This document shows positions 1 through 64,000 of a stretch of 64,000 nt of DNA, piece by piece; the first letter of the stretch is position 1; each line of letters begins with the position of its first letter. The stretch lies in the NCBI RefSeq assembly GCF_044324875.1, contig NZ_CP172188.1; one strand, written 5' to 3'. A program made the position numbers and the translations under genes. This DNA is from Escherichia coli (GTDB taxonomy: Bacteria > Pseudomonadota > Gammaproteobacteria > Enterobacterales > Enterobacteriaceae). Under the pieces are notes generated by a model. The model did not search any database. It worked only from the letters and a program-made list of their open reading frames with translations, and was not told the DNA's origin.

Positions 1-192
1 ATTTTCGGCGCCGCGATCGATAAGGTCGCCAACCGATATCAGTAAATCCTGTGTCGGGTCAAAATCCACACGATGGAGTTCATTCATAAGTAGGGTGTAG
101 CAACCGTGCAAATCACCAATAACCCATATGTTTCTGTAGCCTGAACCATCAATACGGCTATATAAATTCACTTCATGCAGAGCCTGGATCAT
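1..192 (-). CDS. Ser/Thr protein phosphatase (lambda PPase/PrpA-like metallophosphatase), 3' end cut by window edge
   Basis: Minus-strand ATG at 192 overlaps upstream stop (ATGA); N-terminus read from DNA has GDLHG and GDLIDRG metallophosphatase motifs. Confidence 0.7.
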
Positions 193-500
193 GCGGCAAC
201 CTTCTCCCGCAGCCAGATACAAACTGGACCATCTTCAGTGTCATGAATAGAGCCAACAAACCAGCCTTCACCCTCTGGTCGCTCCGGTTCCCAGGCGGCA
301 ATATCGGGACCAGCTGCGTCCAGATCAAAATCATCTTCATCCATACTGCGAATAGTCCACTGAAGATTATTTTCCTTCATCCAGGCGTCAAATTCCTCAG
401 TGGATATATATTCACGACCTGCGCAAAACTTTTCATACTCCGGATGTGTCCAGCAGCCATATTCATCACGTTCTACCGGCATTTCTTTAATGATGCTCAC
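189..500 (-). CDS. hypothetical protein (103 aa), acidic
   Basis: ORF translationally coupled (start/stop overlap) to neighbours in a minus-strand operon. Confidence 0.45.
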
Positions 501-721
501 TCTTCATCCTCCAAGTCGGCAACGGCATCCATCACATCAGAACCGCGAATAACCTCAAAAGCACGGCAGGCCATTTCAAACACCTGTTGTTCTTGCGGAT
601 GCGGTGACTCCCAATACTTAAAACCAGGTCGATGCTCGTAACCCATCATGGAATAAAAATCGCCAGCAAGTTCAATCGCGGCATCAACAAGTTCGCGATT
701 TGTCATCGTCTGTTCTGTCAT
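497..721 (-). CDS. hypothetical protein (74 aa)
   Basis: ORF with ATGA-type overlap to flanking genes in same operon. Confidence 0.45.
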   Translation of the reverse strand: MTEQTMTNRELVDAAIELAGDFYSMMGYEHRPGFKYWESPHPQEQQVFEMACRAFEVIRGSDVMDAVADLEDEE

Positions 722-993
722 TTGGTTTTCTCCTGTCTGAACATCACTATCATCAGGTCGCCTTTTGTCGCTATCCTCGCTGTTGTGCCTGGTTCAATGC
801 GGCTAAGTTCAAATGCGTCATAGAACGCCTCCAACGCTTTCTGGCGTTTTTCCTGTTTGCGGCGCTTTCCCCACTGCTTTAGAAAAACAGAGGCCGCCCA
901 CTTCCCCGCACTGAACATGATGTAAAACCAACCGAGAAGTGCCAGACCGGTATTTAGGAGCGTATCGATCGTTATTGTCGTGTCGATATTCAC
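718..993 (-). CDS. small membrane protein (91 aa)
   Basis: Hydrophobic N-terminal segment followed by basic tail; coupled to flanking genes. Confidence 0.45.
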   Translation of the reverse strand: MNIDTTITIDTLLNTGLALLGWFYIMFSAGKWAASVFLKQWGKRRKQEKRQKALEAFYDAFELSRIEPGTTARIATKGDLMIVMFRQEKTK

Positions 994-1706
994 TGGTTGC
1001 CTCCTTTGCGAAGCTGGTCGGCGAACAAACGTACACCAGACGCTTCACTGCGTAGAAACTTAACGGCATAATCAAAACCACCTCGTTCTGCGTCGTCTGC
1101 TGCGTTGTCGAGGTTATCTGCGTACATCTCTACCCCCTGCGCACGCACTTCAGCCAGGAAAGCGTCGGTGGCTGGGGTTTCAACACGGATGCTGTCGCGC
1201 AAGATGAAAAATGCATTGAGCATTCCTGTCTCTGGCACTTCATCCTGATGCTTCTCATACGCATCAAGAGCCTTCATCATCTCAGCTCCGAATGGTTGAG
1301 GGTGCACAGACTTCAGCTCCGCATTCTCCGCCGCCAGCACCACGCGTTCGCTCTCCAGTTCTGCAATGCGCTGTTTTGCGGCATCAAGTTCAATCGATAA
1401 TTTTTCCAACTGCTCTTTATGCTTCTTGTATTCCTGATATGCGTGCCAAGACTGACCTTTGCGCACACTATCCGTGATATCAGTAATCTGTTCTGGTGTT
1501 AGCGTGGTCAGTGGCTGTGCTGGGAAAATCAGCACTTTCCCGGAATCCCAATCAAAACCAGCGTGAATTGACTGAACCTCAACTGAAGGTGTTGAACCAA
1601 TGCTGCCAGGCGAATGAACAACGATCGTTACATCCATATCGCGACGATGGCTGTGGTTGTTGGACAAAATACGATTCACCAACTCAGAAAATTTGGAAAA
1701 TTTCAT
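990..1706 (-). CDS. hypothetical coiled-coil protein (238 aa)
   Basis: ORF 990..1757; likely start is ATG at 1706 overlapping the upstream stop (ATGA); central coiled-coil segment. Confidence 0.5.
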
Positions 1707-2065
1707 GCTGATTCCCTTTGCTCTTCCTGGATAATGTTGTTGCAATCTTTCACGCACTCGTTGCAGATGAAAACGTTGTCCCCGGCAATTAACTTTTTAA
1801 CGGTGTGCTGGGATTTGTTGCAGAAGCTGCAATAAAGCGTTGGACTGGCTGATACGGATGGTGCGCCAGATGTCAGCCGCGCGATGTCGTTCTTGCGACG
1901 CAATATCACACGGCTGCACTCGACCAGCATCTCCGGGGATATCTCCTCCTCCGTAGCGAGCGTTTCTAATCGTTCGAGTATGTGGAAGGCTTTTTCCTGG
2001 GTAATCCTGGGTAATTCAGCGTTACGCTCTGCCAGTTGTGCGGGCGTTAAACCTTCAGACTTCAT
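1703..2065 (-). CDS. ClpX-type C4 zinc-finger (zinc-binding domain) protein
   Basis: C-terminal [36 protein letters not shown] closely matches the ClpX N-terminal zinc-binding domain motif; no AAA+ module. Confidence 0.6.
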
Positions 2066-2339
2066 ACACTCTCCTTTCGAAATAAACGTACTGATTAATC
2101 ATGCCCAGGGGCATTTCGAGTTTTTCCGCGATCTCACGGCGGGGAACACCACACTGATGAAGCTGCCGTGCCAGTTCTATATCGCTCTGCCGGTATTTGG
2201 CTGACGGATGAAAGTCACCTTTCAGAATCATTCTGATCCCCAGTTCCCGCGCTTTAGTCCTGACAGCATCTCCGGTACGCCCGATCAGCCTCCCTATACT
2301 CTCGACTGTCATAGTTCCGGCACACTGGCGGAGTATCAT
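2055..2339 (-). CDS. putative DNA-binding regulatory protein (94 aa)
   Basis: ORF 2055..2372; likely ATG at 2339; helix-turn-helix-like segments; first gene of the operon downstream of the IS. Confidence 0.4.
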
Positions 2340-2519
2340 GATTTCTGCCCTTCTCCATCCCCGCCATCTCACGCTGACATCCTCTTAGACATAAACTCAA
2401 CAAAACGAACTGCATCTTCAGAAACAACGCCGCATGACTTCAGCGAAAAACCGCCGAGAACCCTCGCCCAATGCGGGCGGGGAGGAAAGGCGGAAAAGCC
2501 CGAAGGGCTTTAAAAAAAA

Positions 2520-2945
2520 TCATTCCGGCGTTGACTGGTTTTGAACGTAAGCCCTGAGTGTTTCAATCGTTGCTCCTCCGGTACTACATGCAAAGTAGGC
2601 TCTCGACCAAAGCAAGCCTGTTTTGCTCTGTGTTCGTAAATGTGTGTTTTGTTGACGTAGCAGACGTGACGATACTGATTTCAAATTATTCACCATTACG
2701 CTGACTGCCAGCTTTGGCGGATAGGCAACCAGTAGATGTACATGATCTGCTTCTCCATCCATTTCAAGAATTTCGCATTCAAGTTTTGCAGCAGCGGAAC
2801 AAAAAGCTTCCCGTAGTTGCTCTATCATGCAGCCGTCAAAAAGTTTTCTGCGGTATTTTGTAGTGAAAATTAAATGCACAACGAGCTTACTCACGCTGTG
2901 ACGTTTCCGAAGGAATCCCTCAAGGGATTCATGCTGTTCGCTCAA
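2520..2945 (-). CDS. tnpA: IS200/IS605 TnpA (Y1 HUH transposase)
   Basis: HVHLLV (HUH) motif, KYRRK motif, about 140 aa; followed on the minus strand by a hairpin plus T-run. Confidence 0.85.
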   Translation of the reverse strand: MSEQHESLEGFLRKRHSVSKLVVHLIFTTKYRRKLFDGCMIEQLREAFCSAAAKLECEILEMDGEADHVHLLVAYPPKLAVSVMVNNLKSVSSRLLRQQNTHLRTQSKTGLLWSRAYFACSTGGATIETLRAYVQNQSTPE

Positions 2946-3001
2946 TTGAAAAAACGCCTCAATTTGTTAAAATGATTGAATAATATCAATGAGCGCTGAG
3001 T

Positions 3002-4180
3002 ATGTTAAGAGCGACAAAAGTACGCATATATCCCACTACTGAACAGGCTGAGTATCTCAATGCCCAGTTCGGTGCGGTACGTTTTGCGTACAATAAAGCT
3101 CTTCACATCAAAAAACATGCTTACCAGCGATACGGGGTGAATTTAAGTCCGCGCAAAGATTTAAAGCCGTTGCTGTCTATAGCGAAGAAGTCCCGTAAGT
3201 ATGCCTGGCTCAAAGAGTTTGATTCAATGGCATTGCAACAGGCAGTAATTAATCTTGATGCGGCATTTTCCAACTTTTTTAATCCGAAGCTGAAAGCACG
3301 GTTCCCGACGTTTAAACGTAAACACGGGAGACAATCGAGCTATCACTGCACCGGAATCAAGGTGCTGGATGATGCCATTAAGATCCCTAAACTGAATCTG
3401 CCGATAAAGGCGCGTATACACCGTGTAATTACGGGAAAAGTAACGAGCATAACAATTACTCGCAATGCCGCTGGGGAATATCACGCATCCATCCTTTGTG
3501 ATGACGGTATTCCCGCGCCAGAGAAACCCACGTATCTGGAAGAAGAAAAGATTACTGGTGTGGACATGGGATTAACAGATTATGCCATCAAATCGGATGG
3601 TAATAAGGTTGGTAATCCTCGTCATCTCATCAATGCCAGTCGTAATCTGCGACGCAAACAAAAAGCGTTATCCCGCAAGCAAAAGGGAAGCGCGAACCGT
3701 AAAAAGGCCAGAATCCGTCTGGCAGCGTTACACGAACGGGTGGCTAATGCCCGTGCTGATTTTCAACACAAGCTCTCTCGTGCAATTGTTGACGAAAACC
3801 AAGCGGTAATTGTCGAGACGCTGAAAACAGCCAACATGATGAAAAACCACAATCTGGCAAGAGCGATAGGTGATGCAGGCTGGCATAGCTTCATCACAAA
3901 GCTGGAGTACAAGGCAGCGGAAAAAGGCGTTCACCTGGTAAAACTCGACCAGTGGTTTGCCAGTTCGAAAACGTGCCATTGTTGTGGTTACAAAATGCCG
4001 GAAATGCCGCTTCATAAACGCATCTGGCGATGCCCTGAATGTGGAGCAGAGCACGACCGCGATATCAATGCGGCGCTCAATATCCGGCAAAAAGGAATAC
4101 TGGAACTAAAGGCGGCGGGACTCGTCGTTTCTGTCCATGGAGGCCAGCGTAAATCCGTCGAACAGACGGTAGCGGCCTGA
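3002..4180 (+). CDS. tnpB: TnpB (OrfB) RNA-guided nuclease of IS200/IS605
   Basis: 392 aa; C-terminal zinc finger CHCCGYK...CPECGAEHDRDINAALNI typical of TnpB/OrfB; divergent from tnpA. Confidence 0.9.
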   Translation: MLRATKVRIYPTTEQAEYLNAQFGAVRFAYNKALHIKKHAYQRYGVNLSPRKDLKPLLSIAKKSRKYAWLKEFDSMALQQAVINLDAAFSNFFNPKLKARFPTFKRKHGRQSSYHCTGIKVLDDAIKIPKLNLPIKARIHRVITGKVTSITITRNAAGEYHASILCDDGIPAPEKPTYLEEEKITGVDMGLTDYAIKSDGNKVGNPRHLINASRNLRRKQKALSRKQKGSANRKKARIRLAALHERVANARADFQHKLSRAIVDENQAVIVETLKTANMMKNHNLARAIGDAGWHSFITKLEYKAAEKGVHLVKLDQWFASSKTCHCCGYKMPEMPLHKRIWRCPECGAEHDRDINAALNIRQKGILELKAAGLVVSVHGGQRKSVEQTVAA

Positions 4181-4240
4181 GAAGTGGGAAGCCTCGCCCG
4201 ACAGGGCGGGGAGCAGTCACATAATTCATTGCGTCATTAG
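4060..4240 (+). ncRNA. putative TnpB-associated omega RNA / right-end element (boundaries approximate)
   Basis: Inferred from established TnpB biology (guide RNA from the tnpB 3' end and right end); subterminal hairpin at 4193-4212. Confidence 0.3.
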
Positions 4241-4769
4241 GTAGCGGATTAGTTGGTTCGGCATTTGCCAGGGATTGAGATAAACGCGTGATTAATTTGA
4301 CCATTCTCCGCTGCCGGAGGTTGTATCCTTCAGCTAAAGACAGGTAACTGGAAAGGGTATTGCTTAAGCGGGCGCGAAGCTGATCCGTGCCGTGACATTC
4401 AATAGCAACATCACGTAACGCATCGACCAGTTCACGGTAAAGATGCGCTGCCATTCTGCAATCTGTGTCAGATGGTGCTTCATAAATTACCGTCAACCCC
4501 AGTTTTTCAGCCAGAGCGTGTTCTGCACGTGCTCCTGCGGACACATCCCATCCCTTAAGCAGATAGATCGCATCAGCAGAACGCACCATTGCCAGGCAAA
4601 TATCCATGTATTCACTCTGGCAAAGGCCACCAGGTAACACAGCTGGATTCAGAACGATATGCCCTTCAGACATCAGCTCGCTCGCTTTCGCATTAAACGC
4701 CGCACGGTTGTAGTCTGGATAACCAGTCATCGGCCCCGCGATGTAAATTTTCAAAACACGTTTCACCAT
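4077..4769 (-). CDS. DUF4406 / nucleoside 2-deoxyribosyltransferase-like protein, 3' end interrupted by the IS right end
   Basis: N-terminal KIYIAGPMTG...GWDVSAGARAEHALAEKLGL fold signature; reading frame runs without stop across the IS boundary (about 4225), so the last ~50 codons are IS-derived. Confidence 0.5.
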   Translation of the reverse strand: MVKRVLKIYIAGPMTGYPDYNRAAFNAKASELMSEGHIVLNPAVLPGGLCQSEYMDICLAMVRSADAIYLLKGWDVSAGARAEHALAEKLGLTVIYEAPSDTDCRMAAHLYRELVDALRDVAIECHGTDQLRARLSNTLSSYLSLAEGYNLRQRRMVKLITRLSQSLANAEPTNPLPNDAMNYVTAPRPVGRGFPLLRPLPSVRRIYAGLHGQKRRVPPPLVPVFLFAGY

Positions 4770-4962
4770 CAAAATTTCCCCAAAATCGTGACGCAAAACA
4801 TAAGCACTGCGAAAAGCTCAATACCAAGCTCAAGTAGCGCCAACGCCCCGAAAAACAACACATAGAACAGGCCAATCTCATTCACAGATGGCTGGTGGAT
4901 CGCACTTAAAGCTATAAGCATCATGTCCTCCAAACAGTTATCAGGAATGATATTAATGTTTT

Positions 4963-4982
4963 GTGTTAGAAAATCAATTTTG
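4963..4982. promoter_or_regulatory. operator-like motif (TGTGTTAGAAAA...TTT family), upstream of ref
   Basis: One of seven occurrences of a shared motif, all intergenic; loosely resembles the P1 C1 operator. Confidence 0.35.
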
Positions 4983-5041
4983 AATATCTAACTGTTTTGA
5001 TCAATCATAGAAAAATAGCTGAAAAGTAAGAGGCAGCCATC

Positions 5042-5620
5042 ATGCAGAAACAGAGCTATTGGGAGAAACAGAGACAAAAAGCCATGCAAAAATTGGCTGA
5101 CCCAGCCTGGCGAGAGGAACAAAGGGCAAAGCGCCTTCAACAAGCTCAACGCCAGCAGCAGCGAGCGAGAGAAAAAGCCGCATCGCCTGAATATCGGCAA
5201 AAGAAAATTGAAAAAGCAAAGCAATATGAACAGCGGAGAAAAGATAAAGCTGTATCCGCTCCGCCCAAAAAAACACGCACGTCACGCGGCCTGAAGGGCA
5301 GATCACTCACAGCCGATGAACGCCGGATACAGACCGCTATCGGTACTCTCCCCTGCATTGCCTGCCATATTCACGGGCAACATAGCCCAGTGGTATCCCT
5401 GCACCATATCTTCGGGAGAACGGCAGAGAACGCACATAAATATGTCCTCCCTTTGTGTAAATGGCACCACCAGTACGCAGCGCCAGCCGAGGTCCGAGAA
5501 CAATATCCCTGGCTGGTCCCTGTTCATGCTGATGGAAAAATAGGCGGAAAAGCAGATTTCATACGGCACAATGCCGATGAAATGGCGTTGTATCAGATGG
5601 CGATTGAATTAATAAATTAG
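5042..5620 (+). CDS. ref: Ref-like HNH endonuclease (recombination enhancement function)
   Basis: Highly charged K/R/Q-rich N-terminus followed by HNH core CIACHIHG...SLHHI...CKWHH; architecture as in P1 Ref. Confidence 0.6.
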   Translation: MQKQSYWEKQRQKAMQKLADPAWREEQRAKRLQQAQRQQQRAREKAASPEYRQKKIEKAKQYEQRRKDKAVSAPPKKTRTSRGLKGRSLTADERRIQTAIGTLPCIACHIHGQHSPVVSLHHIFGRTAENAHKYVLPLCKWHHQYAAPAEVREQYPWLVPVHADGKIGGKADFIRHNADEMALYQMAIELIN

Positions 5621-5631
5621 TTTTCTAACAT
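5621..5631. promoter_or_regulatory. operator-like motif copy (ttttctaacat)
   Basis: Core TTCTAACA motif immediately after the ref stop. Confidence 0.25.
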
Positions 5632-5951
5632 TTTAAGTTGAATTGTAAATTTCTCCGATGTACATTCACTACCGATTGGCACACCGGTCAACTTTTTGAG
5701 ACAAACTGTTTAGTTTTTCGTATTATTGCCCCCGCCATACCTATGGCGGTGCAATATAGGTGGCTGAAAAGCCCCCGTTGACTCACGGTGTTCCAGCCTT
5801 TATTGCGCCGCCACCAGACCGTGGAACAGTCGATGGCGGCTCCGAAAGCAAGGAGTCACTACACTATGAACAACTACAGTCTTTTCCCATCACTCGTCGT
5901 CCACCACTCACGCGATAATCTGCATTCTTTATTCGCGCTGGGGGAGTCAAA

Positions 5952-6119
5952 ATGACTGTTCGCTACCTCAACTTTCAAATCAAGAACATTACTGGCGGTT
6001 GCTATGACTGGTTTGTCACTCTCGGAAAAGAAGTGATTACCGGGAAGCTGGATGAAGTGAAAGCTAAAGCAATGGCCTACGCCTGCAAGCAAGCCCGGAA
6101 GAAATCCGCCAAAGCATAA
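5952..6119 (+). CDS. small hypothetical protein (55 aa)
   Basis: ATG preceded by GGGGAG; overlaps (ATGA) a 29-codon ORF at 5866..5955 that has an AAGGAG RBS; below the 60 aa ORF-track cutoff. Confidence 0.3.
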   Translation: MTVRYLNFQIKNITGGCYDWFVTLGKEVITGKLDEVKAKAMAYACKQARKKSAKA

Positions 6120-6431
6120 AATACTGACTGTTGCGCCCTGGCATTATCGTGGGGTATATTTCTACGGCACCTTAGAAAAACGGGTGCCGGGATTGGAACC
6201 CCGGATAATGCAAAAGGCGACACAGACGCCGAAAGCGTCTTTTCTTGTGTCATGCCATCGCACAGCCATACGTAGCGTTTAGCTCAGAGATCAATGGTAG
6301 TGCTGGCTGGGCTGCCGAAAGGCAGGCCGGTTCCCTTTTGCGCCGGTAGTTCCAACCCAGTCAGTGCTACCGCCATTGAGATTGGAACCTCACGCGGTAG
6401 CTCCTTAAATTAGCAAAAGGAGGCTGCCAAT

Positions 6432-6647
6432 ATGGCTACTATCCCTACCCCAACTCATTCTGAATTTATCTGGCGTTTCTATTCCTGCCAAAAACACCTG
6501 TATATCTGCGTCATGGCTGCAACCGAAGCAGAAGCTCGTTCATACCTTCCTGAAGAACCCTGCATTTTTGCCGCACGCTTCACTCTTGATGCGATGGAGA
6601 TCCTCAATTACTGGAATCTGCCAATGAACTGCGTGGAGGTGCACTGA
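6432..6647 (+). CDS. icd: Icd-like small protein (host cell division inhibitor family)
   Basis: About 71 aa, paralogous to two other copies in the window (EFIWRFYSC...AATEAEARS...CVEVH); stop overlaps the ant start. Confidence 0.7.
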   Translation: MATIPTPTHSEFIWRFYSCQKHLYICVMAATEAEARSYLPEEPCIFAARFTLDAMEILNYWNLPMNCVEVH

Positions 6648-7588
6648 TGAATCTGTCCATCTCTCAAAAAGCGACAATGACCAGCATTGAGATCGCGGAA
6701 CTGGTAGGAAGTCGCCAAGATAGTGTGAAGAGAACTATCGAAACACTGGCTAAAAAGAGTGTGATCCAATTTCCACAATCTGTGGAAATTGAAAATAAAC
6801 AATCAGTTGGCCCTCGTCGATTTTCCAAGGCTTACATCTTTGAAGGCGAACAAGGCAAGCGCGATAGTATCATTGTCGTCGCACAGCTCTCTCCGGAATT
6901 CACCGCCCGGCTGGTGGACCGCTGGCGCGAACTGGAGAATGCCAGGGGACCGTTAAAATCAAAAGCCGAAATCCTGGCTGAAATGGCGCAAATGCATCTT
7001 GAGCATGAACGCCGGATCAACGCCGTAAATGCCCAGGTAGCCGAGGTATCAGCACAAGTATCGATGGTCGCTGAAACACTCGAGCAAATAAAGAAAGGCA
7101 ATATGCCGGAAGGCTACATTGGCTACCGCCAGCTGGCGGCGAAATGCGGCCTGACTGAAGCCAAATGTCGCAACCTGGTTAACGCTTACCGGATACCCAC
7201 TGATACGCATGAGTTTTTGACTCCCGACGGTTTGCTTGCGCGACGCTCAATTGTGGCCCTGGCCCCCTTCCGGAAAGCCTTTAAGCAGGTTATGTCGGAG
7301 GCAGAACCACGCAACAAACGCTGGTATCATCCAAAGATGGGGATGTTTCAGGCAATCCACCATCCTGTGCCTGAAAGTCCAAAGGCAAACCTGTCGTTGC
7401 ATACCGCCAGAGAGAGGATTAAAACAGGGTATGCAATCGTATGCCGTCGAGCATCTTGGCCTGAAGGTGTATGGGTATGGCCCGAAGGTGGATCACGAAA
7501 GCACTGGCGCACTATCCGGGATGGGAAAATCCATGCGATTGATTTAGCTCCAGAGGATGTTGTTGCTACGGACTGGATTGTTAGTTAA
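6647..7588 (+). CDS. ant: Rha-family phage antirepressor (Ant), copy 1
   Basis: N-terminal Rha-like TSIEIAELVGSRQDSVKR; C-terminal ~200 aa near-identical to the copy at 39035..40033. Confidence 0.8.
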   Translation: MNLSISQKATMTSIEIAELVGSRQDSVKRTIETLAKKSVIQFPQSVEIENKQSVGPRRFSKAYIFEGEQGKRDSIIVVAQLSPEFTARLVDRWRELENARGPLKSKAEILAEMAQMHLEHERRINAVNAQVAEVSAQVSMVAETLEQIKKGNMPEGYIGYRQLAAKCGLTEAKCRNLVNAYRIPTDTHEFLTPDGLLARRSIVALAPFRKAFKQVMSEAEPRNKRWYHPKMGMFQAIHHPVPESPKANLSLHTARERIKTGYAIVCRRASWPEGVWVWPEGGSRKHWRTIRDGKIHAIDLAPEDVVATDWIVS

Positions 7589-7596
7589 TTACTGTT

Positions 7597-7618
7597 GCCC
7601 CGGCCTGTCCGGGGCTTT
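7597..7618 (+). terminator. rho-independent terminator hairpin after ant
   Basis: gccccggcctgtccggggc stem-loop followed by TTT; same hairpin after the other two ant copies. Confidence 0.6.
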
Positions 7619-7647
7619 AACTACTAAATAACCGGATTCTCCGCACG

Positions 7648-7932
7648 ATGAAGAAAATAGATTTCACTTACTCTGCTGCCACAATCCAGCGACGTTTCAG
7701 TCTCATAAGGGAAGTGGAACTATCAAAAAACTGGTATCAAATTCTACTGGATGAAGAGTTTTCACTGATGGTTATAGCAGAAAAATTGGCTATGCCGAAT
7801 GACCGGCACAAGGTCATAGCCAGCCTGGATCTGGTGACAAACAGATACTGGGAATCCGAGGAACTACTTGAAGTTGGCTTGATACGCGAGATGATAGAAC
7901 AGGCTGTTCCCCTCCACTTACAGCAACCATAA
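7648..7932 (+). CDS. hypothetical protein (94 aa)
   Basis: ORF at the start of a low-GC island; no recognisable motif. Confidence 0.4.
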   Translation: MKKIDFTYSAATIQRRFSLIREVELSKNWYQILLDEEFSLMVIAEKLAMPNDRHKVIASLDLVTNRYWESEELLEVGLIREMIEQAVPLHLQQP

Positions 7933-8068
7933 TTGAAAGGTCTTAACGATAGTCTGCCACGAATAGTTACTTTCACTGCCTAAAGTTATTTAATTGCATT
8001 ACAAAGTGTAAATTAGTAACATTAGAATCTCACACAGCACTATAACTATATGTTTTTTATGTAAAAGG

Positions 8069-8428
8069 ATGATAATCGTGGCTACTAAAATTAAACTTGA
8101 AAACCCTCAAACTGGCGAATCAATCACCGGTTTTTATGGTTTTTCCTGGACTACATTCTTGTTTGGTGCTTTTCCAGCTTTGTTCAGGAAAGACTTTATA
8201 ACTTTTATTGGGGTATTCGTAGTGATGCTGATACTGGCATTCCTCACAGCCGGAATTGGCCCGTGGATTGCCTCATTTATCTGGGCGTTCATGTATAATA
8301 AATATTTCACCGTAAATAAGATAAAACAAGGCTTCATTTTTGCTGGTTCTCACACAGAAAATGAGTTGGCTGCTAGCAAGCTAGGATTGTCATTAAATCA
8401 AAACAACTGCAAAACTATTACCGAGTAA
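8069..8428 (+). CDS. small integral membrane protein (119 aa)
   Basis: Two to three hydrophobic helices (FLFGAFPALF, IGVFVVMLILAFLTAGIGPWIASFIWAF); low-GC region. Confidence 0.5.
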   Translation: MIIVATKIKLENPQTGESITGFYGFSWTTFLFGAFPALFRKDFITFIGVFVVMLILAFLTAGIGPWIASFIWAFMYNKYFTVNKIKQGFIFAGSHTENELAASKLGLSLNQNNCKTITE

Positions 8429-8468
8429 TAGCCAAAAAGCAGGCTTAATAGTAAGCCTGCTATGTCAA

Positions 8469-9290
8469 TCACGAATCTCTCTGACAATTCAGAAACATAA
8501 ACGCCCGCTTGTCTGTTAAATCCGTAACATAATACTCTCTCATGCCTGTAGGTTTTATTCTACGAGCATATACAAACTTATGAACTGGTTGTTTTTCCCC
8601 ATAACTTACATCAGTCCTAAATTCATCAACCACGCTACCATCTTTTTCGACTTCCTTCCTCACCAGCTTATTTTCTAATGCTGGCTTTAATTCGTCCATG
8701 CCACTAAAAGCATCCTGGCCTGTACTATTGCCTCGATTTCCGCGCGGCAAATCCCAGGAGAAATAAGTGCCATAGTCAGTAATCACACGATCCCAGACTC
8801 CGGTATCCCCCATATAGTTAGAGCGCTTTCCATTGTAGGTTACAGCCACTTTACAGGAGTACGTTTCTTCATTCCCTCCAGCCTTACTCGCTGTGGTTGC
8901 AGGGATATTTTGGATAGATGCGCTTACGTCATCTTGCGTTAATTCCTCAACTGGAGCAAATTCATATATGGGTGTGCCGAGGCTATTTAAATATAACTTA
9001 TATCTAACCCTAAGCGCACTTCCATCTGAGAATTCATACGTTCCCAGGCATTGGAGCTTATTTTTTTCTCTTATCTCATTGATCTGATAATAAGCATCAA
9101 TTACAGAGATTGCTTCCTGATCGTCCTTCAGCAGTTCATTATAATCATCAATTAACATCTGTCTGGTTTTAGGGGCATTGCAGTCAATTTTGCTAAAATC
9201 ATAAGCAAAGGCAAATGTGGGAACAGAGAGAGCAACAACAGTAGCAAGTATTGTTGAGGAACATCTTTTTCCATTTTTTATAAAAAACAT
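8469..9290 (-). CDS. secreted/periplasmic protein of unknown function (273 aa)
   Basis: ORF 8469..9353; likely start is ATG at 9290 with GGAG RBS, giving signal peptide MFFIKNGKRCSSTILATVVALSVPTFAFA; low-GC. Confidence 0.5.
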   Translation of the reverse strand: MFFIKNGKRCSSTILATVVALSVPTFAFAYDFSKIDCNAPKTRQMLIDDYNELLKDDQEAISVIDAYYQINEIREKNKLQCLGTYEFSDGSALRVRYKLYLNSLGTPIYEFAPVEELTQDDVSASIQNIPATTASKAGGNEETYSCKVAVTYNGKRSNYMGDTGVWDRVITDYGTYFSWDLPRGNRGNSTGQDAFSGMDELKPALENKLVRKEVEKDGSVVDEFRTDVSYGEKQPVHKFVYARRIKPTGMREYYVTDLTDKRAFMFLNCQRDS

Positions 9291-9530
9291 TTCATTAACT
9301 CCATACTTTACCATCTTAGCCGCGAGCGCGGTCCCTAAAACCATTAACTTCACTGCACCGTTCCTTCATGCAATCAAAATGACTTTTATGTTATAAAAAT
9401 AATCAGCCAAATCAACATGATTTAGGCCAAATGCGTATTCCGCTCTATTCGATCACGGATTGGCATCGAAGTCCGATCAGCGATTCGCATCCATTCGATC
9501 AACCGGGAACTTAACTTTTTCTACCGCTTT

Positions 9531-10286
9531 TTAACGCGTTTTTTCGCTGCTTTCCACTACCGGGGGATTTTTCCTCAGTGACTCTCCCTGAAGGACCACT
9601 CGGTGTGAGTTATGTACCAGTCTGTCCAGGATGGCATCTGCTGTTGTTGGGTTCTCCATCAGACCATGCCATTTATCTACCGGGAACTGGCTTACCACTA
9701 TCGTGCTGCTTTGTCCGTAACGATCCTCTATGAGCTCCAGAAGGTCATTACACTGGGCGTTACTTAACTGTTCCAGCCCCAGATCGTCCAGGATTAGAAC
9801 CTGTATTTTTTGCAACTGTTTCAGATATTTCAGCCAGCTGCCATCAACACGTCCCTGAGCCAGTTGTTCCAGTAATCGCCCGGTTCTACAGTACCGGACG
9901 CTGTGTTTCTGTCGACATGCCTGTTCGCCCAGCGCATTGGCTATCCAGCTCTTGCCACATCCTGTCGGACCGGTTATCAGCAGGTTTTTCCTGTGGGTTA
10001 TGTAGTGGCCGTTCAGCAGTTCTCTCATCTGTTCAGCCCGCAGACCTCTTGAGGCCGGATAGCGCAGCCCTTCCGGTGTTGCCTGGTATTTCAGGCCGGC
10101 ATTTTTTCTCAACCGTGCCACACGGCTGTTTTCCCTGCTCAGAAGCTCGTCATCAACCAGCAGCGTCAGCCTTTCCTCGAACGACAGTTCGTCGTAGGTC
10201 TGAGGCGTTTCCCGCTGCCGTATCAGGCTCCCGGCCATCGCCGGGAGTTTCAGTTGGGTCAGTTTGTTTAACAGGTTATCACTCAT
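9531..10286 (-). CDS. istB: IS21 helper ATPase IstB
   Basis: Walker A GPTGCGKS, DnaC-like; ORF 9531..10529 but the start matching family length is ATG at 10286 (MSDNLLNKLTQLKLP). Confidence 0.85.
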   Translation of the reverse strand: MSDNLLNKLTQLKLPAMAGSLIRQRETPQTYDELSFEERLTLLVDDELLSRENSRVARLRKNAGLKYQATPEGLRYPASRGLRAEQMRELLNGHYITHRKNLLITGPTGCGKSWIANALGEQACRQKHSVRYCRTGRLLEQLAQGRVDGSWLKYLKQLQKIQVLILDDLGLEQLSNAQCNDLLELIEDRYGQSSTIVVSQFPVDKWHGLMENPTTADAILDRLVHNSHRVVLQGESLRKNPPVVESSEKTR

Positions 10287-10302
10287 ACTGTTGTTCCTTC
10301 TG

Positions 10303-11838
10303 TCAGTGGTAGTAGCCCGGACCACGCAGGTTTTCATGCTCTGAAGCATATGCCGGATGTTGTTCGCCCTGGCGGGATAATGGAAGCTCCAGGTTCTCCC
10401 GATGGTGACGCAGCAGATTGTCGATAAAGCGTCTGTCAGGGGCGTTATAGTGCAGGGCAACGTAACAGGCCTTTTCCAGCCGTTCCGGGCCGTATTTTTT
10501 CTGAAGTGCCAGCAGCCCCAGAACTGCACGATAAGCCAGTTCCGGATGGGGTTTTGCCTTCAGCATGGATTCAACCACCCGGCCTGTGGACGGGCCCGTA
10601 CGTTTTCCCTGCTCGATCAGGCGTTCCGGTGTCCATGTCCCGTGCTGCCGGTGGCGCTCTGGCATGTGAAGCGGATTGGTTGTGTGTTTATATTCATGTG
10701 TGCTGCGCGGATGTTGCGCCACACACTGCCCCTTGTGCCAGAGCTGTACCACCGACTGCCCCGCCTTCAGTGACAGACGCTGACCGACCAGTTCGTGTGG
10801 AACGGAGTACCAGTGACGGGCATATTCAACGTGGTAGTCAGGGCCAACCTTCACAGCTTTGTATTCCGTGTATTCATAAGGTGCCAGAGGCAGCGGAGAG
10901 AGTGCTGGCGCATCCAGTATGCGGAAGCGTTCTGCACGGGTTTGATTGCCGTACCCCTTCATTGGCCGGTTATTCATGTCTGTCAGTAACTCCCTAAGGC
11001 GCGCATTCAGCGCCCTGAGCGTGTGGAAGGTTTCATTACGGATGCGGGCAAGAAGCCATCGTTCAACGATGAGGACGCCGTTTTCTGCTTTTGGTTTATC
11101 TTTAGGTTTGCGTGGTCGGGCCGGGATGATAACCGTGCCATAGTGCTCAGCCAGTGCCTGATAACTGTCGTTGATGACAGGCTCATATCGATCGGCCTTT
11201 TTCACTGCGCTTCTGAGGTTATCGGGGATGAGCAGCTTCGGTACGCCGCCCAGGAAGGTCAGGCAACGGCTGTGGGCATTTAACCATGACATCATGTCCT
11301 GACCTTCGCACGCTTCAACGTAGGTATAGTTGGACGCCCCCATTACGGCCACGAAGATTGCCACGCGGCGTATCTCACCGGTGTCCGGATTAATAACAGG
11401 AACCGTAGGACCACAGAAGTCGATAAAAAGCTTTTCGCCGGCACGATGCTCCTGGCGCATGGAGAGACGTCGCGTTTTTTTCCACTCCCGGTAGCAACGG
11501 CAGAAGTGCGAGTATCCCATCGCTTTGTTACCCGCCTGTGCCTTGTATTCCATCCACAACAGTTGCCGCGTCACACCTGGTTTTCTCATTTCCGTATCGA
11601 AGTACAACATGTCAGGCATTACAAGCTCTGATGCAAAGGTGTCTTTGGGCGGAAAAATGAGTTTCTCCAGCGTGTCATGGGATATATCAGCAGGTAATGG
11701 CCATGACAGAGAAGAGGCTTTGAAGCGGGCAAGAACCTCAAAAACGGTTGAGGCGCTGATGTGTAACGTCAGTCCGATACAACGGTTAGTCAGCTTCTTG
11801 TCGAACTTGAGCTGAAGGATCTTAAAACAGGTTTCCAT
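10303..11838 (-). CDS. istA: IS21 transposase IstA
   Basis: DDE transposase with N-terminal HTH; ORF 10303..11949, likely start ATG at 11838 (METCFKIL). Confidence 0.8.
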   Translation of the reverse strand: METCFKILQLKFDKKLTNRCIGLTLHISASTVFEVLARFKASSLSWPLPADISHDTLEKLIFPPKDTFASELVMPDMLYFDTEMRKPGVTRQLLWMEYKAQAGNKAMGYSHFCRCYREWKKTRRLSMRQEHRAGEKLFIDFCGPTVPVINPDTGEIRRVAIFVAVMGASNYTYVEACEGQDMMSWLNAHSRCLTFLGGVPKLLIPDNLRSAVKKADRYEPVINDSYQALAEHYGTVIIPARPRKPKDKPKAENGVLIVERWLLARIRNETFHTLRALNARLRELLTDMNNRPMKGYGNQTRAERFRILDAPALSPLPLAPYEYTEYKAVKVGPDYHVEYARHWYSVPHELVGQRLSLKAGQSVVQLWHKGQCVAQHPRSTHEYKHTTNPLHMPERHRQHGTWTPERLIEQGKRTGPSTGRVVESMLKAKPHPELAYRAVLGLLALQKKYGPERLEKACYVALHYNAPDRRFIDNLLRHHRENLELPLSRQGEQHPAYASEHENLRGPGYYH

Positions 11839-12228
11839 AGTGCTCCTGGATTTTCTCTTTCTGGACATTGACGTCTCCACTGGTTTAAACACGGCAATGG
11901 AGACTGTGGTGAAAAGAGTTAATTCCCGGAGTGACTGGCAGGATGCCAATCAATGATCGGAAGCATGCCAAATCGTGATCGATTGTGATGCCAAACTGTG
12001 ATCGGAGATGGATGCCAAATCATGATCGATTCGAATGCCAAACTGCGATCGATTCAGATGCCATTTTGCAGCCAAATTTCTGTCAAAAAATAAAATCCAC
12101 AAAAAGTGGTTGACACTATTTTGGAAATCACAAACTGCACATAATCCATCGCGCTAACGGCTCCCGTTGAAGGTTCTTTTGACGATTAACTTTCAGCCGA
12201 AGCGCGGTAGGGAGTCATAACGCCAAAG

Positions 12229-12256
12229 CAGGCCGCCATGTGCGGCCTTTTTTTGT
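12229..12256 (+). terminator. rho-independent terminator
   Basis: ggccgc-catgt-gcggcc hairpin followed by a run of seven T. Confidence 0.55.
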
Positions 12257-12281
12257 ATCCGTCATCCGTGGAGGAAGGACA

Positions 12282-12935
12282 ATGGAAAAGATCGCAATAT
12301 TCAGCCTGACCACCAGCAAGCCTCAAATGCTCACTGCAATACTGAAAGACGGTGCTCTCATTATTAACGAAGTAAAACCCCTTCCCGCGTCAGCATTGGA
12401 GCAAAAGCAAAAAATTCCTCCAGCTATAGCAGCCCTGCGGAAAAGCAAATTTAAGGTACTGGTAGACGAAATTACGCCAACGATCTCCGCTGGCACCGGA
12501 GCAAGCCAGGTTACTCTCAAGACCCGTCATGCCGATGGCAGAGCAGCAATCATCGTCGGGATGGAAAGATACAGAGAGTTAAAACTCCAGAAGCTATTAT
12601 CCCTGCCGCAAAATAACAAAGGTGCTTTCGAAATCCCTGACTCCATCGTTGACACCGAATACAACGGTAACGGAGAAGAAGTCTACCGGGTGAACTGGCA
12701 GGATATCAGGCCGGAACATATTCTGATGGTCCTGTGTTGCTACGCGACCGTATACCACAACGTTGCCAGTGCAGATTACGTAGAGCAGATGACCGGCACA
12801 GTCGAGAAAGAGCAAAAAACAGGCATACTCGCTTCGTTCCTGTCCATTATTGGGCATGAAAAAGTTGAAGCAGGCACCTCCCAGCCAAAGTCACTGGCTG
12901 GGAAAGAAGTTGATGAAGATACCGTGATACTTTGA
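12282..12935 (+). CDS. hypothetical protein (217 aa)
   Basis: ATG at 12282 with GGAGGAAGG RBS (ORF track begins at GTG 12240); no recognisable family. Confidence 0.5.
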   Translation: MEKIAIFSLTTSKPQMLTAILKDGALIINEVKPLPASALEQKQKIPPAIAALRKSKFKVLVDEITPTISAGTGASQVTLKTRHADGRAAIIVGMERYRELKLQKLLSLPQNNKGAFEIPDSIVDTEYNGNGEEVYRVNWQDIRPEHILMVLCCYATVYHNVASADYVEQMTGTVEKEQKTGILASFLSIIGHEKVEAGTSQPKSLAGKEVDEDTVIL

Positions 12936-13272
12936 TCACATTAGTAGCTTTGTTAACTCCCTCAATACCAGGTAGAAGAGTAACAAAAACACTGACGTGG
13001 ATACCTGCTGAGTTAAAGAAGCACTAATGAATTTATTCAATAAATCAATCAGCTTATTAAAAATATTCATCTTTTCGAATCCATTCGATCGGTAAATAAC
13101 ACCCAGCTCACTATCGAGCTGGTCCACGCCTTAAGATTAATGAAAGTCACTTGTTGACAGTCAATAAATTCCAGGGTGGCGAAAAAACTCTGTCTATACG
13201 GATAGTGCTTGCATTTTACTCTTTCTGCGTGTAGCGTATATACACAGGTTGCACGCACGAATGGAATTATTT

Positions 13273-13553
13273 TGATTAAGTCATTTCGCCATAAAGGGCT
13301 TGAACGCTTTTTCAAGACAGGTTCAACCGCAGGCATTCAGGCCAAACATGCGGTTAAGCTACGCATTCAATTGACTGCGCTTAATACAGCTAAACGCCCG
13401 GACGATATGTCTGCGCCTGGATGGGAATTGCACCCTCTAAAGGGGGCGGACCTTAAAGGTCACTGGGCAATATCGGTAAACGGTAACTGGCGACTTACCT
13501 TCCGATTTGAAGGAGAAGACGCAATTCTAGTTGACTATCAGGATTATCATTGA
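13273..13553 (+). CDS. higB: HigB-type toxin (plasmid maintenance killer protein family)
   Basis: (M)[13 protein letters not shown]...[40 protein letters not shown] matches this toxin family; family-typical start is TTG 13273 (ORF track ATG 13209). Confidence 0.75.
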
Positions 13554-13561
13554 GGAACACT

Positions 13562-13843
13562 ATGAGTCGTATGCATAATCCCGCGCATCCAGGCGCGGTT
13601 CTTCGTGAATATTTGGGAGACATGTCAGTCACAGACGCCGCTGCGGCATTAGGCATTACTCGCACGGCGCTTTCCCGAATTCTGAATGAAAAAGCAGGTA
13701 TATCTGCTGATATGGCACTTCGTCTGGAGTCCGCTCTTGGAACCAGTGCCGAAATGTGGACCGGTATGCAATCCCAGTATGAGCTTTGGGTTGCTTCGCA
13801 AACCACTCGCCCAAACATCCGTCCATTATTTTTCCACGCATAA
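13562..13843 (+). CDS. higA: HigA-type antitoxin (XRE helix-turn-helix)
   Basis: HTH region [42 protein letters not shown] directly after the toxin; ATG 13562 with GAGGAA RBS. Confidence 0.75.
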
Positions 13844-13935
13844 TTTCACAGCGTCACCAGGCCTGGTGACGCTGCTTTCTCGCATTTCACACCCTGCATA
13901 CAGTTTTCCCCAGGTTATGACTGAGGGGCTTTGTT

Positions 13936-14265
13936 ATGGGCTATAGCAGACTCGACGATAGGTACATTGAAGACGATATTTTTCGTGCGCTGTTTCACCA
14001 GGAAATGATTAAGCGGGTATCGGAGTATCACTCTGATAATTTCCAGTACACGATAAAGATTGATGAAGTATATCGTTCAGACCTTGCAGCCTACAGGGCG
14101 TATGGCAATGCAGATTTGCGCTGGGTATTCCGGGTGCTGGTGGGCCATGAGTCAGAAATGGAAGAAATGCCCGCCGGGACCACGTTAACTCTTCCTGATG
14201 TGGCATGGCTGAGGAATAAGATCCGTGATTACGCGAGCGCGGAACCGGAGATAGAAAATGCCTGA
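13936..14265 (+). CDS. hypothetical protein (109 aa)
   Basis: ORF whose stop overlaps the start of the next gene (operon). Confidence 0.45.
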   Translation: MGYSRLDDRYIEDDIFRALFHQEMIKRVSEYHSDNFQYTIKIDEVYRSDLAAYRAYGNADLRWVFRVLVGHESEMEEMPAGTTLTLPDVAWLRNKIRDYASAEPEIENA

Positions 14266-15448
14266 TTTCCTGAAAAACCAGGACGGGCGCTATATCACTG
14301 ACGGCCTGTCCTCTAAGGACTTCACGCGTTTATTCGACCTTATCAGGAAAGAACAAACCCGTAAGCGCCGGCAAGCTCACCGGACGCTGACGCCAGGTAG
14401 ACTGAGGAACAAATCCGCCGAAGATATTCTCAAGTTAGGGAAGAAAAAAGGCGGCACGTTCTTCACGCGAGACGACCTGAAAGGTTTCGAAAAGCTACGG
14501 AGTAAAACGCGCGAAAAATATGACAGCAAGACGGCTGGCATCACATACGCCCAGCTGGTGGCATCCAGCCAGGCAATCGATATTAAGCGTGCAAATAACG
14601 CCGTGGATGACGGATCTGGTATCAAAAGAGCTACACCCGTATCTCTTCGCCACAATGTGATTAATATCCGCGTAGAAGCATCGGATATATCCGTCCACCA
14701 GCACCATATCGTCCGGATACGCTTTGAAGAATGGGATCAGATGGTTGATGATATCGCAGAAGACGATAAATCAGCTCTCAAAATCACTAAATCACTGTGC
14801 GCCGGGCGAGTGTCTTTCGATTGTGACTGTGGTCGTCATCAATACTGGTATCGTTACATCGCCACTGCGGGTAACTTTGCCCTGGCACCGCCAAAAGAAT
14901 ACGCCTATCCAAAAGTTCGCAACCCGAAGCTGCAAGGCGTCGCCTGTAAACACGTGATCCACTCAATGACGCGGTTACAGTCCGCCAGTTGGCAAATGAG
15001 TATTGCTCGTGCGCTACAAAAGGCTGCAACGCAAATTGCATTTGGTGACGATCGCCGCCGTACAACCAAACACTTCTCAAAAGAAGACGAGAAGGAGTTT
15101 AATCGCAATCGTAGCAGTAAAACAAACGTTGAAGCCGCCAAACGCGAATGGAGGCTCTATCAGAAGCGCCAGGCAGCTTTAAGTACAAAACTGGCAAAGG
15201 ACAACGGCAATATCGACAAGCTACGTGACCAATTGACCAGGGCCAGAAAGTTGTCAGACGCACAGAAAAAACGGGCGGCTGCAAAAGAAGCGGCCTTGCA
15301 ACGTGAGAAACAGAAAAATAAGGAACTTCAGCAACGCCTTGCCGATCAGTTCGCACTGAAGAAGCAGGCGTTCATTGATGCGCTTGTCATGGCTGGAACA
15401 CCACCAGCACAAGCTGAAAAAATGTTCATGGAGTACATAAAAAATTAA
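14258..15448 (+). CDS. SWIM zinc-finger-containing protein with basic coiled-coil C-terminus (396 aa)
   Basis: CxC...CxH pattern (FDCDCGRHQYW...GVACKHVIH) consistent with a SWIM finger; K/R/Q-rich coiled-coil tail. Confidence 0.5.
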   Translation: MPDFLKNQDGRYITDGLSSKDFTRLFDLIRKEQTRKRRQAHRTLTPGRLRNKSAEDILKLGKKKGGTFFTRDDLKGFEKLRSKTREKYDSKTAGITYAQLVASSQAIDIKRANNAVDDGSGIKRATPVSLRHNVINIRVEASDISVHQHHIVRIRFEEWDQMVDDIAEDDKSALKITKSLCAGRVSFDCDCGRHQYWYRYIATAGNFALAPPKEYAYPKVRNPKLQGVACKHVIHSMTRLQSASWQMSIARALQKAATQIAFGDDRRRTTKHFSKEDEKEFNRNRSSKTNVEAAKREWRLYQKRQAALSTKLAKDNGNIDKLRDQLTRARKLSDAQKKRAAAKEAALQREKQKNKELQQRLADQFALKKQAFIDALVMAGTPPAQAEKMFMEYIKN

Positions 15449-15459
15449 CAAAGGTGGGT

Positions 15460-16200
15460 TTATCCCACCTTTTTATTAGCATCGCATTTAATTTTTTCAA
15501 GTGAATCAGAAAGCTTTGAGAGAATCTCCTCAAGTGTCTCCCTGTCATTTGTATCACCCGAACGAAAAGATGAGTTTTTCACGGCAGTAAAAAATTCATA
15601 AAAATCATCCAACGAATTTAAGCTCTCACCTTTCTCTCTATATAATTTAATAACATGACGGATATCGCTATCCACACATTCAATCTGTTCCCTAACTTCT
15701 TCTACCTTTCTTTTTAATGATTCATGTTCTTCTTTTTCTTTTTCAAGACGCTCTTCAACGTCTTTCCGTTTCTTAGTAAGATCATTAATGTCTCTGTTAA
15801 TTTTTCTTACTTGTTCTTTTTTGTCTTCAATTTTATCTATCTCTCTCAATTTAGCGTATATTGTGCCAGTCACCATAGAAATTAGTAAAGTTAACATTGG
15901 GGCTAATATTGAAGCCACAACACCATAAATAAAAGGCAAGACAAAATGAGCTACGAATGAGGGTACAAAAACATTCCCAAATAATGGAATCTTTTCCCCA
16001 ACAAACACCATAGATAATGTATACATAACATCATCTTTTGACTTCAACAATATAAATATATCTCGCCAGTTAGAAATTAAAAATGAAATAAAAATGTAGG
16101 CAAAAACCTTATTAAACAACTTATCTTTTACAGCATCTTCTATCAGATTTTGGGCGGATGATTTTTCATTTTCCTTTTCTATTGATGAATCAGTGCTCAT
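15460..16200 (-). CDS. membrane-anchored coiled-coil protein of unknown function (246 aa)
   Basis: Very AT-rich gene; N-terminal hydrophobic helices then a long charged coiled-coil (KEQVRKINRDINDLTKKRKDVEERLEKEKEEHESLKRK). Confidence 0.5.
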   Translation of the reverse strand: MSTDSSIEKENEKSSAQNLIEDAVKDKLFNKVFAYIFISFLISNWRDIFILLKSKDDVMYTLSMVFVGEKIPLFGNVFVPSFVAHFVLPFIYGVVASILAPMLTLLISMVTGTIYAKLREIDKIEDKKEQVRKINRDINDLTKKRKDVEERLEKEKEEHESLKRKVEEVREQIECVDSDIRHVIKLYREKGESLNSLDDFYEFFTAVKNSSFRSGDTNDRETLEEILSKLSDSLEKIKCDANKKVG

Positions 16201-16260
16201 ATAATCACCAAATATTTAAACCTTGATTTTATGTAAAATCGGCCCTCCAGACTGCCAAAC

Positions 16261-16641
16261 TTAAACACCAACTAGGCTTTCAAGAGGAATGCCAAACTGG
16301 GAATGTAAACGACGAATCATAGGTAACGTTAAATTTCGTGTCCCATTTAGCACTTCGTAAACACGATTTGACTTACCAATCGCCGGTTCCAGATCCTTCA
16401 CGGTCAACCCTTGCTATTCCATACGGGATTTAATGGCTTCAATAGGTGATGGCGGCTCAATTGGGTAATGTTTTTTCTCGTACTCCTCAATGAGAAGACA
16501 CATAACCTCCAAGAAATTACCTTCCGGGGTGTTCGTTTCCGGTTCGTTATCGAACATCGGTTCTACCGCACGCAGTGCGGCCTCATAATCTTGTTCTGTA
16601 CGGATAGTTTTAATGTTCATTAATTCCAAAGGAAAGCCCAC
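16261..16641 (-). pseudogene. HigA-like HTH antitoxin/regulator interrupted by an in-frame amber codon
   Basis: ORF 16414..16641 ends at TAG (16414-16416); same frame continues QGLTVKDLEPAIGKSNRVYEVLNGTRNLTLPMIRRLHSQFGIPLESLVGV to TAA at 16261 (hand-translated). Confidence 0.55.
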
Positions 16642-16676
16642 TTGTTAAGTGGGCTTTTTGTATGTGTTTTACTATA

Positions 16677-17015
16677 TCAGGCTGCTTTTTTATTCAGGTT
16701 CCGCTGAGAAATAAATTTTTCAGCAGTATTGATACGACTTAACTCTTCCTGAACGCGCATGTCATTTTCGACTTCCCACAGGTCTACTGCGGTCTGGAGA
16801 TTAATCCAAAAATCTACAGAAGTATCGAATGCTTTTGCCAGGCGATATGCCATATCCATCGTTAGCTTACGATTATTATTAACAAGAGCACTTACGGTGT
16901 TACGATGAACATGAAGTATTTCTGCTAACTCGTTGATCTTCAGCTCTAACGGCTCCAGGTATTCGTACAGCAGGATATCACCTACGGTCGTCGGTTTTCT
17001 GGTTGCCTGTTTCAT
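16677..17015 (-). CDS. higA: HigA-type antitoxin (HTH), second module
   Basis: HTH LAEILHVHRNTVSALVNNNRKLTMDMAYRLAKAF; immediately downstream of the toxin gene. Confidence 0.75.
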   Translation of the reverse strand: MKQATRKPTTVGDILLYEYLEPLELKINELAEILHVHRNTVSALVNNNRKLTMDMAYRLAKAFDTSVDFWINLQTAVDLWEVENDMRVQEELSRINTAEKFISQRNLNKKAA

Positions 17016-17085
17016 TTTTTGCCCTTACTAGCGTGCGTATTAAGTGGACTCTGGTCAGAACCCGGTCCGTAACCGGGTATCTGTT

Positions 17086-17388
17086 TTAGTATTTGTGAGG
17101 GTCGAGATACAAGTCCTCGGCCTTTCCGTTAACCCACTTAAAAATTAACCTATATTGCTTATTCACCCTTACTGATGAATAGCCATTTAGCTTCCCTGAC
17201 AGTTCCTCATACCGATTACCTGGTGGTGATCTTAAATCCTTACAGGTAGTTGCGGCATTGATAATGTCCAACTTCCGTGACAATGTCATATGAATATCAG
17301 GAGGTATCTTTCTATGTGGTGTTGAAAATTCAAAAAAATCATCAAGCCACGCATCCCTGAAATCCTTTATGTTAATTTTTTTGGTCAT
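17086..17388 (-). CDS. higB: HigB-type toxin (killer protein family), second module
   Basis: NRYEELSGKLNGYSSVRVNKQYRLIFKW...LYLDPHKY fits the toxin family; palindromic operator-like gcgcactgttgcactgtgcgc upstream. Confidence 0.75.
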   Translation of the reverse strand: MTKKINIKDFRDAWLDDFFEFSTPHRKIPPDIHMTLSRKLDIINAATTCKDLRSPPGNRYEELSGKLNGYSSVRVNKQYRLIFKWVNGKAEDLYLDPHKY

Positions 17389-17550
17389 TAGTCATTTGAT
17401 CCTCCGTGATGATTACCGAATGCCATAACTATAGCGCACTGTTGCACTGTGCGCAAGTGCATTTTATGAATTCCCCCTCCTTCATCCAAAATCACAATCT
17501 CCCGAAAATCTTCCTTTCGATACCTGACAGATCGACCTTTGAGGATGCTT

Positions 17551-18342
17551 ATGGGCCGTTTTGACGAATGGTTTGCTGACGATGCAAACCTGGCAAGTAA
17601 GGAGTCAGAACATGACAGCACGCAGAGAGAAACGCCAGCACCGATTGAAGCGAATGCAGGAGGCGCGCCGGAACATGGCAATACCGGTTCGGATTCATTC
17701 AGCATTCTGGAAGAGCAACCCGCCGCCAAAGCTGATAGCCATGATAATTTTGCTGATAGCAACGGTGGCCTTACTTCGGATGCTGGCGAATCAGATATAG
17801 CCATACTTCCATCTTCCCTGGCTGGCAGAGAACCGACTCCACAGTTAAAAGCACGCTATAACGGGCATAAAGCCTTTAACGACCAAATCCGCGCAGACTG
17901 GATGCTGATTATTGAATCCAGCCCAGACGCGTTTCAGGCTCTCTTATATCGACCAGATGTTGGCACATATGGGGTAGTCAGCGACGAAACAGGAGAAGAG
18001 TCATTCACCGAACTGGATAACAACCAACGCGAACTGACTTACCAGGAACCTGAAATCGTTTATGTGCTGGATAACCCTGACGGGCGTGACTCTTTCCATG
18101 CGATTGACGCAGACGGTGAGCAGGATGGCTTAACCGATGATGTTCTGATTCTGCGTATTGCAGCAAATAACGTCCCCGTCGGCTCAATTCTTGAATGGAA
18201 TGAAGAGATGGTAAACGGCGTAGCGCGCCGCTGGTGGTACGTGCACCGTATTTTTAGCTACGGCACACAGCATGTTGGTTCGCTTTACTACTGCATACCT
18301 GCCAGGAATTTTGATACGACTCAAAACGGAGTGATCGAATGA
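17551..18342 (+). CDS. acidic phage structural/baseplate-module protein (264 aa)
   Basis: ATG 17551 with TGAGG RBS; first gene of four translationally coupled genes ending in a spike-like protein. Confidence 0.45.
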   Translation: MGRFDEWFADDANLASKESEHDSTQRETPAPIEANAGGAPEHGNTGSDSFSILEEQPAAKADSHDNFADSNGGLTSDAGESDIAILPSSLAGREPTPQLKARYNGHKAFNDQIRADWMLIIESSPDAFQALLYRPDVGTYGVVSDETGEESFTELDNNQRELTYQEPEIVYVLDNPDGRDSFHAIDADGEQDGLTDDVLILRIAANNVPVGSILEWNEEMVNGVARRWWYVHRIFSYGTQHVGSLYYCIPARNFDTTQNGVIE

Positions 18343-19106
18343 CTTCAAATAAAACCCTCCTGGCGCGAACAGGTGAATGGCAAACCTCACGCACAGGAAA
18401 ATTCCAGACCACGGGCTTTGAAAACGTGGATAACGCGTTTGCGACGCTAATCAGCAACATTTTTTCTGATATCTTACTGGTGGCCCCCGCGCCGGAAGAA
18501 AAACGCTTTGCGTCATTCCTGAATCGTCCACCAGCAGAGCGTGTCTATGTGGCCCGTTTCGACAATGCGATCGAGTTTCTTAAAGCAGTTCGTCGCGCAA
18601 ATGCCGGGCAAGGGAGAAAACCTGAAAACCAGAACATTAACCGGGATGCTCTCCCCCTGGTCAATATCTCACGCAATATGGATATCAATTATATCAACGA
18701 TGATCAGCAGATTGACCGCAAAAAAGTAGCCAGTTTTTGCGAACCGGATACCGGAATGCCTTTAGCAGAACTGGAATACACCCAGGCCATTCTGACGTAT
18801 GACGTTACGTTAATGGCAACTGATAAAGCGACCATGAGTCTGATGTGTAATTCGCTGGGCGCACGGCTTCGCCTGATGACAGGTACACAATTTGAAGCAA
18901 CCACTCACCTTGTTCGTGTCCCGGTCCCGCTGATTAGCTCGATACAGGATGCCAAAGAAGTCGGCTTTACGGATGTTTCAGCACCAATTGGAGAAGAGCG
19001 TATTTATGCCACACAAGCGCCGATAAGTGTGATTGCAGACGTGATCACAGCATGGGAGTTGGACGCAAAACGTATTATTACCGAAACCTCGATATCTATG
19101 GGGTGA
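18339..19106 (+). CDS. phage baseplate-module protein (255 aa)
   Basis: ATGA overlap with the upstream gene; operon context. Confidence 0.45.
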   Translation: MTSNKTLLARTGEWQTSRTGKFQTTGFENVDNAFATLISNIFSDILLVAPAPEEKRFASFLNRPPAERVYVARFDNAIEFLKAVRRANAGQGRKPENQNINRDALPLVNISRNMDINYINDDQQIDRKKVASFCEPDTGMPLAELEYTQAILTYDVTLMATDKATMSLMCNSLGARLRLMTGTQFEATTHLVRVPVPLISSIQDAKEVGFTDVSAPIGEERIYATQAPISVIADVITAWELDAKRIITETSISMG

Positions 19107-19109
19107 TAA

Positions 19110-20090
19110 GTGGCCCAGGAGTTACAACAATATTTTCTACAGTCAGTGCTCATTAACGATAACAAAGTGCCACGAGACTGGATTTTTACCGCAGTATATG
19201 TAGAAAAAACCAGCCTCAAAGCCCCTTTGCTAAAACTGGAAATTCATGACGCTACCGGCACCGTAATTGATGACTGGAAAGCCAAATACGGTGCATCGCT
19301 GGTGGCTGAAATGGGCGATCCAAACGGTAATGCAGGCACTTTTAAAACAGATTTCTTTGTTACGTCTGCAATGCTGGCTGGTGATGTTGTTACCGTTATT
19401 GCTGTCAGTGAAGACGTGCGCAGGTTTAAGATCCCCTCCCCGCGCACAAATTTACATACCAACAAAACACCAGACGCTATATTCAAGGCATATTCCGGCA
19501 AGCTTAAAATTACCAGCAGCGTGCTAAAACGCGCAGTTACATATCATCTGAATGCCGGTGACAAACCGTCAAAAATGCTTTCGGAGATAGCGCGAGACAA
19601 AGGTGCATTATGTTGGGTATGCCGGGGGGAATTTAACTTTTACACCCTGGATGATCTGATGAAGCAAACGCCATCATTTACCTACGAGGGGAATAACCCT
19701 AAAGCAGAATACACTTTGTCCAAAATGCGCCTACTCCAACAGGAACATGCGACAACAGCAAAGAATCAATATCGTTTTGTTGGGTATTCCATGACCGATG
19801 GCTACGTCGAATATGGCGATAGCTCACTCCCAGTGCGTTATATATCCGACTCTGATATGGAAACTCTTCGCAATATGCAGCTGTCTCTCGTCCCCAAAAT
19901 GGATATAGAAGTCGCAGGCAATCCGGATATAAAACCGGGAATGGTAATAGAGATTATCGTATACCGCTATGACCAGGAAAACCGCATTGATGAATCAATG
20001 CCCCGCAAGCTGATAGTAAAAAATGTTGCGCACTTTGAAGACCGCGTAGGCTACACAACACGAATGATATTAGGAGTGCCGAACAAATGA
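19110..20090 (+). CDS. phage baseplate-module protein (326 aa)
   Basis: GTG start directly after the upstream stop; operon context. Confidence 0.45.
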   Translation: MAQELQQYFLQSVLINDNKVPRDWIFTAVYVEKTSLKAPLLKLEIHDATGTVIDDWKAKYGASLVAEMGDPNGNAGTFKTDFFVTSAMLAGDVVTVIAVSEDVRRFKIPSPRTNLHTNKTPDAIFKAYSGKLKITSSVLKRAVTYHLNAGDKPSKMLSEIARDKGALCWVCRGEFNFYTLDDLMKQTPSFTYEGNNPKAEYTLSKMRLLQQEHATTAKNQYRFVGYSMTDGYVEYGDSSLPVRYISDSDMETLRNMQLSLVPKMDIEVAGNPDIKPGMVIEIIVYRYDQENRIDESMPRKLIVKNVAHFEDRVGYTTRMILGVPNK

Positions 20091-20740
20091 AGCGTAGAGC
20101 GCAAATTGTTGGAACTGTGCACCCGGCAGGGCTTATGCGTGCTCAGGTCCGTGTTTTACCAGACTGGAATGGCGTTCCTGATGACGATCTACCCTGGGCA
20201 GAATACCTGTTACCCATAGGTAACGCGTTTGTACCTACAGTAAAAGGCGACCTGGTATGGGTAGAGTTTCCTTATCTGGATGTTAATGGTCGAATTGATA
20301 CCAGACGCCCAATGATAGTTGGCGCAGCTCAGGATGCGCCTGGCGGAGTACCAAACGTCGCGCCGGAGGCGTCAGGCAATGGTAGCGGCTGGACGCCACC
20401 AGAAGTAGACGGAGCGCCTCCCCGCCCGCAATTTTCGGCGACAAAAGATTTCGTGATTCACCGCAACAATGTGCTCGAAGTGCGAACGGCTGGCGGTGGA
20501 TATGAAATAGCGAATACGGCAGCAGGCTCAAGGATTGGAATGAATGAATCAGGGCAGATATACATCATTGGTCCGGCTGATGTAGTAGTGAATGCGGGAG
20601 GGAGTGTTAACGTCAAATCAGCCGATAACATCAGCGTTAATGGCAAAAACATTACTGTGACAGCCGACGAAAATATTGATTTCAAGGCTGGAGGCACCTT
20701 CCAGGCTATCGCAAGCAACTTTGATTTCAAGAAGGGATAG
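20087..20740 (+). CDS. baseplate central spike protein (gpV/gp5 OB-fold type)
   Basis: N-terminal GDLVWVEFPYLDVNGR OB-fold-like motif and C-terminal repetitive beta-helix-like VNVKSADNISVNGKNITVTADENIDF. Confidence 0.5.
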   Translation: MKRRAQIVGTVHPAGLMRAQVRVLPDWNGVPDDDLPWAEYLLPIGNAFVPTVKGDLVWVEFPYLDVNGRIDTRRPMIVGAAQDAPGGVPNVAPEASGNGSGWTPPEVDGAPPRPQFSATKDFVIHRNNVLEVRTAGGGYEIANTAAGSRIGMNESGQIYIIGPADVVVNAGGSVNVKSADNISVNGKNITVTADENIDFKAGGTFQAIASNFDFKKG

Positions 20741-20773
20741 AAAACACATCCAATTGTGTTAGATAATTGAACA

Positions 20774-20793
20774 GAATTTTCTAACACAATTGG
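20774..20793. promoter_or_regulatory. operator-like motif copy upstream of rdgC
   Basis: gaattttctaacacaattgg; member of the 7-site motif family. Confidence 0.35.
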
Positions 20794-20799
20794 TGAAAC

Positions 20800-21705
20800 A
20801 TGAGATCAGTCGCTTTCAAAAACATCTTCATCTATCGTCTTTCACGTGAAGTTAACTGGAGTGCCGCAGAAGTATCCGATGCTCTTAGCAAATTCGTGTT
20901 TACTCCTTGCGGTTCTCAGGACACAGCTAAAGTCGGTTGGACACCTGTTCTTGGTGACAACCTCACCCATGAATACCAGGGTTTTCTGCTAATACAGCAT
21001 AAGCGAGAAGAAAAAATTCTCCCCTCGCAGGTGCTCAAGGAAGAGTTGCAGAAAAAAGTCCTGAAACTCGAAGAAGAGCAAGCCCGCAAGCTGAAGAAAA
21101 CGGAAAGAGACAGTCTTAAAGATGAAGTCCTGCATTCCCTTTTGCCTCGCGCGTTCACGAGAAAATCACTCGCCAAAATCCTGATCGACCGCAGCAACCA
21201 TCTGGTATTCGTTGAGGCAAGCAGCGCCAAAAAGGCAGAGGACCAGCTGGCTTTATTGCGAAAATCGCTCGGCAGCCTGCCTGTCATTCCATTCACACCA
21301 CGCGAACCGCTGGAAATTACAATGACCGAGTGGTTTAAAAACGGCTTCCCTGCCGGATTTACAGCAGGTGAAGACGCCACATTAAAGGGTCTGCTCGATA
21401 ATGGTGGTGCCGTTCGCTGCAACAAAGTTGATCTACAGTCCGACGAGATTATGTCTCACATTGAGGCGGGGAAAGTAGCTACGACCGTTGCAATTAACTG
21501 GATGGAACGCGCGTCGTTCAGAGTCAACGATGATATGAGTATCAAAGCCCTGACATTCTGTGATGATCTCTATGACCAGAACGACGATATCGACCGGGAG
21601 GATGTAGCACAACGATTTGATGCTGATTTCGTGCTCTTTACGGGCGAATTATCTGCACTGTTTAACGCGCTGGTGGAGGCCATTGGCGGTGAAGCAGAAC
21701 GATAA
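20800..21705 (+). CDS. rdgC: recombination-associated protein RdgC
   Basis: Full-length collinear similarity to E. coli RdgC (FTPCGSQD..., [57 protein letters not shown]). Confidence 0.85.
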
Positions 21706-21721
21706 TAACCGACAGCTTGTT

Positions 21722-22369
21722 GTGAGTCTTTGTGATTTTACGGGGGCAATGGTTGCCCCCTGGCTGGAATACGGTGTCGATGCCGCTATCGTCGATCCAC
21801 AGCACTTATCGACCAGTGACGAGCGGATGCAATCAGGTGCCGTTCTGACGCGTATTAGTGCGATCATCGATAGCGATGAAGTATACGCTTTTCTTCGTAA
21901 GAATTTGCAGCGCATCGTGTTTCTGGCCGGGTTCCCACCGTGTACTGACCTGGCTGTTTCCGGCGCGCGCTGGTTTTCTGACAAGGCTAATAAAGATCCG
22001 GTTTTCCAGTTCAAAGCAATGCAGGTTGTCTGGCAGTGTTACGACATTGCAAAGATGATTGGTTGCCCGTACATGATTGAAAACCCGGTCAGCCAAATAT
22101 CGACATTCTGGCGTAAACCTGATCACATCTTCCATCCTTACCACTTCACTGCATATTGCAAGGAAGACAATTACACCAAAAAAACATGCCTCTGGAGCGG
22201 GCAAGGCTTTGTCATGCCTGATGCCCTAATGGACGAATCATTAGGCAAGCCAGATAACAGAATCCATACCGCGCCACCTGGACCTGAAAGGGCTAATTTT
22301 CGAAGTGCTACTCCGCATGGATTCGCAAAGGCAGTTTTCGAAGCGAATAAGGGGGTGCTCTATGAGTAA
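21722..22369 (+). CDS. small C5-cytosine methyltransferase-like protein
   Basis: Motifs resembling C5-MTase I (LCDFTGAM), IV (GFPPCTD) and VI (MIENPV); start assumed GTG 21722 (ORF track 21617 overlaps the rdgC end). Confidence 0.5.
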   Translation: MSLCDFTGAMVAPWLEYGVDAAIVDPQHLSTSDERMQSGAVLTRISAIIDSDEVYAFLRKNLQRIVFLAGFPPCTDLAVSGARWFSDKANKDPVFQFKAMQVVWQCYDIAKMIGCPYMIENPVSQISTFWRKPDHIFHPYHFTAYCKEDNYTKKTCLWSGQGFVMPDALMDESLGKPDNRIHTAPPGPERANFRSATPHGFAKAVFEANKGVLYE

Positions 22370-23267
22370 ATCTATAGCAAGCATAGCCATAGAAAAACAG
22401 GATACGATGGCTGAAATTAGCTATATGCGCACCATTCGGACTCAGGATGAATATGAGCGCCCGATCTTCAAATGGGTAGGCGGTAAATTCTCAGAGTTGC
22501 CTACAGTGCTTGAGCATCTACCACACGGCAAGCGGTTAATAGAACCATTCGTTGGTGGCGGTTCCGTATTTACAAATGCAGGATTTCGCCACAACCTGCT
22601 TAATGATATTAACGGTGACCTGATTAACTTCTATCAGACATTGCAGCGAGAAGGACATTCGCTCGTCACGCTGTCATATAGTTTTTTCCAAAATTACAAC
22701 AACGCTGACGCTTACCTCGAAGTGCGTGAGGCATTTAACAGAGGAAAGTATGACCAGCTACATCATGCTGCCGCCTTTTTGTACCTTAATCGGCACTGTT
22801 TTAATGGCGTAACGCGGTACAACCAAAATGGCGAGTTCAACGTGGGGTATGGCAAATACAAAGCGCCCTACTTCCCACATGCAGAGATGGAGGCATTTTT
22901 GGCTGATGACGTACTCAAAAACACGTCCTTTGTATCAGGTGACTTTGCTGGCGTCATCGAGGCGGCTGGTGAAGGCGATGTGATTTTTTGCGATCCGCCG
23001 TATGAACCGCTGCCGGATACAGAAGGGTTTACCAGTTATTCAGGAAATAGCTTCCGTTTCGACGAACAGAAACGGCTGGTATCTCTATTGGTGGAAGCCC
23101 ACCAGCGCGGCGCTAAGGTAGTGATAACAAATAGTGGTGCGCCAAACATCCGTGAACTATATGAAGGAAACGGGTTTAAAGTACATCATATGGCAGCCAG
23201 ACGGTCGGTTTCCTGCAAGGCGTCAACACGTGTAGTTGCTAACGATATAATTGCAATAATGAAGTAA
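22362..23267 (+). CDS. dam: DNA adenine methyltransferase (Dam family)
   Basis: FKWVGGK N-terminal motif and catalytic DPPY; ATG 22362 with AAGGGGG RBS overlaps the upstream stop. Confidence 0.8.
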   Translation: MSKSIASIAIEKQDTMAEISYMRTIRTQDEYERPIFKWVGGKFSELPTVLEHLPHGKRLIEPFVGGGSVFTNAGFRHNLLNDINGDLINFYQTLQREGHSLVTLSYSFFQNYNNADAYLEVREAFNRGKYDQLHHAAAFLYLNRHCFNGVTRYNQNGEFNVGYGKYKAPYFPHAEMEAFLADDVLKNTSFVSGDFAGVIEAAGEGDVIFCDPPYEPLPDTEGFTSYSGNSFRFDEQKRLVSLLVEAHQRGAKVVITNSGAPNIRELYEGNGFKVHHMAARRSVSCKASTRVVANDIIAIMK

Positions 23268-23269
23268 AA

Positions 23270-23296
23270 AACGCCGCAGTAGCGGCGTTTACTTTT
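23270..23296. terminator. bidirectional terminator between dam and glnS
   Basis: aacgccgc-agta-gcggcgtt hairpin flanked by A-run and T-run. Confidence 0.6.
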
Positions 23297-23315
23297 TCAT
23301 GTGGCGAAATACCTA

Positions 23316-24977
23316 TTAACCTAACTTCGCCCAGGTATCACGCAGCCCAACGGTGCGGTTAAATACCGGTTTTTCCGCCGTAGAATGGCGGCTATCGAGG
23401 CAGAAGTAACCTTCACGCTCAAACTGGAATGCTTTACCCGCAACCGCATCTTTCAGCGACGGTTCAGCAAAGCCCTGTTTGATCACCAGCGATTCCGGGT
23501 TAATCACCGACAGGAAATCATCCGCAGCACCTGGGTTAGGCACGCTGAACAGACGATCGTACAGGCGGATTTCAACCGGCAGCGCATGTGCCGCGCTCAC
23601 CCAGTGAATAACGCCTTTCACTTTACGACCATCTGCCGGATCTTTGCTTAAGGTGTCGGCGTCATAAGTACAGAAGATGGTGGTGATATTGCCTTCGGCA
23701 TCTTTCTCCACGCGTTCAGCCTTAATGACGTAAGCATTACGCAGACGCACTTCTTTACCCAGCACCAGACGTTTGTACTGCTTGTTAGCTTCTTCGCGGA
23801 AATCGGCGCGGTCGATCCAAATCTCACCGCTAAACGGCACCTGACGGCTACCCATTTCCGGTTTGTTCGGATGGTTCGGCATGGTGACCATTTCGCCTTC
23901 GCCCTGGTAGTTTTCGATAACCAGTTTCACCGGATCGATAACCGCCATTGCGCGCGGCGCATTTTCGTTGAGATCTTCACGGATGCAGGATTCCAGCGAC
24001 GCCATCTCAATGGTGTTGTCCTGCTTGGTCACGCCGATGCGTTTGCAGAACTCACGAATAGAAGCCGCAGTGTAACCACGACGACGCAGACCGGAAATGG
24101 TCGGCATACGCGGGTCATCCCAGCCTTCAACGTGTTTGTCGGTCACCAGCAGGTTCAGCTTACGCTTGGACATCACGGTGTATTCCAGATTCAGGCGCGA
24201 GAATTCGTACTGGCGCGGGTGAACAGGAATGGTGATGTTGTCCAGCACCCAGTCGTACAGGCGACGGTTGTCCTGGAACTCAAGCGTACACAGAGAGTGC
24301 GTAATACCTTCCAGCGCATCGCTGATGCAATGGGTGAAGTCGTACATCGGGTAGATGCACCACTTGTTGCCAGTCTGGTGGTGTTCAGCAAATTTAATGC
24401 GGTACAGCACCGGATCGCGCATTACGATAAATGGCGACGCCATGTCGATTTTCGCACGCAGGCAGGCTTTACCTTCTTCAAAACCACCGGCACGCATTTT
24501 TTCGAACAGCGCCAGGTTCTCTTCAACGCTGCGATCGCGGTACGGGCTGTTTTTACCCGGCTGCGTCAGGGTGCCGCGGTATTCGCGGATCTGTTCCGGC
24601 GTCAGTTCGTCAACATACGCCAGGCCTTTGTTGATCAGTTCAACAGCATAGGCGTGGAGCTGATCAAAATAATCGGAGGAGTAACGGATGTTGCCAGACC
24701 AGTGAAAACCTAACCATTCAACGTCGTTTTTAATCGACTCGACGTACTCGATATCTTCTTTTACCGGGTTAGTGTCGTCGAAACGCAGGTTGCACTGGCC
24801 TTTATAGTCCTGGGCGATCCCGAAGTTCAGGCAGATAGATTTCGCATGACCAATATGCAGATAGCCATTCGGTTCCGGCGGGAAACGGGTATGTACTGTG
24901 GTGTGCTTACCACTGGCCAGATCTTCATCGATGATCTGACGAATAAAGTTAGTCGGGCGGGCTTCTGCCTCACTCAT
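23316..24977 (-). CDS. glnS: glutaminyl-tRNA synthetase
   Basis: 553 aa; class I aaRS HIGH ([13 protein letters not shown]) and KMSKS-like (VMSKRK) motifs; essentially collinear with E. coli GlnS as recalled from memory. Confidence 0.95.
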
Positions 24978-25129
24978 TGTGGATTCCTCAAAGCGTAAAC
25001 AACGTATAACAGCGTATGATCTTATAAGCCGAATAGGCTGACAACCACTAGTTGATTAGAAATTGCTTTCTATCGTTATTTCAATAATGAGCTTTTTCAT
25101 TAAGCCCACTTTTGCGCATAAGTAAATTA

Positions 25130-25215
25130 ATGACAAATGGTACACAATTGGAACCAAAAAGGATGTAAAGGTGCACCAAATTAGTGGTGTATTGGTGCAC
25201 CTTTGGTTCAAGACT
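25130..25215. repeat. GGAACC/GGTGCACC repeat cluster with a 10-bp inverted repeat, downstream of parG
   Basis: ttggaaccaaa, ggtgcaccaa...ttggtgcacc, tttggttc; related to the repeats upstream of parF. Confidence 0.4.
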
Positions 25216-25245
25216 TTTTAAGTTCTAAAACCAACCTGAAAGACT

Positions 25246-25533
25246 TTATTTTGCTTCCTCAGACTCCGCTAACATGAGGATAGCATGGCGGATCATATTC
25301 AATTTGCTACGATTATGCTTTTTACTTAACGCATCAAGTACCTGGTACTCGTATTCATTGAAACCAACACGAATAGATTTAAAATCACGTGGAGCGTCCT
25401 TATCGAGCACTTTGTTGTCTTCTGGTTGCTCACCCGGCACCAAATCAGCCTTACTTGCAAAATCCTCAATTCGGCGTTCAAGATCGGGGTCTTTTACTTC
25501 GGGGGCTTTTACCGATTTACGAGGCTTAATCAC
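25246..25533 (-). CDS. ParG-like ribbon-helix-helix centromere-binding protein
   Basis: C-terminal RHH-like segment (SIRVGFNEYEYQVLDALSKKHNRSKLNMIRHAILML); overlaps the ParA-type ATPase gene. Confidence 0.65.
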   Translation of the reverse strand: MIKPRKSVKAPEVKDPDLERRIEDFASKADLVPGEQPEDNKVLDKDAPRDFKSIRVGFNEYEYQVLDALSKKHNRSKLNMIRHAILMLAESEEAK

Positions 25534-26167
25534 TTAATAACTCCTTAACCAACATCTGGATTTCACCTTTAGCTTTCCCGTTGTCCATCTCAACAACGCC
25601 CTTCCCTTCAGCCATGCAATCGCGGTAAACCTTACGATCACGAATGATGGTTTTCAGCAACTTCAGTTGCGGATATTCAGCCAGGTACTCTTTGGCCTCA
25701 TTGGTTTCATTCACAACCGGATTGGATGGGGCCATTGTTAAGACTGCGAACGCCTTAATGCTAGGATTAGGCATCAGGTCCAAAGCCTCTTCAAACACTT
25801 CAACAAAGTGTGCCAGCGTGTCTAAATCTGGTTGAGATGGTCTGAATGGGACCAACACAATATCTGCAGCGGTTATGCCTGTACGCATCTCTTTGCTATC
25901 GCGCCCGGCTGTATCAACAACTACAAATTCATAACGCTTATCCAGATCGAGAAGTGTTTCTCGAATATTACCAAACTTCTGGACACAATGAATTACAGGA
26001 GAAACCTCTGCCGTGTTACGGTCAGCGGCCCAGCGGGCAGCTGTTCCTTGCTTGTCTGCATCTAGTAACACTACATCCTTATTTTCGCGGGCAAGCTCCG
26101 CACAGATGTTTACGCTTGTGGTTGATTTTCCACAGCCACCTTTTTGGCTGACTACCAATATAATCAT
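25526..26167 (-). CDS. ParA/ParF-type partition ATPase (type Ib)
   Basis: Deviant Walker A KGGCGKST, about 213 aa, no N-terminal HTH domain. Confidence 0.85.
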   Translation of the reverse strand: MIILVVSQKGGCGKSTTSVNICAELARENKDVVLLDADKQGTAARWAADRNTAEVSPVIHCVQKFGNIRETLLDLDKRYEFVVVDTAGRDSKEMRTGITAADIVLVPFRPSQPDLDTLAHFVEVFEEALDLMPNPSIKAFAVLTMAPSNPVVNETNEAKEYLAEYPQLKLLKTIIRDRKVYRDCMAEGKGVVEMDNGKAKGEIQMLVKELLSD

Positions 26168-26189
26168 ATCCGTTCCTCGGTGTTATTTT

Positions 26190-26430
26190 GGTATCAAACT
26201 GGTTCCAAACAGAAGCCTTATTGATGCGGTTTTGGCTCTATAGTGGAGTCATTATGCTTTGCAAAAGTATAACACTAATCATTCTAAATTTGCCCTCTGT
26301 TGCATCCTGTTTAACACGAAATCAGCACTAAATTGGAACCAGATACAAAGCAGCACCATAACAACACCGTTTTGGTACTAAAAGAGCACCAAACTAGAAC
26401 CATAACGGTATAAAAAAGGCTGCAAATTGC
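26190..26430. repeat. candidate centromere-like repeat array for the ParF/ParG system
   Basis: Several TGGTTCC/TGGAACC/TGGTACT/TAGAACC-type motifs upstream of the parF-like gene. Confidence 0.4.
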
Positions 26431-26452
26431 AGCCTTTGAAGATGTAGATTGG

Positions 26453-26824
26453 TTAATCAGGGAGTGAGTTTGCCAAATTCTGAGCAGAGCGGCTTTTCGG
26501 AACGCCTGGTTTTTTTACATCCTCTGAGACAGAGGTTTTTCCTTCAGTAGGTTCCCGAACTTCATGCGAAATTTCAAGAAACGAAACCAGCATTTTTCTG
26601 ATCACTTCAGAGCTATTATCACCGGATAAAAGCGATGCCAACATGGGAGGTAATCTGCTATCAACCTCGCCAAGAGCGATACCTGCAAGCATCGCAGTGC
26701 GCACCATATCATTGCGATCACTTAATGGATGGGCCTCAATTTTTGCCACAGCATATTGCTCACTGGCGTAAGCGTTAAGATCTGAACGAAGATAAAACAT
26801 TATTTTTCGACGTTCTTTAGACAT
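26453..26824 (-). CDS. parR: ParR-like partition adaptor (type II system)
   Basis: Small protein downstream of parM; N-terminal RRKIMFYLRSDLN...RTAMLAGIALG resembles ParR of R1. Confidence 0.55.
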   Translation of the reverse strand: MSKERRKIMFYLRSDLNAYASEQYAVAKIEAHPLSDRNDMVRTAMLAGIALGEVDSRLPPMLASLLSGDNSSEVIRKMLVSFLEISHEVREPTEGKTSVSEDVKKPGVPKSRSAQNLANSLPD

Positions 26825-26834
26825 GGCAACCTCA

Positions 26835-27794
26835 TCAACCGATAGATTTTAGACCATATACAAGAGCAAGTTGTGGATCATCAGCAACGAAAAACCTATC
26901 GTCACGAATGTTTACCTGCTCACGGATAGCATCAGCAACAAGCGGCGCGCCGCCACCAATTACCATAACATGTGTGTATCCTTTGAAATCACTGATCACA
27001 TCCAGTACGCGTGTACGGAGTCGCTCTATGCTTGACGAAATGGCTTTCTTAACATCATCAATAGCAGACGGATCGTTAATATTGTCGGTCAGATAATCCT
27101 CATCATCTCGATTAATGATTAATTGATCGACGTTATAATTAGAGGTTTCGGTATTAGCTTTTGCAAGTGCCTGTCTGACCTCTTTAGTTACCAGCGAAAC
27201 GCCGAGATTAGAATCGCCAAATACGCGAGAAACGGCGGTCATTTGCCCGGCAACCATCGACACATCCAGAGTAGTCCCGCCAAGATCAACAATAAGCACA
27301 GAATGCGCTGGCACAAGGCTGTCGCACAGACCGATCCCTGCGGGTATTGACTCCGGGCGCACAGTCACTTTTTTGATAGTAAAAACCTGACCTTTGTTAA
27401 GGGTGACTGGTCGCATCAGGCTGGCCTTTTTCCGCTCAATATTTTTCATGTTGTATTGTGCGTCGTCGTCATAAAACTCTGCCAGTGGCAACGTGACTAC
27501 TATTTCCACTTCTTGAGGCTCAATGCCACTTGTAAGCAGGGCATGATGAACAGCAAGCACATTAAGCGGGCTGTATTGCCATTCAACGTTATTCGTTGGC
27601 AGAGCATCCGGCGAGATCAAGTCATATGAATATTTTTCGTCATCAATGATGTAGTTAAACGTTTTTCCTGCGCCAAATGTGGCGGACCATCCACGTTTAA
27701 AACTGTTCGGGCAGATATGGGTTCGAGTTTCCCCGTCTTGTTCCCACAGCATTTTGATATTGGTAGAACCATCGTCGATAAAAATGCGCATCAT
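26835..27794 (-). CDS. parM: ParM/StbA actin-like partition ATPase
   Basis: MRIFIDDGSTNIK N-terminal phosphate-1 motif as in ParM; ATG 27794/27791 with GGAG RBS (ORF track 27920 extends into the iterons). Confidence 0.8.
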   Translation of the reverse strand: MMRIFIDDGSTNIKMLWEQDGETRTHICPNSFKRGWSATFGAGKTFNYIIDDEKYSYDLISPDALPTNNVEWQYSPLNVLAVHHALLTSGIEPQEVEIVVTLPLAEFYDDDAQYNMKNIERKKASLMRPVTLNKGQVFTIKKVTVRPESIPAGIGLCDSLVPAHSVLIVDLGGTTLDVSMVAGQMTAVSRVFGDSNLGVSLVTKEVRQALAKANTETSNYNVDQLIINRDDEDYLTDNINDPSAIDDVKKAISSSIERLRTRVLDVISDFKGYTHVMVIGGGAPLVADAIREQVNIRDDRFFVADDPQLALVYGLKSIG

Positions 27795-27884
27795 ATTGCT
27801 CCACTTCTGAGACACATTTGAGAAAGAATTGAATCTTATATGAGAAAACAAAATAAAACCAGAAGTTGAGAGAGCAAAAAGCAC

Positions 27885-27955
27885 CAGATTTGAGACAAAC
27901 CAGAGACAAACCAGAGACAAACTAGAGACACACTAGAGACAAGTATGAGAAACAA
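27885..27955. promoter_or_regulatory. parC-like centromere/promoter iterons
   Basis: About six tandem 11-bp repeats (accagagacaa / actagagacac) directly upstream of parM. Confidence 0.6.
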
Positions 27956-28013
27956 GAAATCTTAAGAGTGAAAATCACAAAGTGGAGAAGATTTAAGAAA
28001 AAGGAGGTGTTAG

Positions 28014-28298
28014 ATGAGTGCAATAGCGACCTGTGACACAGTTTGTTCCGGTCATGGAGGATTCCCTCCGCGACCTGTAGCAGAAACAGTTTCCTGGTTT
28101 ACCGTAAATGGAAAGCCAGTTGTTGTAGATGGTGCCATGTTTCCCAGTCACACTGACGGTAACAGTGCACATCCAGGGGCAGCTGTATCGACGCGAGTAT
28201 GGTTTTCGATAGGTGGAAAGGGAGTTGTCTGTGTAGGCGATCCGCTTTCTTGTGGTTCTGTTATCGCCAACGGCGAGGATATTTTTCAGGTTGCATAA
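28014..28298 (+). CDS. PAAR-like spike-tip protein
   Basis: CSGHGG...VNGKPVVVDGAMFPSH...IGGKGVVCVGDPLSCGSVIANG pattern resembles PAAR-repeat proteins such as T4 gp5.4. Confidence 0.5.
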   Translation: MSAIATCDTVCSGHGGFPPRPVAETVSWFTVNGKPVVVDGAMFPSHTDGNSAHPGAAVSTRVWFSIGGKGVVCVGDPLSCGSVIANGEDIFQVA

Positions 28299-29104
28299 TG
28301 CTTGATTCAATAGGTGAAGTTAAAGCCTTCAAAATTCTGTCAGATGCCGGTATCTCTACACCAGAATCTATAACCATAAGCCGGGCAGCTTCTGTAAAAG
28401 CCTCATCGCTCGCCAGCGCCATACAGGGAATAGTTCACGCCGATAAAACCTATCCTGATTCTGTTTCGGCCTGGACTACTCAATTGCTTGGCTTTTCTGA
28501 ACAGCTCAATGAGGCCAGCAAAGCGTCTTCATCACTGGCTGATTCTCTTTCCCCATACACCAAGCCATCAGAGCTGTTACAGATGAAGATTGGCTGGGAA
28601 TGCTACGCAAAAGGTAACGAGCTGACCCCCATACCTGCTTTCGCCCTTGTTGAGGGAATGGGGAATGTTTCCATTCCGCAATCTCTAACGGACGCATTGA
28701 CGGCGCTAAAACTTGATGCTCTGAAAACCGCCATGAACGCCATTAACGCAAAAATTGAAGCTGCCGGAAGTGCTGGTGGTGGTGAAAGCAATGGTGGACA
28801 GGGTGGTGCTGGGGGCGCTCAGGCTCCAGTCATTACTCAGGATGAAATTGATGCTTTACGGGAAGCAGTGACAGCCGCCGAAGTTTTACTCTCCGAAATT
28901 AACTCAGCAAGTGAGGGTGTCGTAGCCCTTACAGGTCGCATTAAAACGTCAACCACTCAGGCAACCAAAGGTTTAGAGAACGCTGTCGCCATCACGTTAA
29001 CTGGTTCTCTACTGGATGATGCAGTAATGAGTCCGGCAATCAGTTTAATCATGCCACAAGGCGTTATTGATGCGCTCCAAAAGAACACCAAAAAGGAACC
29101 ATAG
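28298..29104 (+). CDS. hypothetical phage protein (268 aa), Ala/Ser/Thr-rich
   Basis: ATG 28298 overlaps the upstream stop (TAATG); ORF track 28199 is an upstream extension. Confidence 0.45.
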   Translation: MLDSIGEVKAFKILSDAGISTPESITISRAASVKASSLASAIQGIVHADKTYPDSVSAWTTQLLGFSEQLNEASKASSSLADSLSPYTKPSELLQMKIGWECYAKGNELTPIPAFALVEGMGNVSIPQSLTDALTALKLDALKTAMNAINAKIEAAGSAGGGESNGGQGGAGGAQAPVITQDEIDALREAVTAAEVLLSEINSASEGVVALTGRIKTSTTQATKGLENAVAITLTGSLLDDAVMSPAISLIMPQGVIDALQKNTKKEP

Positions 29105-29159
29105 AAACACCACTTAGGCACACAAAAGGATGTATATTGGTACATGTTTAACACCAAAA

Positions 29160-29633
29160 ATGAACCTGAAGAGGATGGTTTTGAAAAAGATAATTTTGAT
29201 TGTAATTGCGCTTTTAGCCATTTCTGGAATTTACCGAACAACGACGGCAGTTATCGAACACATCAGGTATGTCCGATCGCTTGAAGACTCAAAATCACAA
29301 CTGGAAAGCACGAACAACACGCTTTCTACCGCATTACAGTTAAGTGAGAACGCTCGCTCAGCCATGCTGACCGAAAACGAAAGAATTAAAGCACTGGAAA
29401 AGGAGTACCAGCGCAAAACAGCAGAACTGAATGCCAACCTAATCAAACAACGAGAGGAAAGCCAGAATGAAATCACTCGCCTTGAAAATGCGTTGCGCCG
29501 TGCTGGGATTAACGATGTGCGTGTGCCTGATGACGTTATCAGGATGCAGCGGGAACGGGCAAAAGCCATCAACCAGCGTGCCAGTGAAAATTACCGTAGA
29601 AGCCACCAGCAAGCCGCAGGCAAATCTGATTGA
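29160..29633 (+). CDS. i-spanin (Rz-like) candidate
   Basis: N-terminal TM helix (KKIILIVIALLAISGIY) followed by coiled coil; contains an embedded out-of-frame lipoprotein ORF. Confidence 0.45.
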   Translation: MNLKRMVLKKIILIVIALLAISGIYRTTTAVIEHIRYVRSLEDSKSQLESTNNTLSTALQLSENARSAMLTENERIKALEKEYQRKTAELNANLIKQREESQNEITRLENALRRAGINDVRVPDDVIRMQRERAKAINQRASENYRRSHQQAAGKSD

Positions 29634-29793
29634 TTACTCCCCTTGTTTAGTGCCAGAGGACACGCCAGTGCTGTTAAACAAGTATCCGACATACGCTGAA
29701 CAGTTATTCAGCACGATCGACGAATGCAACCAACGAAACGCACTGAATAACCAAAGAAACAGGGAGATTTGGGAAGGGAAGGGGCGGCAGTGA
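29467..29793 (+). CDS. o-spanin (Rz1-like) lipoprotein candidate, overlapping Rz in another frame
   Basis: Signal peptide with lipobox LSGC; starts inside and extends past the Rz-like gene. Confidence 0.45.
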   Translation: MKSLALKMRCAVLGLTMCVCLMTLSGCSGNGQKPSTSVPVKITVEATSKPQANLIDYSPCLVPEDTPVLLNKYPTYAEQLFSTIDECNQRNALNNQRNREIWEGKGRQ

Positions 29794-29820
29794 GCTTCAC
29801 AAAATCTATATAGCTATTTT

Positions 29821-29846
29821 ATGTTAGAAAAATAATTTGAATTTTC
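29821..29846. promoter_or_regulatory. operator-like motif upstream of immunity module 2
   Basis: atgttagaaaaataatttgaattttc; near-identical inverted copy at 40562..40592 upstream of module 3. Confidence 0.4.
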
Positions 29847-30019
29847 GAACATAAACAATAAAATAAATCATCAAAAATTTGATGTTGATCTTCCATGTTT
29901 TCAGGCTTATATTCACGCCGTTGCAGCAAATTCTGCGACCGGGTTTAGCAGCCTGAATGTACATGCGGACAACCGCAGATATCCGATATTGCGGTATTTT
30001 TGTGTCCGTAAAACCATGT

Positions 30020-30110
30020 TACGCCCGAATTATGGTGGGGCGTGATGGGGAGGCTTCGGCCTGCTGGTTTCATGTACGCCAGTCTGCTAACCCCGTCACG
30101 TCCTGCCACC
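30020..30110 (+). ncRNA. c4-like antisense RNA region of immunity module 2 (boundaries approximate)
   Basis: Element ctgctaa (about 30083) is complementary to ttagcag at 29945 and 30116 in the icd leader; compensatory changes in module 3. Confidence 0.45.
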
Positions 30111-30160
30111 CGTTTAGCAGCGGGTAGCAGGTTGTTAAACCTGTACATGAGGCCGTAACT

Positions 30161-30385
30161 ATGGTTAATGCCAATCCTTGCTCACGTCCAGAATTCATCT
30201 GGCGTTTTCACTCCCTGCAAAAACACTGCGATCACTTCGCAATTGCCGCAACTGAAAAAGAAGCCCGTTCTCTGATCCCTGATCAGTATGGTGTTCTTAC
30301 TGGTCGTTTCTCTACTTCCCCACAACCAAACACTAATCCCTGGTATCGCAATATTACCAATCCCGGAATTGCGGAGGCACACTGA
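30161..30385 (+). CDS. icd: Icd-like protein, module 2
   Basis: Paralog of the 6432 and 40248 copies; stop overlaps the ant start. Confidence 0.7.
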   Translation: MVNANPCSRPEFIWRFHSLQKHCDHFAIAATEKEARSLIPDQYGVLTGRFSTSPQPNTNPWYRNITNPGIAEAH

Positions 30386-31305
30386 TGGATATCTGCATTC
30401 TTGAAAAGCCATCAATGACCAGCATTGAGATCGCGGAGCTGGTGGGAAGTCGTCCAGATAACGTAAAAATATCAATAGAGCGCCTGGCTAAATCTGGAGT
30501 TATTCAACTTCCTGCATTGCAGGTTTTCGAAAAAATCAATAACTTAGGACTACGCCGTAGTGTCGAGGCTTACGTCTTCGAAGGCGAGCAAGGCAAACGA
30601 GACAGCATTATTGTCGTTGCGCAGCTCTCTCCCGAATTCACCGCCCGGCTGGTGGACCGCTGGCGCGAACTGGAAGAACAAGTACGCCAGCCGTTGACCG
30701 AAATAGAGATGATCGCCGCAATGGCTGCAAATGCAGTTCAGCAGCAAAAGCGGCTTCATGTTGTTGAGTCAAAGGTTAGCCAGGTTGCTGAAACCGTCGA
30801 GCAGATCAAGAAGGGCAACATGCCAGAAGGTTACATTGGCTACCGCCAGCTGGCGGCGAAATGTGGCCTGACTGAAGCCAAATGTCGCAACCTGGTTAAC
30901 GCTTTCCGGATTCCCACCGATACGCATGAGTTTTTAACTCCAGATGGTTTGCTTGCGCGACGCTCCATTGTGGCCCTGGCCCCCTTCCGGAAAGCCTTTA
31001 AGCAGGTGATGTCGGAGGCAGAACCACGCAACAAACGCTGGTATCATCCGAAGATGGGGCTGTTTCAGGCAATCCATCATCCTGTGCCTGAAAGCCCAAA
31101 GGATAATCTGTCACTACATACCGTCAGAGAGAAGATCAGGACTGGATACGCAACAGTGTGTCGTCGTTCTTCCTGGCCTGAAGGTATATGGGTGTGGCCC
31201 GAAGGTGGATCACGAAAGCACTGGCGCACTATCCGGGACGGGAAAATCCATGCTATTGATTTAGCGCCAGAGGATATTGTTGCTACGGACTGGATTGTTA
31301 GTTAA
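30385..31305 (+). CDS. ant: Rha-family antirepressor (Ant), copy 2
   Basis: Rha-like N-terminus; C-terminal domain homologous to the other two copies. Confidence 0.8.
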   Translation: MDICILEKPSMTSIEIAELVGSRPDNVKISIERLAKSGVIQLPALQVFEKINNLGLRRSVEAYVFEGEQGKRDSIIVVAQLSPEFTARLVDRWRELEEQVRQPLTEIEMIAAMAANAVQQQKRLHVVESKVSQVAETVEQIKKGNMPEGYIGYRQLAAKCGLTEAKCRNLVNAFRIPTDTHEFLTPDGLLARRSIVALAPFRKAFKQVMSEAEPRNKRWYHPKMGLFQAIHHPVPESPKDNLSLHTVREKIRTGYATVCRRSSWPEGIWVWPEGGSRKHWRTIRDGKIHAIDLAPEDIVATDWIVS

Positions 31306-31313
31306 TTACTGTT

Positions 31314-31336
31314 GCCCCGGCCTGTCCGGGGCTTTC
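31314..31336 (+). terminator. rho-independent terminator after ant copy 2
   Basis: gccccggcctgtccggggc hairpin followed by TTT. Confidence 0.6.
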
Positions 31337-31340
31337 GTGA

Positions 31341-31745
31341 CTAAAAATCTGTTCGCTGTCGCCATGCGTTTTTTAACTCAGGAATATCCGCCATTTCAAT
31401 TAACTTGCGAAGTCCAGCACTGACTTTCCCATTGCCAACCATAGCAAGCCAATCTCTTACAGCTTTCGGCATGTAGAGCGTTGCAGTTACCGGCTCTTCA
31501 ACCCTGGCAGGACATCCGCATACAGGCCATTTAATTGATTCCATAACTTCGGATGCCGGGGTGAGGGCGGGGACATTGAGTATATCTCTACCAGAAAACT
31601 GGATAACGATCCGTTCAGCGAGCGAGAGTATCTCACTTTCGGCAAGAATTGATGCCAACTGCGCCTCAACAAGAAAGCGACTTGTTGTGTTCAGAGAGTG
31701 GCTCTTAGCGCCATTTTTATACGAAACAAAGATTCGATACGCCAT
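31341..31745 (-). CDS. hypothetical protein (134 aa), operator-proximal
   Basis: ORF with an operator-like motif immediately upstream of its start. Confidence 0.45.
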   Translation of the reverse strand: MAYRIFVSYKNGAKSHSLNTTSRFLVEAQLASILAESEILSLAERIVIQFSGRDILNVPALTPASEVMESIKWPVCGCPARVEEPVTATLYMPKAVRDWLAMVGNGKVSAGLRKLIEMADIPELKNAWRQRTDF

Positions 31746-31754
31746 AACTCTAAT

Positions 31755-31778
31755 GATTTGTGTTAGAAAACTAAAATT
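31755..31778. promoter_or_regulatory. operator-like motif copy
   Basis: gatttgtgttagaaaactaaaatt, between divergent genes. Confidence 0.35.
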
Positions 31779-31903
31779 AAATCACATAACAACATGTGTG
31801 TTAATAGATTTTATTTTACTAAACCTATTGACTAAATCACAAAGTAGGTATTGTTAGCCCGTCAAAAGAACCTTCACGCCGCGCCCGAATTTAGGGCTTA
31901 ACC

Positions 31904-33601
31904 GTGAATAAAAACATTCAGCCAGCTCGTGATCGCGAGCGCGAGATTATGAATCGGGCGGCAAGCGTCATGGCTATGACCGTCGATCCGACCACCGATG
32001 CAGCAGGCAACATGATTGCTGACCAGGCAGTAATGATGGAAAACCTGGATAAAGCAATCCAGAAAGTGCCTATGTTTGAAGGCGTAAATCCAGAGGTCGC
32101 TCGTCAGATCACTGGTGGGTGGGCTATGTCTCTGCATGAGTATAAACGTCAACATGGTCATTACCCGGCAAGTGACATCCTGGCGAACGCACACATGGCT
32201 CTTGAACGCCTGATGACTGAATGTGCCAGTGATACCCATGAAGGCACGGGTAAGGCAATGTTTGAGTCTGTCGCGCAATCAATGCGTAGCTCTGACGGCG
32301 TAATGAAAGTTGCTCAATATGCTGCTCTAATTCTGCCTGCCTCTCTGGGCGCTGCTACCAGTGATGCCTGTACTTTTGTTCCTTGTGATCGTGACGAGTC
32401 AAATATTTATGAACTGGTCAACGTAGCAGGCACAAAATTCGGCACCTTCAAACAAGGTGACGAACTGAATATGCAGTCAGCTGGTGTTTATTCTCAAATG
32501 AAGCGCCTGTATACCCTTTCCACTAAAGGGGATGGCAGCACCAAAACCTTCCAGTTCGACATCCAAAATTTTGAGGGACAATCCTGCCCGCTTCGCGCTG
32601 GTTATAACAAACTGCTGATCAACCGCAAACCGTCCAAAGTTGACGACGGCGATGGCAACCTTTATTTCAATGCTAAAGACAGCAAAGGTAATGCTTTCTC
32701 AGCGACTGCCAAAGTTGCCTATGACACTGGTGTCATTGACATTACATTTACCCAGGCTCCGCCAGAAGGTACTGAAATTGCTGTTCAGGTCGAAATTAAC
32801 ATCGAGCGCAATCCAAGCCTGATTCCGGTGATCAACCAGGCTATGCGTAAGTACGAAGTTCGTCCGTCCCAGTACGTAATTGCTTCCGAACACACCGTAA
32901 TGTCCGCTTCCGATTTAAGCCGTGAACACGGCCTTGAATTGGCGGCACTTCAGTTCTCCGCAATGCGGAACTGGATCTCCCATGAAACCGACATCATGCG
33001 TCTGCGCACCCTGGTATTCCATACCGTTTATGGTCGTGAATTTGATGTGGCTCTGCCTGAAGCTCAAAACTATGAGTCCTGGGTCGGCCTCCTGCGCCAC
33101 GCAGTAAACGCCCTGTCTCAGGAAATGGCAAACCGCACCCTGACCACAGGTATTCGCGGTGGCTTCGCAGGTGGTGACGCAGCTAACTTCCTGCGTTCTC
33201 TGCCTCCACAGCACTTCCAAATCGCGCCGGGCTACGTTCAGTCACCGTATGTGCAGTACATCGGCACCCTGTTTGGCACGATTCGTATTTACGAAGTGCC
33301 GCAGCCTGTGTGTGAGCAATTCAAGGCTCAGGGATATGACTTAGGTCTGGATGACATTTATTTCTATGGTCGCGGTGAAGGCATCGGTAAAGCCGGGCTG
33401 ATCGCTGGTGATGCGGTCCCAGCAATCCCGTATGTGCACGAAACCAATCCATCTCTCGTTAACCGCACCACTCTCTGGGGTAGTGCTATCAACGAAGTCC
33501 ACCCGCGCAACGGTGAGAATTATTTCGCCCGCCTGCGTCTGACTCGTGCCAAAGAAGGTGCTATCGACATGCTGACAGGCAAGGTTAACGAAAAAAAGTG
33601 A
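31904..33601 (+). CDS. large phage structural protein (565 aa), function unassigned
   Basis: Long ORF heading the sheath/tube block (GTG start); no diagnostic motif recognised by eye. Confidence 0.5.
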   Translation: MNKNIQPARDREREIMNRAASVMAMTVDPTTDAAGNMIADQAVMMENLDKAIQKVPMFEGVNPEVARQITGGWAMSLHEYKRQHGHYPASDILANAHMALERLMTECASDTHEGTGKAMFESVAQSMRSSDGVMKVAQYAALILPASLGAATSDACTFVPCDRDESNIYELVNVAGTKFGTFKQGDELNMQSAGVYSQMKRLYTLSTKGDGSTKTFQFDIQNFEGQSCPLRAGYNKLLINRKPSKVDDGDGNLYFNAKDSKGNAFSATAKVAYDTGVIDITFTQAPPEGTEIAVQVEINIERNPSLIPVINQAMRKYEVRPSQYVIASEHTVMSASDLSREHGLELAALQFSAMRNWISHETDIMRLRTLVFHTVYGREFDVALPEAQNYESWVGLLRHAVNALSQEMANRTLTTGIRGGFAGGDAANFLRSLPPQHFQIAPGYVQSPYVQYIGTLFGTIRIYEVPQPVCEQFKAQGYDLGLDDIYFYGRGEGIGKAGLIAGDAVPAIPYVHETNPSLVNRTTLWGSAINEVHPRNGENYFARLRLTRAKEGAIDMLTGKVNEKK

Positions 33602-33747
33602 TGGTGGCGAACGTGTCGGTATCACCAACGTCACTTGACGTAGATGAAGGTGAAACTATCGCCGCGAACACTTCAAAGGCACAGAAAAAAACAAAGCAGA
33701 AGTAAGGCAAAAACACGCCCCTGATTAAGGGGCGTTCAGGAGAAAAA

Positions 33748-34026
33748 ATGGCAAACATTCAAGTAACTATCACGCCATCTGACGCAACAGACAAATCTTT
33801 CACTGTTGAGTCAGATCACCCTGAAATTGTCCGGGTTGATGGCACTACATGTACCGCTCTTAAGGCCGGGCAGGCAGTGCTGACAATCAAAACAAATGAC
33901 GGCAATAAAACCGCACAGTGCACAGTCACTGTTAGGGAGGCACATAAAAGCGTAAGCACCGTCAGTGTTGAACCAACTACGAAAGAAGTAACCGTAGGCG
34001 ATAACTTCACGGTAAGCGAATCCTGA
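33748..34026 (+). CDS. bacterial Ig-like (Big_2-type) domain protein (92 aa)
   Basis: ITPSDATD...FTVESDHPEIVRVDGTTCTALKAGQAVLTIKT pattern typical of Big_2 domains; AGGAG RBS. Confidence 0.5.
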   Translation: MANIQVTITPSDATDKSFTVESDHPEIVRVDGTTCTALKAGQAVLTIKTNDGNKTAQCTVTVREAHKSVSTVSVEPTTKEVTVGDNFTVSES

Positions 34027-34093
34027 TCAGAGGCTGCCCATTAACCGTGGGTAGCCTTGCCTCGTTCTCTCGCTTTAGAGGATAAGAACCAGC

Positions 34094-35752
34094 ATGAATA
34101 AGATTAGTTTTTCGGTAGGGCAGGCAGCTGGCGTTGCTGTAATGTCAGTAAATGCTGACGCTACCCTCACCAATACCAGCGGTGGCGCATCCGTCTTTGC
34201 TGGGCTTGTAATATCGCGTCGTGGCGCACCGGGTAAGGTACTGAAAGTTGACGATGCGACTTATCAAAGCGTATTAGGTTCACCGATTCACCCTCGCCAG
34301 GGCGCGGCATTTGAACCATATCGCCACGTGGAGCGTGCAGTAAAAGGCGGCTCTGGATATGTCGTTCGAGTTTGCGCTAAAGACATGAAGGTGCCGGGTA
34401 TTTCTGTTTCCGTTGTGGGCAGAGCAAAAGCGGCAAAGGCGAGTAAAGAACTTTCCGTTGAACCAACTGAAACCACAGTAAATCCAGGTGACACATTAAG
34501 CGTTGGTGTTGCTTCAACTGCAACGACTCAATCAGTGACCTTCACACCCAAAGAGACGCCCCAGATTAAAGGTGGAGAGAAGGCATTATTCTTCATCAAA
34601 GATGGTGATGCATCTCAAAATCGCACGTTATCACTAACTCGCGATGATGAAGAAAGCGAACTCTTTACGCTGACGCTGAAAGAAAAACAAACCGATGGGT
34701 CCATTGAGGTGCTGGAAAGCCACCAAGTGTCTTTCAATCCAGAAGGCACCAACGACATGGGCCAACCAGCATGGATTCCGACACTGCTTGAAAGCCAGTC
34801 CTCTCGCATTGGTGCCGTACTGGCAGATAATGCAGAAGCATCCGCTGCTCAACTCATTTTTGAGGATGTAGCTTTTGAAGGTGGTACTGATGGAAATCTG
34901 TCCGAAATTAACGCTGCAGACTATCTGGAAGCATTAAAGGTTCTCGAAGCTTCAGAGGTTAATTACACCGCATTGCTGTCACTGGGTTGTTATGACGCAT
35001 CCGCCTTAGCCGCAATCAAAAAGCTGGCTGAAGATGTTCGCGTAGACATGTTCTATGACCTGAAGGGCAACCAGACACCTGAAAACGCTATTTCAGAAGC
35101 GAAAAGCCATAGTTTTGGCGGCTCACATCAACCAAGCCGTTACTACTTCCCACTTTCCTGCCGAGATACCTTCACTGGGATGAATGTCGTCTATGGCATT
35201 AGTTGCGACGCATTCGTAGCGAAAGCAAAAGGAGTTGCGCTGGTACCGGATGTTGGTGGTTGGCATTACGCACCCGCAGGTATATCACGCGCGATTATTG
35301 ATCGACAGAACATTGCCCGAATTCCAAATATCGGTGCGGTTGATCGTGAAGCGTTCGTTCTTGCGCGCATTAATCCAGTTTCAGTTGCTGCTGACGGGTC
35401 CGTTTACATTGACGACTCTTTAACAACTTACAGCAAAAACAACTATCTGCGATTCCAGCATGTGTCTTCCTTGATGAACGCCATCGCCAGAGATTTCTAT
35501 GAAGTAGCTCAGGCGATTAAGCACGAACCGGATGGCATTACCAAAGAAACGCTAATGAAAGCAATGACTGAATTGCTTGACCGTTACGTTGCAGCCGGTG
35601 CGCTGGTTACTCCACGTGACAAGTCCCAGGGTGAAGATCCATATGTTGTTCAGGTTGTCCAAAAGGACATCGATCTGTGGGAAGTGTCCTGGTCTGTTTG
35701 TCCGACCGGTACAGCTCGCCGAATCGTCGGTAAGCCAATTCTGATGCGCTGA
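34094..35752 (+). CDS. tail sheath protein with internal Ig-like insertion
   Basis: C-terminal region parallels the P2 FI sheath as recalled from memory; 552 aa; GAGGA RBS. Confidence 0.55.
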   Translation: MNKISFSVGQAAGVAVMSVNADATLTNTSGGASVFAGLVISRRGAPGKVLKVDDATYQSVLGSPIHPRQGAAFEPYRHVERAVKGGSGYVVRVCAKDMKVPGISVSVVGRAKAAKASKELSVEPTETTVNPGDTLSVGVASTATTQSVTFTPKETPQIKGGEKALFFIKDGDASQNRTLSLTRDDEESELFTLTLKEKQTDGSIEVLESHQVSFNPEGTNDMGQPAWIPTLLESQSSRIGAVLADNAEASAAQLIFEDVAFEGGTDGNLSEINAADYLEALKVLEASEVNYTALLSLGCYDASALAAIKKLAEDVRVDMFYDLKGNQTPENAISEAKSHSFGGSHQPSRYYFPLSCRDTFTGMNVVYGISCDAFVAKAKGVALVPDVGGWHYAPAGISRAIIDRQNIARIPNIGAVDREAFVLARINPVSVAADGSVYIDDSLTTYSKNNYLRFQHVSSLMNAIARDFYEVAQAIKHEPDGITKETLMKAMTELLDRYVAAGALVTPRDKSQGEDPYVVQVVQKDIDLWEVSWSVCPTGTARRIVGKPILMR

Positions 35753-35795
35753 TTTATAACCCCCGCTAAATGATGCGGGGGAGAGAGGTTTGAAT

Positions 35796-36530
35796 ATGAA
35801 AAATTATACTGCTGATCCTTTTATGCGTGCGATTTTCGGTTCTGGCTGCTTTGAAAGCGGTGATAAATCCACGCAGGACAATAATGATAACGCCATGCTG
35901 GAAAGCGCAGGACAGAAAGGAAAGGACACTCAACCAAAGCCCAAAGACGACATTGAAACCGCGATGATGGAAGCGGTTGAATCCCGTGCACAAGGTGATA
36001 TGCGCAGCCTGGCAGCTTCCATGATTGCTGGTTGGGTTGAAGATGGTGATCCGGAGGCTGACTCATTTGATGCATTAGCAATCACTATGGCTGGCCTGGC
36101 TGATATCGATGAAGACACCGATTTCACCGATGAGCAAATCGATGCTTATAACGATGCTCTCGCAGCTCTTGCTGATGCAGCTGTTGCGCTTGGCGCTGAT
36201 CAGGACGATGTAACCGAAATGATCGACGATGAAGATGACTCAGCTGCCGAACGTGTTTATGACGCTCTTTCCGAAAGCGACACCGACATGATGGAAACAG
36301 CTATTGCCATTTACACCGTTGCTGGTGGTGATAGCGCAATGCTGGAAGCGGTACGTAAAAAAGTGGTTCGTGATGGCAAGGTTACCATCATCCGTAAACG
36401 CCCGCGTCCTCGCCGCATGACGTCATTGCAAAAACAGGCGCTGAAAAAAGCACGCCGCAAAGCACATACATCCGTAGCGAATATCAACCGCAAAAAATCA
36501 ATGCGCATTCGCAAAAAACGCGGTTTGTAA
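35796..36530 (+). CDS. acidic phage protein with basic C-terminal tail (244 aa)
   Basis: ATG 35796 after a GGGGGAGAGAGG RBS; strongly acidic body, K/R-rich C-terminus. Confidence 0.45.
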   Translation: MKNYTADPFMRAIFGSGCFESGDKSTQDNNDNAMLESAGQKGKDTQPKPKDDIETAMMEAVESRAQGDMRSLAASMIAGWVEDGDPEADSFDALAITMAGLADIDEDTDFTDEQIDAYNDALAALADAAVALGADQDDVTEMIDDEDDSAAERVYDALSESDTDMMETAIAIYTVAGGDSAMLEAVRKKVVRDGKVTIIRKRPRPRRMTSLQKQALKKARRKAHTSVANINRKKSMRIRKKRGL

Positions 36531-36578
36531 GTGACATAGGCCGCCTGCAAAGGTGGCCTCTACCTGGGAGAAATAGCT

Positions 36579-37175
36579 GTGTATTGCGGAGCAAGTTTAG
36601 CTGATGGCATAAGCCCTTTTTTAAAGGTTTATATTATAAACGAGTCCAATACAGATATGGTGGTCGGCTATATTGGAGAAGGTTCGTCGGCGGAATTAGC
36701 ATCACTATGGCAATCCCCATTTGAAGATAAAGCTATGGGAAGTTTGTTAGGCTCAATTAGTGAAGCAGCGTCATCATTTGCCAGCATAGTTCAAAATTTA
36801 AGTGGACTGACAAGCAAAAGCCGATTCAATTCCACGTTAATCTGGGAAGGACAACAGCCACCAGAGTTCAATCTTGTGCTGGATTTCTTAGCAACATCCA
36901 ATGCAAAAATTGAAGTTAATGACGCAATTACAACCTTATTGAAAATGGCCTCTCCAGAGTTAAATGACGTTGCGCCAATGGGAAGGATTCCTGAAACAGT
37001 CACAATTAATATTGGCAGAAACGTCCTGCTAACTGGCGTTGTTATCAAAAGCGTGAGTTACCAACTGGACGCCCCGCGCACACCGGAAGGCTATTTCACT
37101 CATAACACGGTAACCCTGCAATGCAGCGGTAACACATCGATCAACCGTAGCAATATCTCATCTGTTTTTGTGTAG
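36579..37175 (+). CDS. phage structural protein (198 aa)
   Basis: ORF with GTG start and TGGGAG RBS in the tail gene block. Confidence 0.4.
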   Translation: MYCGASLADGISPFLKVYIINESNTDMVVGYIGEGSSAELASLWQSPFEDKAMGSLLGSISEAASSFASIVQNLSGLTSKSRFNSTLIWEGQQPPEFNLVLDFLATSNAKIEVNDAITTLLKMASPELNDVAPMGRIPETVTINIGRNVLLTGVVIKSVSYQLDAPRTPEGYFTHNTVTLQCSGNTSINRSNISSVFV

Positions 37176-37183
37176 GAGTATTT

Positions 37184-37675
37184 ATGTCCGGTTTTGCAAA
37201 TACAAAAGCCGATATGGCCTTTCTAAAATCCCGGTTTAATAAAAACCTGGCTGCAGGCGAAAAACTTATTGGTTCTGAATATTGGATGACCATTAAGGGT
37301 TACGAACATCTGTCTGTACTAGTTCGTACAGCTCAGTTACCAGAAATGACACGTGAAGATGTGGAGGATTACGCCCCTGGTGGCATGAAATTCAACCAGC
37401 ACGGACCATTACGCAACTCTGGTGAATTTCAGGTCACATGCGCGGAAACTATCGAAGGCGCAGTTCTCGCCGCTGTAAAACAGATGGTATACGGAAAAGA
37501 ATATCTGGAAATTACCTTACAGGCGGCGGCTGAATCGAATAGCGGTAACCATAAAGGTCTGATCCGCACATATTCTCATTGCAAAGTGTATTCCGACGCC
37601 GTGGACTTCTCATCCGAAGACGTAACGGCGGTCGTTAAACCTTCCCTGCGCATTGTTTACAACTGGGCGGAATAA
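37184..37675 (+). CDS. tail tube protein candidate (163 aa)
   Basis: Size and position downstream of the sheath gene; AGGAG RBS. Confidence 0.45.
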   Translation: MSGFANTKADMAFLKSRFNKNLAAGEKLIGSEYWMTIKGYEHLSVLVRTAQLPEMTREDVEDYAPGGMKFNQHGPLRNSGEFQVTCAETIEGAVLAAVKQMVYGKEYLEITLQAAAESNSGNHKGLIRTYSHCKVYSDAVDFSSEDVTAVVKPSLRIVYNWAE

Positions 37676-37729
37676 TCCCTATCCCGCCCTTGTGGCGGGA
37701 ACATCCTTGTTATTGAGTTGTAGGCAACA

Positions 37730-38281
37730 ATGACACCAATTGAATTATTAGAAAGCGTTAAAGAGCGATTTAATCCGCTGCTTGTGCGTGAAGAAGAAAC
37801 GTTGAAAGCATTCCTGATCAAAGCTCTGACCACGTATCAGGACAGGGCAGGGGTAGTGAAAACGTTAAAACTTGAAAGAGCTGGTGGTACTGCAATCCCG
37901 TTGCCAGAAGATTATCTCTCTCTGGTTCATGTTACCGACAACAACGGCCTGTTGGTCTATTCGGATGAATTATCCGGCTTTATTGAATTAGAGCTAACAG
38001 GTTCAGAACGCTGGCCTTTTCGAATGCTGTATCTGGTTAATCTACGCGACAGAAAGCTGGATGAATGGCAAGTGCCTCCTGCAATCATTGGAATGCTAGA
38101 GGAATATCTGGAGGCGCTTATCAATGTAAGAAATGTCGCCCGGCAGCGTAGAGCGTCCATCGACGGGAAATTTGACTACTCCGATCTGCCCGATGAAGCC
38201 ACGCTATATGCCCGCGTGCAGGAGATTGAGGAAAAAATGTCCTCAAACCGGGCCATTATTCCGGGGGCTACCATTTTTTAA
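37730..38281 (+). CDS. phage tail-associated protein (183 aa)
   Basis: ORF in the structural block. Confidence 0.4.
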   Translation: MTPIELLESVKERFNPLLVREEETLKAFLIKALTTYQDRAGVVKTLKLERAGGTAIPLPEDYLSLVHVTDNNGLLVYSDELSGFIELELTGSERWPFRMLYLVNLRDRKLDEWQVPPAIIGMLEEYLEALINVRNVARQRRASIDGKFDYSDLPDEATLYARVQEIEEKMSSNRAIIPGATIF

Positions 38282-38296
38282 CGCTGGAGGCGCAGA

Positions 38297-39004
38297 GTGA
38301 GTATTTTCAGCAGCGTTGGTAGAACGTTGACCACCGCATTGTCATTTAACACGAAATCATTCACCAGCAACCTCATTAGCGACATTCTTGATAAAGCCAT
38401 ATCAGGCGGCGGGGTAAGCGGGAATTACAGTAGCGATATTGCCTACGGGAAAAATATTGTTGCTGCCGCTATGCGCATCCGTTACGCCCAGGGGTGGCAG
38501 TGGACCGTTGAAGTGGATGGTCTGAACGGCTTCGATATGTTCGTGAAGGATATCACCTACAGCAGTGGGAACATCGAGACAGAAAGCAAGGTGATCGGTA
38601 GCGTAGAATTCAGCAAGCCAACCTATGTTAGCGCCGGACCGGTCACTATGACCGTGAGGGATACCGAAGATGGCAAGATCATGGACTGGTTCAAAGAGCG
38701 TCGTTCTCGTGTAACAAATCCTGATGGAACAATAAACCTTCCTCCGGAATATCTGATGAAAATCCGTGTCTACCGGGTAACTCAGGACGGCGGAAAAGAA
38801 CTGGAAGAAGAAATGCGCGTATTTCCTACACAACTTGGGGAAATCACTCGCTCACGTGATCAGGTGTCAGAGTTCTTGTCATACCCAATCACTTTCCAGA
38901 AATACACATCCGCAGGCTCAGGTGTTTCTGCTTTGGTCAACGGTGCCGCTGGCATGGCTACAAGTGCCCTGAAAAATACTGCCAGTAACATAATTAAATT
39001 TTAA
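38297..39004 (+). CDS. phage tail-associated protein (235 aa)
   Basis: GTG start with GGAGG RBS; structural block. Confidence 0.4.
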   Translation: MSIFSSVGRTLTTALSFNTKSFTSNLISDILDKAISGGGVSGNYSSDIAYGKNIVAAAMRIRYAQGWQWTVEVDGLNGFDMFVKDITYSSGNIETESKVIGSVEFSKPTYVSAGPVTMTVRDTEDGKIMDWFKERRSRVTNPDGTINLPPEYLMKIRVYRVTQDGGKELEEEMRVFPTQLGEITRSRDQVSEFLSYPITFQKYTSAGSGVSALVNGAAGMATSALKNTASNIIKF

Positions 39005-39007
39005 AAA

Positions 39008-39026
39008 GCCCCGGACAGGCCGGGGC
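39008..39026. terminator. bidirectional terminator hairpin shared by the tail operon and ant copy 3
   Basis: gccccggacaggccggggc hairpin between convergent genes. Confidence 0.55.
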
Positions 39027-39034
39027 AACAGTAA

Positions 39035-40033
39035 TTAACTAACAATCCAGTCCATAGCAATAACATCCTCTGGAGCTAAATCAATAGCATGGATTTTCCC
39101 GTCACGGATGGTGCGCCAGTGCTTTCGTGATCCACCTTCGGGCCATACCCATACACCTTCAGGCCAGGAAGAACGACGACACACTGTTGCGTATCCAGTC
39201 CTGATCTTCTCTCTGACGGTATGCAGTGACAGATTATCTTTTGGGATTTCCGGTAAAGGATGATGGATTGCCTGAAACAGCCCCATCTTCGGATGATACC
39301 AGCGTTTGTTGCGTGGTTCTGCCTCCGACATAACCTGCTTGAAGGCTTTCCGGAAGGGGGCCAGGGCCACAATGGAGCGTCGGGCAAGCAAACCATCTGG
39401 AGTTAAAAACTCATGCGTATCGGTGGGAATCCGGTAAGCGTTGACAAGGTTGCGGCATTTGGCTTCAGTCAGGCCACATTTCGCCGCCAGCTGGCGGTAG
39501 CCAATGTAGCCTTCCGGCATATTGCCTTTCTTGATTTGCTCGACGGTTTCAGCGACTTTGGACACTTGTGCCGATACCTCGGCTACCTGGGCATTTACGG
39601 CGTTAATCCGGCGTTCATGTTCAAGATGCATTTGCGCCATTTCAGCCAGGATTTCGGCTTTTGATTTTAGCGGTGAGTGCTCCGGTATTAATTGCTTAAT
39701 ACGAAAATAGCTGTTTACCAGCTCACGTTGCACTTGCCAGGCCAGATCGTCATTGAATGACTTAACAATCATTAGATAACCGGACTCAGTGAACACGCGC
39801 AAACCGCGCGGGGGGACATTAATTCCAAAAGTGTCAAAAACGCCCTTTTCAGAGTAATCAATAAGATAGGTATCTACACCATCAACAAAACGGTGCTTGT
39901 TACGATGGAAAGTTGTTTTAGCTAATCCTTTTGGTCGCTCGTGCACCTCATCAATCATCTCAAAGGTCACTACACGCTGATTTTTATATTCGAGAGTCGG
40001 GAATGGTTTGTTATTGATAGTTACTGCGTCCAT
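39035..40033 (-). CDS. ant: antirepressor (Ant), copy 3, with a different N-terminal domain
   Basis: C-terminal ~200 aa near-identical to copy 1; N-terminal 130 aa unrelated to Rha (KilA-N/ORF6N-like); ATG 40033 overlaps the icd stop. Confidence 0.8.
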   Translation of the reverse strand: MDAVTINNKPFPTLEYKNQRVVTFEMIDEVHERPKGLAKTTFHRNKHRFVDGVDTYLIDYSEKGVFDTFGINVPPRGLRVFTESGYLMIVKSFNDDLAWQVQRELVNSYFRIKQLIPEHSPLKSKAEILAEMAQMHLEHERRINAVNAQVAEVSAQVSKVAETVEQIKKGNMPEGYIGYRQLAAKCGLTEAKCRNLVNAYRIPTDTHEFLTPDGLLARRSIVALAPFRKAFKQVMSEAEPRNKRWYHPKMGLFQAIHHPLPEIPKDNLSLHTVREKIRTGYATVCRRSSWPEGVWVWPEGGSRKHWRTIRDGKIHAIDLAPEDVIAMDWIVS

Positions 40034-40248
40034 TAATGCACCTCCACGCAGTTCATTGGGCGGTTCCAGTAGGTCAAAACGTCCAGGGCATCGAGTTTGA
40101 AGCGAGCCGCAAAAATGCACGGATCTGTAGGAAGAAATGAACGCGCTTCAGCCTCAGTAGCTGCCATTACGGTGATATAGGTGTGTTTTGTGCAGGAATA
40201 AAAGCGCCAGATGAATTCTGGACGTGAGCAAGGATTGGCATTAACCAT
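40033..40248 (-). CDS. icd: Icd-like protein, module 3
   Basis: Paralog (MVNANPCSRPEFIWRFYSC...CVEVH). Confidence 0.7.
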   Translation of the reverse strand: MVNANPCSRPEFIWRFYSCTKHTYITVMAATEAEARSFLPTDPCIFAARFKLDALDVLTYWNRPMNCVEVH

Positions 40249-40299
40249 AGTTACGGCCTCATGTACAGGTTTAACAACCTGCTACCCGCTGTCAAACAG

Positions 40300-40390
40300 G
40301 TGGCAGGGCGTGACAGGGTTGACAGACTGGCGTACATGAAACCAGCAGGCCGAAGCCTCCCCATCACGCCCCACCATAATTCGGGCGTAA
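40300..40390 (-). ncRNA. c4-like antisense RNA region of immunity module 3 (boundaries approximate)
   Basis: Paralogous to 30020..30110, with the pairing element changed to ctgtcaa and both target sites changed to ttgacag. Confidence 0.45.
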
Positions 40391-40561
40391 CGTGGTTTAC
40401 GGACACAAAAATACCGCAATATCGGAAATCTGCGGATGTCCGCATGTACATTCAGGCTGTCAAACCTGGTCGCAGAATTTGCTACGACGGCGTGAATATA
40501 AGCCTGAACATCTGGAAGATCAACATCAAATTGTTGATGATTTATTTTATTATTCATGTTT

Positions 40562-40592
40562 GAAAATTCAAATTATTTTTCTAACACAATAC
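40562..40592. promoter_or_regulatory. operator-like motif upstream of immunity module 3
   Basis: gaaaattcaaattatttttctaacacaatac; inverted copy of the module 2 site. Confidence 0.4.
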
Positions 40593-40699
40593 GAAAGGGA
40601 GTGAAAATTATTCTCCAGCGTTAACCCAAACAAAATTATGTGTGCTGGAGGGTTGCTCATTTCCCGTCAGCACCCACGCCCTCAACGATAGCGGGTAGG

Positions 40700-41005
40700 G
40701 AAGGAAGCGCAATTTTGAGGGCATTTTTTACATCATCAATCCATATGTAATGAAGGCATTCTTTACACATTTCAATAATATCAATCAGTTAGCACAGTGA
40801 ATGATAATAAAAAAGCGCAATAAGAATGCACGATACGCACGATATTGGTTGAGGGTAATTTTTACATAATCCTTATATATCAATATGTTATATAAAAACA
40901 CAACTTACCAATAACAAGATACATGCAATTAAGATGTAAAAATTGCCCTCAATTGCCGATCGTTAAGGGCAAATTCTACACCTTGAGAGGGGTGTAAAAA
41001 TTGCC
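40700..41005. repeat. iteron cluster plus AT-rich region downstream of repA (incC-like)
   Basis: Copies of the TGAGGGCAA(T)TTTTACA iteron in both orientations (about 40713, 40842, 40937, 40961, 40987) around an AT-rich stretch. Confidence 0.6.
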
Positions 41006-41006
41006 C

Positions 41007-41762
41007 TTAAGACTGCTGATAGGTAAATTTTATCCTGGTAACTTTGCCGCCTTCCGTCACCTCTGAGAAGACTATTTTCATTTTTGTATTTTTTTCAATC
41101 TCTGCTACAGCCTTCGTTAAAAAACTTCTCTTAAATTCGGCATACCGCTGATAGCTTTTTGGTAACCCATAACGCTCCCGCATCCATTCGACGCCAAGTA
41201 TGGCAAAGCCGCTTCCATCATCCTTCCTGTACTGGCATAAGGACTCATAAAGCCGCATAGAATAAGGATTTGTAAGGCGAGATACTTCGGTAAAATTCAG
41301 CCTTGTGAATCTCTTATCAAGCAGAGTAAAAAACGGCATGAGATATGGATTAAGATGAATAATGTAAGTCCCACGCCGTGGTGAATAGGCATCCTTAATC
41401 ATCCAAGGATAAGACTCATAACTGTCTTCTGATTCGGTCGATTCATCAGGGTTATATATCGTAACTTTCTTCTCGCTAAGACCTGAAATGGCCTTACGAA
41501 TATCCTTGCTGGCTTCAGCAGAGGGCAAATTATACATCTCTGCATATTCGTTGACCGTCAACTCACAGGCACCTGAACCAAGAACGCCATCCTTAGAAGC
41601 ATAGCGAAGCCTTCCCACCACAATAAACAACAGTCGCTTTTGGTCGCGAGTCAGGTGATAAGCAGCCTCCGTGATCTCATTGGCTTGTGCCAAACTACGA
41701 CTAATAGGTGTCGCTGACTCAATCAGGCTGACGGCTTTTGCTGTTAATTCCGCTCTGTTCAT
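41007..41762 (-). CDS. repA: RepE(F)-like plasmid replication initiator
   Basis: Collinear with F-plasmid RepE as recalled (EAAYHLTRDQKRLLF..., EASKDIRKAI, NPYLMPFF, RLNFTEVSRLTNPYSMRLYESLCQYRK); likely start ATG 41762 gives 251 aa. Confidence 0.8.
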   Translation of the reverse strand: MNRAELTAKAVSLIESATPISRSLAQANEITEAAYHLTRDQKRLLFIVVGRLRYASKDGVLGSGACELTVNEYAEMYNLPSAEASKDIRKAISGLSEKKVTIYNPDESTESEDSYESYPWMIKDAYSPRRGTYIIHLNPYLMPFFTLLDKRFTRLNFTEVSRLTNPYSMRLYESLCQYRKDDGSGFAILGVEWMRERYGLPKSYQRYAEFKRSFLTKAVAEIEKNTKMKIVFSEVTEGGKVTRIKFTYQQS

Positions 41763-41783
41763 AACCCTGTGTGATCCTTCAAA

Positions 41784-41910
41784 TGGTGAGGGCAATTTTT
41801 ACATCACTTTGAGGGCAATTACTACACCTTTTGAGGGCAAATCTTACACCTTCTGAGGGCAAATCTTACACCGATCGTATCTAATTGAGGGCAAATCTTA
41901 CACCAGACTC
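41784..41910. repeat. five direct iterons upstream of repA (origin / autoregulation)
   Basis: Direct repeats of about 22-24 bp (ttgagggcaa(a)tcttacacc) at 41784, 41808, 41832, 41856, 41886; one inverted copy near 42027. Confidence 0.7.
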
Positions 41911-42150
41911 CTCTACAGCCCGCGCCACTACTGGCTCCAGCGACGCCTAAAAAGGATCTAAAAAGGATTAAAAATGGAAAAAGGTTTATAAAAATACTCT
42001 GTGGATATGTGAGTAGCGTCACTTAAGGTGTAAAAATCACCCTCAATAATCGCTTCTCGACCGGCAAAGATCTTCATTCAATCCCCATCGCAAATCACAC
42101 ACTCCCTATCCTCTGGAAAATGAACAGATACCTGCTTTTCGGAGGAATAA

Positions 42151-42972
42151 TTGAACATTCCAAAATTTCCATTGCCTTCCCGTCCTGAGACAGAAATTCA
42201 GTTCCACGCCCCTACCGTGAAGGATGCGCTGAAATATTCTGACCTGAACCCGGCAGAAGATGAGGCAACTACTACAGAGTACCTTAACTCGATGCAGGAT
42301 GGTGAAATTAACGACAGTGCTAACTGGACAGTTCAGGATCGCAGAACTGCTCTTTGGTGGATATTTGTTAATTCGCGCCCCGATGCAGTAATGACCTACT
42401 CCTATGAGTGCAGTCACTGCGGTAATACGCATCATGCAGATATTAACCTAAGCGACCTGGCCCAAACAGTAGAAATACTCACTGTACCTCCTTACGTGAA
42501 AACCAACGTACCAGTAAATGGAGTACCAACTAACTGGATACTTAAACCATTAACCGGGAAAGGCGCGGAACTCCTTGAACGAATGCGAGCGTCACTTCCT
42601 GATATGAAAAGCCCCGAATACAGTGCTGGCGTGGCACGGATGCGGATTGCTGAACTCGCTTTATGCACGGCGCTTGAAGACGATCCGGAGGACTTCACGC
42701 AGGCCGCTAACCGACGCTTTGACATCATTGAAAGCATGGCGCTTGAAACCGAATTTACACCGCTTGTGGCTCGCATACAGCTTATGCAAAAAGACCTACG
42801 CCACGGCCTGAAGATGTCTATTGAGAGAGGCAAAAGCCGCCTGATCCTGCCTCCGCAACATTGCAAAAACGCTAAGGAGGGTGCAGACGTGACTACCACG
42901 CTGTACGTCACCTTTCACAATAGAGAGTTTATCCCATCAATTAGATCTGAATGGATGGCTAACCATTATTAA
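42151..42972 (+). CDS. hypothetical protein (273 aa) with Cys/His cluster
   Basis: TTG start with GGAGG RBS; CSHCGNTHH motif. Confidence 0.45.
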   Translation: MNIPKFPLPSRPETEIQFHAPTVKDALKYSDLNPAEDEATTTEYLNSMQDGEINDSANWTVQDRRTALWWIFVNSRPDAVMTYSYECSHCGNTHHADINLSDLAQTVEILTVPPYVKTNVPVNGVPTNWILKPLTGKGAELLERMRASLPDMKSPEYSAGVARMRIAELALCTALEDDPEDFTQAANRRFDIIESMALETEFTPLVARIQLMQKDLRHGLKMSIERGKSRLILPPQHCKNAKEGADVTTTLYVTFHNREFIPSIRSEWMANHY

Positions 42973-43026
42973 CAACCTGACTCTGTATGGATATCAGCCC
43001 GTTAGTGACGTTGAACAATTGCCACA

Positions 43027-46000
43027 ATGGCGAGCACTCCATATGTCAAAAGCCCTAGAAGAAAAATACAAAGCTCAAGCCGGGAAACGTTGATCGCCGC
43101 TGGCAAAAGAGAGGTTATTTTGAAAGAGAATAAAGACCGTATCGCAATAATTGACGCTATTCAGGGGGCGAGCACAAACGAACTTAAGGCTCTTGCTGAG
43201 ATCAAAGACGCCATTCTCTCTGGTAGAGGGTCTATAACTCAACTTGGTGAAAATCAAGGTAAAGTAAGTCAAAGACTATCCCGTAGACGCATAGCAAGCG
43301 AACCCTATGTCTCTGGTGATGCCAAGAATACCCAAGCTAACCCATATATAAAACGCCTTCCGATGAAAAAAGGGAGGACGCAGGTCAACAACGGAGAAGA
43401 ACGTCTCATTGTTGCAACCAACACATCAGAGCGCGTTCATTTTGCGTCATCACGCCAGTCCGCCCAAAAGTTGAAAGGTTCTGTGCCAGTAGCCGCTAAT
43501 TCTGCTCCTCTTGAACCACAATCCCCCCAAAGCCAAAAAGGACCGCTTCGGGATAGTAATGGACGCTTTGTATCCCAGAAAAACAACGAAGATATAGCCA
43601 GAAAAAAAGAATGGCAGAACGCACGTAAGGCCGACGCCAAACTACAAGAAGGCTTCCTCCGGAAATTAGGCTCCATTATAGGGGTAGATGGCAATCAGTC
43701 TTCCAGTGAAGAGTCTTTAACAGATGCCGCAGGTGTCGGCGCTGGTGGTCCGTTGTGGATGGCTGCTCGCGGCATGTACGACATTACTAAAGAGATCACA
43801 GGTAAAGCAGAATCTCTTAAAGAATGGGTAGAAAAGGGGAAAGGTGAGGCTTTATCTTCGAAAGCGACATCACCAGCTATCACTTATCCGGCGGTGGTGA
43901 ATACTCAAAAAGCAACCTCTGCAACAGCATTTAATAATGCTGTTGAGACAAAATCAGCACAAGCAGTAGAAGAGCAAACAAAAATTCTTCAGACCAATGA
44001 CAACAAAATAATTGATGGTCTGGAAAATGTCTCCGACGAAGTAGTTAAGCTACGCAAATCAGTATCTTCTGGGAATAAGTTCGGCTTAAGTGATCTCTGG
44101 AGAAATCGAGCAAGCAGAAGAAATAAAATCAATATTGGCGATCAGGCTGGTAAAAATAAACGGAACAAACCGAAAAGGAAAGGTCGCAATCTGGGGAAAA
44201 ATGCCCTTTCTGTTGGTGAAAAAGCCGCTGCCGGAACCGCTGCTGCTGGAGCTGGTGCCGGAGCTGCAAAGACTGTTAAAACAAAGGTTAGTAAAGCCAA
44301 AGACATCAGCACCACAAGCGACGCATCTAAGGGTATTGCTAAAGAAACAAAAAACACAGCAAAGGCAGTTAAGCCAGCAGGTGTTGTTGCCGAAGAGGCC
44401 ACAATTAAAACAGGTGAAACTGTTGCAAAGAAAAAAACCGAATCCGTAGCCCTCAAAAGTGCTGCAAAAATAGGTGTTAAATCAGCTGCTTCTACAGCTG
44501 CAAGAGCTATCCCGATCATCGGATCGCTGGCTATGGCGGGATATGACGCTATAGATGGTTACACTGATACAGATGCGCAAAAGGCAGCCTTTGGATTAAG
44601 TGACGATGATGCTGTATCCGAACAGCAAAAAACGGCTTACGCAACAGCTAATGTGCTCGATATGGGGGGCTTGGTGTCGGGCGCAACGAACTTGATAGGG
44701 AAAGGAATTTCTGCGCTAGGATTTGAAAGAGCAGGTGAAAAACTTCAGAATTTTGATACCGGAGATATTGCTCGTGGTGTTAACGGCGCGGTAGATATCA
44801 CCAAATCTGTTTTTGGTAACCTTAAGGATACATTTTTATCCACTGACGAAAACACGAAACAAGTAAAAAAAGCTGTTGAAGACGGCACAAAAAAAACTGT
44901 CGATGCGATTCATTCTCTTGGTGAACAATTACAAGGTGGGCGTAATGGCGAGGATGGAGTTGGTGAGCACGGGTATACTTCTCCAACTGAATTTAGTGCA
45001 CCTGCCAACAACACCATTGCAGCGGATCTGAATATTGGCGGCAGCAACGCTAAAAACCGCAATTACCGAAATAATAATCTCGGCAATCTTGTTTTTGCCA
45101 ACCAGGAAGGGGCGACGCTGGAATCGCCAAATGCAAAAGGTGAACAACGTTTTGCGCGATTTAACACACCTGAAGAAGGGATCAGGGCACTGGCAAACCA
45201 GGTTTCCAGCTATTACAACGGCACCAGTGCCGCAGCGGGATATCAGAAGTTACAGACGGTATCCAGCATCATTTCAAAATGGGCACCGCCAAATGAGAAC
45301 AATACTAACCAATATATTGATAACGTCAGTAAATATCTTGGTGTATCGCCTAATGAAAAAATAGATGTCAGCAAACCAGAAGTTATGACGCAATTAGTTC
45401 GTGCAATTGCGACGAAAGAAGGCGGAAATCCGGCAGTTAATAATGAGTTCATTAAGAACGCACTTGGAGCATTTAACACAAACACTGGTCGATGGGAGGG
45501 ACAATTCTCTGACGAAACATTGGCGCGGATTAATAAAATTCAGAAAGAAAATGGTGGTCAGCTAATTGCCCGCGATTCGCAATATAGTGTTGGTCGCAAG
45601 GTAAAATATGCTAATGGAAAATCTCCAGCTCAACCAGTTTTGAATGCCGTTCCGACAGCAACACAACAGCCAATTGAGGTTGCACAACATGCCCAGGCAG
45701 TCAAAAAGCCACAAAAAACAGGTAACCAACCACAACCGATTAATCCAGAGAACGCTGATGTTAATACCGGCTCTCCATCGAGTTTGCTTGAGCGGTTAAT
45801 CACAATAAATGAAAGCGGAATCAGTGGTGCAAGTAATTTATTTGGCGGCGCGGCTACCAGCCTTGCTGGAACAAGTCTGGACCTGGTAAAGGATTTTGCG
45901 TTAGCTACTTCGTTTGGTTCTATATCTTCGCTTTCCGAAAAAGCGAAAGGAATGGATCAGGCTCTTACTGAAAAGATATCCAGCTTAACCGGTAAATCTT

Positions 46001-47091
46001 TTGGATTTAAAAAAGCTTCTCAAGTGGCTGATATCGCAACAGCCATACAACAAAAACGCACTGTTAATCACGATACAGAAATCATTGATCTACTTCCGGG
46101 AGATCAAGTATCCCCTTCTACTCCGAAAACTCCACAGCAGGAGCAGGCTCTGGCAATCAACCAGGCTATGGAGGGCTTTTCGTCTGCAGCGCCAGCACCG
46201 AAAACCCCACAGCAGGAGCAGGCTCTGGCAATCAGCCAGGCTATGGCGGGCTTTTCGTCTGCAGCGCCAGCACCGAAAACCCCACAGCAGGAGCAGGCTC
46301 TGGCAATCAACCCGGCTATGGAGGGCTTTTCGTCTGCAGCGCCAGCACCGAAAACCCCACAGCAGGAGCAGGCTCTGGCAATCAGCCAGGCTATGGCGGG
46401 CTTTTCGTCTGCAGCGCCAGTAGTTACCTCTGGAAAACGAACTATCACGGCACCAAGTGATGTGCAGATTTATGACAACGGCTACAAGGTGGTTACAGGT
46501 GAGGATAAGAGCTTCTTTGGTTCGCTATTTGATTCCACGGTGTCAGGGCTTAAACAGACAGGAACCGCAGTAATTCCTGCCGTTGGCGATAACCTTTCAC
46601 GACTTGTTGGGGGGATTGATAGTACAGGGATATTGAACGATCTTGTAATGCAGTCTACTGGGCAGAATAGTGCGATTGCGCGAGCTATTAGCCCATTAAC
46701 AAGAAATGTTGGAGACTGGTTGAATGGGGGGATTCAACAAACCGCTAATAGCATTAGGGGAATAGCAACTGGTGCCAATAACGCCATATTTGGCTCTGCT
46801 TCAGCTGTGCAAGAACCTTTTCTTGCTATGCCGCCACAACTCCCTACTGTAACCGATCTCGCACGAAGCGGAATAAGACAACCATTAACTACTGACACTA
46901 TAAATAACGATCCTGCTATGTTGAAGGCGCTGGATAACATCTGCTCTATCCTGAACGATCTGCTGAATGTGAACAAGAACAATACAAAAGGCGATCCGGA
47001 TAATGTTGTCAAAACATCGCAGCCGCAGCCGCGACCACGTGCGAGCACAACTATTAATGACCAGTCGCTGGATGCTCTGCTTGAGGATTAA
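43027..47091 (+). CDS. large virion protein (1354 aa), Sit/tape-measure-like
   Basis: Very long ORF directly upstream of baseplate genes; Lys/Ala-rich N-terminal third; internal 25-aa tandem repeats. Confidence 0.55.
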   Translation: MASTPYVKSPRRKIQSSSRETLIAAGKREVILKENKDRIAIIDAIQGASTNELKALAEIKDAILSGRGSITQLGENQGKVSQRLSRRRIASEPYVSGDAKNTQANPYIKRLPMKKGRTQVNNGEERLIVATNTSERVHFASSRQSAQKLKGSVPVAANSAPLEPQSPQSQKGPLRDSNGRFVSQKNNEDIARKKEWQNARKADAKLQEGFLRKLGSIIGVDGNQSSSEESLTDAAGVGAGGPLWMAARGMYDITKEITGKAESLKEWVEKGKGEALSSKATSPAITYPAVVNTQKATSATAFNNAVETKSAQAVEEQTKILQTNDNKIIDGLENVSDEVVKLRKSVSSGNKFGLSDLWRNRASRRNKINIGDQAGKNKRNKPKRKGRNLGKNALSVGEKAAAGTAAAGAGAGAAKTVKTKVSKAKDISTTSDASKGIAKETKNTAKAVKPAGVVAEEATIKTGETVAKKKTESVALKSAAKIGVKSAASTAARAIPIIGSLAMAGYDAIDGYTDTDAQKAAFGLSDDDAVSEQQKTAYATANVLDMGGLVSGATNLIGKGISALGFERAGEKLQNFDTGDIARGVNGAVDITKSVFGNLKDTFLSTDENTKQVKKAVEDGTKKTVDAIHSLGEQLQGGRNGEDGVGEHGYTSPTEFSAPANNTIAADLNIGGSNAKNRNYRNNNLGNLVFANQEGATLESPNAKGEQRFARFNTPEEGIRALANQVSSYYNGTSAAAGYQKLQTVSSIISKWAPPNENNTNQYIDNVSKYLGVSPNEKIDVSKPEVMTQLVRAIATKEGGNPAVNNEFIKNALGAFNTNTGRWEGQFSDETLARINKIQKENGGQLIARDSQYSVGRKVKYANGKSPAQPVLNAVPTATQQPIEVAQHAQAVKKPQKTGNQPQPINPENADVNTGSPSSLLERLITINESGISGASNLFGGAATSLAGTSLDLVKDFALATSFGSISSLSEKAKGMDQALTEKISSLTGKSFGFKKASQVADIATAIQQKRTVNHDTEIIDLLPGDQVSPSTPKTPQQEQALAINQAMEGFSSAAPAPKTPQQEQALAISQAMAGFSSAAPAPKTPQQEQALAINPAMEGFSSAAPAPKTPQQEQALAISQAMAGFSSAAPVVTSGKRTITAPSDVQIYDNGYKVVTGEDKSFFGSLFDSTVSGLKQTGTAVIPAVGDNLSRLVGGIDSTGILNDLVMQSTGQNSAIARAISPLTRNVGDWLNGGIQQTANSIRGIATGANNAIFGSASAVQEPFLAMPPQLPTVTDLARSGIRQPLTTDTINNDPAMLKALDNICSILNDLLNVNKNNTKGDPDNVVKTSQPQPRPRASTTINDQSLDALLED
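46125..46430 (+). repeat. four tandem 75-bp coding repeats (PAPKTPQQEQALAI-N/S-QAM-E/A-GFSSAA)
   Basis: Near-identical 75-bp units in tandem within the 1354-aa gene. Confidence 0.8.
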
Positions 47092-47096
47092 TACTG

Positions 47097-47471
47097 ATGC
47101 TTTACGAAATAGACGCAAGACTTCAAACGAATGAGAGCGGTGTCATTATTGCAGAAGGAAGTACCGCAGCATGGATGGCCCGACTTGACGAGTGGCTACG
47201 AACCCCTGAAGGGAGTGTTTATGGTTTACCCTCTTGGGGGAGTCCAATGGAAGAATTTAAGCATGAACCATTCGGCTCTGAAACTTCGCACATAGTTGAA
47301 GTGGCTATTGAAGGGAGAATGATGAAAAAACTACGACAAGACTTGCCAGGTTTGGATGTGCAGGGGATTCGTTGCACATCAATTTCTGAAGATTCTTTAT
47401 TAATTAGTTTTTATGCGAAAGGTGGGAGCATGGATATTGTTATGCAGAAATCAAGTGGGGTGGGCGCGTGA
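47097..47471 (+). CDS. baseplate protein (gpW/gp25-like candidate)
   Basis: About 124 aa, immediately after the large virion protein; assignment by size and position. Confidence 0.4.
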   Translation: MLYEIDARLQTNESGVIIAEGSTAAWMARLDEWLRTPEGSVYGLPSWGSPMEEFKHEPFGSETSHIVEVAIEGRMMKKLRQDLPGLDVQGIRCTSISEDSLLISFYAKGGSMDIVMQKSSGVGA

Positions 47472-48898
47472 CGATTACAGAATTACTGGACAAATTTAAC
47501 GCTAAGTTAAATGAAAACACATGGTGGTCACGATTTGTAAATAGTCAGTTTGTGCAGATGCACGCTATATTCGGATCACAGCTTATTTATATTGCCCGTA
47601 CATTTGCAAGCCGCGGCCTCACTGAGGGACTTATTTCAACGGCTACGCGCCGCTCAAGTATTTTAGCGGTTGCTGAAGACCGTAGCTACGTAGGGCGATT
47701 TGTTAGTGCTTCATACGGAACAACGTCTATAACCAATAAAACTGATCGGGATATTACATTACCAGCCGGGGCTGAATTGCTTGCCAATGACCAAACACCT
47801 TTGGCAATTATTAACAGTGTTGTAATTCCTGCTGGAGGAACTGTTTCTGGCGTAGAAACTAAACAGCATGAAGCTGTTAGCGTTACATTTGATATTGAGA
47901 AGGAAACTTTATTTCTGACATTGTTGCTTTCCAGAGAGTTAACAAAAGAAGTCTCTAGCCTGGATGTTTATGTTATTACAGATGGCGTAGAAGAAAAATG
48001 GACATATAACCCATTATTTAGAATGTCCAGAGACAAGAGTAAGCACTATTCATTGGCATATAAACCTACAGAACAACTTGGAGTCAAGTTTGGTGATGGT
48101 TCTATGGGTATGATGCCTCCAGCAGGCTGTCAGGTTCGAATCGATGTTATGGCTAGCCTTGGCGACTATACTTTGGCTGAAGGACAAAAGTTAGAACCGG
48201 CTGGAAATATCGCTCAATATGTGGAGTCACTTGAGTTTAAAACTGATTCGATCATTACCGGTGGTAGTGGTATGGAAACTACAGAAGAAACTCGAAATCG
48301 TGCTCAGTATTATGTTGCATACGATGAACAAGTGGTATGGGGCGGTGATTATCGCCAATTCATTCAGAATGTTGTTCATGGAACTTCATGGTTGAACGTT
48401 TGGGGCGAAGCGTTACAAGAGAAAATAACTGGGTTTGACGTTCGAAACATCAACAAAATTTTCTTTTGCGGACATAAGCCGGGTGTAAGCCAGGCTCAGC
48501 TAAAATCAGAAATACTGAAAGCTCTAGAGAATGTTCCAAATGAGTTGAACAAGCGGTTCGAGTATGTAGATACAAATGAACAGCCATTTACTATAAATTT
48601 TACAGGTATTGCACGTAAAAATGTTCTGATAGACGACGCTCAAAATGCTATTAAAGCAGCATTGGAAGATAATTTTGGTCGTGATTCGTCATCATTTAGT
48701 TTATTACTACAGAGTGATGATGATTCTCAGCAATGTTATGCACAGGTAAAAGTTAAAGATATTTGGCGAGTAATAGAATCGCTGGATATGTTTCTCTCTT
48801 ATGACATAACAATACAAAATATGAAAGATGCAGTTTACTTTAATGACTTCATTTATCTTGACGTGAAATCTTCCACGTTCAGCATTTCTTACCCGTAA
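47468..48898 (+). CDS. baseplate protein (gpJ-like candidate)
   Basis: 476 aa; GTG start overlaps the upstream stop; position in the baseplate block. Confidence 0.45.
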   Translation: MTITELLDKFNAKLNENTWWSRFVNSQFVQMHAIFGSQLIYIARTFASRGLTEGLISTATRRSSILAVAEDRSYVGRFVSASYGTTSITNKTDRDITLPAGAELLANDQTPLAIINSVVIPAGGTVSGVETKQHEAVSVTFDIEKETLFLTLLLSRELTKEVSSLDVYVITDGVEEKWTYNPLFRMSRDKSKHYSLAYKPTEQLGVKFGDGSMGMMPPAGCQVRIDVMASLGDYTLAEGQKLEPAGNIAQYVESLEFKTDSIITGGSGMETTEETRNRAQYYVAYDEQVVWGGDYRQFIQNVVHGTSWLNVWGEALQEKITGFDVRNINKIFFCGHKPGVSQAQLKSEILKALENVPNELNKRFEYVDTNEQPFTINFTGIARKNVLIDDAQNAIKAALEDNFGRDSSSFSLLLQSDDDSQQCYAQVKVKDIWRVIESLDMFLSYDITIQNMKDAVYFNDFIYLDVKSSTFSISYP

Positions 48899-48908
48899 TG
48901 AGGTTAGC

Positions 48909-49754
48909 ATGAAAGATAATTGGCTTAAGGAACGATTAACTAAAGTAAAGCAGGATTCACATCTCTGGAGTGCCTTTATAGACGCTTTACAGGATGTCTG
49001 GAATGAGGCAGTAGAACCAATATTAACAAGAATAAGTAACAGAAAATCCTTCTTCACTATGGACAGTGAGGATATGGATGCCCGCATTGCTGAATACGGG
49101 CGTTTTTTCGTTATCACTGAAAAAGATAATGCCCGTAGGCCAATGCTTCTGGCGCAGCGTTTAGATGAAGTGCACTTTAAAGGTACTATCTTGCCTATTG
49201 AGCAGACATTCTGGCGTGAATTCGGTTGTATTCCTGTTAGTTGGGAACCGCTGTATGCACCTGTAAATATAGAAAAACACCCCTATGGTTCATATTTTGC
49301 GACCGAAATAGAAATACCTACGGCACAGGCTCAATTCGGTGAGTTCTTCCTGACATCAAGGGGGCTGGTCGTTGTTGATCAGAACAAGCTATATCGCTCA
49401 TATGGAGAGCAGGATAAAGAAGCCGCTGTGCAGAAATTGTTATCTGACTTCGAAACAGTAATAGCCCCTTTGTTGCCATTGCATATTGTTTTTGATGGCG
49501 TCTCGTTTCGGCTTAGTGCTGTATTCCCTGAAGTGGCAGAAATACTAAATTGCCTGTCTACGGATGTTTCGGTAATTGAAGGTGTTTATGTTACTGAGAG
49601 TATGGCTGATATGCTATCCCGTAGTGATACCTCCTGCCAGGTAAACAATATTTCTCTTAACGCCATACCGAACAGAACGGCAGAAAAGCAATTACATCTT
49701 GATGTAACCCCACTCGATGCGTGGCCTTTGGATTACCACCTTCAACCTGTTTAA
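48909..49754 (+). CDS. baseplate/tail-fiber-proximal protein (281 aa)
   Basis: GAGG RBS; position between the J-like gene and the tail fiber. Confidence 0.4.
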   Translation: MKDNWLKERLTKVKQDSHLWSAFIDALQDVWNEAVEPILTRISNRKSFFTMDSEDMDARIAEYGRFFVITEKDNARRPMLLAQRLDEVHFKGTILPIEQTFWREFGCIPVSWEPLYAPVNIEKHPYGSYFATEIEIPTAQAQFGEFFLTSRGLVVVDQNKLYRSYGEQDKEAAVQKLLSDFETVIAPLLPLHIVFDGVSFRLSAVFPEVAEILNCLSTDVSVIEGVYVTESMADMLSRSDTSCQVNNISLNAIPNRTAEKQLHLDVTPLDAWPLDYHLQPV

Positions 49755-49848
49755 TAATTCTTCCCCCAAATGCGGGGGAAGAACAACGGAAATCACAAAC
49801 TGAGCATACTCTCCTTTGGTTCATTGCTTATGAAGGGGCTATGTTCGT

Positions 49849-50295
49849 ATGGCTGAAAATTTAAAGGCAAGAGATGGTAACCGCCTGTATAAGGCGCAAT
49901 TGCTTTCCTACTATTATTCACGCCGCGCTGAGTCGGCGATCGGCAAAGGTGCGCGTTTTGTTATCTCTAAGGCGTATTGGTGCAAATCTAGTCTGGTAAC
50001 TGCTAATGGTGCAGGAGGCTGGAATATAGCGGACATTCCACTCGATTTTAAATTGAGTAACGCTCAACAGTTTGCTGTGTCCGATCTGATATTGTCCAGT
50101 GTGGATGGGATTATCACTATCAATGCAGCCTTCCCTCAAGAAAGAATGCCGGATAACACGCCTTACGACTTTAACACGCTTGTGCTTGTGGATGCTGAGG
50201 AACAGGCTTTTGCTGTGCTTTGCACCCAGCAAGACACCCTCTATAAAGGTAAACGTTACAGTATTCTCATGACAATCGAGCAAGTTGAGGGTTGA
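49849..50295 (+). CDS. phage tail protein (148 aa)
   Basis: ORF directly upstream of and overlapping the tail fiber gene start. Confidence 0.4.
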   Translation: MAENLKARDGNRLYKAQLLSYYYSRRAESAIGKGARFVISKAYWCKSSLVTANGAGGWNIADIPLDFKLSNAQQFAVSDLILSSVDGIITINAAFPQERMPDNTPYDFNTLVLVDAEEQAFAVLCTQQDTLYKGKRYSILMTIEQVEG

Positions 50296-50297
50296 TT

Positions 50298-53180
50298 ATG
50301 GGTGCTGATAAAACGAACAACATAATGACACTATCCTCTGGTGTCTCACAGCCGTTGCTTGCTGATGTTCAATATTTCGAACTCTATAGTAGTTCGGCTC
50401 TTAACAGAAAACTTAAAAATATTGTTTTGCCGGGCTTTTACTGTGGATTTGAACCGGTTCCCGGCACAGGGTTGAGTGTCCGTATAACTTCTGAAAACTC
50501 AGAAGGTAAAGGGGCTGCTTCAGTAGATGTAAATAATGTTCAGATATCCGTTCAGCAAATAGAAGATGTGACTGTCTCGGTAAAGGCAGGGGCTACCAAC
50601 ATTATTGTGCTGGAAGCCAATTTTGAACATGGTGTAAAAACGACACAGGTAGATAGCGCATCTTCTGTCAGTGCTGCAAGAATTTACGCGCGTACGGACA
50701 ATACTATTGGGCAGAATCAAATTGAATTATGTCGAGTTATCGTGCCTAGCGGCGCAACGGCTGTGACTAAAGAAATGATTGTGCTTAAATACCGGGTTAA
50801 CCGTGCTGTTGGTGTCGAATTCTCTAATGAAATAAGCAGTACAGAAGAAAGAAAAGCGGCTACACCTCTGGCTGTCAAAACTCTCCATGATTTGGTTGAT
50901 ACAAAAGCCCCGATCAACAGCCCGAATCTGACAGGAACGCCAACAACACCAACAGCGCCACAGGGGACTAATAATACCCAGATCGCAAGCACGGCTTTCG
51001 TTATGGCCGCGATTGCCGCACTTGTAGATTCGTCACCTGATGCACTTAACACTCTGAACGAACTGGCCGCCGCGCTTGGTAATGATCCGAACTTTTCCGC
51101 GACAGTGACTCGCCTGATTGGAGAAAAAGTTGCCAAAGATGGCGACACCATGACAGGTAAACTTAATCTGCCGCAGACCTCTGCATTCGGCATCAATACC
51201 AACAACAGACTGGGGGGGAACTCTCTGACGCTGGGCGATCACGATACCGGAATTAAACAGGAAGGAGACGGCGTATTGTCCGTGTTCGCCAACGGCCAGC
51301 GTGTGTTCCTTTTCACGGAAAGAAGTATTACCTCATTAAAAGAGCTTCTGATAGGGGATGCACGTTATAGCACCGGTGGTGATGTGTATGGCAGTCAGTG
51401 GGGAGACGGTTGGTTGAGTTCCTGGTTAAGTGCTCGCTTTGCAGAGTGTGCCAACGCCAGCCATAACCACCCTTGGAGCCAGATTACCGACGTACCAGCA
51501 GCCAGCCTCACTCAGAGCGGCATTGTACAACTTAGTAGTGCCATCAACAGCACTTCTGAAACATTAGCTGCAACTCCAAAAGCGGTTAAAGCTGCATACG
51601 ATCTAGCAGCCGGAAAGGCACCATCCAGTCATACACACCCCTGGAATCAGATCACTGGTGTGCCAACAGCTTCATTGACAGCGAAAGGCATCACTCAGCT
51701 CAGTAGTGCTACTAACAGCACGTCTGAAGTGCTGGCCGCCACACCAAAAGCTGTCAAGGCTGCATATGACCTGGCTAACGGGAAGTATACAGCCCAGGAT
51801 GCAACCACGACACAAAAAGGGATAGTTCAGCTCAGTAGCGACACCAACAGCACTTCTGAAACATTAGCTGCAACTCCAAAAGCGGTTAAAGCTGCATACG
51901 ATCTAGCAGCCGGAAAGGCACCATCCAGTCATACACACCCCTGGAATCAGATCACTGGTGTGCCAACAGCTTCATTGACAGCGAAAGGCATCACTCAGCT
52001 CAGTAGTGCTACTAACAGCACGTCTGAAGTGCTGGCCGCTACACCGAAAGCGGTTAAAGCTGCATACGATCTAGCAGCCGGAAAGGCACCATCCAATCAT
52101 ATACATCCCTGGAATCAGATCACTGGTGTGCCAACAGCTTCATTGACAGCGAAAGGCATCACTCAGCTCAGTAGTGCCACTAACAGCACGTCTGAAGTGC
52201 TGGCCGCTACACCGAAAGCGGTTAAAGCTGCATACGATCTAGCAGCCGGAAAGGCACCATCCAGTCATACACACCCCTGGAATCAGATCACTGGTGTGCC
52301 AACAGCTTCATTGACAGCGAAAGGCATCACTCAGCTCAGTAGTGCTACTAACAGCACGTCTGAAGTGCTGGCCGCTACACCGAAAGCGGTTAAAGCTGCA
52401 TACGATCTAGCAGCCGGAAAGGCACCATCCAATCATATACATCCCTGGAATCAGATCACTGGTGTGCCAACAGCTTCATTGACAGCGAAAGGCATCACTC
52501 AGCTCAGTAGTGCCACTAACAGCACGTCTGAAGTGCTGGCCGCTACACCGAAAGCGGTTAAAGCTGCATACGATCTAGCAGCCGGAAAGGCACCATCCAA
52601 TCATATACATCCCTGGAATCAGATCACTGGTGTGCCAACAGCTTCATTGACAGCGAAAGGCATCACTCAGCTCAGTAGTGCCACTAACAGCACGTCTGAA
52701 GTGCTGGCCGCTACACCGAAAGCTGTCAAGGCTGCATACGATCTGGCAAACGGAAAACAACCGGCAGATGCCACGCTCACTGCTCTGGCAGGACTTGCCA
52801 CTGCAGCAGATCGGTTGCCTTATTTTACCGGAGCAGACCGCGCAGCGCTGACAACCCTTACAGCTATTGGTCGCGCTATTATCGCTAAGGGCAGTATAAA
52901 AGATGTCCTCAATTACCTTGGTTTAGGAGAAGGCTCGGCGCTACCCGTTGGTGTGCCTGTTCCATGGCCCACCGCCACACCGCCAGCAGGCTGGTTAAAG
53001 TGCGACGGGCGCGCCTTTACAAAAGAACAATATCCTGTTCTGGCCAGAGTCTACCCGACCCTCCGTCTTCCCGATTTACGCGGTGAGTTTATCCGTGGAT
53101 GGGACGACGGGCGAAAAGTTGATACAGGGCGCGATTGCTTTCACGGCAAGGGGTACAAGTTTTTCTCATTACGGAGGTAA
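50298..53180 (+). CDS. tail fiber protein (S-like) ending inside the invertible-region repeat
   Basis: Tandem fiber repeats (ATPKAVKAAYDLA, HTHPWNQITGVPTASLT) and the conserved C-terminal junction PAGWLKCDGRAFTKEQYPVLAR...LRGEFIRGWDDGR. Confidence 0.85.
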   Translation: MGADKTNNIMTLSSGVSQPLLADVQYFELYSSSALNRKLKNIVLPGFYCGFEPVPGTGLSVRITSENSEGKGAASVDVNNVQISVQQIEDVTVSVKAGATNIIVLEANFEHGVKTTQVDSASSVSAARIYARTDNTIGQNQIELCRVIVPSGATAVTKEMIVLKYRVNRAVGVEFSNEISSTEERKAATPLAVKTLHDLVDTKAPINSPNLTGTPTTPTAPQGTNNTQIASTAFVMAAIAALVDSSPDALNTLNELAAALGNDPNFSATVTRLIGEKVAKDGDTMTGKLNLPQTSAFGINTNNRLGGNSLTLGDHDTGIKQEGDGVLSVFANGQRVFLFTERSITSLKELLIGDARYSTGGDVYGSQWGDGWLSSWLSARFAECANASHNHPWSQITDVPAASLTQSGIVQLSSAINSTSETLAATPKAVKAAYDLAAGKAPSSHTHPWNQITGVPTASLTAKGITQLSSATNSTSEVLAATPKAVKAAYDLANGKYTAQDATTTQKGIVQLSSDTNSTSETLAATPKAVKAAYDLAAGKAPSSHTHPWNQITGVPTASLTAKGITQLSSATNSTSEVLAATPKAVKAAYDLAAGKAPSNHIHPWNQITGVPTASLTAKGITQLSSATNSTSEVLAATPKAVKAAYDLAAGKAPSSHTHPWNQITGVPTASLTAKGITQLSSATNSTSEVLAATPKAVKAAYDLAAGKAPSNHIHPWNQITGVPTASLTAKGITQLSSATNSTSEVLAATPKAVKAAYDLAAGKAPSNHIHPWNQITGVPTASLTAKGITQLSSATNSTSEVLAATPKAVKAAYDLANGKQPADATLTALAGLATAADRLPYFTGADRAALTTLTAIGRAIIAKGSIKDVLNYLGLGEGSALPVGVPVPWPTATPPAGWLKCDGRAFTKEQYPVLARVYPTLRLPDLRGEFIRGWDDGRKVDTGRDCFHGKGYKFFSLRR
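51460..52750 (+). repeat. about seven tandem ~165-bp coding repeats inside the tail fiber gene
   Basis: Near-identical 55-aa units repeated; several DNA copies identical over more than 100 bp. Confidence 0.8.
52911..52933. promoter_or_regulatory. candidate invertase crossover site (cix/gix-like), left
   Basis: aattaccttGGTTTAGGAGAAgg at the outer edge of the left inverted repeat; mirrored at 54945..54970. Confidence 0.45.
52920..53133. repeat. left inverted repeat of the invertible region (~215 bp, ~98% identical to 54746..54960)
   Basis: Hand reverse-complement comparison shows only about four mismatches. Confidence 0.8.
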
Positions 53181-53334
53181 TTTCGACATTGGGTCTGGTT
53201 ATTCAATCAATAACTACGACCAATAGTTGTTTCTAACAACCAAGATTTTCCCGACCTTCATGAGGGCCTTTAACGAGGTGATGGGGTTAACATGTAACCA
53301 TTCGTCCTGGTAACATTGTTTAATTATATGGTAT

Positions 53335-53560
53335 GCAGGCTATAAACGTTGGTTTAGGAGAAGCGGCGCTATGCGTTGGTGTGCCTGTTCAGTGGCCCCC
53401 GCCACACCGCCATTGCAGGCTTAATTAAATTGTGAGGGCGCGTTTACAAAAGAACAATATCAGTTCTGGCCAGAAAACCCGACCCTCCGCTTCCCGATTT
53501 AGCGGTGCGATATCCGTGGATCACTATGACGAGACGAAAGGTTGATACACGGGCGTGCCT
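53335..53560. repeat. degenerate third copy of the inverted repeat with its own crossover-like site (plus orientation)
   Basis: About 80-85% identity to 52920..53133 with indels; begins ctataaacgttggtttaggagaag. Confidence 0.55.
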
Positions 53561-54239
53561 CTTTGGAGTTTCGCCCTTGGGACTATCGTATCCGGTTTTG
53601 ATGCGCCGATGCATACCGGAGATTTCAGGTTACGTGGTCGGCTGCCACACAAACGGATGGTGACGCATTTAACCTGATCACCTGGGGGTATAAATGGCAA
53701 AAAGTGGATATTTGATGCATCCCAACCGGTGCACAAAGATATGACTGGCGGACTTACCACCAGCAAAACAGCCTGCCACAATATGGGATTTAACTATATC
53801 GTGAAGGCGGCGTATACCGTTACTGAACGGCATAGAGCCGCAGTGGCGCTGGCCAGCTGCAACGCCAGAAACCTTGTGATATCCAGGCGTTCAGCTCGTC
53901 GATATAATCCAGCACGGCGGGCAGTTTTGCCGTTTCTTCCAGTTTCAGACTGCGACCTGCCCGCCGTTTGGGTTGATAGGTCGACGGCTTCACGCCTGGA
54001 TCCACCCGGCACTGGCGTTGCAGTTGGCAAGTCTCCAGCTCTGCGGCTCTATGCCGGCTCAGTATCACGCCGCCCACGATTACCGTTCCAGGTATCCCAT
54101 GGTGTGGCAGGCTGTTTTGTGGTGGTGTCCGCCGGTAATCACCCGGTTGAGGTGCATCAGAACGGGGTTCCCGTTTTCCGTTTATACCGTCTCCCGCGGT
54201 GATTAGGGTTACATGCGTCCCAAATCCGTTCAGTGTGGC

Positions 54240-54480
54240 AGTCCGAAACCACGTAACCCGATATCCTCCGGTATGCATTATCATCACGAACCGGAGTACG
54301 ATAGTCCCAAGGGCGAGATACTGAAAGTAGCGCACGCCCGGTATCAACCTTTCGTCCGTCATATCCACGGATAAACTCACCGCGTAAATCGGGAAGACGG
54401 ATCGGTTAGACTCTGGCCAGAACAGGATATTGTTCTTTTGTAAACGCGCCCTCACAATGTAACCAGCCTGCTACGGCGGT
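54240..54480. repeat. degenerate fourth copy of the repeat (minus orientation), inverted partner of 53335..53560
   Basis: Reverse complement aligns to the 53335..53660 copy, including gcccttgggactatcgta. Confidence 0.5.
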
Positions 54481-54564
54481 GTGACGGTGATACCCTTCGC
54501 ATACAGGCTTCTGATAGAGGTCAGAATAGTAGCCTGCATACCATTGTCTGACATTACCACGATG

Positions 54565-54960
54565 TTACGAGGATCGCTGAATGTTGTCCCGTCCGGCATT
54601 TTGAAGGCCCTCACGAAGGTCTGTAATGGAATCTTCATTGTTGAATCCCATGCCGACTATCCCCGAGGTTCCCGTAGTGTCCTGGTTATAATAATCCAGC
54701 ATTGCTGTTCTTAACAGCGTTGCCCCTTGTGCGGACAGCAACTTACGTCCTGTATCAACTTTGCGCCCGTCGTCCCATCCACGGATAAACTCACCGCGTA
54801 AATCGGGAAGACGGAGGGTCGGGTAGGCTCTGGCCAGAACAGGATATTGTTCTTTTGTAAAGGCGCGCCCGTCGCACTTTAACCAGCCTGCTGGCGGTGT
54901 GGCGGTGGGCCACGGAACAGGCACACCAACGGGTAGCGCCGAGCCTTCTCCTAAACCAAC
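54565..54960 (-). CDS. alternative tail-fiber C-terminal cassette (start-less; joined to the fiber gene only after inversion)
   Basis: Minus-strand frame encodes the same PVPWPTATPPAGWLKCDGR...RGWDDGRKVDTGR junction followed by a different 57-aa tail. Confidence 0.5.
   Translation of the reverse strand, partial: VGLGEGSALPVGVPVPWPTATPPAGWLKCDGRAFTKEQYPVLARAYPTLRLPDLRGEFIRGWDDGRKVDTGRKLLSAQGATLLRTAMLDYYNQDTTGTSGIVGMGFNNEDSITDLREGLQNAGRDNIQRSS
54746..54960. repeat. right inverted repeat of the invertible region
   Basis: Reverse complement matches 52920..53133. Confidence 0.8.
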
Positions 54961-54970
54961 GTTTATCTCT
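54945..54970. promoter_or_regulatory. candidate invertase crossover site, right
   Basis: ccTTCTCCTAAACCaacgtttatctc adjacent to the invertase gene. Confidence 0.45.
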
Positions 54971-55025
54971 CAAATCCTCCCCACATTATCTCAGTACTTT
55001 AACCACTCAAAAGGGAGTATTTTTA

Positions 55026-55598
55026 ATGCTGATTGGCTACATACGTGTGTCAACAAATGACCAAAACACAGATTTGCAACGCAATGCATTAATGTGCGCA
55101 GGATGTGAACAGATTTTTGAGGACAAAATGAGCGGAACCAAGTCGGAACGACCAGGCCTGAAACGCGCTTTAAAGTGCCTTAAAAGAGGGGATACATTGG
55201 TGGTCTGGAAGCTGGATCGGTTGGGTAGAAGAATGAAACACCTCATTGCTCTCACAGAAGAGCTACGCGCAAAAGGTGTCAATTTTCGCAGTCTGACGGA
55301 TTCAATCGATACCAGCACTCCGATGGGAAGGTTCTTTTTTCATATGATGGGTGCACTGGCAGAAATGGAGCGTGAACTGATAGTTGAGCGCACGCTGGCA
55401 GGACTGGCTGCTGCGCGATCACAAGGAAGAGTTGGAGGACGTCGCCCGAAACTGACGAAGGAGCAGCATGAGCAGATCGCAAGATTGCTCCAGAAAGGGT
55501 ATGACAGAAAGCGGCTGGCAATTATCTATGATATTGGACTGTCAACGATCTACCGCTATCACCCTGTTGGGACTGTCATAACGCAACCTGAAATGTAA
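55026..55598 (+). CDS. cin: Cin/Gin/Hin-family serine DNA invertase
   Basis: MLIGYIRVSTNDQNTDLQRNAL...LVVWKLDRLGR...FRSLTDSIDTS collinear with Mu Gin as recalled; ATG 55026 (ORF track 54897 extends into the repeat). Confidence 0.9.
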   Translation: MLIGYIRVSTNDQNTDLQRNALMCAGCEQIFEDKMSGTKSERPGLKRALKCLKRGDTLVVWKLDRLGRRMKHLIALTEELRAKGVNFRSLTDSIDTSTPMGRFFFHMMGALAEMERELIVERTLAGLAAARSQGRVGGRRPKLTKEQHEQIARLLQKGYDRKRLAIIYDIGLSTIYRYHPVGTVITQPEM

Positions 55599-55814
55599 TT
55601 CTTTTTCAAATAATGAAACGCCGCGTGGATGCCATTTATCGCACAAGATAGAGTGCATTTATCGCGCGGCGCATCATCATTTGTTGATATGCGAATGTAT
55701 CCAATAAGCATATGTCTCCCTTGTATGCTAAGGATACGATCCTAGAAGATGTCCTGTAAGGAAATAACAAACTGACTAAGTTAGTGGCGCATTAGATGTT
55801 ATTTCTGGAGGGGT

Positions 55815-56141
55815 ATGTTTGCAGATTATGAAAATCTGGCTGTAGTAGTCATAACATCCCTACTAAGTGGAACCGGCGTATTCCTTCTCGGAGTTAGAGA
55901 CGGGCGCATTTCTGCGTCCCTGCTCAATCTTGCGAGTGAATTGTTTACTGCGGTAACAGCCGGGCTTGCGGGGTATGGGGTGGCGGTTAGCCAAGAATGG
56001 CCTGAAGGTATCATTTTCTGCGTTGTTCTGATTGCCAGTAACAACGGTAGTGAAATTTTACAGGGCTTGAAGTCCAGAGCTAGTAACGTCTTGAATCTCT
56101 TAAGCGTAATAGCGAATGGGGGAAAAGGTGGAGAGAAATAA
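55815..56141 (+). CDS. holin-like small membrane protein (LydA-like candidate)
   Basis: 108 aa with hydrophobic helices; first gene of an operon that continues into DarA-like genes, as in the P1 dar operon. Confidence 0.45.
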   Translation: MFADYENLAVVVITSLLSGTGVFLLGVRDGRISASLLNLASELFTAVTAGLAGYGVAVSQEWPEGIIFCVVLIASNNGSEILQGLKSRASNVLNLLSVIANGGKGGEK

Positions 56142-56587
56142 TGGGTAACTTTGGAAATTATTTCATTTTTATCATGGCATTTGTTGCCATCATTGACCGT
56201 TTCATTTTTCGTCGCAAGAGTGTTGAGATTTTGAGTATTGGTGACGCTGTAGTGAAAGAATCCGCTATAGCATTTCCTGTTTCGCTACGTGTTAAGCGAA
56301 GCTGGGTCAGCAATGCTCAAATCGAATATTGGTTGCAAGACCTGAAAAATCCATCTGTGGTTATTTCAGGGAAAACGCGACCAGTTGACGCCTCAAAACG
56401 CGGTGAGAGAGAAGAGTATTTGCTCATCGATACGAAATATCTTGAGCCAACGAAGTGGGATCTGAAAGTCACATTGACTAACGGTAACTGCCGACTGAAT
56501 CCGCTTTATCGCATTTTCCCTATCAATGACTGCATAGAGCGCCAGTTTACGATCGAAAAGCGTAAAGGAGACTGGGATGTCAAATAA
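56141..56587 (+). CDS. membrane-anchored protein (LydB-like candidate)
   Basis: N-terminal TM helix (FIFIMAFVAIIDRFIF); coupled to the upstream gene. Confidence 0.4.
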   Translation: MGNFGNYFIFIMAFVAIIDRFIFRRKSVEILSIGDAVVKESAIAFPVSLRVKRSWVSNAQIEYWLQDLKNPSVVISGKTRPVDASKRGEREEYLLIDTKYLEPTKWDLKVTLTNGNCRLNPLYRIFPINDCIERQFTIEKRKGDWDVK

Positions 56588-57197
56588 GAATAATTATGTT
56601 CTTCTTAATTATGATGAGTTAAACGAAAAGGGGCTGGCAAAACTCGTCAAAGAAATCAGCAAAGGTGGTTACAAGATAGCGAGGGTGATCCCTGCAAGTA
56701 ATGGCAGGAAGAAAGATGGGATCATGACGCGCACGTTTACCCTTATTGGTATTGATGAACAGACAATGGAAGTTCAGGTTAACGATACCGGTGATATATC
56801 TGGGATCAAACTGAATGGTAAAACAGTACCGTTCAAGCCAGTAAAAACAATGTCGGCTTTGGGGCAATCTCTTGCGGCTTTATTTAATCGCGGAGCAACT
56901 TCTTTCCAGAAGTCATTAGCTCGAAAACTTGCTCGTGCAGCAAAAAATATTGATGACGGAAATAAGAAGCGGCAGGGAGTTAAATCTAACGCTCAGAAAT
57001 TAGCTGAAGCGAAAGAATCACGTGATGCACTCCGTGAAGATATCGCTAATGCTAACGACAAACTGTCTAAACTCCAGAGCAAGTCAGACAAAGTAATACA
57101 AGATACGGGTAACGTTAAAGCTGCCTTGTCTCAGGAAGTAGCTAAGACACGTGCTCTTAAAGAAGAAATCGCGCGCCTGGAGGATGAGCATGATTAA
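56577..57197 (+). CDS. Hdf-like protein candidate (206 aa)
   Basis: Position before the DarA-like gene; C-terminal coiled coil. Confidence 0.35.
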   Translation: MSNKNNYVLLNYDELNEKGLAKLVKEISKGGYKIARVIPASNGRKKDGIMTRTFTLIGIDEQTMEVQVNDTGDISGIKLNGKTVPFKPVKTMSALGQSLAALFNRGATSFQKSLARKLARAAKNIDDGNKKRQGVKSNAQKLAEAKESRDALREDIANANDKLSKLQSKSDKVIQDTGNVKAALSQEVAKTRALKEEIARLEDEHD

Positions 57198-59115
57198 CAA
57201 TCCTTTACGAATTAATATTCAGTCTACTTTTGCTGATACGATCCCCGGCTATATGCCAAGTCGCTGGTCTTCAGAAGAATTAAGCGAAGATGACCTGATT
57301 TTTGAGGCGGCGACCTTAGAAGATATTGAGCTTGCCTATATGGGCAATGAAATTCTGGTTGTGTCTGACGAAGCTATGTTTGAGTCCATAACTACAACCA
57401 GAATTCGGTTAGCTCAAACAATGCGAGCTTTCGTCCGTGCGCTGAATCGTGGCCTGAATGGTACGAATATTATGGCAGGGACTGATGAAGCTGGGACCGA
57501 TGAAAATGGACGTAATTGTATTGGAGGTGCGATTATCGGTCGTGTACGTCGGGTAGCTAATATCCCTGTTTTGACCGCGCAGATACCGCTTACTGACGGG
57601 CAGAGTACAAGCATAATTTTCCACTCTCCAACAGCTGACGGGGCAAAAATAAAGAGTAACGACGAGCTTGTTGCATTTCAGTTTTTACTTAATAAACGTA
57701 ACGTAACTCACGTTGTCGCCCCGATTGGTGGGAGAGATGTTTCTTTAAGCCAGGTATGCCAGGCGCTATCTAATTTGATTGAGCGTAACAGCGAAAAATT
57801 TAAGAAAGCAAAAGAGCGCCAGGACAAAATGAAGGCAGATATTGAGAGTTATCTCAATGAAGCAGATAAACTGGCAGAAGAACGGTCAATAATGATTGAT
57901 CAGGTGGAAGTTGCGCAACGTGGGCTGACTGAAAAGCGTGCTGCTCTTACGGAGATGCAAAAAAAACTTGATGCCCAGAAAGCCATCAACGAGGAATTAC
58001 AAGCAAAACGCGATAAATTGTTGTCTGCTAAAGGTGAAAAAACGAAAGAACGAGCGTTTAGTGACCAGCTGCGACATGTAAAACATAATCTTGCCATTGA
58101 CGGAAAAACAGTGCTGGATAATGGCGCTGAAGTTAATTATGTCACGTCCGGCAGTGATAATTTCGTTACGATAGTAGCACCTGAAGGTAAATTCAGTATT
58201 GATGCCAGTGCTGTCAAAGGAGGCAGTTTGGCAGATGCTGCAACTAAATTACTTAAAGCCTACCGAGAGCATAACGCAGATAAATATAAAGTTGATGTGT
58301 TACCAGGCCAGCAGGAAGACCCCGAACCACCACAGACAGACCCCGAGACGAACCCAGTATCACAACCAGAGAGCCAGGATGTAGGTAAATACCACTATGC
58401 ACTTCAATCTCGCCCGGCTGGTGTTGGTGCTGTGCCGGATGGAAATAAAGCCGTGCTTGATCGTCCTGACCAGGCTGATCAGTATTACGAATATGCTCGT
58501 CACGGTATCATTACGTATGACCGTAAACTGACAGATGAAGAAGTCAGCCAGTACGAGTTGCTCTATCTTCCTGATGAAGATGAGCTGAAAGATTTTGCAG
58601 GCCAATTGGTTGTGTCCAGCATGTCGAAACATATTGATGGCTATGTAGACCTGTTTGGCAGTGACCTGAAAACATTCAAGGCGCAAGTGAAAATTCTTTT
58701 CCGCAAAGCGTTTCCAAATGTGGCGTATCCACTTGGTGATGGGGAGAACCTTTTCATTATGGACGTGTATAACGCCCTTCAAAATCATTCAAGCGAAGTA
58801 AAAACAGAGCATGTGGTTGAGCCGGAATCACAACCACAACCAGCACCAGAACAGGAGCCGGAGCCAGAAGAAGTTGGTGAATCAGCAAGTGAAGCTGATC
58901 AGGAAGCAGATAAAGCGCTGGAGTACCTGAAATCCGTGCCGGAGCAGTTTACATCCCGCGATCTGACGGTCATCAGTGCTGAACTTGATCATGTGCAGGA
59001 AGCAGCGAACGCTCTAATCAGTGCAGGTCGATACGACGAGAACGAAGCCACTGTGGGTGCAGCAGTTGACTACCTGATCAATATTCTGGCTGAAATTCAG
59101 CAGGGAGGTGTTTAA
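57190..59115 (+). CDS. DarA-like capsid-associated antirestriction protein candidate (641 aa)
   Basis: Size and operon position as in the P1 darA operon recalled from literature; ATG 57190 with GGAGG RBS. Confidence 0.4.
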   Translation: MINNPLRINIQSTFADTIPGYMPSRWSSEELSEDDLIFEAATLEDIELAYMGNEILVVSDEAMFESITTTRIRLAQTMRAFVRALNRGLNGTNIMAGTDEAGTDENGRNCIGGAIIGRVRRVANIPVLTAQIPLTDGQSTSIIFHSPTADGAKIKSNDELVAFQFLLNKRNVTHVVAPIGGRDVSLSQVCQALSNLIERNSEKFKKAKERQDKMKADIESYLNEADKLAEERSIMIDQVEVAQRGLTEKRAALTEMQKKLDAQKAINEELQAKRDKLLSAKGEKTKERAFSDQLRHVKHNLAIDGKTVLDNGAEVNYVTSGSDNFVTIVAPEGKFSIDASAVKGGSLADAATKLLKAYREHNADKYKVDVLPGQQEDPEPPQTDPETNPVSQPESQDVGKYHYALQSRPAGVGAVPDGNKAVLDRPDQADQYYEYARHGIITYDRKLTDEEVSQYELLYLPDEDELKDFAGQLVVSSMSKHIDGYVDLFGSDLKTFKAQVKILFRKAFPNVAYPLGDGENLFIMDVYNALQNHSSEVKTEHVVEPESQPQPAPEQEPEPEEVGESASEADQEADKALEYLKSVPEQFTSRDLTVISAELDHVQEAANALISAGRYDENEATVGAAVDYLINILAEIQQGGV

Positions 59116-59483
59116 TGACCATCTCTGTTTTAGACCGCCTGAAATTAGGTAAAGAGCTATCAGATCTAATGCAGGCGCAGAAAACTGCGCCAGTATTGCA
59201 ACGCGTCACCATTGGTAAGCAGATTGTTGATGTGATGCTGAAATTGGGCCTGGGGACTGCCGCGCAACCGGCAGCGGAACCGCAACAACAGGCTGATCCT
59301 GTTGTAGATGAAGTCCCTAAGATAGTGACTGACTTCCTGGGCGGTGTGTTCACAAAGTCCACACAAATGGAATTTATTGATGCGCTGCGTGGGATCTCAA
59401 ACTATGTTGGCGAGTTCCTTACGTTGGAGCAGGCTAAAGAGCAGACCATAAGCTGGGTGAAAGCTAACGGTTATGCCGGGTAA
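59115..59483 (+). CDS. DdrA-like small protein candidate (122 aa)
   Basis: Overlapping start with the upstream gene stop; operon context. Confidence 0.35.
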   Translation: MTISVLDRLKLGKELSDLMQAQKTAPVLQRVTIGKQIVDVMLKLGLGTAAQPAAEPQQQADPVVDEVPKIVTDFLGGVFTKSTQMEFIDALRGISNYVGEFLTLEQAKEQTISWVKANGYAG

Positions 59484-59577
59484 TCAAAAGGGGCTGAAAT
59501 GCCCCTTTCACTTATCTGTTCTCACATAAATCACACACTTTTTACACTCACAGCTTTCTCTATAGTTGGAGTGTATT

Positions 59578-60963
59578 TTGAACAAATCAGTTACTTCTGC
59601 GCTTTCCGAGGCCGCAGATATTAACAGCGTCATTGCTCTGGTTTCTTCATTAGAGAGGAAAGAAACACGCCTGGGGCGAAGTAGCTACGTAGTCACCAGC
59701 AAAGGTGCAGAGGTAAAGACGGCTTTTAAGGTCGTTGATGCCAGCAGTCTGATCATTTCGAACAACCTTGACGGTACGATTAACCCGGCCTTCCCGGAAG
59801 AACTCCAACCACGAGATCGTACCCGGCTATCCAGCAAACTCCAGGTTAACCGTATTGCCTCCAATTTACGCCCGGCACAATTAACGGATTCCGGTATGAG
59901 CAGCCACGGAGCGCCGATAGTTGGTCCGGACAACGTTGTTGAATCCGGCAACGGAAGGAGTATGGGTATCTGGCGTGCCTATGAGCAAGGACAGGCGGAT
60001 GAGTATCGCCAGTACCTGATCGACCATGCGAAAGAGTTTGGTCTGAATCCTGACGAAATTTCGCAAATGTCTATGCCTGTACTGGTGCGAGAAAGACTCA
60101 CAGATGTAGACCGCGCTCAATTTGCCCGCGATTCAAACATTAGTGATCTGCAAGAGATGGCAGCAAGTGAAAAAGCGTATGCGGATGCGCAATTTCTCAC
60201 TGAGAGCGTCATGGCGCTATTTAATCCTTCAGATGATGGAAATCTGCTGGCGCGGTCCAATGATGCGTTTATTCGTGCGTTTTTGCGCGAAATTGGCGAT
60301 ACAGCGACGGCAGGCTTGCTTACTGCCGATGGGCGTCCCACGAAACAGCTTATCGATCGCATCCAGAATGCAATTTTTGCCAAAGCGTACAAGGATGAAA
60401 GGCTTGTTCGGCTGGTGTCGGAAGAGCCAGATCCGGAAATGCGTAATATCCTGACCGCATTAAATACGGCAGCCAGCGATTTTGCGCAAATGCAGTCGCT
60501 GTCTGGCGACGCTCACCATGACGCAGTAACAGGCTTAGTGGACGGTATAGAGCAGGTTAATGGCCTGGATACACAGGCGATAGCAGCACTCCAGGAAGCA
60601 ATTAATCTTGTTCGTGAAGCCAAAGACAACGGTCAGGCCGTTGAAGAAGTGATCGCCCAAAGGGGGTTATTCGGCGACAGTACACCGGAAGCTGAGGCAT
60701 TGGCGTTATTCATCGTAGCAAATAATCGCAGTGCGAAGCGTATGGGGGCAGCATTCAAAAAAATGGCGCAAAAAATCAACGACGAGCTGACTCATAAACA
60801 ACAGGCATTGGGCGATATGTTCGGCGGTGGCGATGTTGATCTGCGTCGTATTTTGTCTGCTGTATCTGATGAAATTGAGGGTGAATTTGGCGAAGGGAAA
60901 GGTCTGAACTTTGCTATGTTTGAAAATTCTACAGATCTAAATAATTGCCGTACGGAAAACTAA
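59578..60963 (+). CDS. hypothetical virion/antirestriction-operon protein (about 460 aa)
   Basis: Long ORF with no ATG near its 5' end; probable TTG start at 59578 after GGAG. Confidence 0.4.
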   Translation: MNKSVTSALSEAADINSVIALVSSLERKETRLGRSSYVVTSKGAEVKTAFKVVDASSLIISNNLDGTINPAFPEELQPRDRTRLSSKLQVNRIASNLRPAQLTDSGMSSHGAPIVGPDNVVESGNGRSMGIWRAYEQGQADEYRQYLIDHAKEFGLNPDEISQMSMPVLVRERLTDVDRAQFARDSNISDLQEMAASEKAYADAQFLTESVMALFNPSDDGNLLARSNDAFIRAFLREIGDTATAGLLTADGRPTKQLIDRIQNAIFAKAYKDERLVRLVSEEPDPEMRNILTALNTAASDFAQMQSLSGDAHHDAVTGLVDGIEQVNGLDTQAIAALQEAINLVREAKDNGQAVEEVIAQRGLFGDSTPEAEALALFIVANNRSAKRMGAAFKKMAQKINDELTHKQQALGDMFGGGDVDLRRILSAVSDEIEGEFGEGKGLNFAMFENSTDLNNCRTEN

Positions 60964-61027
60964 ACCAACCGCTGAAATCACATACTGATTATGCTGCCGC
61001 AAAACTGGAAACAATTTGCGGTGATTC

Positions 61028-62710
61028 ATGGCAACGAAAGACAAAAACAAAGGCTTTCTGTCAGCATTGAAGAAAGCCTTCAACGGTGGTGATGTTACGC
61101 CCGCCGATCCGGTCGTTTTTACGAGCGGGCATAGTGTCGTTGCTCGTTCCGGCCTGTCTGCTTTACGTCCAGGTATACTGGGGAGCAACAGCGATGGCAT
61201 GACGAGTGCAGCAGATTCAATTTCTTTATCCGCTGAACTGCCCGGCGAGCGCCTGCAAAAGTACAACATCCTGGAAACGATGGCTAAAAGCCCGACTATC
61301 TCGACGGCTTTAAATATTCACATTGCACATGCGCTTGCGCCTTCAAAAAAAACCGGACAAGCATTCATCCTTTCGCCAAAGGATGGTTCCGATGCTGAGG
61401 CAGTAAGTAGATGTGAAGAGTTAACTGCTGATTTGGGGGCGATGATTAATGACGGACTTCCTTCATGGGCCATGATTATGGCGATCTTTGGGGTGTCTTA
61501 TGTCCGCCCTTATGCTGAACAGGGCAGGGGGATAACAGGCATTGAGTCCAGTTATTACACTCTGCCACACTTCGTCCAGGAGTTTTATCGTGGTAGCCAG
61601 CTGGTAGGTTTCAGTGGTGATTACATCCTGGATACGCATAGTTTGCGCAGAGTAATAACCGAACCGTGGAATCTGGTTTCCATGAAAAATCCCTATTGGA
61701 CGCCACAGCATAAAGTTATTCCGGTTAGCTACGGCACAAAAGGGTACTCACTGTTAAGTGATCAGGCTGATAAGCCGTTAATGGAGACGCAGAATTACGG
61801 GACTTCATTCCTGGAATACAGCTATGAACCTTACCTTAATTTATGTGCTTCGCTCGCCGCGCTGAAATCAACGCGAAATAATGCAGCCAAAATTGACCGC
61901 CTGATTGCTCTTACGACGAACACACTGGACCCGGTTAATGCGGCGAACTATACGCGTGGCGTCAGCCAGGCATTGAAGCGTCATAGTGACTTGGTGGCGC
62001 AAAGGTCGATTAATGCCAACGCTATTCCGACTGTGCTTAACCATCTGATACCTGTTATGGGAGACGGGAAGAACGGCATCACCATTGATACGCAATCCAT
62101 ACCCGCAGATATCAGTGGTATCGAAGACGTTATGTTTCACCTCCGGCAGCTTGCTGCAAGCCTCGGCATTGACGCAACAATGCTTGGCTGGGCTGATCAG
62201 ATGAGCGGAGGGCTTGGAGAAGGCGGCTGGCAGCAAACTGCTATCCAGGCTGCATTGCGTGCGAACTGGATCAGACAGGCCGCCCAGCGAACTATTTATC
62301 GGCTTCTGGACATTCACCTCGCTTATAAATACGGCAAGGTTTACACCGAAACAAACCGCCCTTATGACGTGCAATTCAACTCAATGAACACTGCTATCCA
62401 GGAAGAGGAAAACCGAGAACTGGATGCACGCGCCAACTTTGTTGCTGTCATCTCCCAAATTATGGACCAGATCCAGAATAACCCGAAACTGGCTGGTAGC
62501 GACGCGTTTATGCGTTATCTGTTCACTGAGCAGTTGCACATCGACGATGACACTCTCAACACCATGATCAAAGAGTTTAAGGCGAATGAATCAGAGCAAA
62601 ACAACGAGCATGGTATGTACGAATCCGCGCCGTTGTCGTCCGGTGACGATCCGGAAAACTGGACGCCAGAACAGTTAATAAACTTTGCAAAATTTGTGAT
62701 GAGCAATTAA
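61028..62710 (+). CDS. portal protein candidate (560 aa)
   Basis: Size and position directly upstream of a prohead protease/scaffold-like gene. Confidence 0.5.
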   Translation: MATKDKNKGFLSALKKAFNGGDVTPADPVVFTSGHSVVARSGLSALRPGILGSNSDGMTSAADSISLSAELPGERLQKYNILETMAKSPTISTALNIHIAHALAPSKKTGQAFILSPKDGSDAEAVSRCEELTADLGAMINDGLPSWAMIMAIFGVSYVRPYAEQGRGITGIESSYYTLPHFVQEFYRGSQLVGFSGDYILDTHSLRRVITEPWNLVSMKNPYWTPQHKVIPVSYGTKGYSLLSDQADKPLMETQNYGTSFLEYSYEPYLNLCASLAALKSTRNNAAKIDRLIALTTNTLDPVNAANYTRGVSQALKRHSDLVAQRSINANAIPTVLNHLIPVMGDGKNGITIDTQSIPADISGIEDVMFHLRQLAASLGIDATMLGWADQMSGGLGEGGWQQTAIQAALRANWIRQAAQRTIYRLLDIHLAYKYGKVYTETNRPYDVQFNSMNTAIQEEENRELDARANFVAVISQIMDQIQNNPKLAGSDAFMRYLFTEQLHIDDDTLNTMIKEFKANESEQNNEHGMYESAPLSSGDDPENWTPEQLINFAKFVMSN

Positions 62711-62723
62711 CCGGAGGGAAATA

Positions 62724-63722
62724 ATGCAATCACTGAATACTGTTACGGATCGCTTCTCCCTGGTAGAGAAAATCCGCAAACACACACCGCAGAACAACCG
62801 AAATTACGTCATTCAGTCGGTACGAGACACATTCAACTCGCCAGAAACAAAAGAGCGTATCGCGCTGGGTGAGATGTATGGTTATTACGGTCATGGTCGC
62901 CGGGCGATGCACTATAACAAAACGAAAAGCCTGAACTTGCCGGAAGTCTCTGTTGTGATGGTAGATGGGAAGCCTGTTGTATTGGAGAACGTGCCATCCA
63001 ACAGGACTATCGACATTTCGATTGACGACAACGGCATTGTTACCCATACGCAGGAAATACTGGATACAGACACCGGGCGTATTGTTCAGGGGATGATAAA
63101 TTCTGGCGCCGGTGGTTGGTCATGGGCTACATCTGGTCCAGACTCATCGGTATCCCTGGTAAAGTCTTTCCACGGCTTTGATTACGTAACTGTGCCTAAC
63201 TATATCAGCCTCGACAAGAAAAGCCTGATGCTTGAATCAGCAGAAGAGCGCGATGCGGCTATTCATGCAGCACTTATCGAACAAGGTTTTACCGATAACG
63301 CTGCCACGGATCTGGTTCACCACTTTTCAGCGATGAAAAATCAGCAAGCCATGCTCGAGTCTGCACATCGTGAAGCCCTGGAATCAGAATTAATGCTCCT
63401 TGAAGCGGAAAATATGCAACTTCGCGACAAATTACGAAACCAGGCTGCAATGATGGAAAGCCAGGGCGAAGATGCGAAGAAATGCCGCCGTATTTTGCGT
63501 GATGCTATCCAGGAAATGCCTGTTTTTATCAGTGCAGAACAACGCCGGGCGCTCTGCCGTATGCAGTCTGAAGATGATGCTCGCATAGTGGCTGCGATGC
63601 TTGAATCTCTGGGGGCAAATGCGACTTATGGCTTACCGATATCAGGCAAGAAAGAGGCGGAGTTATCACCGAAGGAGAACAAAAATACCACACCGTTACT
63701 CTTCGTTTCGCGACGGGCGTAA
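62724..63722 (+). CDS. prohead protease/scaffold-like protein candidate (332 aa)
   Basis: Gly-rich segments (GYYGHGRR, SGAGGWSW) followed by a coiled-coil scaffold-like C-terminus; follows the portal candidate. Confidence 0.4.
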   Translation: MQSLNTVTDRFSLVEKIRKHTPQNNRNYVIQSVRDTFNSPETKERIALGEMYGYYGHGRRAMHYNKTKSLNLPEVSVVMVDGKPVVLENVPSNRTIDISIDDNGIVTHTQEILDTDTGRIVQGMINSGAGGWSWATSGPDSSVSLVKSFHGFDYVTVPNYISLDKKSLMLESAEERDAAIHAALIEQGFTDNAATDLVHHFSAMKNQQAMLESAHREALESELMLLEAENMQLRDKLRNQAAMMESQGEDAKKCRRILRDAIQEMPVFISAEQRRALCRMQSEDDARIVAAMLESLGANATYGLPISGKKEAELSPKENKNTTPLLFVSRRA

Positions 63723-63734
63723 CCGTTACATGAA

Positions 63735-63754
63735 GTTAAATTTCTAACATAGTG
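63735..63754. promoter_or_regulatory. operator-like motif copy
   Basis: gttaaatttctaacatagtg downstream of the prohead gene. Confidence 0.3.
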
Positions 63755-63835
63755 TATTTATATACACTGTTGATCCTGTTCGATGTGATCGAGTAGGATC
63801 GCGGTCACTGCTCCGGTAGCGACTGCCAAAAAAGC

Positions 63836-63862
63836 AAAAGCCGCTGAGAAGCGGCTTTTGGG
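63836..63862 (+). terminator. rho-independent terminator
   Basis: aaagccgct-gaga-agcggcttt hairpin followed by TTT. Confidence 0.55.
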
Positions 63863-64000
63863 TGTATAAATCCTCGGACATAGATTTATACGGTAGATAG
63901 ATTTTTTTCACGGAACTATCTGGTGAGTATTTTAAATTCAGTTTCAGTAACTTTCAACACTTCTGAGTATAAAAACAACACTGAATACCACAAAAAAATC

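Follow-up and report, generated by a model that had tools for sequence, protein, structure and literature searches.

Results

A minus-strand gene among the tail genes of a D6-like phage-plasmid

The window analysed here, a stretch of 64,000 nt from Escherichia coli, is a D6-like phage-plasmid of the P1 family. On its minus strand, at positions 15460 to 16200, lies an open reading frame of 246 codons (hereafter the ORF) that starts with ATG, ends with TAA and encodes a protein of 246 aa; the sequence on either side shares 96.9% identity with Escherichia phage D6. The locus comprises the following genes and features.

12240–12935, plus strand: mat
13209–13843, plus strand: second higB-higA pair, with mat before it and gene 26 after it; not in D6, present in some relatives; context, outside the cassette of the ORF
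13936–15448, plus strand: tail genes 26 and 25 together
14258–15448, plus strand: tail protein, homologue of P1 gene 25; conserved left flank of the hotspot
15450–15472, minus strand: terminator hairpin (GGTGGG-ataaa-CCCACC, then a run of T) that overlaps the ORF's stop codon; tail gene 25 ends towards it from the opposite direction
15460–16200, minus strand: the ORF
15463–15630, minus strand: C-terminal helical domain of the ORF product (two helices), residues 191–246
15631–15852, minus strand: coiled coil of the ORF product, residues 117–190
15853–16119, minus strand: conserved membrane domain of the ORF product, residues 28–116, with invariant N44, P89 and P101
16120–16200, minus strand: acidic hydrophilic N-tail of the ORF product, residues 1–27
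16201–16260, minus strand: short leader with a Shine-Dalgarno-like GGTGA before the ATG
16261–16620, minus strand: HigA-family gene of the 119-aa D6 orf72 type (HigA119); in-frame TAG at 16414–16416, which is CAG in D6
16631–16659, no strand assigned: stable inverted repeat (−15.7 kcal/mol, z −4.5) at the junction of the complete higBA and the orphan HigA cassettes
16677–17015, minus strand: HigA antitoxin (TIGR02607, 102 bits)
17086–17388, minus strand: HigB/RelE-type toxin (PHROG 3066; annotated PF05015, HigB-like_toxin, in homologous loci)
17539–18342, plus strand: tail protein, homologue of P1 gene 7; conserved right flank of the hotspot

The ORF is part of a small minus-strand island wedged among plus-strand tail genes, with gene 25 on one side and gene 7 on the other, the latter being followed by genes 24, 6 and 5 in the plus-strand series that runs from 17539 onward. 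A preliminary description had placed the gene between two higBA loci and next to unknown genes. The first placement is loosely right, as there are pairs at 13209–13843 on the plus strand and at 16677–17388 on the minus strand, but tail genes 26 and 25 intervene on one side and a broken HigA-like gene on the other. The second does not hold, the neighbours being tail gene 25 and the HigA-family gene.

The TAG codon that breaks HigA119 is not a sequencing error, because the viral contig L014, which differs elsewhere and is without the second higBA pair, carries the same amber-truncated form together with an identical allele of the ORF. In the window the broken HigA119, whose cognate PF09907-type HigB is missing there, is an orphan antitoxin or regulator.

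An atypical, AT-rich composition had been noticed previously and was confirmed here. The GC content of the ORF is 0.320 (GC3 0.27), compared with a window mean of 0.470 (sd 0.039), making it the lowest of all 741-nt stretches in the 64 kb (z −3.84; 0.14% of such stretches are as low).

Architecture and topology of the encoded protein

The ORF product is predicted to be small, to reside in the inner membrane and to carry a coiled-coil stalk of roughly 10 nm that ends in a small helical domain. Two hydrophobic segments, at approximately residues 28–52 and 71–116 (Kyte-Doolittle means over 19 residues of up to 2.1), precede a coiled coil of roughly 75 residues, in which a single heptad register continues without a break from ~121 to ~200 and charged residues account for 61% of positions 117–190. 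In the AlphaFold model, which was built on an alignment of 27 sequences and has a mean pLDDT of 74.9, residues 81–189 form one continuous helix, with pLDDT values >90 at residues 130–170. Hydropathy, heptad register and structural model all bear out the membrane anchor and long charged coiled coil of the preliminary description.

Counts of Lys plus Arg across the 27 family members are lowest in the loop that separates the hydrophobic segments (2.6), compared with 3.5 in the N-terminal flank and 4.2 in the C-terminal flank. Read as topology by the positive-inside rule, these counts favour an N-in/C-in orientation with a cytoplasmic stalk. On this charge count, both termini and the stalk are most likely cytoplasmic, although the margin is modest and the first hydrophobic helix is followed by a conserved KSK.

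Homologues and database searches

The counterpart of the ORF in D6 is orf73 (ASR76396.1), which is annotated as 'hypothetical protein', occupies the same position, shows the same architecture and shares 37.6% identity across 99% of the length. Both match PHROG 8191, a group annotated as of unknown function (ORF: E = 9.7e-75, residues 1–244 against profile positions 1–242 of 242; orf73: 6e-115). Orf73 and PHROG 8191 are true homologues of the ORF with the same placement, flanked by gene 25 and the HigA genes on the strand that opposes the tail genes. They carry hypothetical or unknown-function annotation only, as do PHROGs 4780, 13369, 35327 and 22645, which are linked to PHROG 8191 through distant members, and membership gives no mechanism for the ORF. 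Existing catalogues list the gene as a hypothetical protein (D6 orf73, PHROG 8191), and it is part of no catalogued defence system; in the literature on D6, phage-plasmids and P2 hotspots, no mention of the gene or its family was found.

The family is small, with 12 clusters at 90% identity among 5.8 billion proteins. A profile of the membrane domain retrieved 34 representative clusters among 1.84 billion proteins, all of 200–270 aa and with the same layout. Within the membrane part, N44, P89 and P101 are invariant across the representatives and S39, S54 and G93 nearly so, while a C-terminal motif, Y..I...DF..FL..V, recurs in the family. A full-length profile search added further relatives from Citrobacter and Salmonella, and no names or domains were gained.

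The preliminary description had found no family assignable by eye, and as far as function is concerned this was the outcome of the searches as well: Pfam, NCBIfam and PADLOC returned coiled-coil noise only. To this noise belong the Pfam matches Laminin_II and FlaC_arch (ORF protein and 27 family members), the NCBIfam matches to SMC, Rad50 and EzrA, which reflect the coiled coil only and lie far below the cut-offs, and the PADLOC matches of the full-length ORF protein to LmuB, JetC and PbeC. Weak full-length PADLOC matches were also obtained for the ORF protein to SAVED_TM (E = 0.0013) and for the family member P0019 to 2TM (E = 4e-4); this lead was dropped, as ten isolated membrane domains remained unmatched at E values up to 0.5. 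When the membrane domain was searched against PDB profiles, BONZAI 1, a C2-domain protein (E = 2e-4), was rejected as spurious for its incompatible fold class, and all other matches had E > 0.5. Foldseek searches against AFDB50, BFVD and PDB returned only the family itself and generic long helices. Nor did the searches reveal clear homology to any housekeeping or structural protein.

Divergent alleles at a conserved site

We compared 15 intact alleles of the ORF from D6-like elements. The surrounding genes gp25, gp26, gp7, gp24 and HigA119 are 96–100% identical across these elements, whereas the ORF alleles fall into at least five groups that are 34–47% identical to each other, with the allele of the window in a different group from that of D6. 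Between groups, the N-terminal membrane half is 50–66% identical and the coiled-coil/C-terminal half 18–25%. The GC content of all alleles is between 0.29 and 0.36. In the nucleotide alignment of D6 and the window, identity is ~96% until roughly 40 nt past the HigA stop codon, collapses through the whole ORF cassette and rises again where gene 25 ends.

The sequences indicate that the alleles have been exchanged by recombination and have not diverged in place. Between the window and L023, dS is 0.37 in the membrane part and 0.06 at the C-terminus, and this unevenness along the gene points to intragenic mosaicism. A recombination hotspot at which deeply divergent alleles sit in near-identical backbones fits the notion of exclusion or abortive-infection cargo.

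Related alleles yielded dN/dS values of 0.2–0.34 overall, 0.08–0.22 in the membrane domain and 0.2–0.77 in the coiled coil, with dS between alleles ranging from 0.25 to above 1. The ORF is a real gene under purifying selection, which is strongest in the membrane domain. Because dN/dS is low and dS reaches these values, the gene is functional and its alleles are old; a pseudogene or chance ORF is ruled out by the purifying selection together with the conserved architecture. dN/dS values >1 were sought as a sign of positive selection, and none was clear, with the exception of a 27-codon segment in one pair.

The gene has also been lost. In L022 the ORF is deleted, and the HigA hairpin arm is fused, through a shared CCGCCTTTGTTG, to sequence that follows the terminator of an L027-type ORF; this empty site looks like a secondary deletion. 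Truncated or frameshifted copies occur in L016, L019 and L020.

These observations bear on a possible role in lysis or morphogenesis, in which the product would act like a spanin or holin and its coiled coil would lie in the periplasm. The inner-membrane spanin subunit combines a membrane anchor with a coiled coil, an arrangement that the ORF product recalls, and the gene sits among tail genes. However, the gene runs against the late genes, has its own terminator, is AT-rich and allele-swapped, and is missing from some complete elements. Unlike a spanin gene, it is located antisense in a tail cluster and not in a lysis cassette with a gene for an outer-membrane lipoprotein; there is no embedded or adjacent lipoprotein ORF, the sole overlapping ORF on the same strand having no lipobox, and no Pfam or PHROG lysis family was matched. 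We regard a role of this kind as very improbable.

Leader, terminator and expression signals

The terminator hairpin of the ORF has a predicted free energy of −14.1 kcal/mol (z −3.65), and every allele of the D6-like elements possesses its own, differing terminator hairpin at the 3′ end. A moron that runs against the tail genes and brings its own terminator is an arrangement that fits exclusion or abortive-infection cargo. At the 5′ side, a stable hairpin with a U run precedes most D6-like alleles (−13.7 to −16.6 kcal/mol, z −2.9 to −4.6). In the window this upstream hairpin was lost through substitutions (−7.9 kcal/mol, z −0.3), leaving a degraded relic of hairpin and U run at 16235–16260 (GCGGTC-tggat-GACCGC-TTTT), which is intact in D6 and in L003-type elements.

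The promoter scan gave a number of sites not above chance and none in the 60-nt leader of the ORF, and the Rfam search gave no significant match. Since a hairpin precedes most alleles and no promoter was found in the leader, the ORF may be transcribed by read-through from upstream. Furthermore, as its strand opposes the tail operons and matches that of the toxin-antitoxin genes of the plasmid, we infer that the gene is probably expressed in the lysogen.

The neighbouring toxin-antitoxin genes

Two kinds of cassette were distinguished by the genes that precede the ORF. In type I, the order is HigB (PF09907), HigA119 and ORF (L003, L016, L021, L023, L025, L026 and L028, with L004 as a variant carrying a 139-aa HigA). 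In type II, it is HigB (PF05015), HigA112, hairpin, HigA119 and ORF (D6, the window, L002, L015, L017–L020, L024, L027 and L029). The type I HigB matches PD-Lambda-2_A of PADLOC (3e-42), and the type I HigA119 matches the first 119 of 402 positions of PD-Lambda-2_B (7e-43).

The ORF could accordingly be viewed as the distal effector of a HigBA operon, a third component gated by the upstream toxin-antitoxin module in a tripartite system such as PD-lambda-2 or the toxin-antitoxin-chaperone systems. It follows a same-strand HigA-family gene at a distance of 14–70 nt in every D6-like element, the type I upstream genes have the PADLOC matches just given, a Citrobacter homologue follows TacA/TacT, and the leader, without an evident promoter and behind a terminator-like hairpin in most alleles, is compatible with read-through from upstream. 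Against this view, homologues occur alone in P2-like prophages and islands, and HigA119 remains 96–99% identical while the ORF drops to 35–45%, so that the two do not co-vary. Each is also found intact where the other is lost: the ORF beside a HigA119 broken by an amber codon (the window and L014) or by a frameshift (L017), and HigA119 in L022, where the ORF is deleted. In addition, the cognate PF09907 HigB is absent from the window, and the ORF matches neither PD-Lambda-2_C nor a SecB chaperone. We consider a gated third component quite unlikely.

PD-lambda-2 is a defence system of a HigB-like protein, a HigA-peptidase and a P4-antitoxin-like protein (Vassallo et al. 2022, PMC9519451), and the likeness consists in the three-gene arrangement of HigB and HigA plus an extra gene on mobile elements. 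Its component A is present in L003 and L004 but not in the window, where the only HigB is of the PF05015 type and without a PADLOC match; component B is represented by a HigA119 without the peptidase domain, which covers 119 of 402 profile positions in intact relatives and is cut by the amber codon in the window; and component C is matched by neither the ORF nor D6 orf73. With neither a peptidase domain nor component C, and in the window no component A either, the locus is not PD-lambda-2. In toxin-antitoxin-chaperone systems (CmdTAC, HigBAC), which are found in variable regions of temperate phages, the toxin-antitoxin pair is followed by a third gene (10.1101/2024.10.15.618418, PMC9519451). 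That gene encodes a SecB-like chaperone, whereas the ORF encodes a membrane coiled coil, with no SecB in Pfam scans of 27 members, and its family also occurs without any toxin-antitoxin pair. The ORF also lacks the obligate cognate antitoxin of a type II toxin.

The ORF is an autonomous moron with no obligate toxin-antitoxin partner, since HigA119 shows no co-variation with it, each gene is intact where the other is lost, and homologues stand alone.

Distribution in mobile genetic elements

The locus was found in 98 of 5426 complete E. coli genomes (~2%), always on plasmids of ~90–97 kb. An allele of the ORF is detectable by its 5′ half in 66 of these 98 genomes, and an allele ≥80% identical to that of the window is present in only 2 of the 98. 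The locus is also found on plasmids of Salmonella and Shigella, and on Citrobacter phage-plasmids of ~97 kb a homologue follows the TacA/TacT toxin-antitoxin pair. Distant homologues stand alone in P2-like prophages, either antisense between tail genes S and V or after ogr at the prophage end, and they occur in genomic islands as well. All occurrences of the family were on mobile genetic elements, namely phage-plasmids, prophages and genomic islands. Among the neighbours of distant members there were no known defence genes except toxin-antitoxin pairs and one WYL regulator. Homologues at moron sites of P2-like prophages are in keeping with exclusion or abortive-infection cargo.

A membrane protein with an accessory role outside defence could account for part of this picture, for example a lysogenic-conversion envelope factor, a tether between plasmid-prophage and membrane, or a modulator of the element's lysis-lysogeny or injection. 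The gene has neither defence homology nor an association with defence islands, within E. coli it resides on phage-plasmids only, and the conservation of the whole architecture including the C-terminal motif is compatible with the binding of a conserved cellular partner. On the other hand, such extreme allelic turnover at a fixed site would be unusual for a conserved host target, the presence in integrated P2-like prophages shows that the gene is not plasmid-specific, and its frequent loss or truncation (L016, L019, L020, L022) indicates that it is dispensable for the element. A role outside defence is possible, though we hold it doubtful.

Discussion

With its fixed site, divergent and exchanged alleles, losses and AT-rich cargo, the locus behaves like a defence or exclusion hotspot. 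As a tentative reading, to which we assign a probability of roughly one in three, the ORF product may be a lysogen-expressed inner-membrane anti-phage protein of the abortive-infection type. The cassette of leader, ORF and own terminator is a self-contained moron. The two membrane helices with their conserved polar and proline residues would constitute an effector hairpin, which the coiled coil would oligomerise and which would perturb the cytoplasmic membrane or block a membrane step of infection by other phages, while the fast-diverging stalk and end domain would set the specificity.

Another reading, related to the above, is classical superinfection exclusion, in which an inner-membrane protein blocks genome delivery by incoming phages and leaves the cell unharmed. 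Superinfection-exclusion proteins are typically stand-alone membrane proteins of prophages. P22 SieA, HK97 gp15 and T4 Imm are small membrane proteins without enzymatic domains that are carried as morons and act alone, and the gene of HK97 gp15 lies within tail genes. The ORF likewise encodes a small membrane protein without an enzymatic domain, is placed as an antisense moron within a tail-gene cluster and needs no partner gene, and its allele diversity in identical backbones would fit specificity for differing invaders. However, there is no detectable sequence relationship to these three proteins, to which the ORF product adds a coiled coil of ~75 residues and a conserved C-terminal domain, and no PHROG annotated as superinfection exclusion was matched. 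The membrane helices and the short loop are the most conserved parts and the stalk, predicted to be cytoplasmic, the most variable, where an incoming tail or ejection protein would not be met; moreover, the adjoining tail genes do not co-vary with the ORF. We consider pure entry exclusion unlikely and slightly favour an abortive-infection mode of action.

Searches with PADLOC, PHROG and Foldseek gave no sequence or fold similarity of the ORF product to a known defence, abortive-infection or superinfection-exclusion protein. The order of a two-helix membrane hairpin and subsequent helical sequence resembles the CBASS 2TM/SAVED_TM effectors and SLATT proteins. Unlike these, none of the 27 family members has a SLATT match in Pfam and the membrane domains alone are unmatched; unlike in CBASS, there is no cyclase, sensor or SAVED partner by the ORF, the neighbours being tail and toxin-antitoxin genes.

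A more far-reaching version of the proposed anti-phage function, which we regard as a long shot, would integrate the recurrent neighbourhood. The family would then comprise stand-alone membrane effectors that docked repeatedly 3′ of autoregulated toxin-antitoxin operons (two kinds of HigBA, and TacAT), behind an attenuating hairpin, and de-repression of the toxin-antitoxin promoter during infection would switch on membrane disruption. If true, this would constitute a toxin-antitoxin-gated membrane effector with interchangeable specificity alleles.

D6-like phage-plasmids, carried by roughly 2% of complete E. coli genomes, are also found in Salmonella and Shigella lineages of clinical interest. 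The hotspot is worth testing, because almost no recognised defence systems were reported on D6-like elements in defence-finder surveys (10.1101/2025.09.12.675607). If the ORF does not act in phage exclusion, it still represents a well-defined, selected membrane protein family that is restricted to mobile elements and needs a function. If it does, a new family of single-gene membrane proteins would join the known repertoire, the purpose of a conserved hotspot in P1/D6-like and P2-like elements would be explained, and the divergent alleles would provide a natural series for the mapping of specificity.

Decay and loss in the cassette

The orf72-type HigA gene upstream of the membrane-protein ORF (15460-16200, minus strand) is interrupted in the window by an in-frame TAG at 16414-16416, the position at which the phage-plasmid D6 carries CAG. 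The same 75-aa HigA fragment is found in the viral contig L014, paired with an identical ORF allele, and the orf72-type gene of the related locus L017 is broken by an independent frameshift. As the cognate PF09907 HigB is absent from all three cassettes with a broken copy, this antitoxin, now an orphan, seems to be in decay. In D6 and in L003-type elements, a hairpin followed by a U run lies between HigA119 and the membrane-protein gene (-13.7 to -16.6 kcal/mol); in the window, the corresponding hairpin (16235-16260) has been ruined by substitutions (-7.9 kcal/mol, z -0.3), and its loss may allow more read-through into the ORF.

The membrane-protein gene itself is missing from an empty site in L022 (NZ_CP098907.1, 2656-2689), where the HigA hairpin arm is fused to the sequence 3′ of an L027-type ORF terminator via the common CCGCCTTTGTTG, a junction that suggests a deletion between the two hairpins. 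Furthermore, truncated or frameshifted copies occur in other D6-like elements (L016, 6001-6444; L019, 5934-6714; L020, 3811-4440), showing that the gene is dispensable for the element. Synonymous divergence between the window gene and its counterpart in L023 (2661-3395) is uneven, at 0.37 in the membrane part versus 0.06 in the last 56 codons, which indicates intragenic recombination in addition to cassette exchange.

Other differences from D6 in the window

Two further intervals of the window differ from D6:

13209-13843, second higB-higA pair (PHROG 3066 toxin, TIGR02607 antitoxin), between mat and tail gene 26
9531-11949, two minus-strand genes with a GC content of ~0.56, with matches to a transposase (PHROG 1157, 548 aa) and to a DnaC-like helper (PHROG 50, 332 aa)

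The higB-higA pair is present in the related loci L002, L015 and L023 and missing from D6 and L014, which makes its location the second small site of variation in the tail region that also holds the ORF. The transposase and helper genes occupy an interval, from the simB-like gene to mat, that measures only ~280 nt in D6, and look like an IS21-type insertion.

Distant homologues in other elements

P2-like prophages also carry distant homologues of the ORF, at two moron sites: between the tail genes S and V, where the homologue lies on the opposite strand beside an unknown 247-aa gene (PHROG 10503), and directly past ogr at the prophage end, next to fieF-pfkA (L005-L007, 5001-5651; L011, 5001-5816). 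In Citrobacter phage-plasmids of ~97 kb (L030-L032, 6001-6714; plasmids NZ_CP145667.1 and NZ_CP056338.1), a distant homologue of 237 aa is located immediately 3′ of a toxin-antitoxin pair, TacA/TacT (DUF1778/GNAT). This gives a second case, independent of the first, in which a toxin-antitoxin operon has a member of the family at its 3′ end.

What the first reader, a model, noticed from the sequence alone, without database searches (positions are those of the whole stretch)
16261..17388. higBA module followed by a HigA-like gene split by an in-frame amber codon
Downstream of an intact toxin-antitoxin pair lies a second antitoxin-like gene whose N-terminal half and HTH half are in the same frame, separated only by TAG at 16414-16416. 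It is either a fresh pseudogene leaving a truncated N-domain-only protein, or is expressed by amber suppression. A truncated N-domain could also act as a regulatory decoy.
Basis: seen in the sequence. Interest (0 to 1): 0.45.

Follow-up and report, generated by a model that had tools for sequence, protein, structure and literature searches.

The report
Orphaned antitoxin gene killed by amber codon
A phage-plasmid related to E. coli phage D6 carries a working-looking toxin-antitoxin pair, followed by a leftover antitoxin gene from a different pair that lost its toxin in a cassette swap and has since been cut short by a CAG-to-TAG mutation, so it is an ordinary decaying gene remnant and not a recoding event.

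Summary
On the minus strand lie higB (17388..17086), higA (17015..16677) and a third antitoxin-like gene (16620..16261). The third gene is interrupted only by TAG at 16416..16414 (codon 69).

The TAG is not a sequencing error. The exact truncated product occurs on about 200 public contigs, on backbones that differ by up to 2%.

Homologues are single 119-aa genes with an invariant Gln (CAG) at this codon. The third gene belongs to the E. coli K-12 HigA (YgjM) type, whose normal partner is a PF09907 HigB toxin encoded directly upstream. Sibling D6-like plasmids carry exactly that pair at the same locus.

In the window's lineage, and in D6 itself, the toxin gene, its promoter and the Shine-Dalgarno sequence were replaced. 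In their place sits an unrelated PF05015/TIGR02607 higBA cassette plus a hairpin. That left the antitoxin orphaned.

Orphaned copies are disrupted far more often than paired ones: 11 of 16 against 1 of 32. Causes are the TAG, a common deletion of the HTH half, and a frameshift.

The window allele also carries an excess of amino-acid replacements. There is no suppressor tRNA and no sign of TAG recoding.

Verdict: a nonsense pseudogene of an orphaned antitoxin. A residual role for the N-terminal toxin-binding fragment is not excluded but is unsupported.

The parts
17086..17388 (-). higB toxin gene, 100 aa, RelE/ParE-fold 'HigB-like toxin' of the Rts1/killer-protein type
   Evidence: PF05015 E 4.4e-35, 120.5 bits against a cut-off of 27. 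phrog_3066 'toxin of TA system' E 3.7e-37. The exact protein is on at least 1000 contigs.
16677..17015 (-). higA antitoxin gene, 112 aa, cognate partner of the PF05015 toxin
   Evidence: TIGR02607 antidote_HigA E 7.9e-30, 102.5 bits against a cut-off of 47.7. PF01381 HTH_3 E 7e-11. phrog_1381 'plasmid antitoxin with HTH domain'.
17389..17488 (-). Promoter/operator region that arrived with the PF05015 higBA cassette. It includes the inverted repeat 17443-17461. The right junction of the cassette swap is near 17488.
   Evidence: Alignment with sibling plasmids that carry the PF09907 pair: identical from the divergent tail gene up to about 17488, unrelated beyond it. The inverted repeat is listed. 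Promoter and operator function is inferred.
16631..16659 (-). G+C-rich hairpin (10-bp stem) followed by a U-rich tract, between higA and the third gene. It is probably the terminator of the higBA operon and ends about 10 nt before the third gene's ATG.
   Evidence: Terminator-like site. RNA fold centroid -14.6 kcal/mol, z = -2.3. Terminator function is inferred.
16621..17488 (-). The swapped-in cassette as a whole: promoter, PF05015 higB, TIGR02607 higA and hairpin. It occupies the place where sibling plasmids have the promoter and the PF09907 higB.
   Evidence: Left junction immediately upstream of the ATG at 16620. Right junction near 17488. Sibling loci L024 and L025 have a PF09907 HigB gene there.
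16261..16620 (-). Orphaned K-12-type HigA (YgjM-like) antitoxin gene, 119 codons plus stop, now a nonsense pseudogene
   Evidence: Full-length homology to 119-aa proteins, to PDB 5IFG_B and 5YCL_A and to phrog_1373. The AF2 model has pLDDT 92, and its best PDB folds are E. coli and Shigella HigA.
16414..16416 (-). In-frame amber codon TAG (codon 69), derived from CAG (Gln) by one C-to-T transition on the coding strand
   Evidence: Window has GAA TAG CAA where D6 and CP031917 have GAA CAG CAA. Gln69 is invariant in 41 homologues including K-12 HigA Gln90. The TAG is present in 12 of 12 fetched contigs of this allele.
16417..16620 (-). Remaining translatable part: 68 codons. These cover the N-terminal two-helix domain (helices 9-24 and 32-51), a Pro-rich linker, and the first helix of the HTH domain.
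   Evidence: AF2 secondary structure. The N-terminal domain is the dimerisation and toxin-binding part in this family (PMC7160566). Five lineage-specific replacements are P5T, M29T, D35N, F37L and F65S.
16264..16413 (-). Untranslated remnant of the Xre-type HTH DNA-binding domain (codons 70-119), still an open frame
   Evidence: PF01381 HTH_3 covers residues 63-115 of the repaired protein. One carrier of the allele (L012) already has P79S at an invariant Pro.

Best explanation
The third gene is a decaying relic.

How it arose. D6-like phage-plasmids have an accessory-gene slot between tail and baseplate genes (the P1 gene 25/26 side and the gene 7/24 side). One common occupant is a two-gene module. 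It consists of a PF09907 HigB toxin followed 3 nt later by a 119-aa HigA antitoxin of the E. coli K-12 YgjM type. In the lineage that includes phage D6 and this window, recombination replaced about 400 bp, holding the promoter and the PF09907 toxin gene. The replacement is an unrelated 868-bp cassette holding a promoter/operator, a PF05015 HigB, a TIGR02607 HigA and a hairpin. The old antitoxin gene was left behind without its toxin, without its own promoter and without its GGAG Shine-Dalgarno sequence.

What followed. With nothing to neutralise and little expression, the gene is under relaxed selection and is being lost in several ways. In this window's lineage the way is a CAG-to-TAG change at codon 69, on top of five amino-acid replacements.

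Functional consequence. Plasmid addiction in this element is carried by the intact PF05015/TIGR02607 pair. At most, the third gene yields a weakly expressed 68-aa fragment that lacks the DNA-binding domain.

Shown here: the gene families, the swap junctions, the TAG, its ancestry, its spread and the disruption census.

Inferred: the direction of the swap, the low expression, and the loss of function.
For: 1. Family and normal partner. The repaired protein matches K-12 HigA over both domains (E 6e-9; Foldseek top hits 6JQ4, 6KMQ_B, 6KML_B, 5YCL). Homologues at 80-83% identity in Kluyvera chromosomes and Salmonella prophages sit 5-6 nt downstream of a 100-aa PF09907 HigB gene.

2. Same locus in sibling plasmids. 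CP088573 and LT906557 (same replicon cluster 1704) have PF09907 higB plus this higA between the same tail genes.

3. Swap junctions. Homology to those siblings ends right at the ATG and resumes near 17488. The GGAG before the ATG is replaced by the hairpin tail.

4. No PF09907 toxin anywhere in the 64-kb window (best tblastn E 1.9).

5. Census of 48 IMG/VR loci:
- 32 are paired with the PF09907 toxin: 31 intact and 1 frameshift.
- 16 are orphaned: 5 intact, 1 with the TAG, 9 with the HTH half deleted and 1 with a frameshift.
- Fisher p = 2e-6.

6. In PLSDB about 112 plasmids keep the N-terminal half at 87% identity or more, but only about 39 keep the HTH half.

7. The window branch carries 6 nonsynonymous and 4 synonymous private changes. 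The comparison D6 against a paired allele gives 2 and 22. Fisher p = 0.003. T5, N35 and S65 fall in columns that are at least 90% conserved.

8. The TAG is inherited: 174 + 28 contigs, on backbones differing by up to 49 SNPs in 2.25 kb of flanking tail genes.
Against: - The reading frame after the TAG is still open. It has no private amino-acid change in the window allele (0 nonsynonymous against 2 synonymous). So decay after the stop is not yet visible, apart from P79S in one carrier.
- All three disruptions spare the first 51 or more codons, which include the toxin-binding domain. With three events this is compatible with chance (about 0.2), but it is also what selection for an HTH-less fragment would give.
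- Intact orphan alleles are common: the D6 allele appears to be the one on 899 contigs (assignment of the two 119-aa entries inferred). They show low dN/dS against paired alleles (0.02-0.05), although that divergence may predate orphaning or reflect allele exchange.
- The contigs in the census are not phylogenetically independent. With distinct alleles as units the contrast is weak (3 of 8 against 1 of 16, p = 0.09).
- Two of the disruptions (L063 and L067) may be assembly errors.
- Expression was not measured.
Confidence: 0.8

Rival explanations
1. The truncated gene is functional as an HTH-less antitoxin. The 68-aa N-terminal fragment, like the 66-aa deletion variant, would still bind PF09907-type HigB toxins made by competing D6-like plasmids, by prophages or by host defence systems. 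It would protect the cell or the phage-plasmid by anti-addiction or counter-defence. Loss of the DNA-binding domain would be neutral or even favoured.
For: - In this antitoxin family the N-terminal domain carries dimerisation and toxin binding, and the C-terminal domain carries DNA binding (PMC7160566).
- The AF2 model shows a separate two-helix N-domain at residues 9-51, upstream of both truncation points.
- Two robust independent truncations fall at codons 61 and 69, at the domain boundary.
- The deletion form is very common, on at least 1000 contigs, and has its own phage protein family, phrog_10398.
- Orphan alleles are 94-96% identical to antitoxins paired with a toxin at the same locus in sibling, presumably incompatible, plasmids.
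- Anti-addiction and phage orphan-antitoxin counter-defence are both established concepts (PMC2654758; PMC11257639).
- PF09907 HigB with this HigA also sits in Salmonella prophages. A HigB/HigA-like pair is part of the defence system PD-lambda-2 (PMC9519451).
Against: - The window fragment carries five private replacements, three of them at positions that are at least 90% conserved. That looks like drift rather than conservation.
- The Shine-Dalgarno sequence was lost, and a hairpin terminator lies about 10 nt upstream.
- No promoter-like site lies between higA and the ATG.
- Three disruption events are too few to show a positional preference.
- The abundance of each form may simply follow the success of the plasmid lineage.
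Confidence: 0.12
2. The full-length 119-aa antitoxin is still made by reading TAG as an amino acid. This could happen through an amber suppressor tRNA, or through natural near-cognate readthrough by tRNA-Gln, which would restore the ancestral Gln.
For: - The downstream half remains an intact open frame in all carriers examined.
- The ancestral residue is Gln. Own knowledge: Gln is what near-cognate decoding of UAG, or a supE-type suppressor, inserts.
- The stop is followed by C (TAG C). Own knowledge: this is a comparatively weak termination context in E. coli.
- The element encodes its own glutaminyl-tRNA synthetase at 23316-24977.
Against: - No tRNA gene in the window.
- D6-like elements are reported to carry tRNAs for Asn, Thr, Ser and Met only (PMC6799933).
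- TAG ends 4 of 51 long ORFs, and there is no excess of TAG-split frames.
- No homologue has a stop at this codon, so nothing suggests a programmed signal.
- Own knowledge: natural isolates rarely carry amber suppressors, and basal readthrough is of the order of 1% or less.
- The only 'full-length' database entry for this allele is an artefact of gene calling with another genetic code.
Confidence: 0.05
3. The TAG is a sequencing or assembly error, and the gene is intact in the real plasmid.
For: Nothing specific. It is a single-base difference from homologues.
Against: - The same truncated product appears on 174 + 28 contigs from NCBI, ENA and Logan assemblies.
- The TAG was read in 12 of 12 fetched contigs from different samples and with different flanks.
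- The change is a substitution and does not lie in a homopolymer.
Confidence: 0.01

Closest known systems
E. coli K-12 HigB-HigA (YgjN-YgjM; PDB 5IFG, 6KML, 6JQ4) and Salmonella SehA-SehB
   Same: - The third gene has the same two-domain antitoxin architecture: an N-terminal helical toxin-binding and dimerisation domain and a C-terminal Xre HTH.
- Sequence match E 6e-9 over residues 6-112.
- Best structural matches in the PDB.
- Close homologues follow a PF09907 HigB gene, with the toxin gene first.
   Different: - Only about 32-34% identical.
- 119 aa instead of 138-142 aa.
- In this window it has no toxin partner, no own promoter or SD, and an amber codon at the position of K-12 Gln90.
Rts1-type HigBA (PF05015 HigB-like toxin with TIGR02607 HigA)
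   Same: The intact upstream pair at 17388..16677 matches both family models far above their cut-offs and has the toxin-first gene order. D6-like plasmids are described as using higBA as an addiction system (PMC6799933).
   Different: This is a different antitoxin family from the third gene. Its HTH is N-terminal and it has no separate N-terminal toxin-binding domain. The two 'HigA' genes are not duplicates of each other.
Orphan antitoxins and the anti-addiction model (chromosomal ccd against F-plasmid ccd), including decay of such modules
   Same: This is an antitoxin gene without a toxin, closely related to antitoxins of complete modules on competing elements. The model itself predicts that such genes may lose their function and decay (PMC2654758).
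   Different: Here the orphan sits on the mobile element itself, at the very locus where siblings carry the complete module, next to a replacement module. No protective effect has been tested.
PD-lambda-2 anti-phage defence system (Vassallo et al. 2022)
   Same: The repaired protein matches the first 119 of 402 positions of the PADLOC model PD-Lambda-2_B (E 4.3e-42). That system also starts with a HigB-like gene (PMC9519451).
   Different: [quoted passage not shown] Neither is present here, and no HigB of that type is in the window.

Membership tests
K-12-type HigA (YgjM/SehB-like) antitoxin, partner of PF09907 HigB | Two-domain protein: an N-terminal helical domain and a C-terminal Xre-type HTH, homologous over its full length to solved HigA of E. 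coli and Shigella | tested here: met
   With TAG read as Gln: phmmer E 6e-9 to 5IFG_B and 5YCL_A over residues 6-112. HTH_3 covers residues 63-115. The AF2 model has pLDDT 92, and Foldseek top hits are 6JQ4, 6KMQ_B, 6KML_B and 5YCL.
K-12-type HigA (YgjM/SehB-like) antitoxin, partner of PF09907 HigB | Encoded immediately downstream of, and co-transcribed with, a PF09907 HigB toxin gene | tested here: not met
   The upstream neighbour is a TIGR02607 HigA plus a hairpin. No PF09907 homologue exists in the window. The feature is met in close homologues.
K-12-type HigA (YgjM/SehB-like) antitoxin, partner of PF09907 HigB | Uninterrupted reading frame of about 119 codons | tested here: not met
   TAG at codon 69.
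K-12-type HigA (YgjM/SehB-like) antitoxin, partner of PF09907 HigB | Neutralises its toxin and represses its own operon | not testable with these tools
   Needs co-expression and DNA-binding assays.
Rts1-type HigBA module (the upstream pair) | PF05015 toxin followed by a TIGR02607 antitoxin, toxin gene first, both above the curated cut-offs | tested here: met
   120.5 bits against a cut-off of 27, and 102.5 bits against a cut-off of 47.7. Gene order.
Rts1-type HigBA module (the upstream pair) | Toxicity of HigB, neutralisation by HigA, and plasmid stabilisation | not testable with these tools
   Only asserted for D6-like plasmids in the literature (PMC6799933).
Gene expressed by stop-codon suppression or programmed readthrough | A suppressor tRNA in the element, or genome-wide reassignment of TAG | tested here: not met
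   No tRNA in the window. TAG terminates 4 of 51 long ORFs, and TAG-split frames are not enriched. D6-like tRNAs are Asn, Thr, Ser and Met (PMC6799933). The part of the plasmid outside the window was not seen.
Gene expressed by stop-codon suppression or programmed readthrough | The in-frame stop is conserved among homologues | tested here: not met
   All other alleles and 41 aligned homologues have Gln. The stop is confined to one allele lineage.
PD-lambda-2 defence system | The B component is a HigA-like domain fused to a C-terminal peptidase, within a three-gene operon with a HigB-like A and a P4-antitoxin-like C | tested here: not met
   The match covers only profile positions 1-119 of 402. 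The gene ends at 119 codons. There is no such A or C gene. Definition from PMC9519451.
Functional orphan antitoxin (anti-addiction or counter-defence) | An antitoxin without a toxin, closely related to antitoxins of complete modules in competing elements | tested here: met
   94-96% protein identity to paired alleles at the same locus of sibling plasmids.
Functional orphan antitoxin (anti-addiction or counter-defence) | Maintained by selection in the orphan state | tested here: inconclusive
   11 of 16 orphan loci are disrupted, against 1 of 32 paired. The window branch has 6 nonsynonymous against 4 synonymous changes. Intact orphans are nevertheless common, and the units are not independent.

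The most novel reading that the evidence does not exclude
The loss of the HTH domain is not decay but streamlining. After the toxin-antitoxin cassette was exchanged, the phage-plasmid would keep only the toxin-binding N-terminal module of the old antitoxin. The amber codon and, independently, the common deletion would both achieve this. The result would be a small trans-acting neutraliser of PF09907 HigB toxins from rival D6-like plasmids, from prophages or from HigB-based defence systems. That would be an anti-addiction or counter-defence peptide born from a cassette swap.
Probability: 0.1. Interest if true: 0.5.

Novelty: new member of a known kind. Interest (0 to 1): 0.2.

Why it matters
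As it stands, this is a tidy but ordinary example of how toxin-antitoxin modules turn over on mobile elements. One module displaces the toxin of another, and the stranded antitoxin decays.

Practical value:
- The two neighbouring 'HigA' genes belong to different families.
- The third gene should be annotated as a pseudogene of an orphaned antitoxin, not as a 'transcriptional regulator'.
- A 'full-length' database entry for this allele comes from gene calling with the wrong genetic code.

The locus would be of wider interest only if the HTH-less fragments turned out to neutralise HigB toxins in trans. It would then show how mobile elements compete through addiction modules.

Tried and rejected
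1. Sequencing error: rejected. The exact truncated products are on about 200 contigs, and the TAG was read in 12 of 12 fetched contigs.

2. An 'intact ancestor with identical sequence'. The database holds a 119-aa protein identical to the repaired allele (P0123). Its two contigs contain the TAG, so it is an artefact of gene calling with another code.

3. Two normally separate genes: rejected by 4537 single-ORF homologues.

4. TAG reassignment or a suppressor: no tRNA and normal stop-codon usage.

5. A hidden partner toxin:
- There is no PF09907 homologue in the window.
- The gap between higA and the third gene is 56 nt and is filled by a hairpin.
- The downstream 246-aa membrane/coiled-coil gene varies independently. 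It is present or absent, and has different alleles, whatever the antitoxin state. It was therefore not taken as a partner.

6. A known RNA element: no Rfam match in 15000-18000 at E up to 0.1.

7. dN/dS to test selection on intact orphans. The values are low (0.02-0.05), but the divergence cannot be assigned to the time after orphaning, so the test is uninformative.

8. Selection on the N-half within the deletion lineage: only 3 polymorphisms, too few.

9. The paper describing D6 (Gilcrease and Casjens 2018) could not be read.
Full report
**What is there**

The window is part of a P1-like phage-plasmid of the D6 group. The 1.25 kb around the finding is 97.3% identical to Escherichia phage D6, where three genes are annotated in the same order. 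They are a RelE-family toxin and two 'HigA family' antitoxins, orf70 to orf72, lying between tail genes similar to P1 genes 25/26 and 7/24. About 110 plasmids of E. coli, Salmonella and Shigella in PLSDB, and 92 plasmids of complete E. coli genomes, match this stretch. None is identical.

On the minus strand the window has:
- higB at 17388..17086 (PF05015, E 4.4e-35);
- higA at 17015..16677 (TIGR02607, E 7.9e-30);
- a hairpin at 16631-16659;
- a third gene.

Translating 16641..16261 gives one frame with a single stop, TAG, at 16416..16414. Comparison with homologues puts the real start at the ATG at 16620. The gene is therefore 119 codons plus a stop, and the TAG is codon 69.

**Is the TAG real, and what was there before?**

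D6 and plasmid CP031917 read GAA CAG CAA where the window reads GAA TAG CAA. This is one C-to-T transition. Gln at this position is invariant in 41 aligned homologues, including Gln90 of E. coli K-12 HigA.

The exact truncated products are on record from many contigs of NCBI, ENA and Logan assemblies. The 75-aa form, from the GTG, is on 174 contigs. The 68-aa form, from the ATG, is on 28. All 12 contigs that I fetched carry the TAG. These carriers differ from each other by up to 49 substitutions in the adjacent 2.25 kb of tail genes. They also differ in what lies downstream. The allele is therefore inherited and widely spread. It is neither an error nor a private mutation.

A 119-aa protein identical to the repaired allele exists in the protein collection. 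Its two contigs contain the TAG, so it is a product of gene calling with another genetic code.

**What the third gene is**

With TAG read as Gln, the protein has 4537 relatives, and the best 120 are 113-134 aa long. So the two halves are normally one gene.

It matches the solved E. coli K-12 and Shigella HigA over both domains (E 6e-9). An AlphaFold model (pLDDT 92) shows these elements:
- two N-terminal helices, residues 9-24 and 32-51;
- a Pro-rich linker;
- a five-helix Xre-type HTH domain, with helices at 59-70, 74-81, 84-91, 99-109 and 113-117.

The best PDB matches of the model are again E. coli and Shigella HigA. In this family the N-terminal domain carries dimerisation and toxin binding, and the C-terminal domain binds DNA (PMC7160566). 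The TAG lies at the end of the first helix of the HTH domain. The remaining product would be the N-domain, the linker and one helix.

This is a different family from the neighbouring TIGR02607 HigA. The two 'HigA' genes are not duplicates.

**Its missing partner and the cassette swap**

Homologues at 80-83% identity in Kluyvera chromosomes and in Salmonella prophages lie 5-6 nt downstream of a 100-aa PF09907 HigB toxin gene.

More telling, sibling D6-like plasmids of the same replicon cluster (CP088573, LT906557) have exactly this pair, PF09907 higB followed by the 119-aa higA. It lies in the same slot between the same tail genes.

Alignment shows that homology between the two arrangements stops immediately upstream of the antitoxin's ATG. 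It resumes near window position 17488, in the intergenic region before the divergent tail gene. Between these points the siblings have a promoter and the PF09907 toxin, about 400 bp. The window and D6 have an 868-bp cassette with another promoter region, PF05015 higB, TIGR02607 higA and the hairpin.

The GGAG that precedes the ATG in the paired arrangement is gone. In the window the ATG follows the U-rich tail of a hairpin of -14.6 kcal/mol, and no promoter-like site lies between higA and the ATG. No PF09907 homologue exists anywhere in the window.

The third gene is thus an orphaned antitoxin. I infer that the paired state is ancestral, because it is the canonical arrangement in chromosomes, prophages and plasmids. 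The direction of the swap is not proven.

**Orphans decay**

| Arrangement in IMG/VR (48 loci) | Loci | Intact | Disrupted |
|---|---|---|---|
| Paired with the PF09907 toxin | 32 | 31 | 1 (one-base homopolymer frameshift) |
| Orphaned behind the PF05015 cassette | 16 | 5 | 11 (1 TAG, 9 HTH-half deletion, 1 frameshift) |

The TAG locus is the window's own allele. In the nine deletion loci, everything after codon 61 is replaced, which gives a 66-aa ORF ending in SFNYP. The contrast is strong when contigs are counted (Fisher p = 2e-6). It is weak when distinct alleles are counted (p = 0.09). Both frameshifts could be assembly errors.

PLSDB agrees. About 112 plasmids keep the N-terminal half at 87% identity or more, but only about 39 keep the HTH half. 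The 66-aa form is on at least 1000 contigs. It even has its own phage protein family, phrog_10398.

The window allele has ten private substitutions relative to its ten closest alleles:
- six change the protein: P5T, M29T, D35N, F37L, F65S and Q69stop;
- four are silent;
- the comparison of D6 with a paired allele gives 2 and 22, Fisher p = 0.003.

T5, N35 and S65 replace residues that are at least 90% conserved in the family. This fits relaxed constraint.

**Suppression**

- ARAGORN finds no tRNA in the window.
- D6-like elements are reported to carry tRNAs for Asn, Thr, Ser and Met, and a glnS gene (PMC6799933). The glnS gene is at 23316-24977 in the window.
- TAG ends 4 of 51 long ORFs, and frames split by TAG are not enriched.
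- No homologue has a stop at codon 69.

From general knowledge, near-cognate reading of UAG inserts Gln, and UAG followed by C is a weak terminator. A trace of wild-type protein is therefore conceivable, but nothing indicates a designed mechanism.

**What remains open**

Both well-supported truncations, at codons 61 and 69, spare the N-terminal domain that binds the toxin in this family. The orphan alleles are 94-96% identical to antitoxins that are paired with a toxin in sibling plasmids. A small HTH-less fragment could therefore still neutralise PF09907 toxins in trans.

This would fit the anti-addiction idea (PMC2654758) or phage orphan-antitoxin counter-defence (PMC11257639). The family is also related to the HigA-like part of component B of the defence system PD-lambda-2 (E 4e-42 to the first 119 of 402 profile positions; PMC9519451). 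The peptidase domain and the third gene of that system are absent here.

Against a retained function are the private replacements at conserved positions, the lost ribosome-binding site, the hairpin and the small number of independent events. I put this reading at about 0.1.

**Verdict**

This is a real and correctly described feature with an ordinary explanation. It is a nonsense pseudogene of an antitoxin that was orphaned when one higBA-type cassette displaced the toxin of another, in a variable slot of D6-like phage-plasmids. Interest is low.

Noticed in passing
window 13209-13843 (+): A second toxin-antitoxin pair of the PF05015 type lies only about 3 kb away. It has a HigB-like toxin (PF05015, E 1.2e-20; the true start is probably internal to the 114-aa ORF) and a 97-aa HTH_3 antitoxin that overlaps it by 4 nt. 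It is present in some carriers of the TAG allele (L013, L015, L016, L018) and absent in others.
   Followed up: partly
window 15460-16200 (-): A 246-aa protein with an N-terminal membrane-like part and a C-terminal coiled coil (phrog_8191, unknown function; only weak SMC/JetC-like coiled-coil matches). It lies directly downstream of the orphan antitoxin. It exists as at least three divergent alleles and is absent from some relatives, so the slot is a hot spot of accessory-gene exchange.
   Followed up: partly
window 23316-24977 (-): A plasmid-borne glutaminyl-tRNA synthetase gene (tRNA-synt_1c, E 4.7e-130). It is reported as a hallmark of D6-like elements with unknown role (PMC6799933).
   Followed up: no
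window 10303-11949 (-): A 548-aa ORF with an integrase core (rve) and a Mu-transposase C-terminal domain. It suggests a transposable element inserted in the phage-plasmid.
   Followed up: no
L022 268-627 and L023 145-504 (ENA metagenome contigs): The protein collection holds a 119-aa 'intact' version of the window allele. Its contigs contain the TAG, so the gene caller must have used a code that reads TAG as Gln. This is a caution for database look-ups of split genes.
   Followed up: yes
window 17060-17078 and 17443-17461: Two short G+C-rich inverted repeats. One lies in the 70-nt spacer between higB and higA, the other upstream of higB. They may be operator or processing sites of the intact higBA module.
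   Followed up: no
L008-L011 2193-2860 (Salmonella contigs): The complete PF09907 HigB plus 119-aa HigA pair sits as a moron inside a lambdoid prophage tail region, between a minor tail gene and the tape-measure gene. The same module thus travels between prophages, chromosomes and phage-plasmids.
   Followed up: no

Follow-up and report, generated by a model that had tools for sequence, protein, structure and literature searches.

The window, that is, the whole 64,000-nt stretch of DNA analysed in the present study, contains a glnS gene that is probably a cargo gene ('moron') of the D6-like, P1-family phage-plasmids: captured a single time, working, selected and repeatedly converted. The presence of glnS as cargo on these elements is already annotated and published. 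In the record of phage D6 (NC_050154), orf62 is annotated as glutamine--tRNA ligase, and glnS was discussed as a cargo gene of D6-like prophages in PMC6799933 (2019), where the D6 genome paper (2018) is cited. The gene is thus less of a surprise than the first-pass annotation, which had called it unexpected, suggested. What is new here is the boundaries of the capture, the retention of the native promoter, the single old capture, the dN/dS values, the mosaicism and the relatives that lack glnS.

The glnS gene, its signals and its neighbours

The open reading frame listing placed the glnS coding sequence at positions 23316-24977 on the minus strand, where it encodes a GlnRS of 553 aa and ends with TAA, followed by TAG. 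The protein matched the NCBIfam equivalog model for glnS, TIGR00440, with 1069.1 bits, well over the cut-off of 425.8, and its residues 28-551 corresponded to model positions 1-524. A phmmer search gave a full-length match of 1296 bits to solved E. coli GlnRS chains (1o0b_A, 1gtr and others); these deposited chains (548 and 539 residues) stop short of the altered C-terminal tail. Compared with K-12 GlnRS over 550 codons, the only residue changes besides the tail were V97I and I112V, and the codon differences comprised 47 synonymous and 2 non-synonymous ones. The tail reads KLG in the window and KVGE in K-12, and the two genes differ at 3.0% of nucleotides. The class I motifs HIGH (residue 41) and VMSKR (residue 268) were observed both in the window copy and in 10 further plasmid copies. 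The exact protein was found on 20 public contigs, the longest of 97.9 kb. Judged by its sequence, the window gene is an intact host-type glutamine--tRNA ligase (class I aaRS), as the first-pass annotation had recognized when it described a full-length gene with its own leader on the opposite strand. No tRNA gene was found in the 64-kb window, and hence no companion tRNA-Gln.

A promoter scan revealed the native sigma-70 promoter of glnS at 25016-25044 on the minus strand, with the -35 hexamer TTGTCA at 25039-25044, a spacer of 17 nt and the -10 hexamer GATCAT at 25016-25021. Both hexamers are those of K-12 glnS and were conserved in all 11 plasmid copies examined. The GATC (Dam site) within the -10 hexamer was present in the same 11 copies and also in the chromosomal Escherichia and Citrobacter copies. 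The Shine-Dalgarno sequence GAGGAA, read from the sequence at 24984-24989 (minus strand, 6 nt 5' of the ATG), was identical across all plasmid and chromosomal Escherichia glnS copies. The leader, also conserved in 11 of 11 plasmid copies, was almost the same as the chromosomal one; relative to chromosomal glnS, four substitutions fall within the promoter spacer, a single one in the leader and another immediately ahead of the ATG. Dam represses the chromosomal glnS promoter, which is relieved of this repression in dam mutants (Plumbridge and Soll 1987, as cited in PMC11741368), and RNA-seq of a dam mutant gave a log2 fold change of +1.08 for chromosomal glnS, again as cited in that paper. With GATC present in its -10 hexamer, the plasmid promoter is predicted to be Dam-sensitive like the chromosomal one.

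On the 3' side, a terminator scan of both strands detected a two-way intrinsic terminator hairpin at 23269-23290, common to glnS and the convergent methylase gene. The hairpin consists of 9 bp (6 GC) with T runs after it on both strands, and its RNA fold reached -20.6 kcal/mol with a z of about -4 in either orientation. It starts 1 nt past the stop of the methylase gene and lies 25 nt from the glnS stop; the bidirectional terminator noticed in the first-pass annotation is therefore real, and the wording that glnS ends precisely at it was slightly loose. The hairpin is plasmid sequence and is absent from the 3' flank of chromosomal glnS. On the other side of the gene, in the interval that separates the glnS promoter from the end of the partition operon, a repeat search found a 13-nt perfect inverted repeat, AAAGGTGCACCAA / TTGGTGCACCTTT, at 25167-25204, with a terminator-like call at 25186-25201 inside it. 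This repeat is a candidate par terminator or centromere-like site.

The gene tail to tail with glnS, at 22362-23267 on the plus strand, encodes a Dam-family DNA adenine methyltransferase (TIGR00571, 249 bits; annotated in D6 as orf63, P1 dmt-like). Beyond the promoter lies a partition operon at 25246-26167 on the minus strand, assigned with the aid of the D6 annotation and composed of a probable ParA-family ATPase gene (25526-26167) and the gene of a 95-aa partner (25246-25533). The 213-aa ATPase matched NF041546 (ParA_partition) with an E-value of 7e-48 and 162.8 bits, under the 180-bit cut-off. The neighbour labels given earlier fared unevenly: the dam label agreed with these results, and the labels ParG and second methylase found no family match. 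The 95-aa 'ParG' protein had no match among NCBIfam models or, with the threshold relaxed to E<=10, among Pfam families, and it may be a divergent small DNA-binding protein; the 226-aa 'methylase' upstream of the Dam-family gene matched neither Pfam nor NCBIfam. In the D6 annotation, glnS adjoins partition operons and lies near a higBA module.

The phage-plasmid and the capture of glnS

The window was collinear with phage D6 at about 96% identity, with 73% of positions 1-25000 and 72% of positions 39001-64000 aligned (50 kb compared), and the 2.9-kb region from dmt through glnS to par was 98.4% identical to D6. The window also contained three C4 antisense immunity RNAs. Its relatives are closed circular plasmids of 87-98 kb, typed as rep_cluster_1704 and non-mobilizable, and D6 is a viable phage. 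These comparisons indicated that the window is a D6-like, P1-family phage-plasmid, which bears out the earlier proposal of cargo on a phage-plasmid backbone.

The same dmt-glnS-par arrangement, always away from the native nagE-glnS-chiP context, recurred at 98-99% identity in D6 and in closed plasmids, about 100 in number, from E. coli, Salmonella and Shigella; in PLSDB, 98 plasmids covered at least 80% of the 2.9-kb region. Among 5,426 complete E. coli genomes, the flanks occurred in 100 (about 1.8%), on plasmids only. Since the flanks were on none of the chromosomes of these 5,426 genomes, the search returned no case of plasmid integration into the chromosome via glnS homology. About three quarters of the flank-bearing E. 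coli plasmids carry the GlnRS gene. At least three D6-related plasmid lineages do not, and in these dmt stands directly beside the par operon; the existence of such lineages implies that glnS is dispensable for the life cycle of the element. The alleles of D6-like plasmids in Salmonella hosts were the same E. coli-type alleles, the protein being identical across E. coli and Salmonella plasmids, and about 97% of the copies among the matches listed were annotated as intact.

The idea that the arrangement is an artefact, whether a chimeric assembly or glnS in its native place within a chromosomal window, carries a negligible probability. The chromosomal version was ruled out by the flanks, which are dmt and par rather than nagE and chiP and were never chromosomal in the 5,426 complete genomes. 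The chimera was ruled out by comparison: phage D6 has the same junctions, and so do about 100 circular plasmids that many laboratories closed independently.

Alignments with K-12 and seven other chromosomes defined the segment homologous to the Escherichia chromosome as 23293-25075 (minus strand); this segment takes in about 100 nt before the ATG and some 25 nt beyond the stop, and it diverges far more at its two fuzzy ends than in its interior. The captured piece itself extends roughly to the stop codon. In the same eight alignments, nagE or chiP sequence was found on neither side of the window glnS; the native nagE-glnS-chiP context, which the first-pass annotation had named as the arrangement to look for, was thus absent. 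All 11 aligned plasmid copies agreed exactly in their 5' and 3' junctions and had in common the KLG tail and the non-chromosomal terminator, and in a tree of the 5' 700 nt the plasmid alleles formed one clade with 97% bootstrap. The shared junctions, together with the alteration of the tail from KVGE to KLG in all copies, point to one capture.

The first-pass annotation had suggested that glnS might be recently captured, and the results spoke against this. Besides the shared junctions and tail, all chromosomal alleles in the 5,426 E. coli genomes were 96.4-97.9% identical to the window allele, and none exceeded about 97.9%. The allele of pTB423, the least-converted plasmid allele, showed a dS of 0.26-0.30 to K-12, equal to that between E. 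coli and E. albertii. These values indicated an old capture. The position of the plasmid clade outside every chromosomal Escherichia sampled received only 42% bootstrap, the chromosomal glnS genes having been sampled by an exact 29-mer contig scan. The scan recovered E. albertii, E. whittamii, divergent 'E. coli' and several Citrobacter and Enterobacter, and missed E. fergusonii, Salmonella and the E. coli type genome; the locus of Escherichia sp. MOD1-EC7003 was cut, and C. koseri NCTC10786 glnS was left out of the trees on account of a frameshift in the assembly. A clean empty site was found in none of three glnS-less relatives, where the dmt-par spacer was diverged and held a different terminator. 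Because of this diverged spacer, the boundaries of the insertion can be given only approximately, not to the base.

Selection on the plasmid copy and gene conversion

The dN/dS was 0.024 among plasmid copies, 0.028 between plasmid and chromosome, and 0.011 among chromosomes, so that the constraint on plasmid glnS was about twofold looser than that on the chromosomal copies. In the unconverted, plasmid-specific 5' part it was 0.02-0.03, and the pTB423 allele differed from K-12 by 87 synonymous and 8 non-synonymous changes. From a dN/dS of 0.02-0.03 we infer that the plasmid GlnRS is functional, and it is presumably expressed and catalytically active. Gene-conversion repair, as opposed to selection, may account for part of the intactness of the plasmid copy. 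Set against an account by repair only, plasmid glnS is intact in Salmonella hosts too.

Gene conversion was tested by max-chi-square with permutation. In the APEC2016 allele, all 24 informative sites within nt 36-663 were of K-12 type (p<=0.007). A K-12-type tract at nt 1020-1576 was found in D6 and in a Salmonella plasmid, a K-12-type 3' end in the window allele and an E. albertii-like patch in the RHB04 allele (p<=0.003 for each). In trees of the 3' 950 nt the plasmid alleles were never monophyletic. These results indicated that the plasmid glnS alleles are mosaics formed by gene conversion from chromosomal glnS. In the opposite direction, from plasmid to chromosome, no conversion was detected: the plasmid-type haplotype at gene nt 222-290 was present on 68 plasmids and on no chromosome. 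Among the plasmid copies of the complete E. coli genomes, about 12 of 80 were missing this haplotype. Conversion by the current host was likewise not seen in two plasmid-host pairs, which gave 0 and 5 out of 58 informative sites, without significance in either pair.

Possible roles and comparison with known systems

According to the reading that we favour, the ancestor of one sub-lineage would have captured a minimal promoter-to-stop glnS cassette, once, from an Escherichia-type chromosome, and the cassette would have landed with the terminator of the phage Dam-family methylase gene on one side and the partition operon on the other. There, its own Dam-repressed sigma-70 promoter, native leader and RBS would provide a GlnRS with two to five conservative changes and a shortened tail, and a lysogen would possess two GlnRS genes. 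Purifying selection would keep the plasmid copy intact, and stretches of it would be overwritten by recombination with chromosomal glnS because the two share about 97% identity over 1.7 kb. The selected benefit may be an additional or separately controlled supply of GlnRS from which the host or the element profits.

Other explanations place the benefit elsewhere or dispense with it. If the plasmid copy created a dependency of the pBT1 cysS type, the chromosomal glnS would be down-regulated or dispensable and cells that lose the plasmid would be disadvantaged. Such a dependency has a precedent in pBT1 cysS of strain D23580 (PMC6333337), was proposed for the D6-like glnS by the authors of PMC6799933, and would suit a gene that sits among maintenance functions (partition operons and higBA). 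We nevertheless consider it unlikely, as chromosomal glnS was found in 5,424 of 5,426 E. coli genomes (5,427 chromosomal places), was intact with an unchanged promoter and native context in the two verified plasmid hosts, and several D6-related lineages persist without the plasmid gene. We also know of no feedback mechanism that silences chromosomal glnS. In large phages tRNA genes are frequent and aaRS genes are found at times, a background that would accommodate a booster of lytic translation: the Dam-repressed promoter would be derepressed on under-methylated copies, during lytic replication or just after entry, and GlnRS would rise at the peak of phage protein synthesis. The GATCAT -10 hexamer with its GATC kept in every plasmid copy compared, the position of glnS beside the phage's own Dam-family methylase gene, the derepression of the chromosomal promoter in dam mutants (as cited in PMC11741368) and the four tRNA genes in the D6-like plasmid pYU39_89 (PMC6799933) are consistent with this role. 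However, the documented effect of Dam is small (about twofold), the GATC is ancestral in Escherichia and Citrobacter chromosomal promoters, so that its retention needs no special explanation, and the window encodes no tRNA-Gln or tRNA of any kind; we give the booster role little weight.

Additional copies of an aaRS gene give resistance to inhibitors of the enzyme, and there are toxins that act on aaRS or on tRNAs. Plasmid glnS might likewise serve, as the first-pass annotation had suggested alongside dosage and addiction, as protection or backup against a toxin, defence system or inhibitor that inactivates GlnRS or tRNA-Gln. The two to five conservative changes relative to the host enzyme, none of them in HIGH or VMSKR, imply equal inhibitor sensitivity, however, and only dosage could protect; in D6 and the plasmids examined, the annotation of this neighbourhood names no factor that targets GlnRS or tRNA-Gln. 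A protective role would therefore be very improbable. A neutral hitchhiker, irrelevant to selection and kept by a successful plasmid lineage plus gene-conversion repair, is in line with the demonstrated conversion from the chromosome, the copies without the plasmid-type haplotype, the existence of glnS-less relatives and the twofold relaxed constraint. It is quite unlikely in view of the low dN/dS in the plasmid-specific 5' segment, the large excess of synonymous over non-synonymous differences between pTB423 and K-12, the Salmonella-host alleles that are intact and identical to E. coli plasmid alleles, and the high share of intact copies among the matches listed.

A wider reading than that of a selected, repeatedly converted cargo gene combines several of these elements, and we hold it with low confidence. 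Plasmid glnS would be a second GlnRS gene regulated by the methylation or replication state of the phage-plasmid, or a lysogen-dependency gene comparable with pBT1 cysS. It would also act as a standing recombination partner of an essential gene, moving host segments, including the E. albertii-like tract, between strains and genera. To our knowledge, essential housekeeping genes are rare on mobile elements, and only pBT1 cysS was shown to be a plasmid-retention device. Knowing the role of plasmid glnS would tell whether phage-plasmids in general capture aaRS genes as a means of maintenance or of infection, and the mosaic alleles provide a clean natural record of phage-plasmid recombination with an essential chromosomal gene. 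D6-like phage-plasmids are common in E. coli and occur also in Salmonella and Shigella, and their GlnRS gene is under strong constraint.

Among the named systems, glnS of phage D6 and pYU39_89 (orf62) occupies the same position, convergent with dmt and beside a ParA-type partition operon, and the junctions, KLG tail and terminator of D6 are those of the window. The window and D6 alleles differ at 38 nt, 2 of them non-synonymous, and their mosaics differ: D6 has its K-12-type tract at nt 1020-1576, whereas the window has the K-12-type 3' end and a patch of another chromosomal allele type. The chromosomal E. coli glnS (b0680) encodes the same enzyme except for V97I, I112V and the tail, and has the same -35 and -10 hexamers with GATC and the same Shine-Dalgarno sequence. 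Unlike b0680, the window gene is without the nagE terminator upstream and the REP/chiZ-chiP region downstream, and it ends at a foreign terminator. The cysS of pBT1 in S. Typhimurium ST313 D23580 is likewise a class I aaRS gene duplicated on a large low-copy plasmid. In D23580, pBT1 cysS is required for growth and the chromosomal cysS, with unchanged sequence, is strongly down-regulated (PMC6333337). The chromosomal cysS of D23580 is thus intact as well, so the intact chromosomal glnS of D6-like hosts is compatible with an expression-level effect. In contrast to the D6-like elements, pBT1 is not a phage-plasmid, and the essentiality of the plasmid copy and the silencing of the chromosomal one were shown experimentally for its cysS (PMC6333337), whereas the D6-like glnS is known from sequence. 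Finally, the plasmid p.S175-1.4 of Citrobacter cronae (NZ_CP060445.1, about 98 kb) carries a cysS-glnS pair near a higB toxin gene, with glnS under its own promoter region. This glnS is an independent capture of Citrobacter type, 5.9% from C. werkmanii and 13% from the window gene; unlike the window gene, it resides on a conjugative MOBP/MPF_I backbone, has a promoter without GATC and is paired with cysS.

Identity and phage-plasmid setting of the second glnS

The ORF at 23316-24977 on the minus strand (ORF listing) encoded 553 aa, and the NCBIfam equivalog TIGR00440 (cut-off 426) recognised its product with 1069 bits. Solved E. coli GlnRS chains aligned end to end with the protein, and its HIGH (41) and VMSKR (268) motifs were intact; judged from sequence, the ORF is a full-length glutamine--tRNA ligase. 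The gene differed from K-12 at 50 of 1650 nt, with 47 synonymous codon differences and two conservative changes (V97I, I112V), and the C-terminal tail read KLG* instead of KVGE*. The promoter scan predicted a sigma-70-type promoter (TTGTCA-17-GATCAT, 25044-25016, minus strand), and the leader and GAGGAA ribosome-binding site matched the chromosomal gene at nearly every base. These results bore out the first-pass annotation of an E. coli-type glnS with its own leader on the opposite strand. The label of a bidirectional terminator given there was fair: a GC-rich 9-bp hairpin at 23269-23290, with T runs on either side, folded equally well whichever strand was taken (-20.6 kcal/mol, z about -4). 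The hairpin began 1 nt past the dmt stop and 25 nt past that of glnS, so the gene does not end precisely at it.

Among the neighbours, the Dam-family methyltransferase gene dmt (22362-23267, plus strand; TIGR00571), convergent with glnS, was confirmed. The par side held first a 95-aa gene, next one for a ParA-family ATPase (profile match E 7e-48, below the curated cut-off) and then a ParM-type partition operon. The proposed "ParG", a 95-aa ParA partner (25246-25533, minus strand), and the proposed second upstream methylase, a 226-aa protein annotated as a DNA methyltransferase in D6 (21689-22369, plus strand), matched neither an NCBIfam model nor, even at E ≤ 10, a Pfam family; the basis for both annotated roles is weak. 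Two unlike partition systems stood back to back, a small ParA-type ATPase (25526-26167, minus strand) and a ParM/StbA-type operon (26453-27791, minus strand), and RdgC (20800-21705) and the methylases were on the opposite side of glnS. Between the promoter of glnS and the par operon end we observed a perfect 13-nt inverted repeat, AAAGGTGCACCAA / TTGGTGCACCTTT, at 25167-25204, with the palindrome GGTGCACC within each arm. It could be a par terminator or a centromere-like site, and related GGTACAC/GGCACCA motifs occurred in the spacers of plasmids lacking glnS.

The three C4 antisense immunity RNA genes of P1 type found by Rfam lay at 6290-6377 (plus), 30028-30113 (plus) and 40296-40381 (minus); P1 is described with one c4 locus. 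Two of them adjoined a1/b1 target elements (29907-29959 and 40449-40501), and one an isrK-like sRNA (6167-6245). The stretch at about 2439-4220, in a part of the window without D6 alignment, shared 79% identity with the region of phage-plasmid RCS47 that holds the IS605-family ISEc46 orfB transposase. Across its whole length, the 2.9-kb region around glnS matched Escherichia phage D6 at 98.4% identity, and two 25-kb window blocks were collinear with D6, aligning at about 96% identity along 72-73% of their length. In D6, a P1-like plasmid prophage, orf62 is annotated as glutamine--tRNA ligase (NC_050154).

In PLSDB, 98 plasmids (75-97 kb) from E. coli, Salmonella and Shigella shared the dmt-glnS-par order with 98-99% identity, and 20 public contigs, of which the longest measured 97.9 kb, encoded exactly the GlnRS of the window. 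Of 5,426 complete E. coli genomes, 100 held the glnS flanks, on plasmids every time and on no chromosome. None of the native neighbours (nagE-glnS-chiZ-chiP) flanked the window gene. The two doubts raised at first pass, that the window was misassembled or of chromosomal origin, were therefore excluded, and the reading of glnS as phage-plasmid cargo stood. The claim that the gene is unexpected did not hold: glnS on D6-like phage-plasmids is real, ordinary for this family and already published (D6 orf62; PMC6799933). What is new is the cassette anatomy and an apparently single origin long ago, together with strong purifying selection, repeated conversion from chromosomal alleles, a Dam-sensitive promoter that was kept and the existence of relatives without glnS. 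Separately, a 280-kb E. coli "plasmid" record in PLSDB carried a chromosomal-type glnS (CP061260.1:202351-204002; 97.3% identity over gene nt 1-1652, the match stopping before the phage-plasmid 3' tail); candidate explanations are an F-prime-like element, a misassembly or a further capture.

Origin and age of the cassette

Chromosomal homology began about 85-100 nt upstream of the glnS ATG, just past the -35 box, and faded within about 25 nt after the stop, ahead of the chromosomal REP sequence; the captured piece was thus a minimal promoter-to-stop cassette. Its edges were far more diverged from E. coli than its interior: about 50 nt at the 5' edge held 7 differences, and 30 nt at the 3' edge about 10, among them the protein-shortening change. 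Identical edges, KLG tail and non-chromosomal terminator were present in 11/11 aligned plasmid copies (from E. coli, three Salmonella serovars and phage D6), which points to a single capture event.

Identity to the window allele was 96.4-97.9% for chromosomal alleles, with none closer than about 97.9% in the 5,426 genomes, and 97.2-99.3% for plasmid alleles (outlier pTB423, 95.5%). E. coli chromosomal alleles differed mutually by up to 3.4%, and plasmid alleles differed from them by 2.1-4.5%. The most divergent, pTB423, was 5.1-5.8% away, about as far as E. albertii or E. whittamii is from E. coli, and its synonymous divergence from K-12 (0.26-0.30) equalled that of E. coli from E. albertii. 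In the tree of the 5' 700 nt, plasmid alleles formed one clade (97% bootstrap), whose placement relative to the sampled Escherichia species received 42%. The distances and this clade left the proposed recent capture unsupported; the capture is old, or its source was an Escherichia-level lineage outside the sample.

At least three D6-related plasmids (NZ_AP027678.1, NZ_CP159120.1 and NZ_CP022228.3) had no glnS. There, dmt was followed directly by its own terminator, a 110-145 nt spacer and the par operon (L063:3960-4112, L064:3863-3999 and L065:4468-4613 of the respective comparison loci). In 74 of the 100 E. coli genomes holding the flanks, both were present with glnS between them. The published "all D6-like genomes" is accordingly slightly too strong, and glnS is not indispensable to the element.

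Functional constraint and conversion by chromosomal alleles

The dN/dS of glnS was 0.024 among plasmid copies, 0.028 between plasmid and chromosome and 0.011 among chromosomes. It was 0.02-0.03 in the 5' part that stayed plasmid-specific, and about 0.02 between pTB423 and K-12 (87 synonymous, 8 non-synonymous differences). Promoter hexamers, leader and SD were unchanged in all plasmid copies examined, and E. coli and Salmonella plasmids encoded identical GlnRS proteins. Among the matches listed, the glnS annotation was missing from about 2 of some 75 copies, and these each differed in length by 1 nt. The cassette is predicted with high confidence to yield an active GlnRS.

In trees of the 3' 950 nt, plasmid alleles were never monophyletic and fell in among the chromosomal allele types of E. 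coli. Sharply bounded tracts emerged from triplet tests (maximum chi-square with permutation). Those of K-12 type covered gene nt 36-663 in pAPEC201603 (24/24 informative sites, p ≤ 0.007), nt 1020-1576 in D6 and a Salmonella Typhimurium plasmid (p ≤ 0.003) and, in the window allele, the region 3' of about nt 1426 (last 7 informative sites, p ≤ 0.003); pRHB04-C06_3 carried an E. albertii-like tract at nt 1314-1383 (p ≤ 0.003). The window allele shared a further patch with another chromosomal allele type. The bounded tracts and the 3' non-monophyly indicated that chromosomal glnS repeatedly overwrites parts of the plasmid copy by homologous recombination. No flow from plasmid to chromosome was seen: a 69-nt plasmid-type haplotype, selected to preclude seeding by chromosomal alleles, occurred on 68 plasmids and 0 chromosomes. 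Its absence from about 12 of 80 plasmid-borne copies fits conversion of that tract. Plasmid integration at chromosomal glnS was not found in the 5,426 genomes, nor was conversion by the present host seen in two host-plasmid pairs.

Possible roles and comparable plasmids

The constraint on the unconverted segment, and that in Salmonella hosts, speaks against a purely neutral passenger whose intactness is due to conversion. Protection against inhibitors by anything other than dosage is unlikely because the plasmid enzyme is nearly identical to that of the host. Chromosomal glnS was present in 5,424 of 5,426 genomes (5,427 chromosomal places), and two verified hosts kept it intact with its promoter between nagE and chiP, so a lysogen has two GlnRS genes. 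As cited in PMC11741368, Dam methylation represses the chromosomal promoter through a -10 GATC (Plumbridge and Soll 1987), and glnS showed an RNA-seq log2FC of +1.08 in a dam deletion. This Dam-repressible promoter came with the cassette, the GATC was kept in every plasmid copy examined, and the phage's own Dam-family methylase gene adjoins glnS, which permits a reading with derepression on under-methylated copies made in lytic replication. This reading is weakened in that the GATC is an ancestral feature and the known Dam effect is small.

Our literature search found no paper testing the function of D6-like glnS. The 2019 paper on D6-like prophages gives credit to the previous D6 genome paper and classes the gene as a moron (cargo gene); taking cysS of pBT1 from S. 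Typhimurium D23580 as an analogue, it suggests a role in host fitness or plasmid maintenance (PMC6799933). In pBT1, plasmid cysS is needed for growth and the sequence-identical chromosomal cysS is strongly down-regulated (PMC6333337). A similar dependency on plasmid glnS may exist, and is compatible with an intact chromosomal glnS because chromosomal cysS is also unchanged in that precedent. A 98-kb conjugative MOBP/MPF_I plasmid of Citrobacter cronae (NZ_CP060445.1) carried cysS and glnS side by side (L003:1844-5668, in the comparison locus from this plasmid), near a higB toxin gene. Its glnS was of Citrobacter type, 5.9% from C. werkmanii and 13% from the window, with a promoter that had lost the GATC (GAACAT). 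It is an independent aaRS capture by a non-phage plasmid, resembling pBT1.

Follow-up and report, generated by a model that had tools for sequence, protein, structure and literature searches.

Organization of the partition region

Investigation of the window, the whole 64-kb stretch of its source replicon that was analyzed here, revealed two adjacent partition cassettes of different types, arranged in tandem (head to tail) on the minus strand. The first comprises the genes parM (26835-27791) and parR (26453-26824) of an actin-like, type II system, and the second the genes encoding a type Ib ParA ATPase (25526-26167) and a 95-aa protein predicted to be a ribbon-helix-helix (RHH) centromere-binding protein (25246-25533). 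An earlier note on this DNA had described two neighboring partition systems of different types, each with its own repeat set, and all of these elements were recovered where it had placed them, on the minus strand. The DNA sites of the two cassettes are unrelated to each other and lie 1.5 kb apart.

The ParMRC cassette

The parM gene encodes an actin-like ATPase (StbA) of 318 aa, or 319 aa if translation starts at the ATG at 27794, with matches to the Pfam families StbA_N (4e-69) and ParM_N (9e-56). Structures of R1 ParM are matched end to end (E about 1e-110). The motifs DDGS (residue 6), DLGG (169) and GGG (279), which make up the phosphate-1, phosphate-2 and adenosine set of the actin-fold ATPases, are present. 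A 361-aa open reading frame with a TTG start that covers parM is an artefact of mechanical ORF calling, as it extends through the parC iterons and relatives annotate the 318-aa form. Compared with its counterpart in phage D6, parM is 93% identical in amino acids and 79.4% in nucleotides, and the codon differences, 159 synonymous against 22 non-synonymous, show that the gene is under purifying selection.

Directly 3' of parM, in the place of the small adaptor of type II systems, lies parR, encoding a ParR (StbB) of 123 aa, which has an RHH DNA-binding domain at its N-terminus and ends in the C-terminal tail ...NLANSLPD. The protein matches PF10784 (Plasmid_stab_B) at 2.9e-13 (49.9 bits against a cut-off of 25), the structure of pB171 ParR (2jd3) at E 3.9e-7 and a PHROG family of partition proteins at 9e-50. 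It is 56% identical to the ParR of D6 and 83-86% identical to the nearest plasmid alleles, 86% being the maximum against any PLSDB record.

Upstream of parM, the parC centromere and promoter region (27809-27957) contains tandem iterons of the kind that characterizes type II systems, about 10-11 bp in length. Six contiguous 11-bp repeats, counted by their TCTC core, occupy 27892-27957 (GAGACAAACCA on the plus strand, TGGTTTGTCTC on the transcribed strand), and proximal copies at 27809, 27820 and 27842 adjoin the ribosome-binding site (RBS). The 11-bp iterons reported in the earlier note are borne out by Tandem Repeats Finder (period 11, 4.6 copies, 92% matches, score 81, at 27892-27942) as well as by the six contiguous copies. 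The TCTC cores are in perfect 11-bp register from -159 to -104, with further cores at -54, -32 and -21. Four consecutive iterons are in register with 0-1 mismatch each; in the rest of the 64 kb, matches to the iteron are isolated, have 1-2 mismatches and are never adjacent to each other. The layout differs between relatives, with six contiguous iterons here, 3+3 split by 40 bp in EC361 and MIN14, and three plus scattered copies in D6, and an Enterobacter relative has iterons on the same principle in a layout that differs from that of the window.

The ParA/RHH cassette

The ParA ATPase (213 aa) has no helix-turn-helix (HTH) at its N-terminus and carries the deviant Walker A motif KGGCGKS at residues 9-15, which conforms to the type Ib pattern KGGxxK[ST]. 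Its Pfam matches (AAA_31, CbiA, MipZ and VirC1) are of ParA type only, and HTH_54 is absent from them. The NCBIfam profile NF041546 (ParA_partition) is matched over its full length at 162.8 bits, below the cut-off of 180, so that the protein is a related ParA outside this equivalog. Its best match among solved structures is ParF (4dzz, E 1.5e-18), and it is 43% identical to the pB171-type par2 ParA, 45% identical to the ParA of an IncK2/Z plasmid and 100% identical to D6 orf60.

The RHH gene begins with GTG, overlaps the end of parA by 8 nt and is translationally coupled to it; its product is 100% identical to D6 orf61. The protein has a basic N-terminus (MIKPRK), a helix at residues 16-29 and a strand-helix-helix at about 50-93. 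A Pfam search with the 95-aa protein itself gave no match, and searches of PDB by sequence and profile gave CopG matches only, below threshold. A word-indexed search for homologues yielded close relatives only (at least 76% identity over the full length), and an exhaustive HMMER search was needed for wider ones. Among 72 relatives, 28 match NikA-like and 21 match RHH_1 profiles. The best named PHROG match is an Arc-like repressor (E 1.8e-4). AlphaFold2 (pLDDT 89) places helices at 60-73 and 77-93 after an extended segment, in addition to the N-terminal helix, and Foldseek retrieved mostly RHH proteins, with CopA-SO and TacA1 best, followed by ParG (1p94), Arc and CopG, although none of these matches is significant (best E 0.35). 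Taken together, the profiles of the relatives, AlphaFold2, Foldseek and PHROG identify the 95-aa protein as an RHH protein.

The earlier note had called this cassette ParF/ParG-type. The assignment to the type Ib class stands, while the ATPase is nearer to the pB171-type par2 ParA and its partner lies outside the ParG and pB171 ParB families. For the partner, there was no Pfam ParG match, ParG was not within the 25 families most often matched by the 72 relatives, neither blastp nor hhalign gave a significant match to pB171-type ParB, and hhalign against the small partner protein of IncK2/Z found nothing. The 95-aa protein shares with ParG and pB171 ParB a fold class only, with no detectable sequence homology. 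At least 90% of the 72 relatives share residue R5, which, by analogy with ParG (PMC5016525), may act as an arginine finger. All three remote relatives examined for context directly follow an approximately 209-aa ParA. Plasmid rep, resolvase/integrase or toxin genes are also present at most of these loci, with rep initiators in two of the three.

Site clusters flanking the parA-RHH operon

Short-repeat arrays adjoining the operon, as expected of a type Ib system, were found on both sides of it. The "GGAACC-type" repeats of the earlier note are real and form non-random clusters, but the term degenerate GNACC(A)/TGGTNC half-sites suits them better, and several of them form short palindromes (TGGAACCA, TGGTTCCA and TTGGTGCACCAA). 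The half-site clusters lie at 25137-25211 and at 26334-26402 plus 26199-26206. No other 150-bp window in the 64 kb is as rich in GNACC/GGTNC as these two, which hold 7 and 5 sites against 0.76 expected, and the shuffle P is at most 1e-4 for the downstream and 5e-4 for the upstream cluster.

The upstream region (26186-26410), from which the ParA/RHH cassette is putatively controlled and which is its putative centromere, combines distal sites at 26334-26402 (TGGAACCA, CAGCACCA, TGGTACTA, GAGCACCA and TAGAACCA) with proximal ones just before the RBS, at 26186-26206 (GATACCAAAA, read on the minus strand, and TGGTTCCA). In D6, the upstream sites are either kept or swapped for other variants of the same motif. 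The downstream cluster (25137-25211) contains TGGTACAC, TTGGAACCAA, the pair AAAGGTGCACCAA / TTGGTGCACCTTT, which forms two perfect inverted arms of 13 nt (inverted repeat I9), and TTGGTTCA. By analogy with pB171, where parC2 has a similar position, we propose that it may serve as a second centromere/operator block. It is identical in D6, and the EC361 plasmid keeps the motif cluster though the surrounding sequence differs. A variant cassette whose RHH protein is 77% identical has TGGTG-type sites on both flanks.

Cassette boundary

Directly after the parR stop codon, an intrinsic-terminator-like hairpin (26412-26438, minus strand) with a 10-bp stem, a 3-nt loop and a U run coincides with a perfect 11-nt inverted repeat (I17). 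Its predicted RNA fold (-15.4 kcal/mol, z -4.4) was matched in stability by 0 of 200 shuffles, and the hairpin is conserved in D6, EC361 and MIN14. It would split the cassettes into two transcription units. A promoter consensus scan, which missed the parR terminator, found promoter-like sites to be no commoner than in shuffles and yielded no convincing promoter, and for this reason no promoter was assigned to either cassette.

The two halves of the region differ in their similarity to D6, with parA and the RHH gene at 98.6-99.7% nucleotide identity against 79% for parM, and the sequences point clearly to a recombination breakpoint between the cassettes. Given the ParR identity of 56% as well, the ParMRC half derives from another lineage, of the EC361 type. 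Selection on parA and the RHH gene could not be measured within the D6 group because they are nearly invariant among close relatives. In a D6-like relative from Enterobacter, parMR occupies the same site but ParA/RHH is absent, the gap between dam and parR being 27 bp, which suggests that parMR is the constant element; this relative has a P1-type ParAB adjoining its Rep gene.

Replicon and identity of the element

The plasmid replicon (40717-42047, minus strand) consists of a Rep_3/RepE-like initiator gene (41007-41795, minus strand, probable ATG at 41762) with iterons. The initiator matches the Pfam families Rep3_N (3e-29, 102.5 bits) and Rep3_C (1e-15, 58.2 bits), and scores 280.5 bits against NCBIfam RepE, for which the cut-off is 342, so that it is RepE-like rather than RepE. 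Five tandem iterons of about 20 bp (TGAGGGCAAATCTTACACC), spaced at about 22 bp, lie upstream of it at 41788-41907, and further direct and inverted copies are found at 40717-41011 and 42020-42047 (repeat families D1-D5). An initiator with Rep3 WH1/WH2 domains and flanking iterons of about 19-22 bp is the composition of a Rep_3 replicon, and the RepE-like iteron replicon of the earlier note is thereby confirmed. Its contrast with the RepA-ParAB set of P1 also holds, as no P1-type RepA-ParAB (HTH-ParA and P1-type ParB) was found in the window. A third partition system, a P1-type ParAB beside the rep gene as in the Enterobacter relative, was considered and rejected; the ORF there encodes an ORF6N antirepressor-like protein.

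Regarding the element as a whole, 74-80% of each 25-kb block of the window has 95-98% identity to plasmids of about 90 kb, and the window is syntenic and similar in nucleotides to phage D6 across both phage and plasmid genes. The term "mosaic phage-plasmid", used previously for this DNA, thus finds support in the match of the whole window to D6-like plasmid prophages of about 90 kb and in the breakpoint between the cassettes. Both cassettes occur in identical order in phage D6 and in over 100 circular plasmids, each about 90 kb in size, and are contiguous in 92 of 122 PLSDB records. Among complete E. coli genomes, the locus is on a plasmid in 101 of 101 occurrences and never on the chromosome. 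Chromosomal integration finds no support in this distribution or in the plasmid matches of the whole window; the plasmid state is read from these relatives.

Comparison with known partition systems

The closest counterparts are D6 and D6-like plasmid prophages such as pYU39_89, in which glnS/dam and the PAAR/upfB-capsid block likewise enclose these four genes, with their order and orientation unchanged. In D6, ParA and the RHH protein are 100% and ParM 93% identical to those of the window, and D6 also shares the terminator and the site clusters on the flanks, whereas ParR (56% identity), parM (79% in nucleotides) and the six contiguous iterons set the window apart. The two-cassette arrangement is already known as the standard annotated maintenance region of D6-like plasmid prophages in E. 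coli and Salmonella, and the locus is therefore real but ordinary. The GenBank record of D6 (MF356679 / NC_050154; orf58-orf61) annotates StbA, StbB and a "possible ParA", pYU39_89 has been described with cop, parA, stbB and parM at the locus (PMC6799933), and D6 has been classed as ParA-Ib plus RHH (PMC8026635).

The pairing of a type Ib(RHH) with a type II system is a well-known combination, found in pB171's double par locus and in 971 PLSDB plasmids. In pB171, par1 is a ParMRC system and par2 a type Ib ParA/ParB system, with parC1 and parC2 (Ebersbach and Gerdes, 2001; Ringgaard et al., 2007, cited in PMC4270457). For comparisons, pB171 (AB024946) was represented by pCE10A, chosen for the agreement of its ParR residues with the solved pB171 ParR. 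The window resembles pB171 in having the two types side by side and in the sites upstream and downstream of the type Ib operon, reminiscent of parC1 and parC2; identities to the pB171-type genes on pCE10A are 42.5% for ParM, 43% for ParA and 31% for the ParR N-terminus. However, in pB171 the two cassettes are transcribed divergently and have the central parC1 in common, so that regulatory cross-talk is possible (a layout seen on pCE10A), while those of the window are in tandem on the minus strand, separated by a terminator and each with its own sites, and the arrangement is accordingly not of the pB171 type. Nor does the RHH protein show a sequence relation to pB171-type ParB.

As in the ParMRC system of R1 with its split parC, the 11-bp iterons upstream of parM are found to either side of the probable promoter region, but iteron sequence and count differ and ParR is nearer to the pB171/StbB family. 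ParF/ParG of TP228 likewise pairs a small Walker ATPase with a small protein in which a C-terminal RHH domain follows an N-terminal tail. TP228 ParG (1p94) is among the Foldseek matches of the RHH protein at a non-significant E of 0.8; the lack of a Pfam ParG match and the sites on both flanks, against one continuous upstream centromere, distinguish the two systems. With P1 (type Ia RepA-ParA-ParB-parS), the element shares low-copy plasmid-prophage maintenance and a related myovirus backbone but, unlike in P1, 14 kb separate the par functions from the replicon and the window has no HTH-ParA or P1-type ParB.

Proposed function and alternatives

The locus is very probably the plasmid-inheritance region of a D6-like (P1-group, g2) phage-plasmid with two self-contained, co-oriented partition cassettes. 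The finding confirms that the window belongs to a prophage carried as a plasmid, whose set of low-copy maintenance functions is complete, with an iteron replicon and two segregation systems. In the searchable literature, a set outside which the D6 genome paper lies, no experiments on either D6 cassette were found, and the following model draws on partition mechanisms of model systems (PMC5016525; PMC4270457). The RepE-like iteron origin, 14 kb from the par cassettes, would drive a low-copy replicon. Dimers of ParR would bind the 11-bp parC iterons via the N-terminal RHH domain and repress the promoter within or adjoining them, and their C-terminal tails would then capture the ends of ParM-ATP filaments, the growth of which would push sister plasmids to opposite cell halves. 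The RHH protein would bind TGGNNCCA-like sites before parA and after its own gene, providing both autoregulation and partition complexes, and its basic N-terminal tail would stimulate the ATPase of nucleoid-bound ParA dimers, by which plasmids would be spaced over the nucleoid. Since the DNA sites of the two cassettes are unrelated, both should act independently and additively to stabilize the same low-copy replicon.

It could be argued that only ParMRC works in partition and that ParA/RHH is a redundant passenger or a decaying remnant from another plasmid. The Enterobacter relative, which keeps parMR at the same site without ParA/RHH, and the exchangeability of the cassette next to parMR are consistent with this, as is the dual par arrangement of SCP1, where one locus alone matters under laboratory conditions (PMC13245405). 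Against it stand the intact deviant Walker A motif of ParA, its full-length match to ParA profiles and the ParF structure, and the intact, translationally coupled RHH gene. Furthermore, essentially all D6-like plasmids sampled from E. coli, Salmonella and Shigella retain the pair, the flanking sites are kept by a diverged pair of alleles (93% and 77%) that has its own, and in the Enterobacter relative ParA/RHH is replaced by another ParA-type system and not by nothing. We therefore consider this explanation improbable. That ParA/RHH is instead a regulatory, copy-control or incompatibility module appears very improbable: ParA-like ATPases do position other cargos, the best named match of the RHH protein is an Arc-like repressor, the authors of pYU39_89 (PMC6799933) listed a "cop" gene here, the label of the RHH protein in that plasmid, and the proximal sites are located where an autorepressor would bind, but the pairing with a small ParA, the maintenance-gene neighborhoods and the sites on both flanks form the signature of type Ib partition, in which autorepression is a normal second role of the centromere-binding protein (PMC5016525), and the ParA is 43% identical to that of pB171-type par2, a system experimentally shown to position plasmids (PMC4270457).

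The finding leaves current understanding unchanged. It matters for annotation, because D6-like elements are frequently mistaken for ordinary plasmids (PMC6799933; bioRxiv 10.1101/2025.09.12.675607). Why plasmids bear two partition systems is a still-open general question (PMC13245405), for which D6-like elements would provide a suitable natural series, with ParMR constant, the second module swappable and the ParR/parC alleles variable. The two cassettes may not be simply redundant. On a joint reading, put forward tentatively and with considerable doubt, the D6 lineage would have ParMRC as its constant, ancestral segregation machine and the ParA module as an exchangeable add-on, which would be a type Ib system with a TTGGNNCCAA-recognizing RHH protein here and a P1-type Ia system in the Enterobacter relative. 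Recombination between and within the cassettes, including the new ParR/parC allele of the window, would then let phage-plasmids escape partition incompatibility with co-resident relatives, and the family-wide TGGTACC-type motif on both operon flanks would represent an undescribed class of type Ib centromere. Regarding the spread of this motif, sites of the TTGGTACC type also adjoin the operons of RHH relatives whose identity is as low as 33-44%. In a metagenomic relative with 44% identity, TTGGTACCG repeats with 11-bp spacing occur on both operon flanks, and one with 33% identity has two copies of TTGGTACCAA, upstream only.

Organization of the partition region

All partition features lie on the minus strand of the window and are listed here in transcriptional order. 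An array of 11-bp repeats (27957-27809) precedes parM (27791-26835) and parR (26824-26453), and parR is followed by a perfect 11-nt inverted repeat and then a U run (26438-26412). After an intergenic region of ~240 bp come the gene for a 213-aa ParA-type ATPase (26167-25526) and an ORF for a 95-aa ribbon-helix-helix (RHH) protein (25533-25246), which overlaps the parA stop by 8 nt, and then a second short intergenic block (25245-25137) ahead of a full-length glnS. The hairpin 3' of parR is stable in RNA folding (-15.4 kcal/mol, z -4.4) and kept in relatives, so the ParMRC and ParA/RHH cassettes are most likely transcribed as separate units. This tandem, mutually insulated layout differs from that of pB171, the prototype double par locus, where the arrangement (seen on plasmid pCE10A, which has pB171-type genes) is divergent with a shared centre.

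Adjoining parC is a divergent gene for a 94-aa PAAR-motif protein (28014-28298, plus strand), a P1 upfC homologue according to the annotation of Escherichia phage D6. Directly downstream of the par region, glnS (23316-24977, minus strand) encodes a glutaminyl-tRNA synthetase of 553 aa; it is annotated in phage D6 (orf62) and many D6-like plasmids and is lacking in relatives of the EC361 plasmid type, where dam abuts the RHH gene, making this housekeeping aminoacyl-tRNA synthetase a variable phage-plasmid cargo.

The ParMRC cassette

Both Pfam domains of ParM are present in the window protein (4e-69 and 9e-56), which aligns over its full length with crystal structures of R1 ParM (E about 1e-110) and retains the nucleotide-binding motifs DDGS, DLGG and GGG; ParR matches Pfam Plasmid_stab_B and the solved pB171 ParR. 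The iterons were detected by Tandem Repeats Finder with a period of 11 (score 81), four exact or one-mismatch copies being in register at 27892-27935, and matches elsewhere in the window are isolated only, with one or two mismatches. On the transcribed strand, six TCTC cores follow one another at exact 11-bp intervals between positions -159 and -104, counted from the ATG, and three more lie near the ribosome binding site, at -54, -32 and -21. The repeats thus flank a spacer on both sides, as in R1 parC (PMC5016525), and this spacer probably holds the promoter, which a consensus promoter scan did not place.

The ParA ATPase and the ribbon-helix-helix protein

The window ParA has a deviant Walker A box (KGGCGKS), and a domain search detected no N-terminal HTH. 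Its match to NCBIfam ParA_partition spans the full profile but scores below the cut-off (162.8 vs 180), its best solved relative is ParF (E 1.5e-18), and it is 43-45% identical to ParA proteins of pB171-type and IncK2/Z plasmid par loci.

Sequence searches of Pfam, NCBIfam and PDB with the 95-aa protein gave zero matches; its identification as an RHH protein is based on four lines of evidence, namely its family, alignment and domain matches within that family, structure prediction and a PHROG match. An exhaustive HMMER search yielded 101 representative relatives of 55-160 aa and one 1491-aa outlier. When aligned, the family members share a conserved block at the C-terminus (FKxIxxPFNEYEY...RSKLNxIR), and 28 of 72 family members have a NikA-like match and 21 of 72 an RHH_1 match. 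The AlphaFold2 model (pLDDT 89) consists of an extended segment and then two helices, for which Foldseek returned mainly RHH proteins, ParG, Arc and CopG among them, with non-significant E-values, as expected for 43 residues. The protein itself matches a PHROG family of Arc-like repressors. In all three remote relatives (33-44% identity) a ParA of ~209 aa directly precedes the RHH gene, plasmid Rep genes adjoin the pair in two of the three, and these loci also encode resolvase/integrase or toxin.

The N-terminus is basic, with R5 conserved in at least 90% of relatives, and this tail would fit the arginine-finger role known from the N-terminal tails of type Ib centromere-binding proteins (PMC5016525). 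A 15-bp tandem duplication (25484-25512; 1.9 copies, 92% matches) in the 5' part of the RHH gene falls in the region encoding the tail and is probably trivial.

Repeats flanking the ParA/RHH operon

The GGAACC-type repeat proved to be a degenerate motif, GNACC(A)/TGGTNC, with frequent TGGNNCCA palindromes. The two operon flanks are the two richest 150-bp windows of the 64 kb, with 7 and 5 sites vs 0.76 expected (shuffle P at most 1e-4, and 5e-4). In D6 the flank sites are retained or swapped for other versions of the same motif, and in the EC361 plasmid the cluster persists downstream although the surrounding sequence is unrelated because glnS is absent. A variant cassette on p1_000200 (ParA 93%, RHH 77%) is flanked on each side by TGGTG/GTACC sites of its own. 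A 44%-identity relative on a Logan metagenomic contig (L011, SRR23502326) has near-perfect TTGGTACCG repeats with 11-bp spacing before parA and after the RHH gene (600-707 and 1634-1680), and a 33%-identity relative has two TTGGTACCAA copies upstream. Across D6, EC361, p1_000200 and the two metagenomic relatives, the motif thus goes with the RHH protein family, and its arrangement on both flanks recurs. The clusters hold positions matching parC1 and parC2, the site blocks placed around the pB171 par2 operon (PMC4270457), and are putative binding sites of the RHH protein. The L011 repeats show in cleaner form what is degenerate in the window and are a useful reference for a candidate centromere motif of the RHH family.

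Thus, the earlier note's reading of two partition types, each with its own repeats, was borne out, ParM/ParR having the 11-bp iterons and the Walker ATPase/RHH pair the flank clusters. By analogy, the mechanism of both cassettes may be read from well-studied homologues.

Distribution and mosaicism

The 3-kb par region is 89% identical to phage D6, and the remainder of the window is D6-like as well. The par region matches 122 PLSDB plasmids, 120 of them non-mobilizable and, among the matches listed, mostly ~90 kb; both cassettes are contiguous in 92 of the 122. The locus is present in 101 of 5426 complete E. coli genomes and plasmid-borne in all 101. This arrangement is neither new nor rare: the D6 GenBank record has the labels StbA, StbB and 'possible ParA', D6 has been tabulated as ParA-Ib + RHH (PMC8026635), cop, parA, stbB and parM were listed for the D6-like plasmid prophage pYU39_89 (PMC6799933), and a 2026 survey counted 971 PLSDB plasmids with type I-RHH and type II systems, calling the combination previously reported (PMC13245405).

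Compared with D6, parA differs by two and the RHH gene by four substitutions, all synonymous, whereas parM has 79.4% nucleotide identity to D6 vs 98.2% to EC361, a pattern that places a recombination breakpoint between the two cassettes and agrees with the mosaic phage-plasmid proposed earlier. Codon differences of parM from D6 (159 synonymous, 22 non-synonymous) point to strong purifying selection. Of the proteins, ParR varies most (56% identity to the common D6 allele, at most 86% to any PLSDB record), and the layout of the distal iteron array varies among alleles; a new partition specificity of this ParR/parC allele is plausible. In Enterobacter hormaechei p60214CZ_1 (NZ_CP085744.1; loci L008-L010), a more distantly related D6-like phage-plasmid, parMR is the sole partition operon at the syntenic site. 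Beside its Rep_3 initiator, however, this element encodes a P1-type ParA (HTH_54 domain) and ParB (PF08775), so that it too combines two partition systems but pairs parMR with another partner. A double set with parMR as its fixed member looks like a lineage trait.

Replicon and C4 antisense RNAs

The gene at 41007-41795 codes for a RepE-like protein (280.5 bits vs a cut-off of 342) with the two Rep_3 domains, and five tandem iterons and further direct and inverted copies flank the gene. The likenesses to ParF, ParM and RepE suggested earlier were thus all recovered by protein searches. As also anticipated, P1-type ParAB does not adjoin this gene: a domain search of the neighbouring ORF found an ORF6N-domain protein, ruling this ORF out as ParAB.

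Regarding other RNA features, Rfam matches include three separate genes for C4 antisense RNA, the P1 immI-type immunity RNA (6290-6377, plus strand; 30028-30113, plus strand; 40296-40381, minus strand), which seems many for a single element, and an isrK-like sRNA (6167-6245). Two of the three go with a1b1 targets (29907-29959 and 40449-40501). The 40.3-kb copy is found upstream of the ORF6N antirepressor-like gene (39035-40120), with the tail genes on one side and the replicon on the other. For most D6-like plasmids the alignment with this part of the window starts only at about 40634, which makes the segment at 39001-40633, next to the RepE iterons and containing the ORF6N gene and the third c4 copy, a variable insert.
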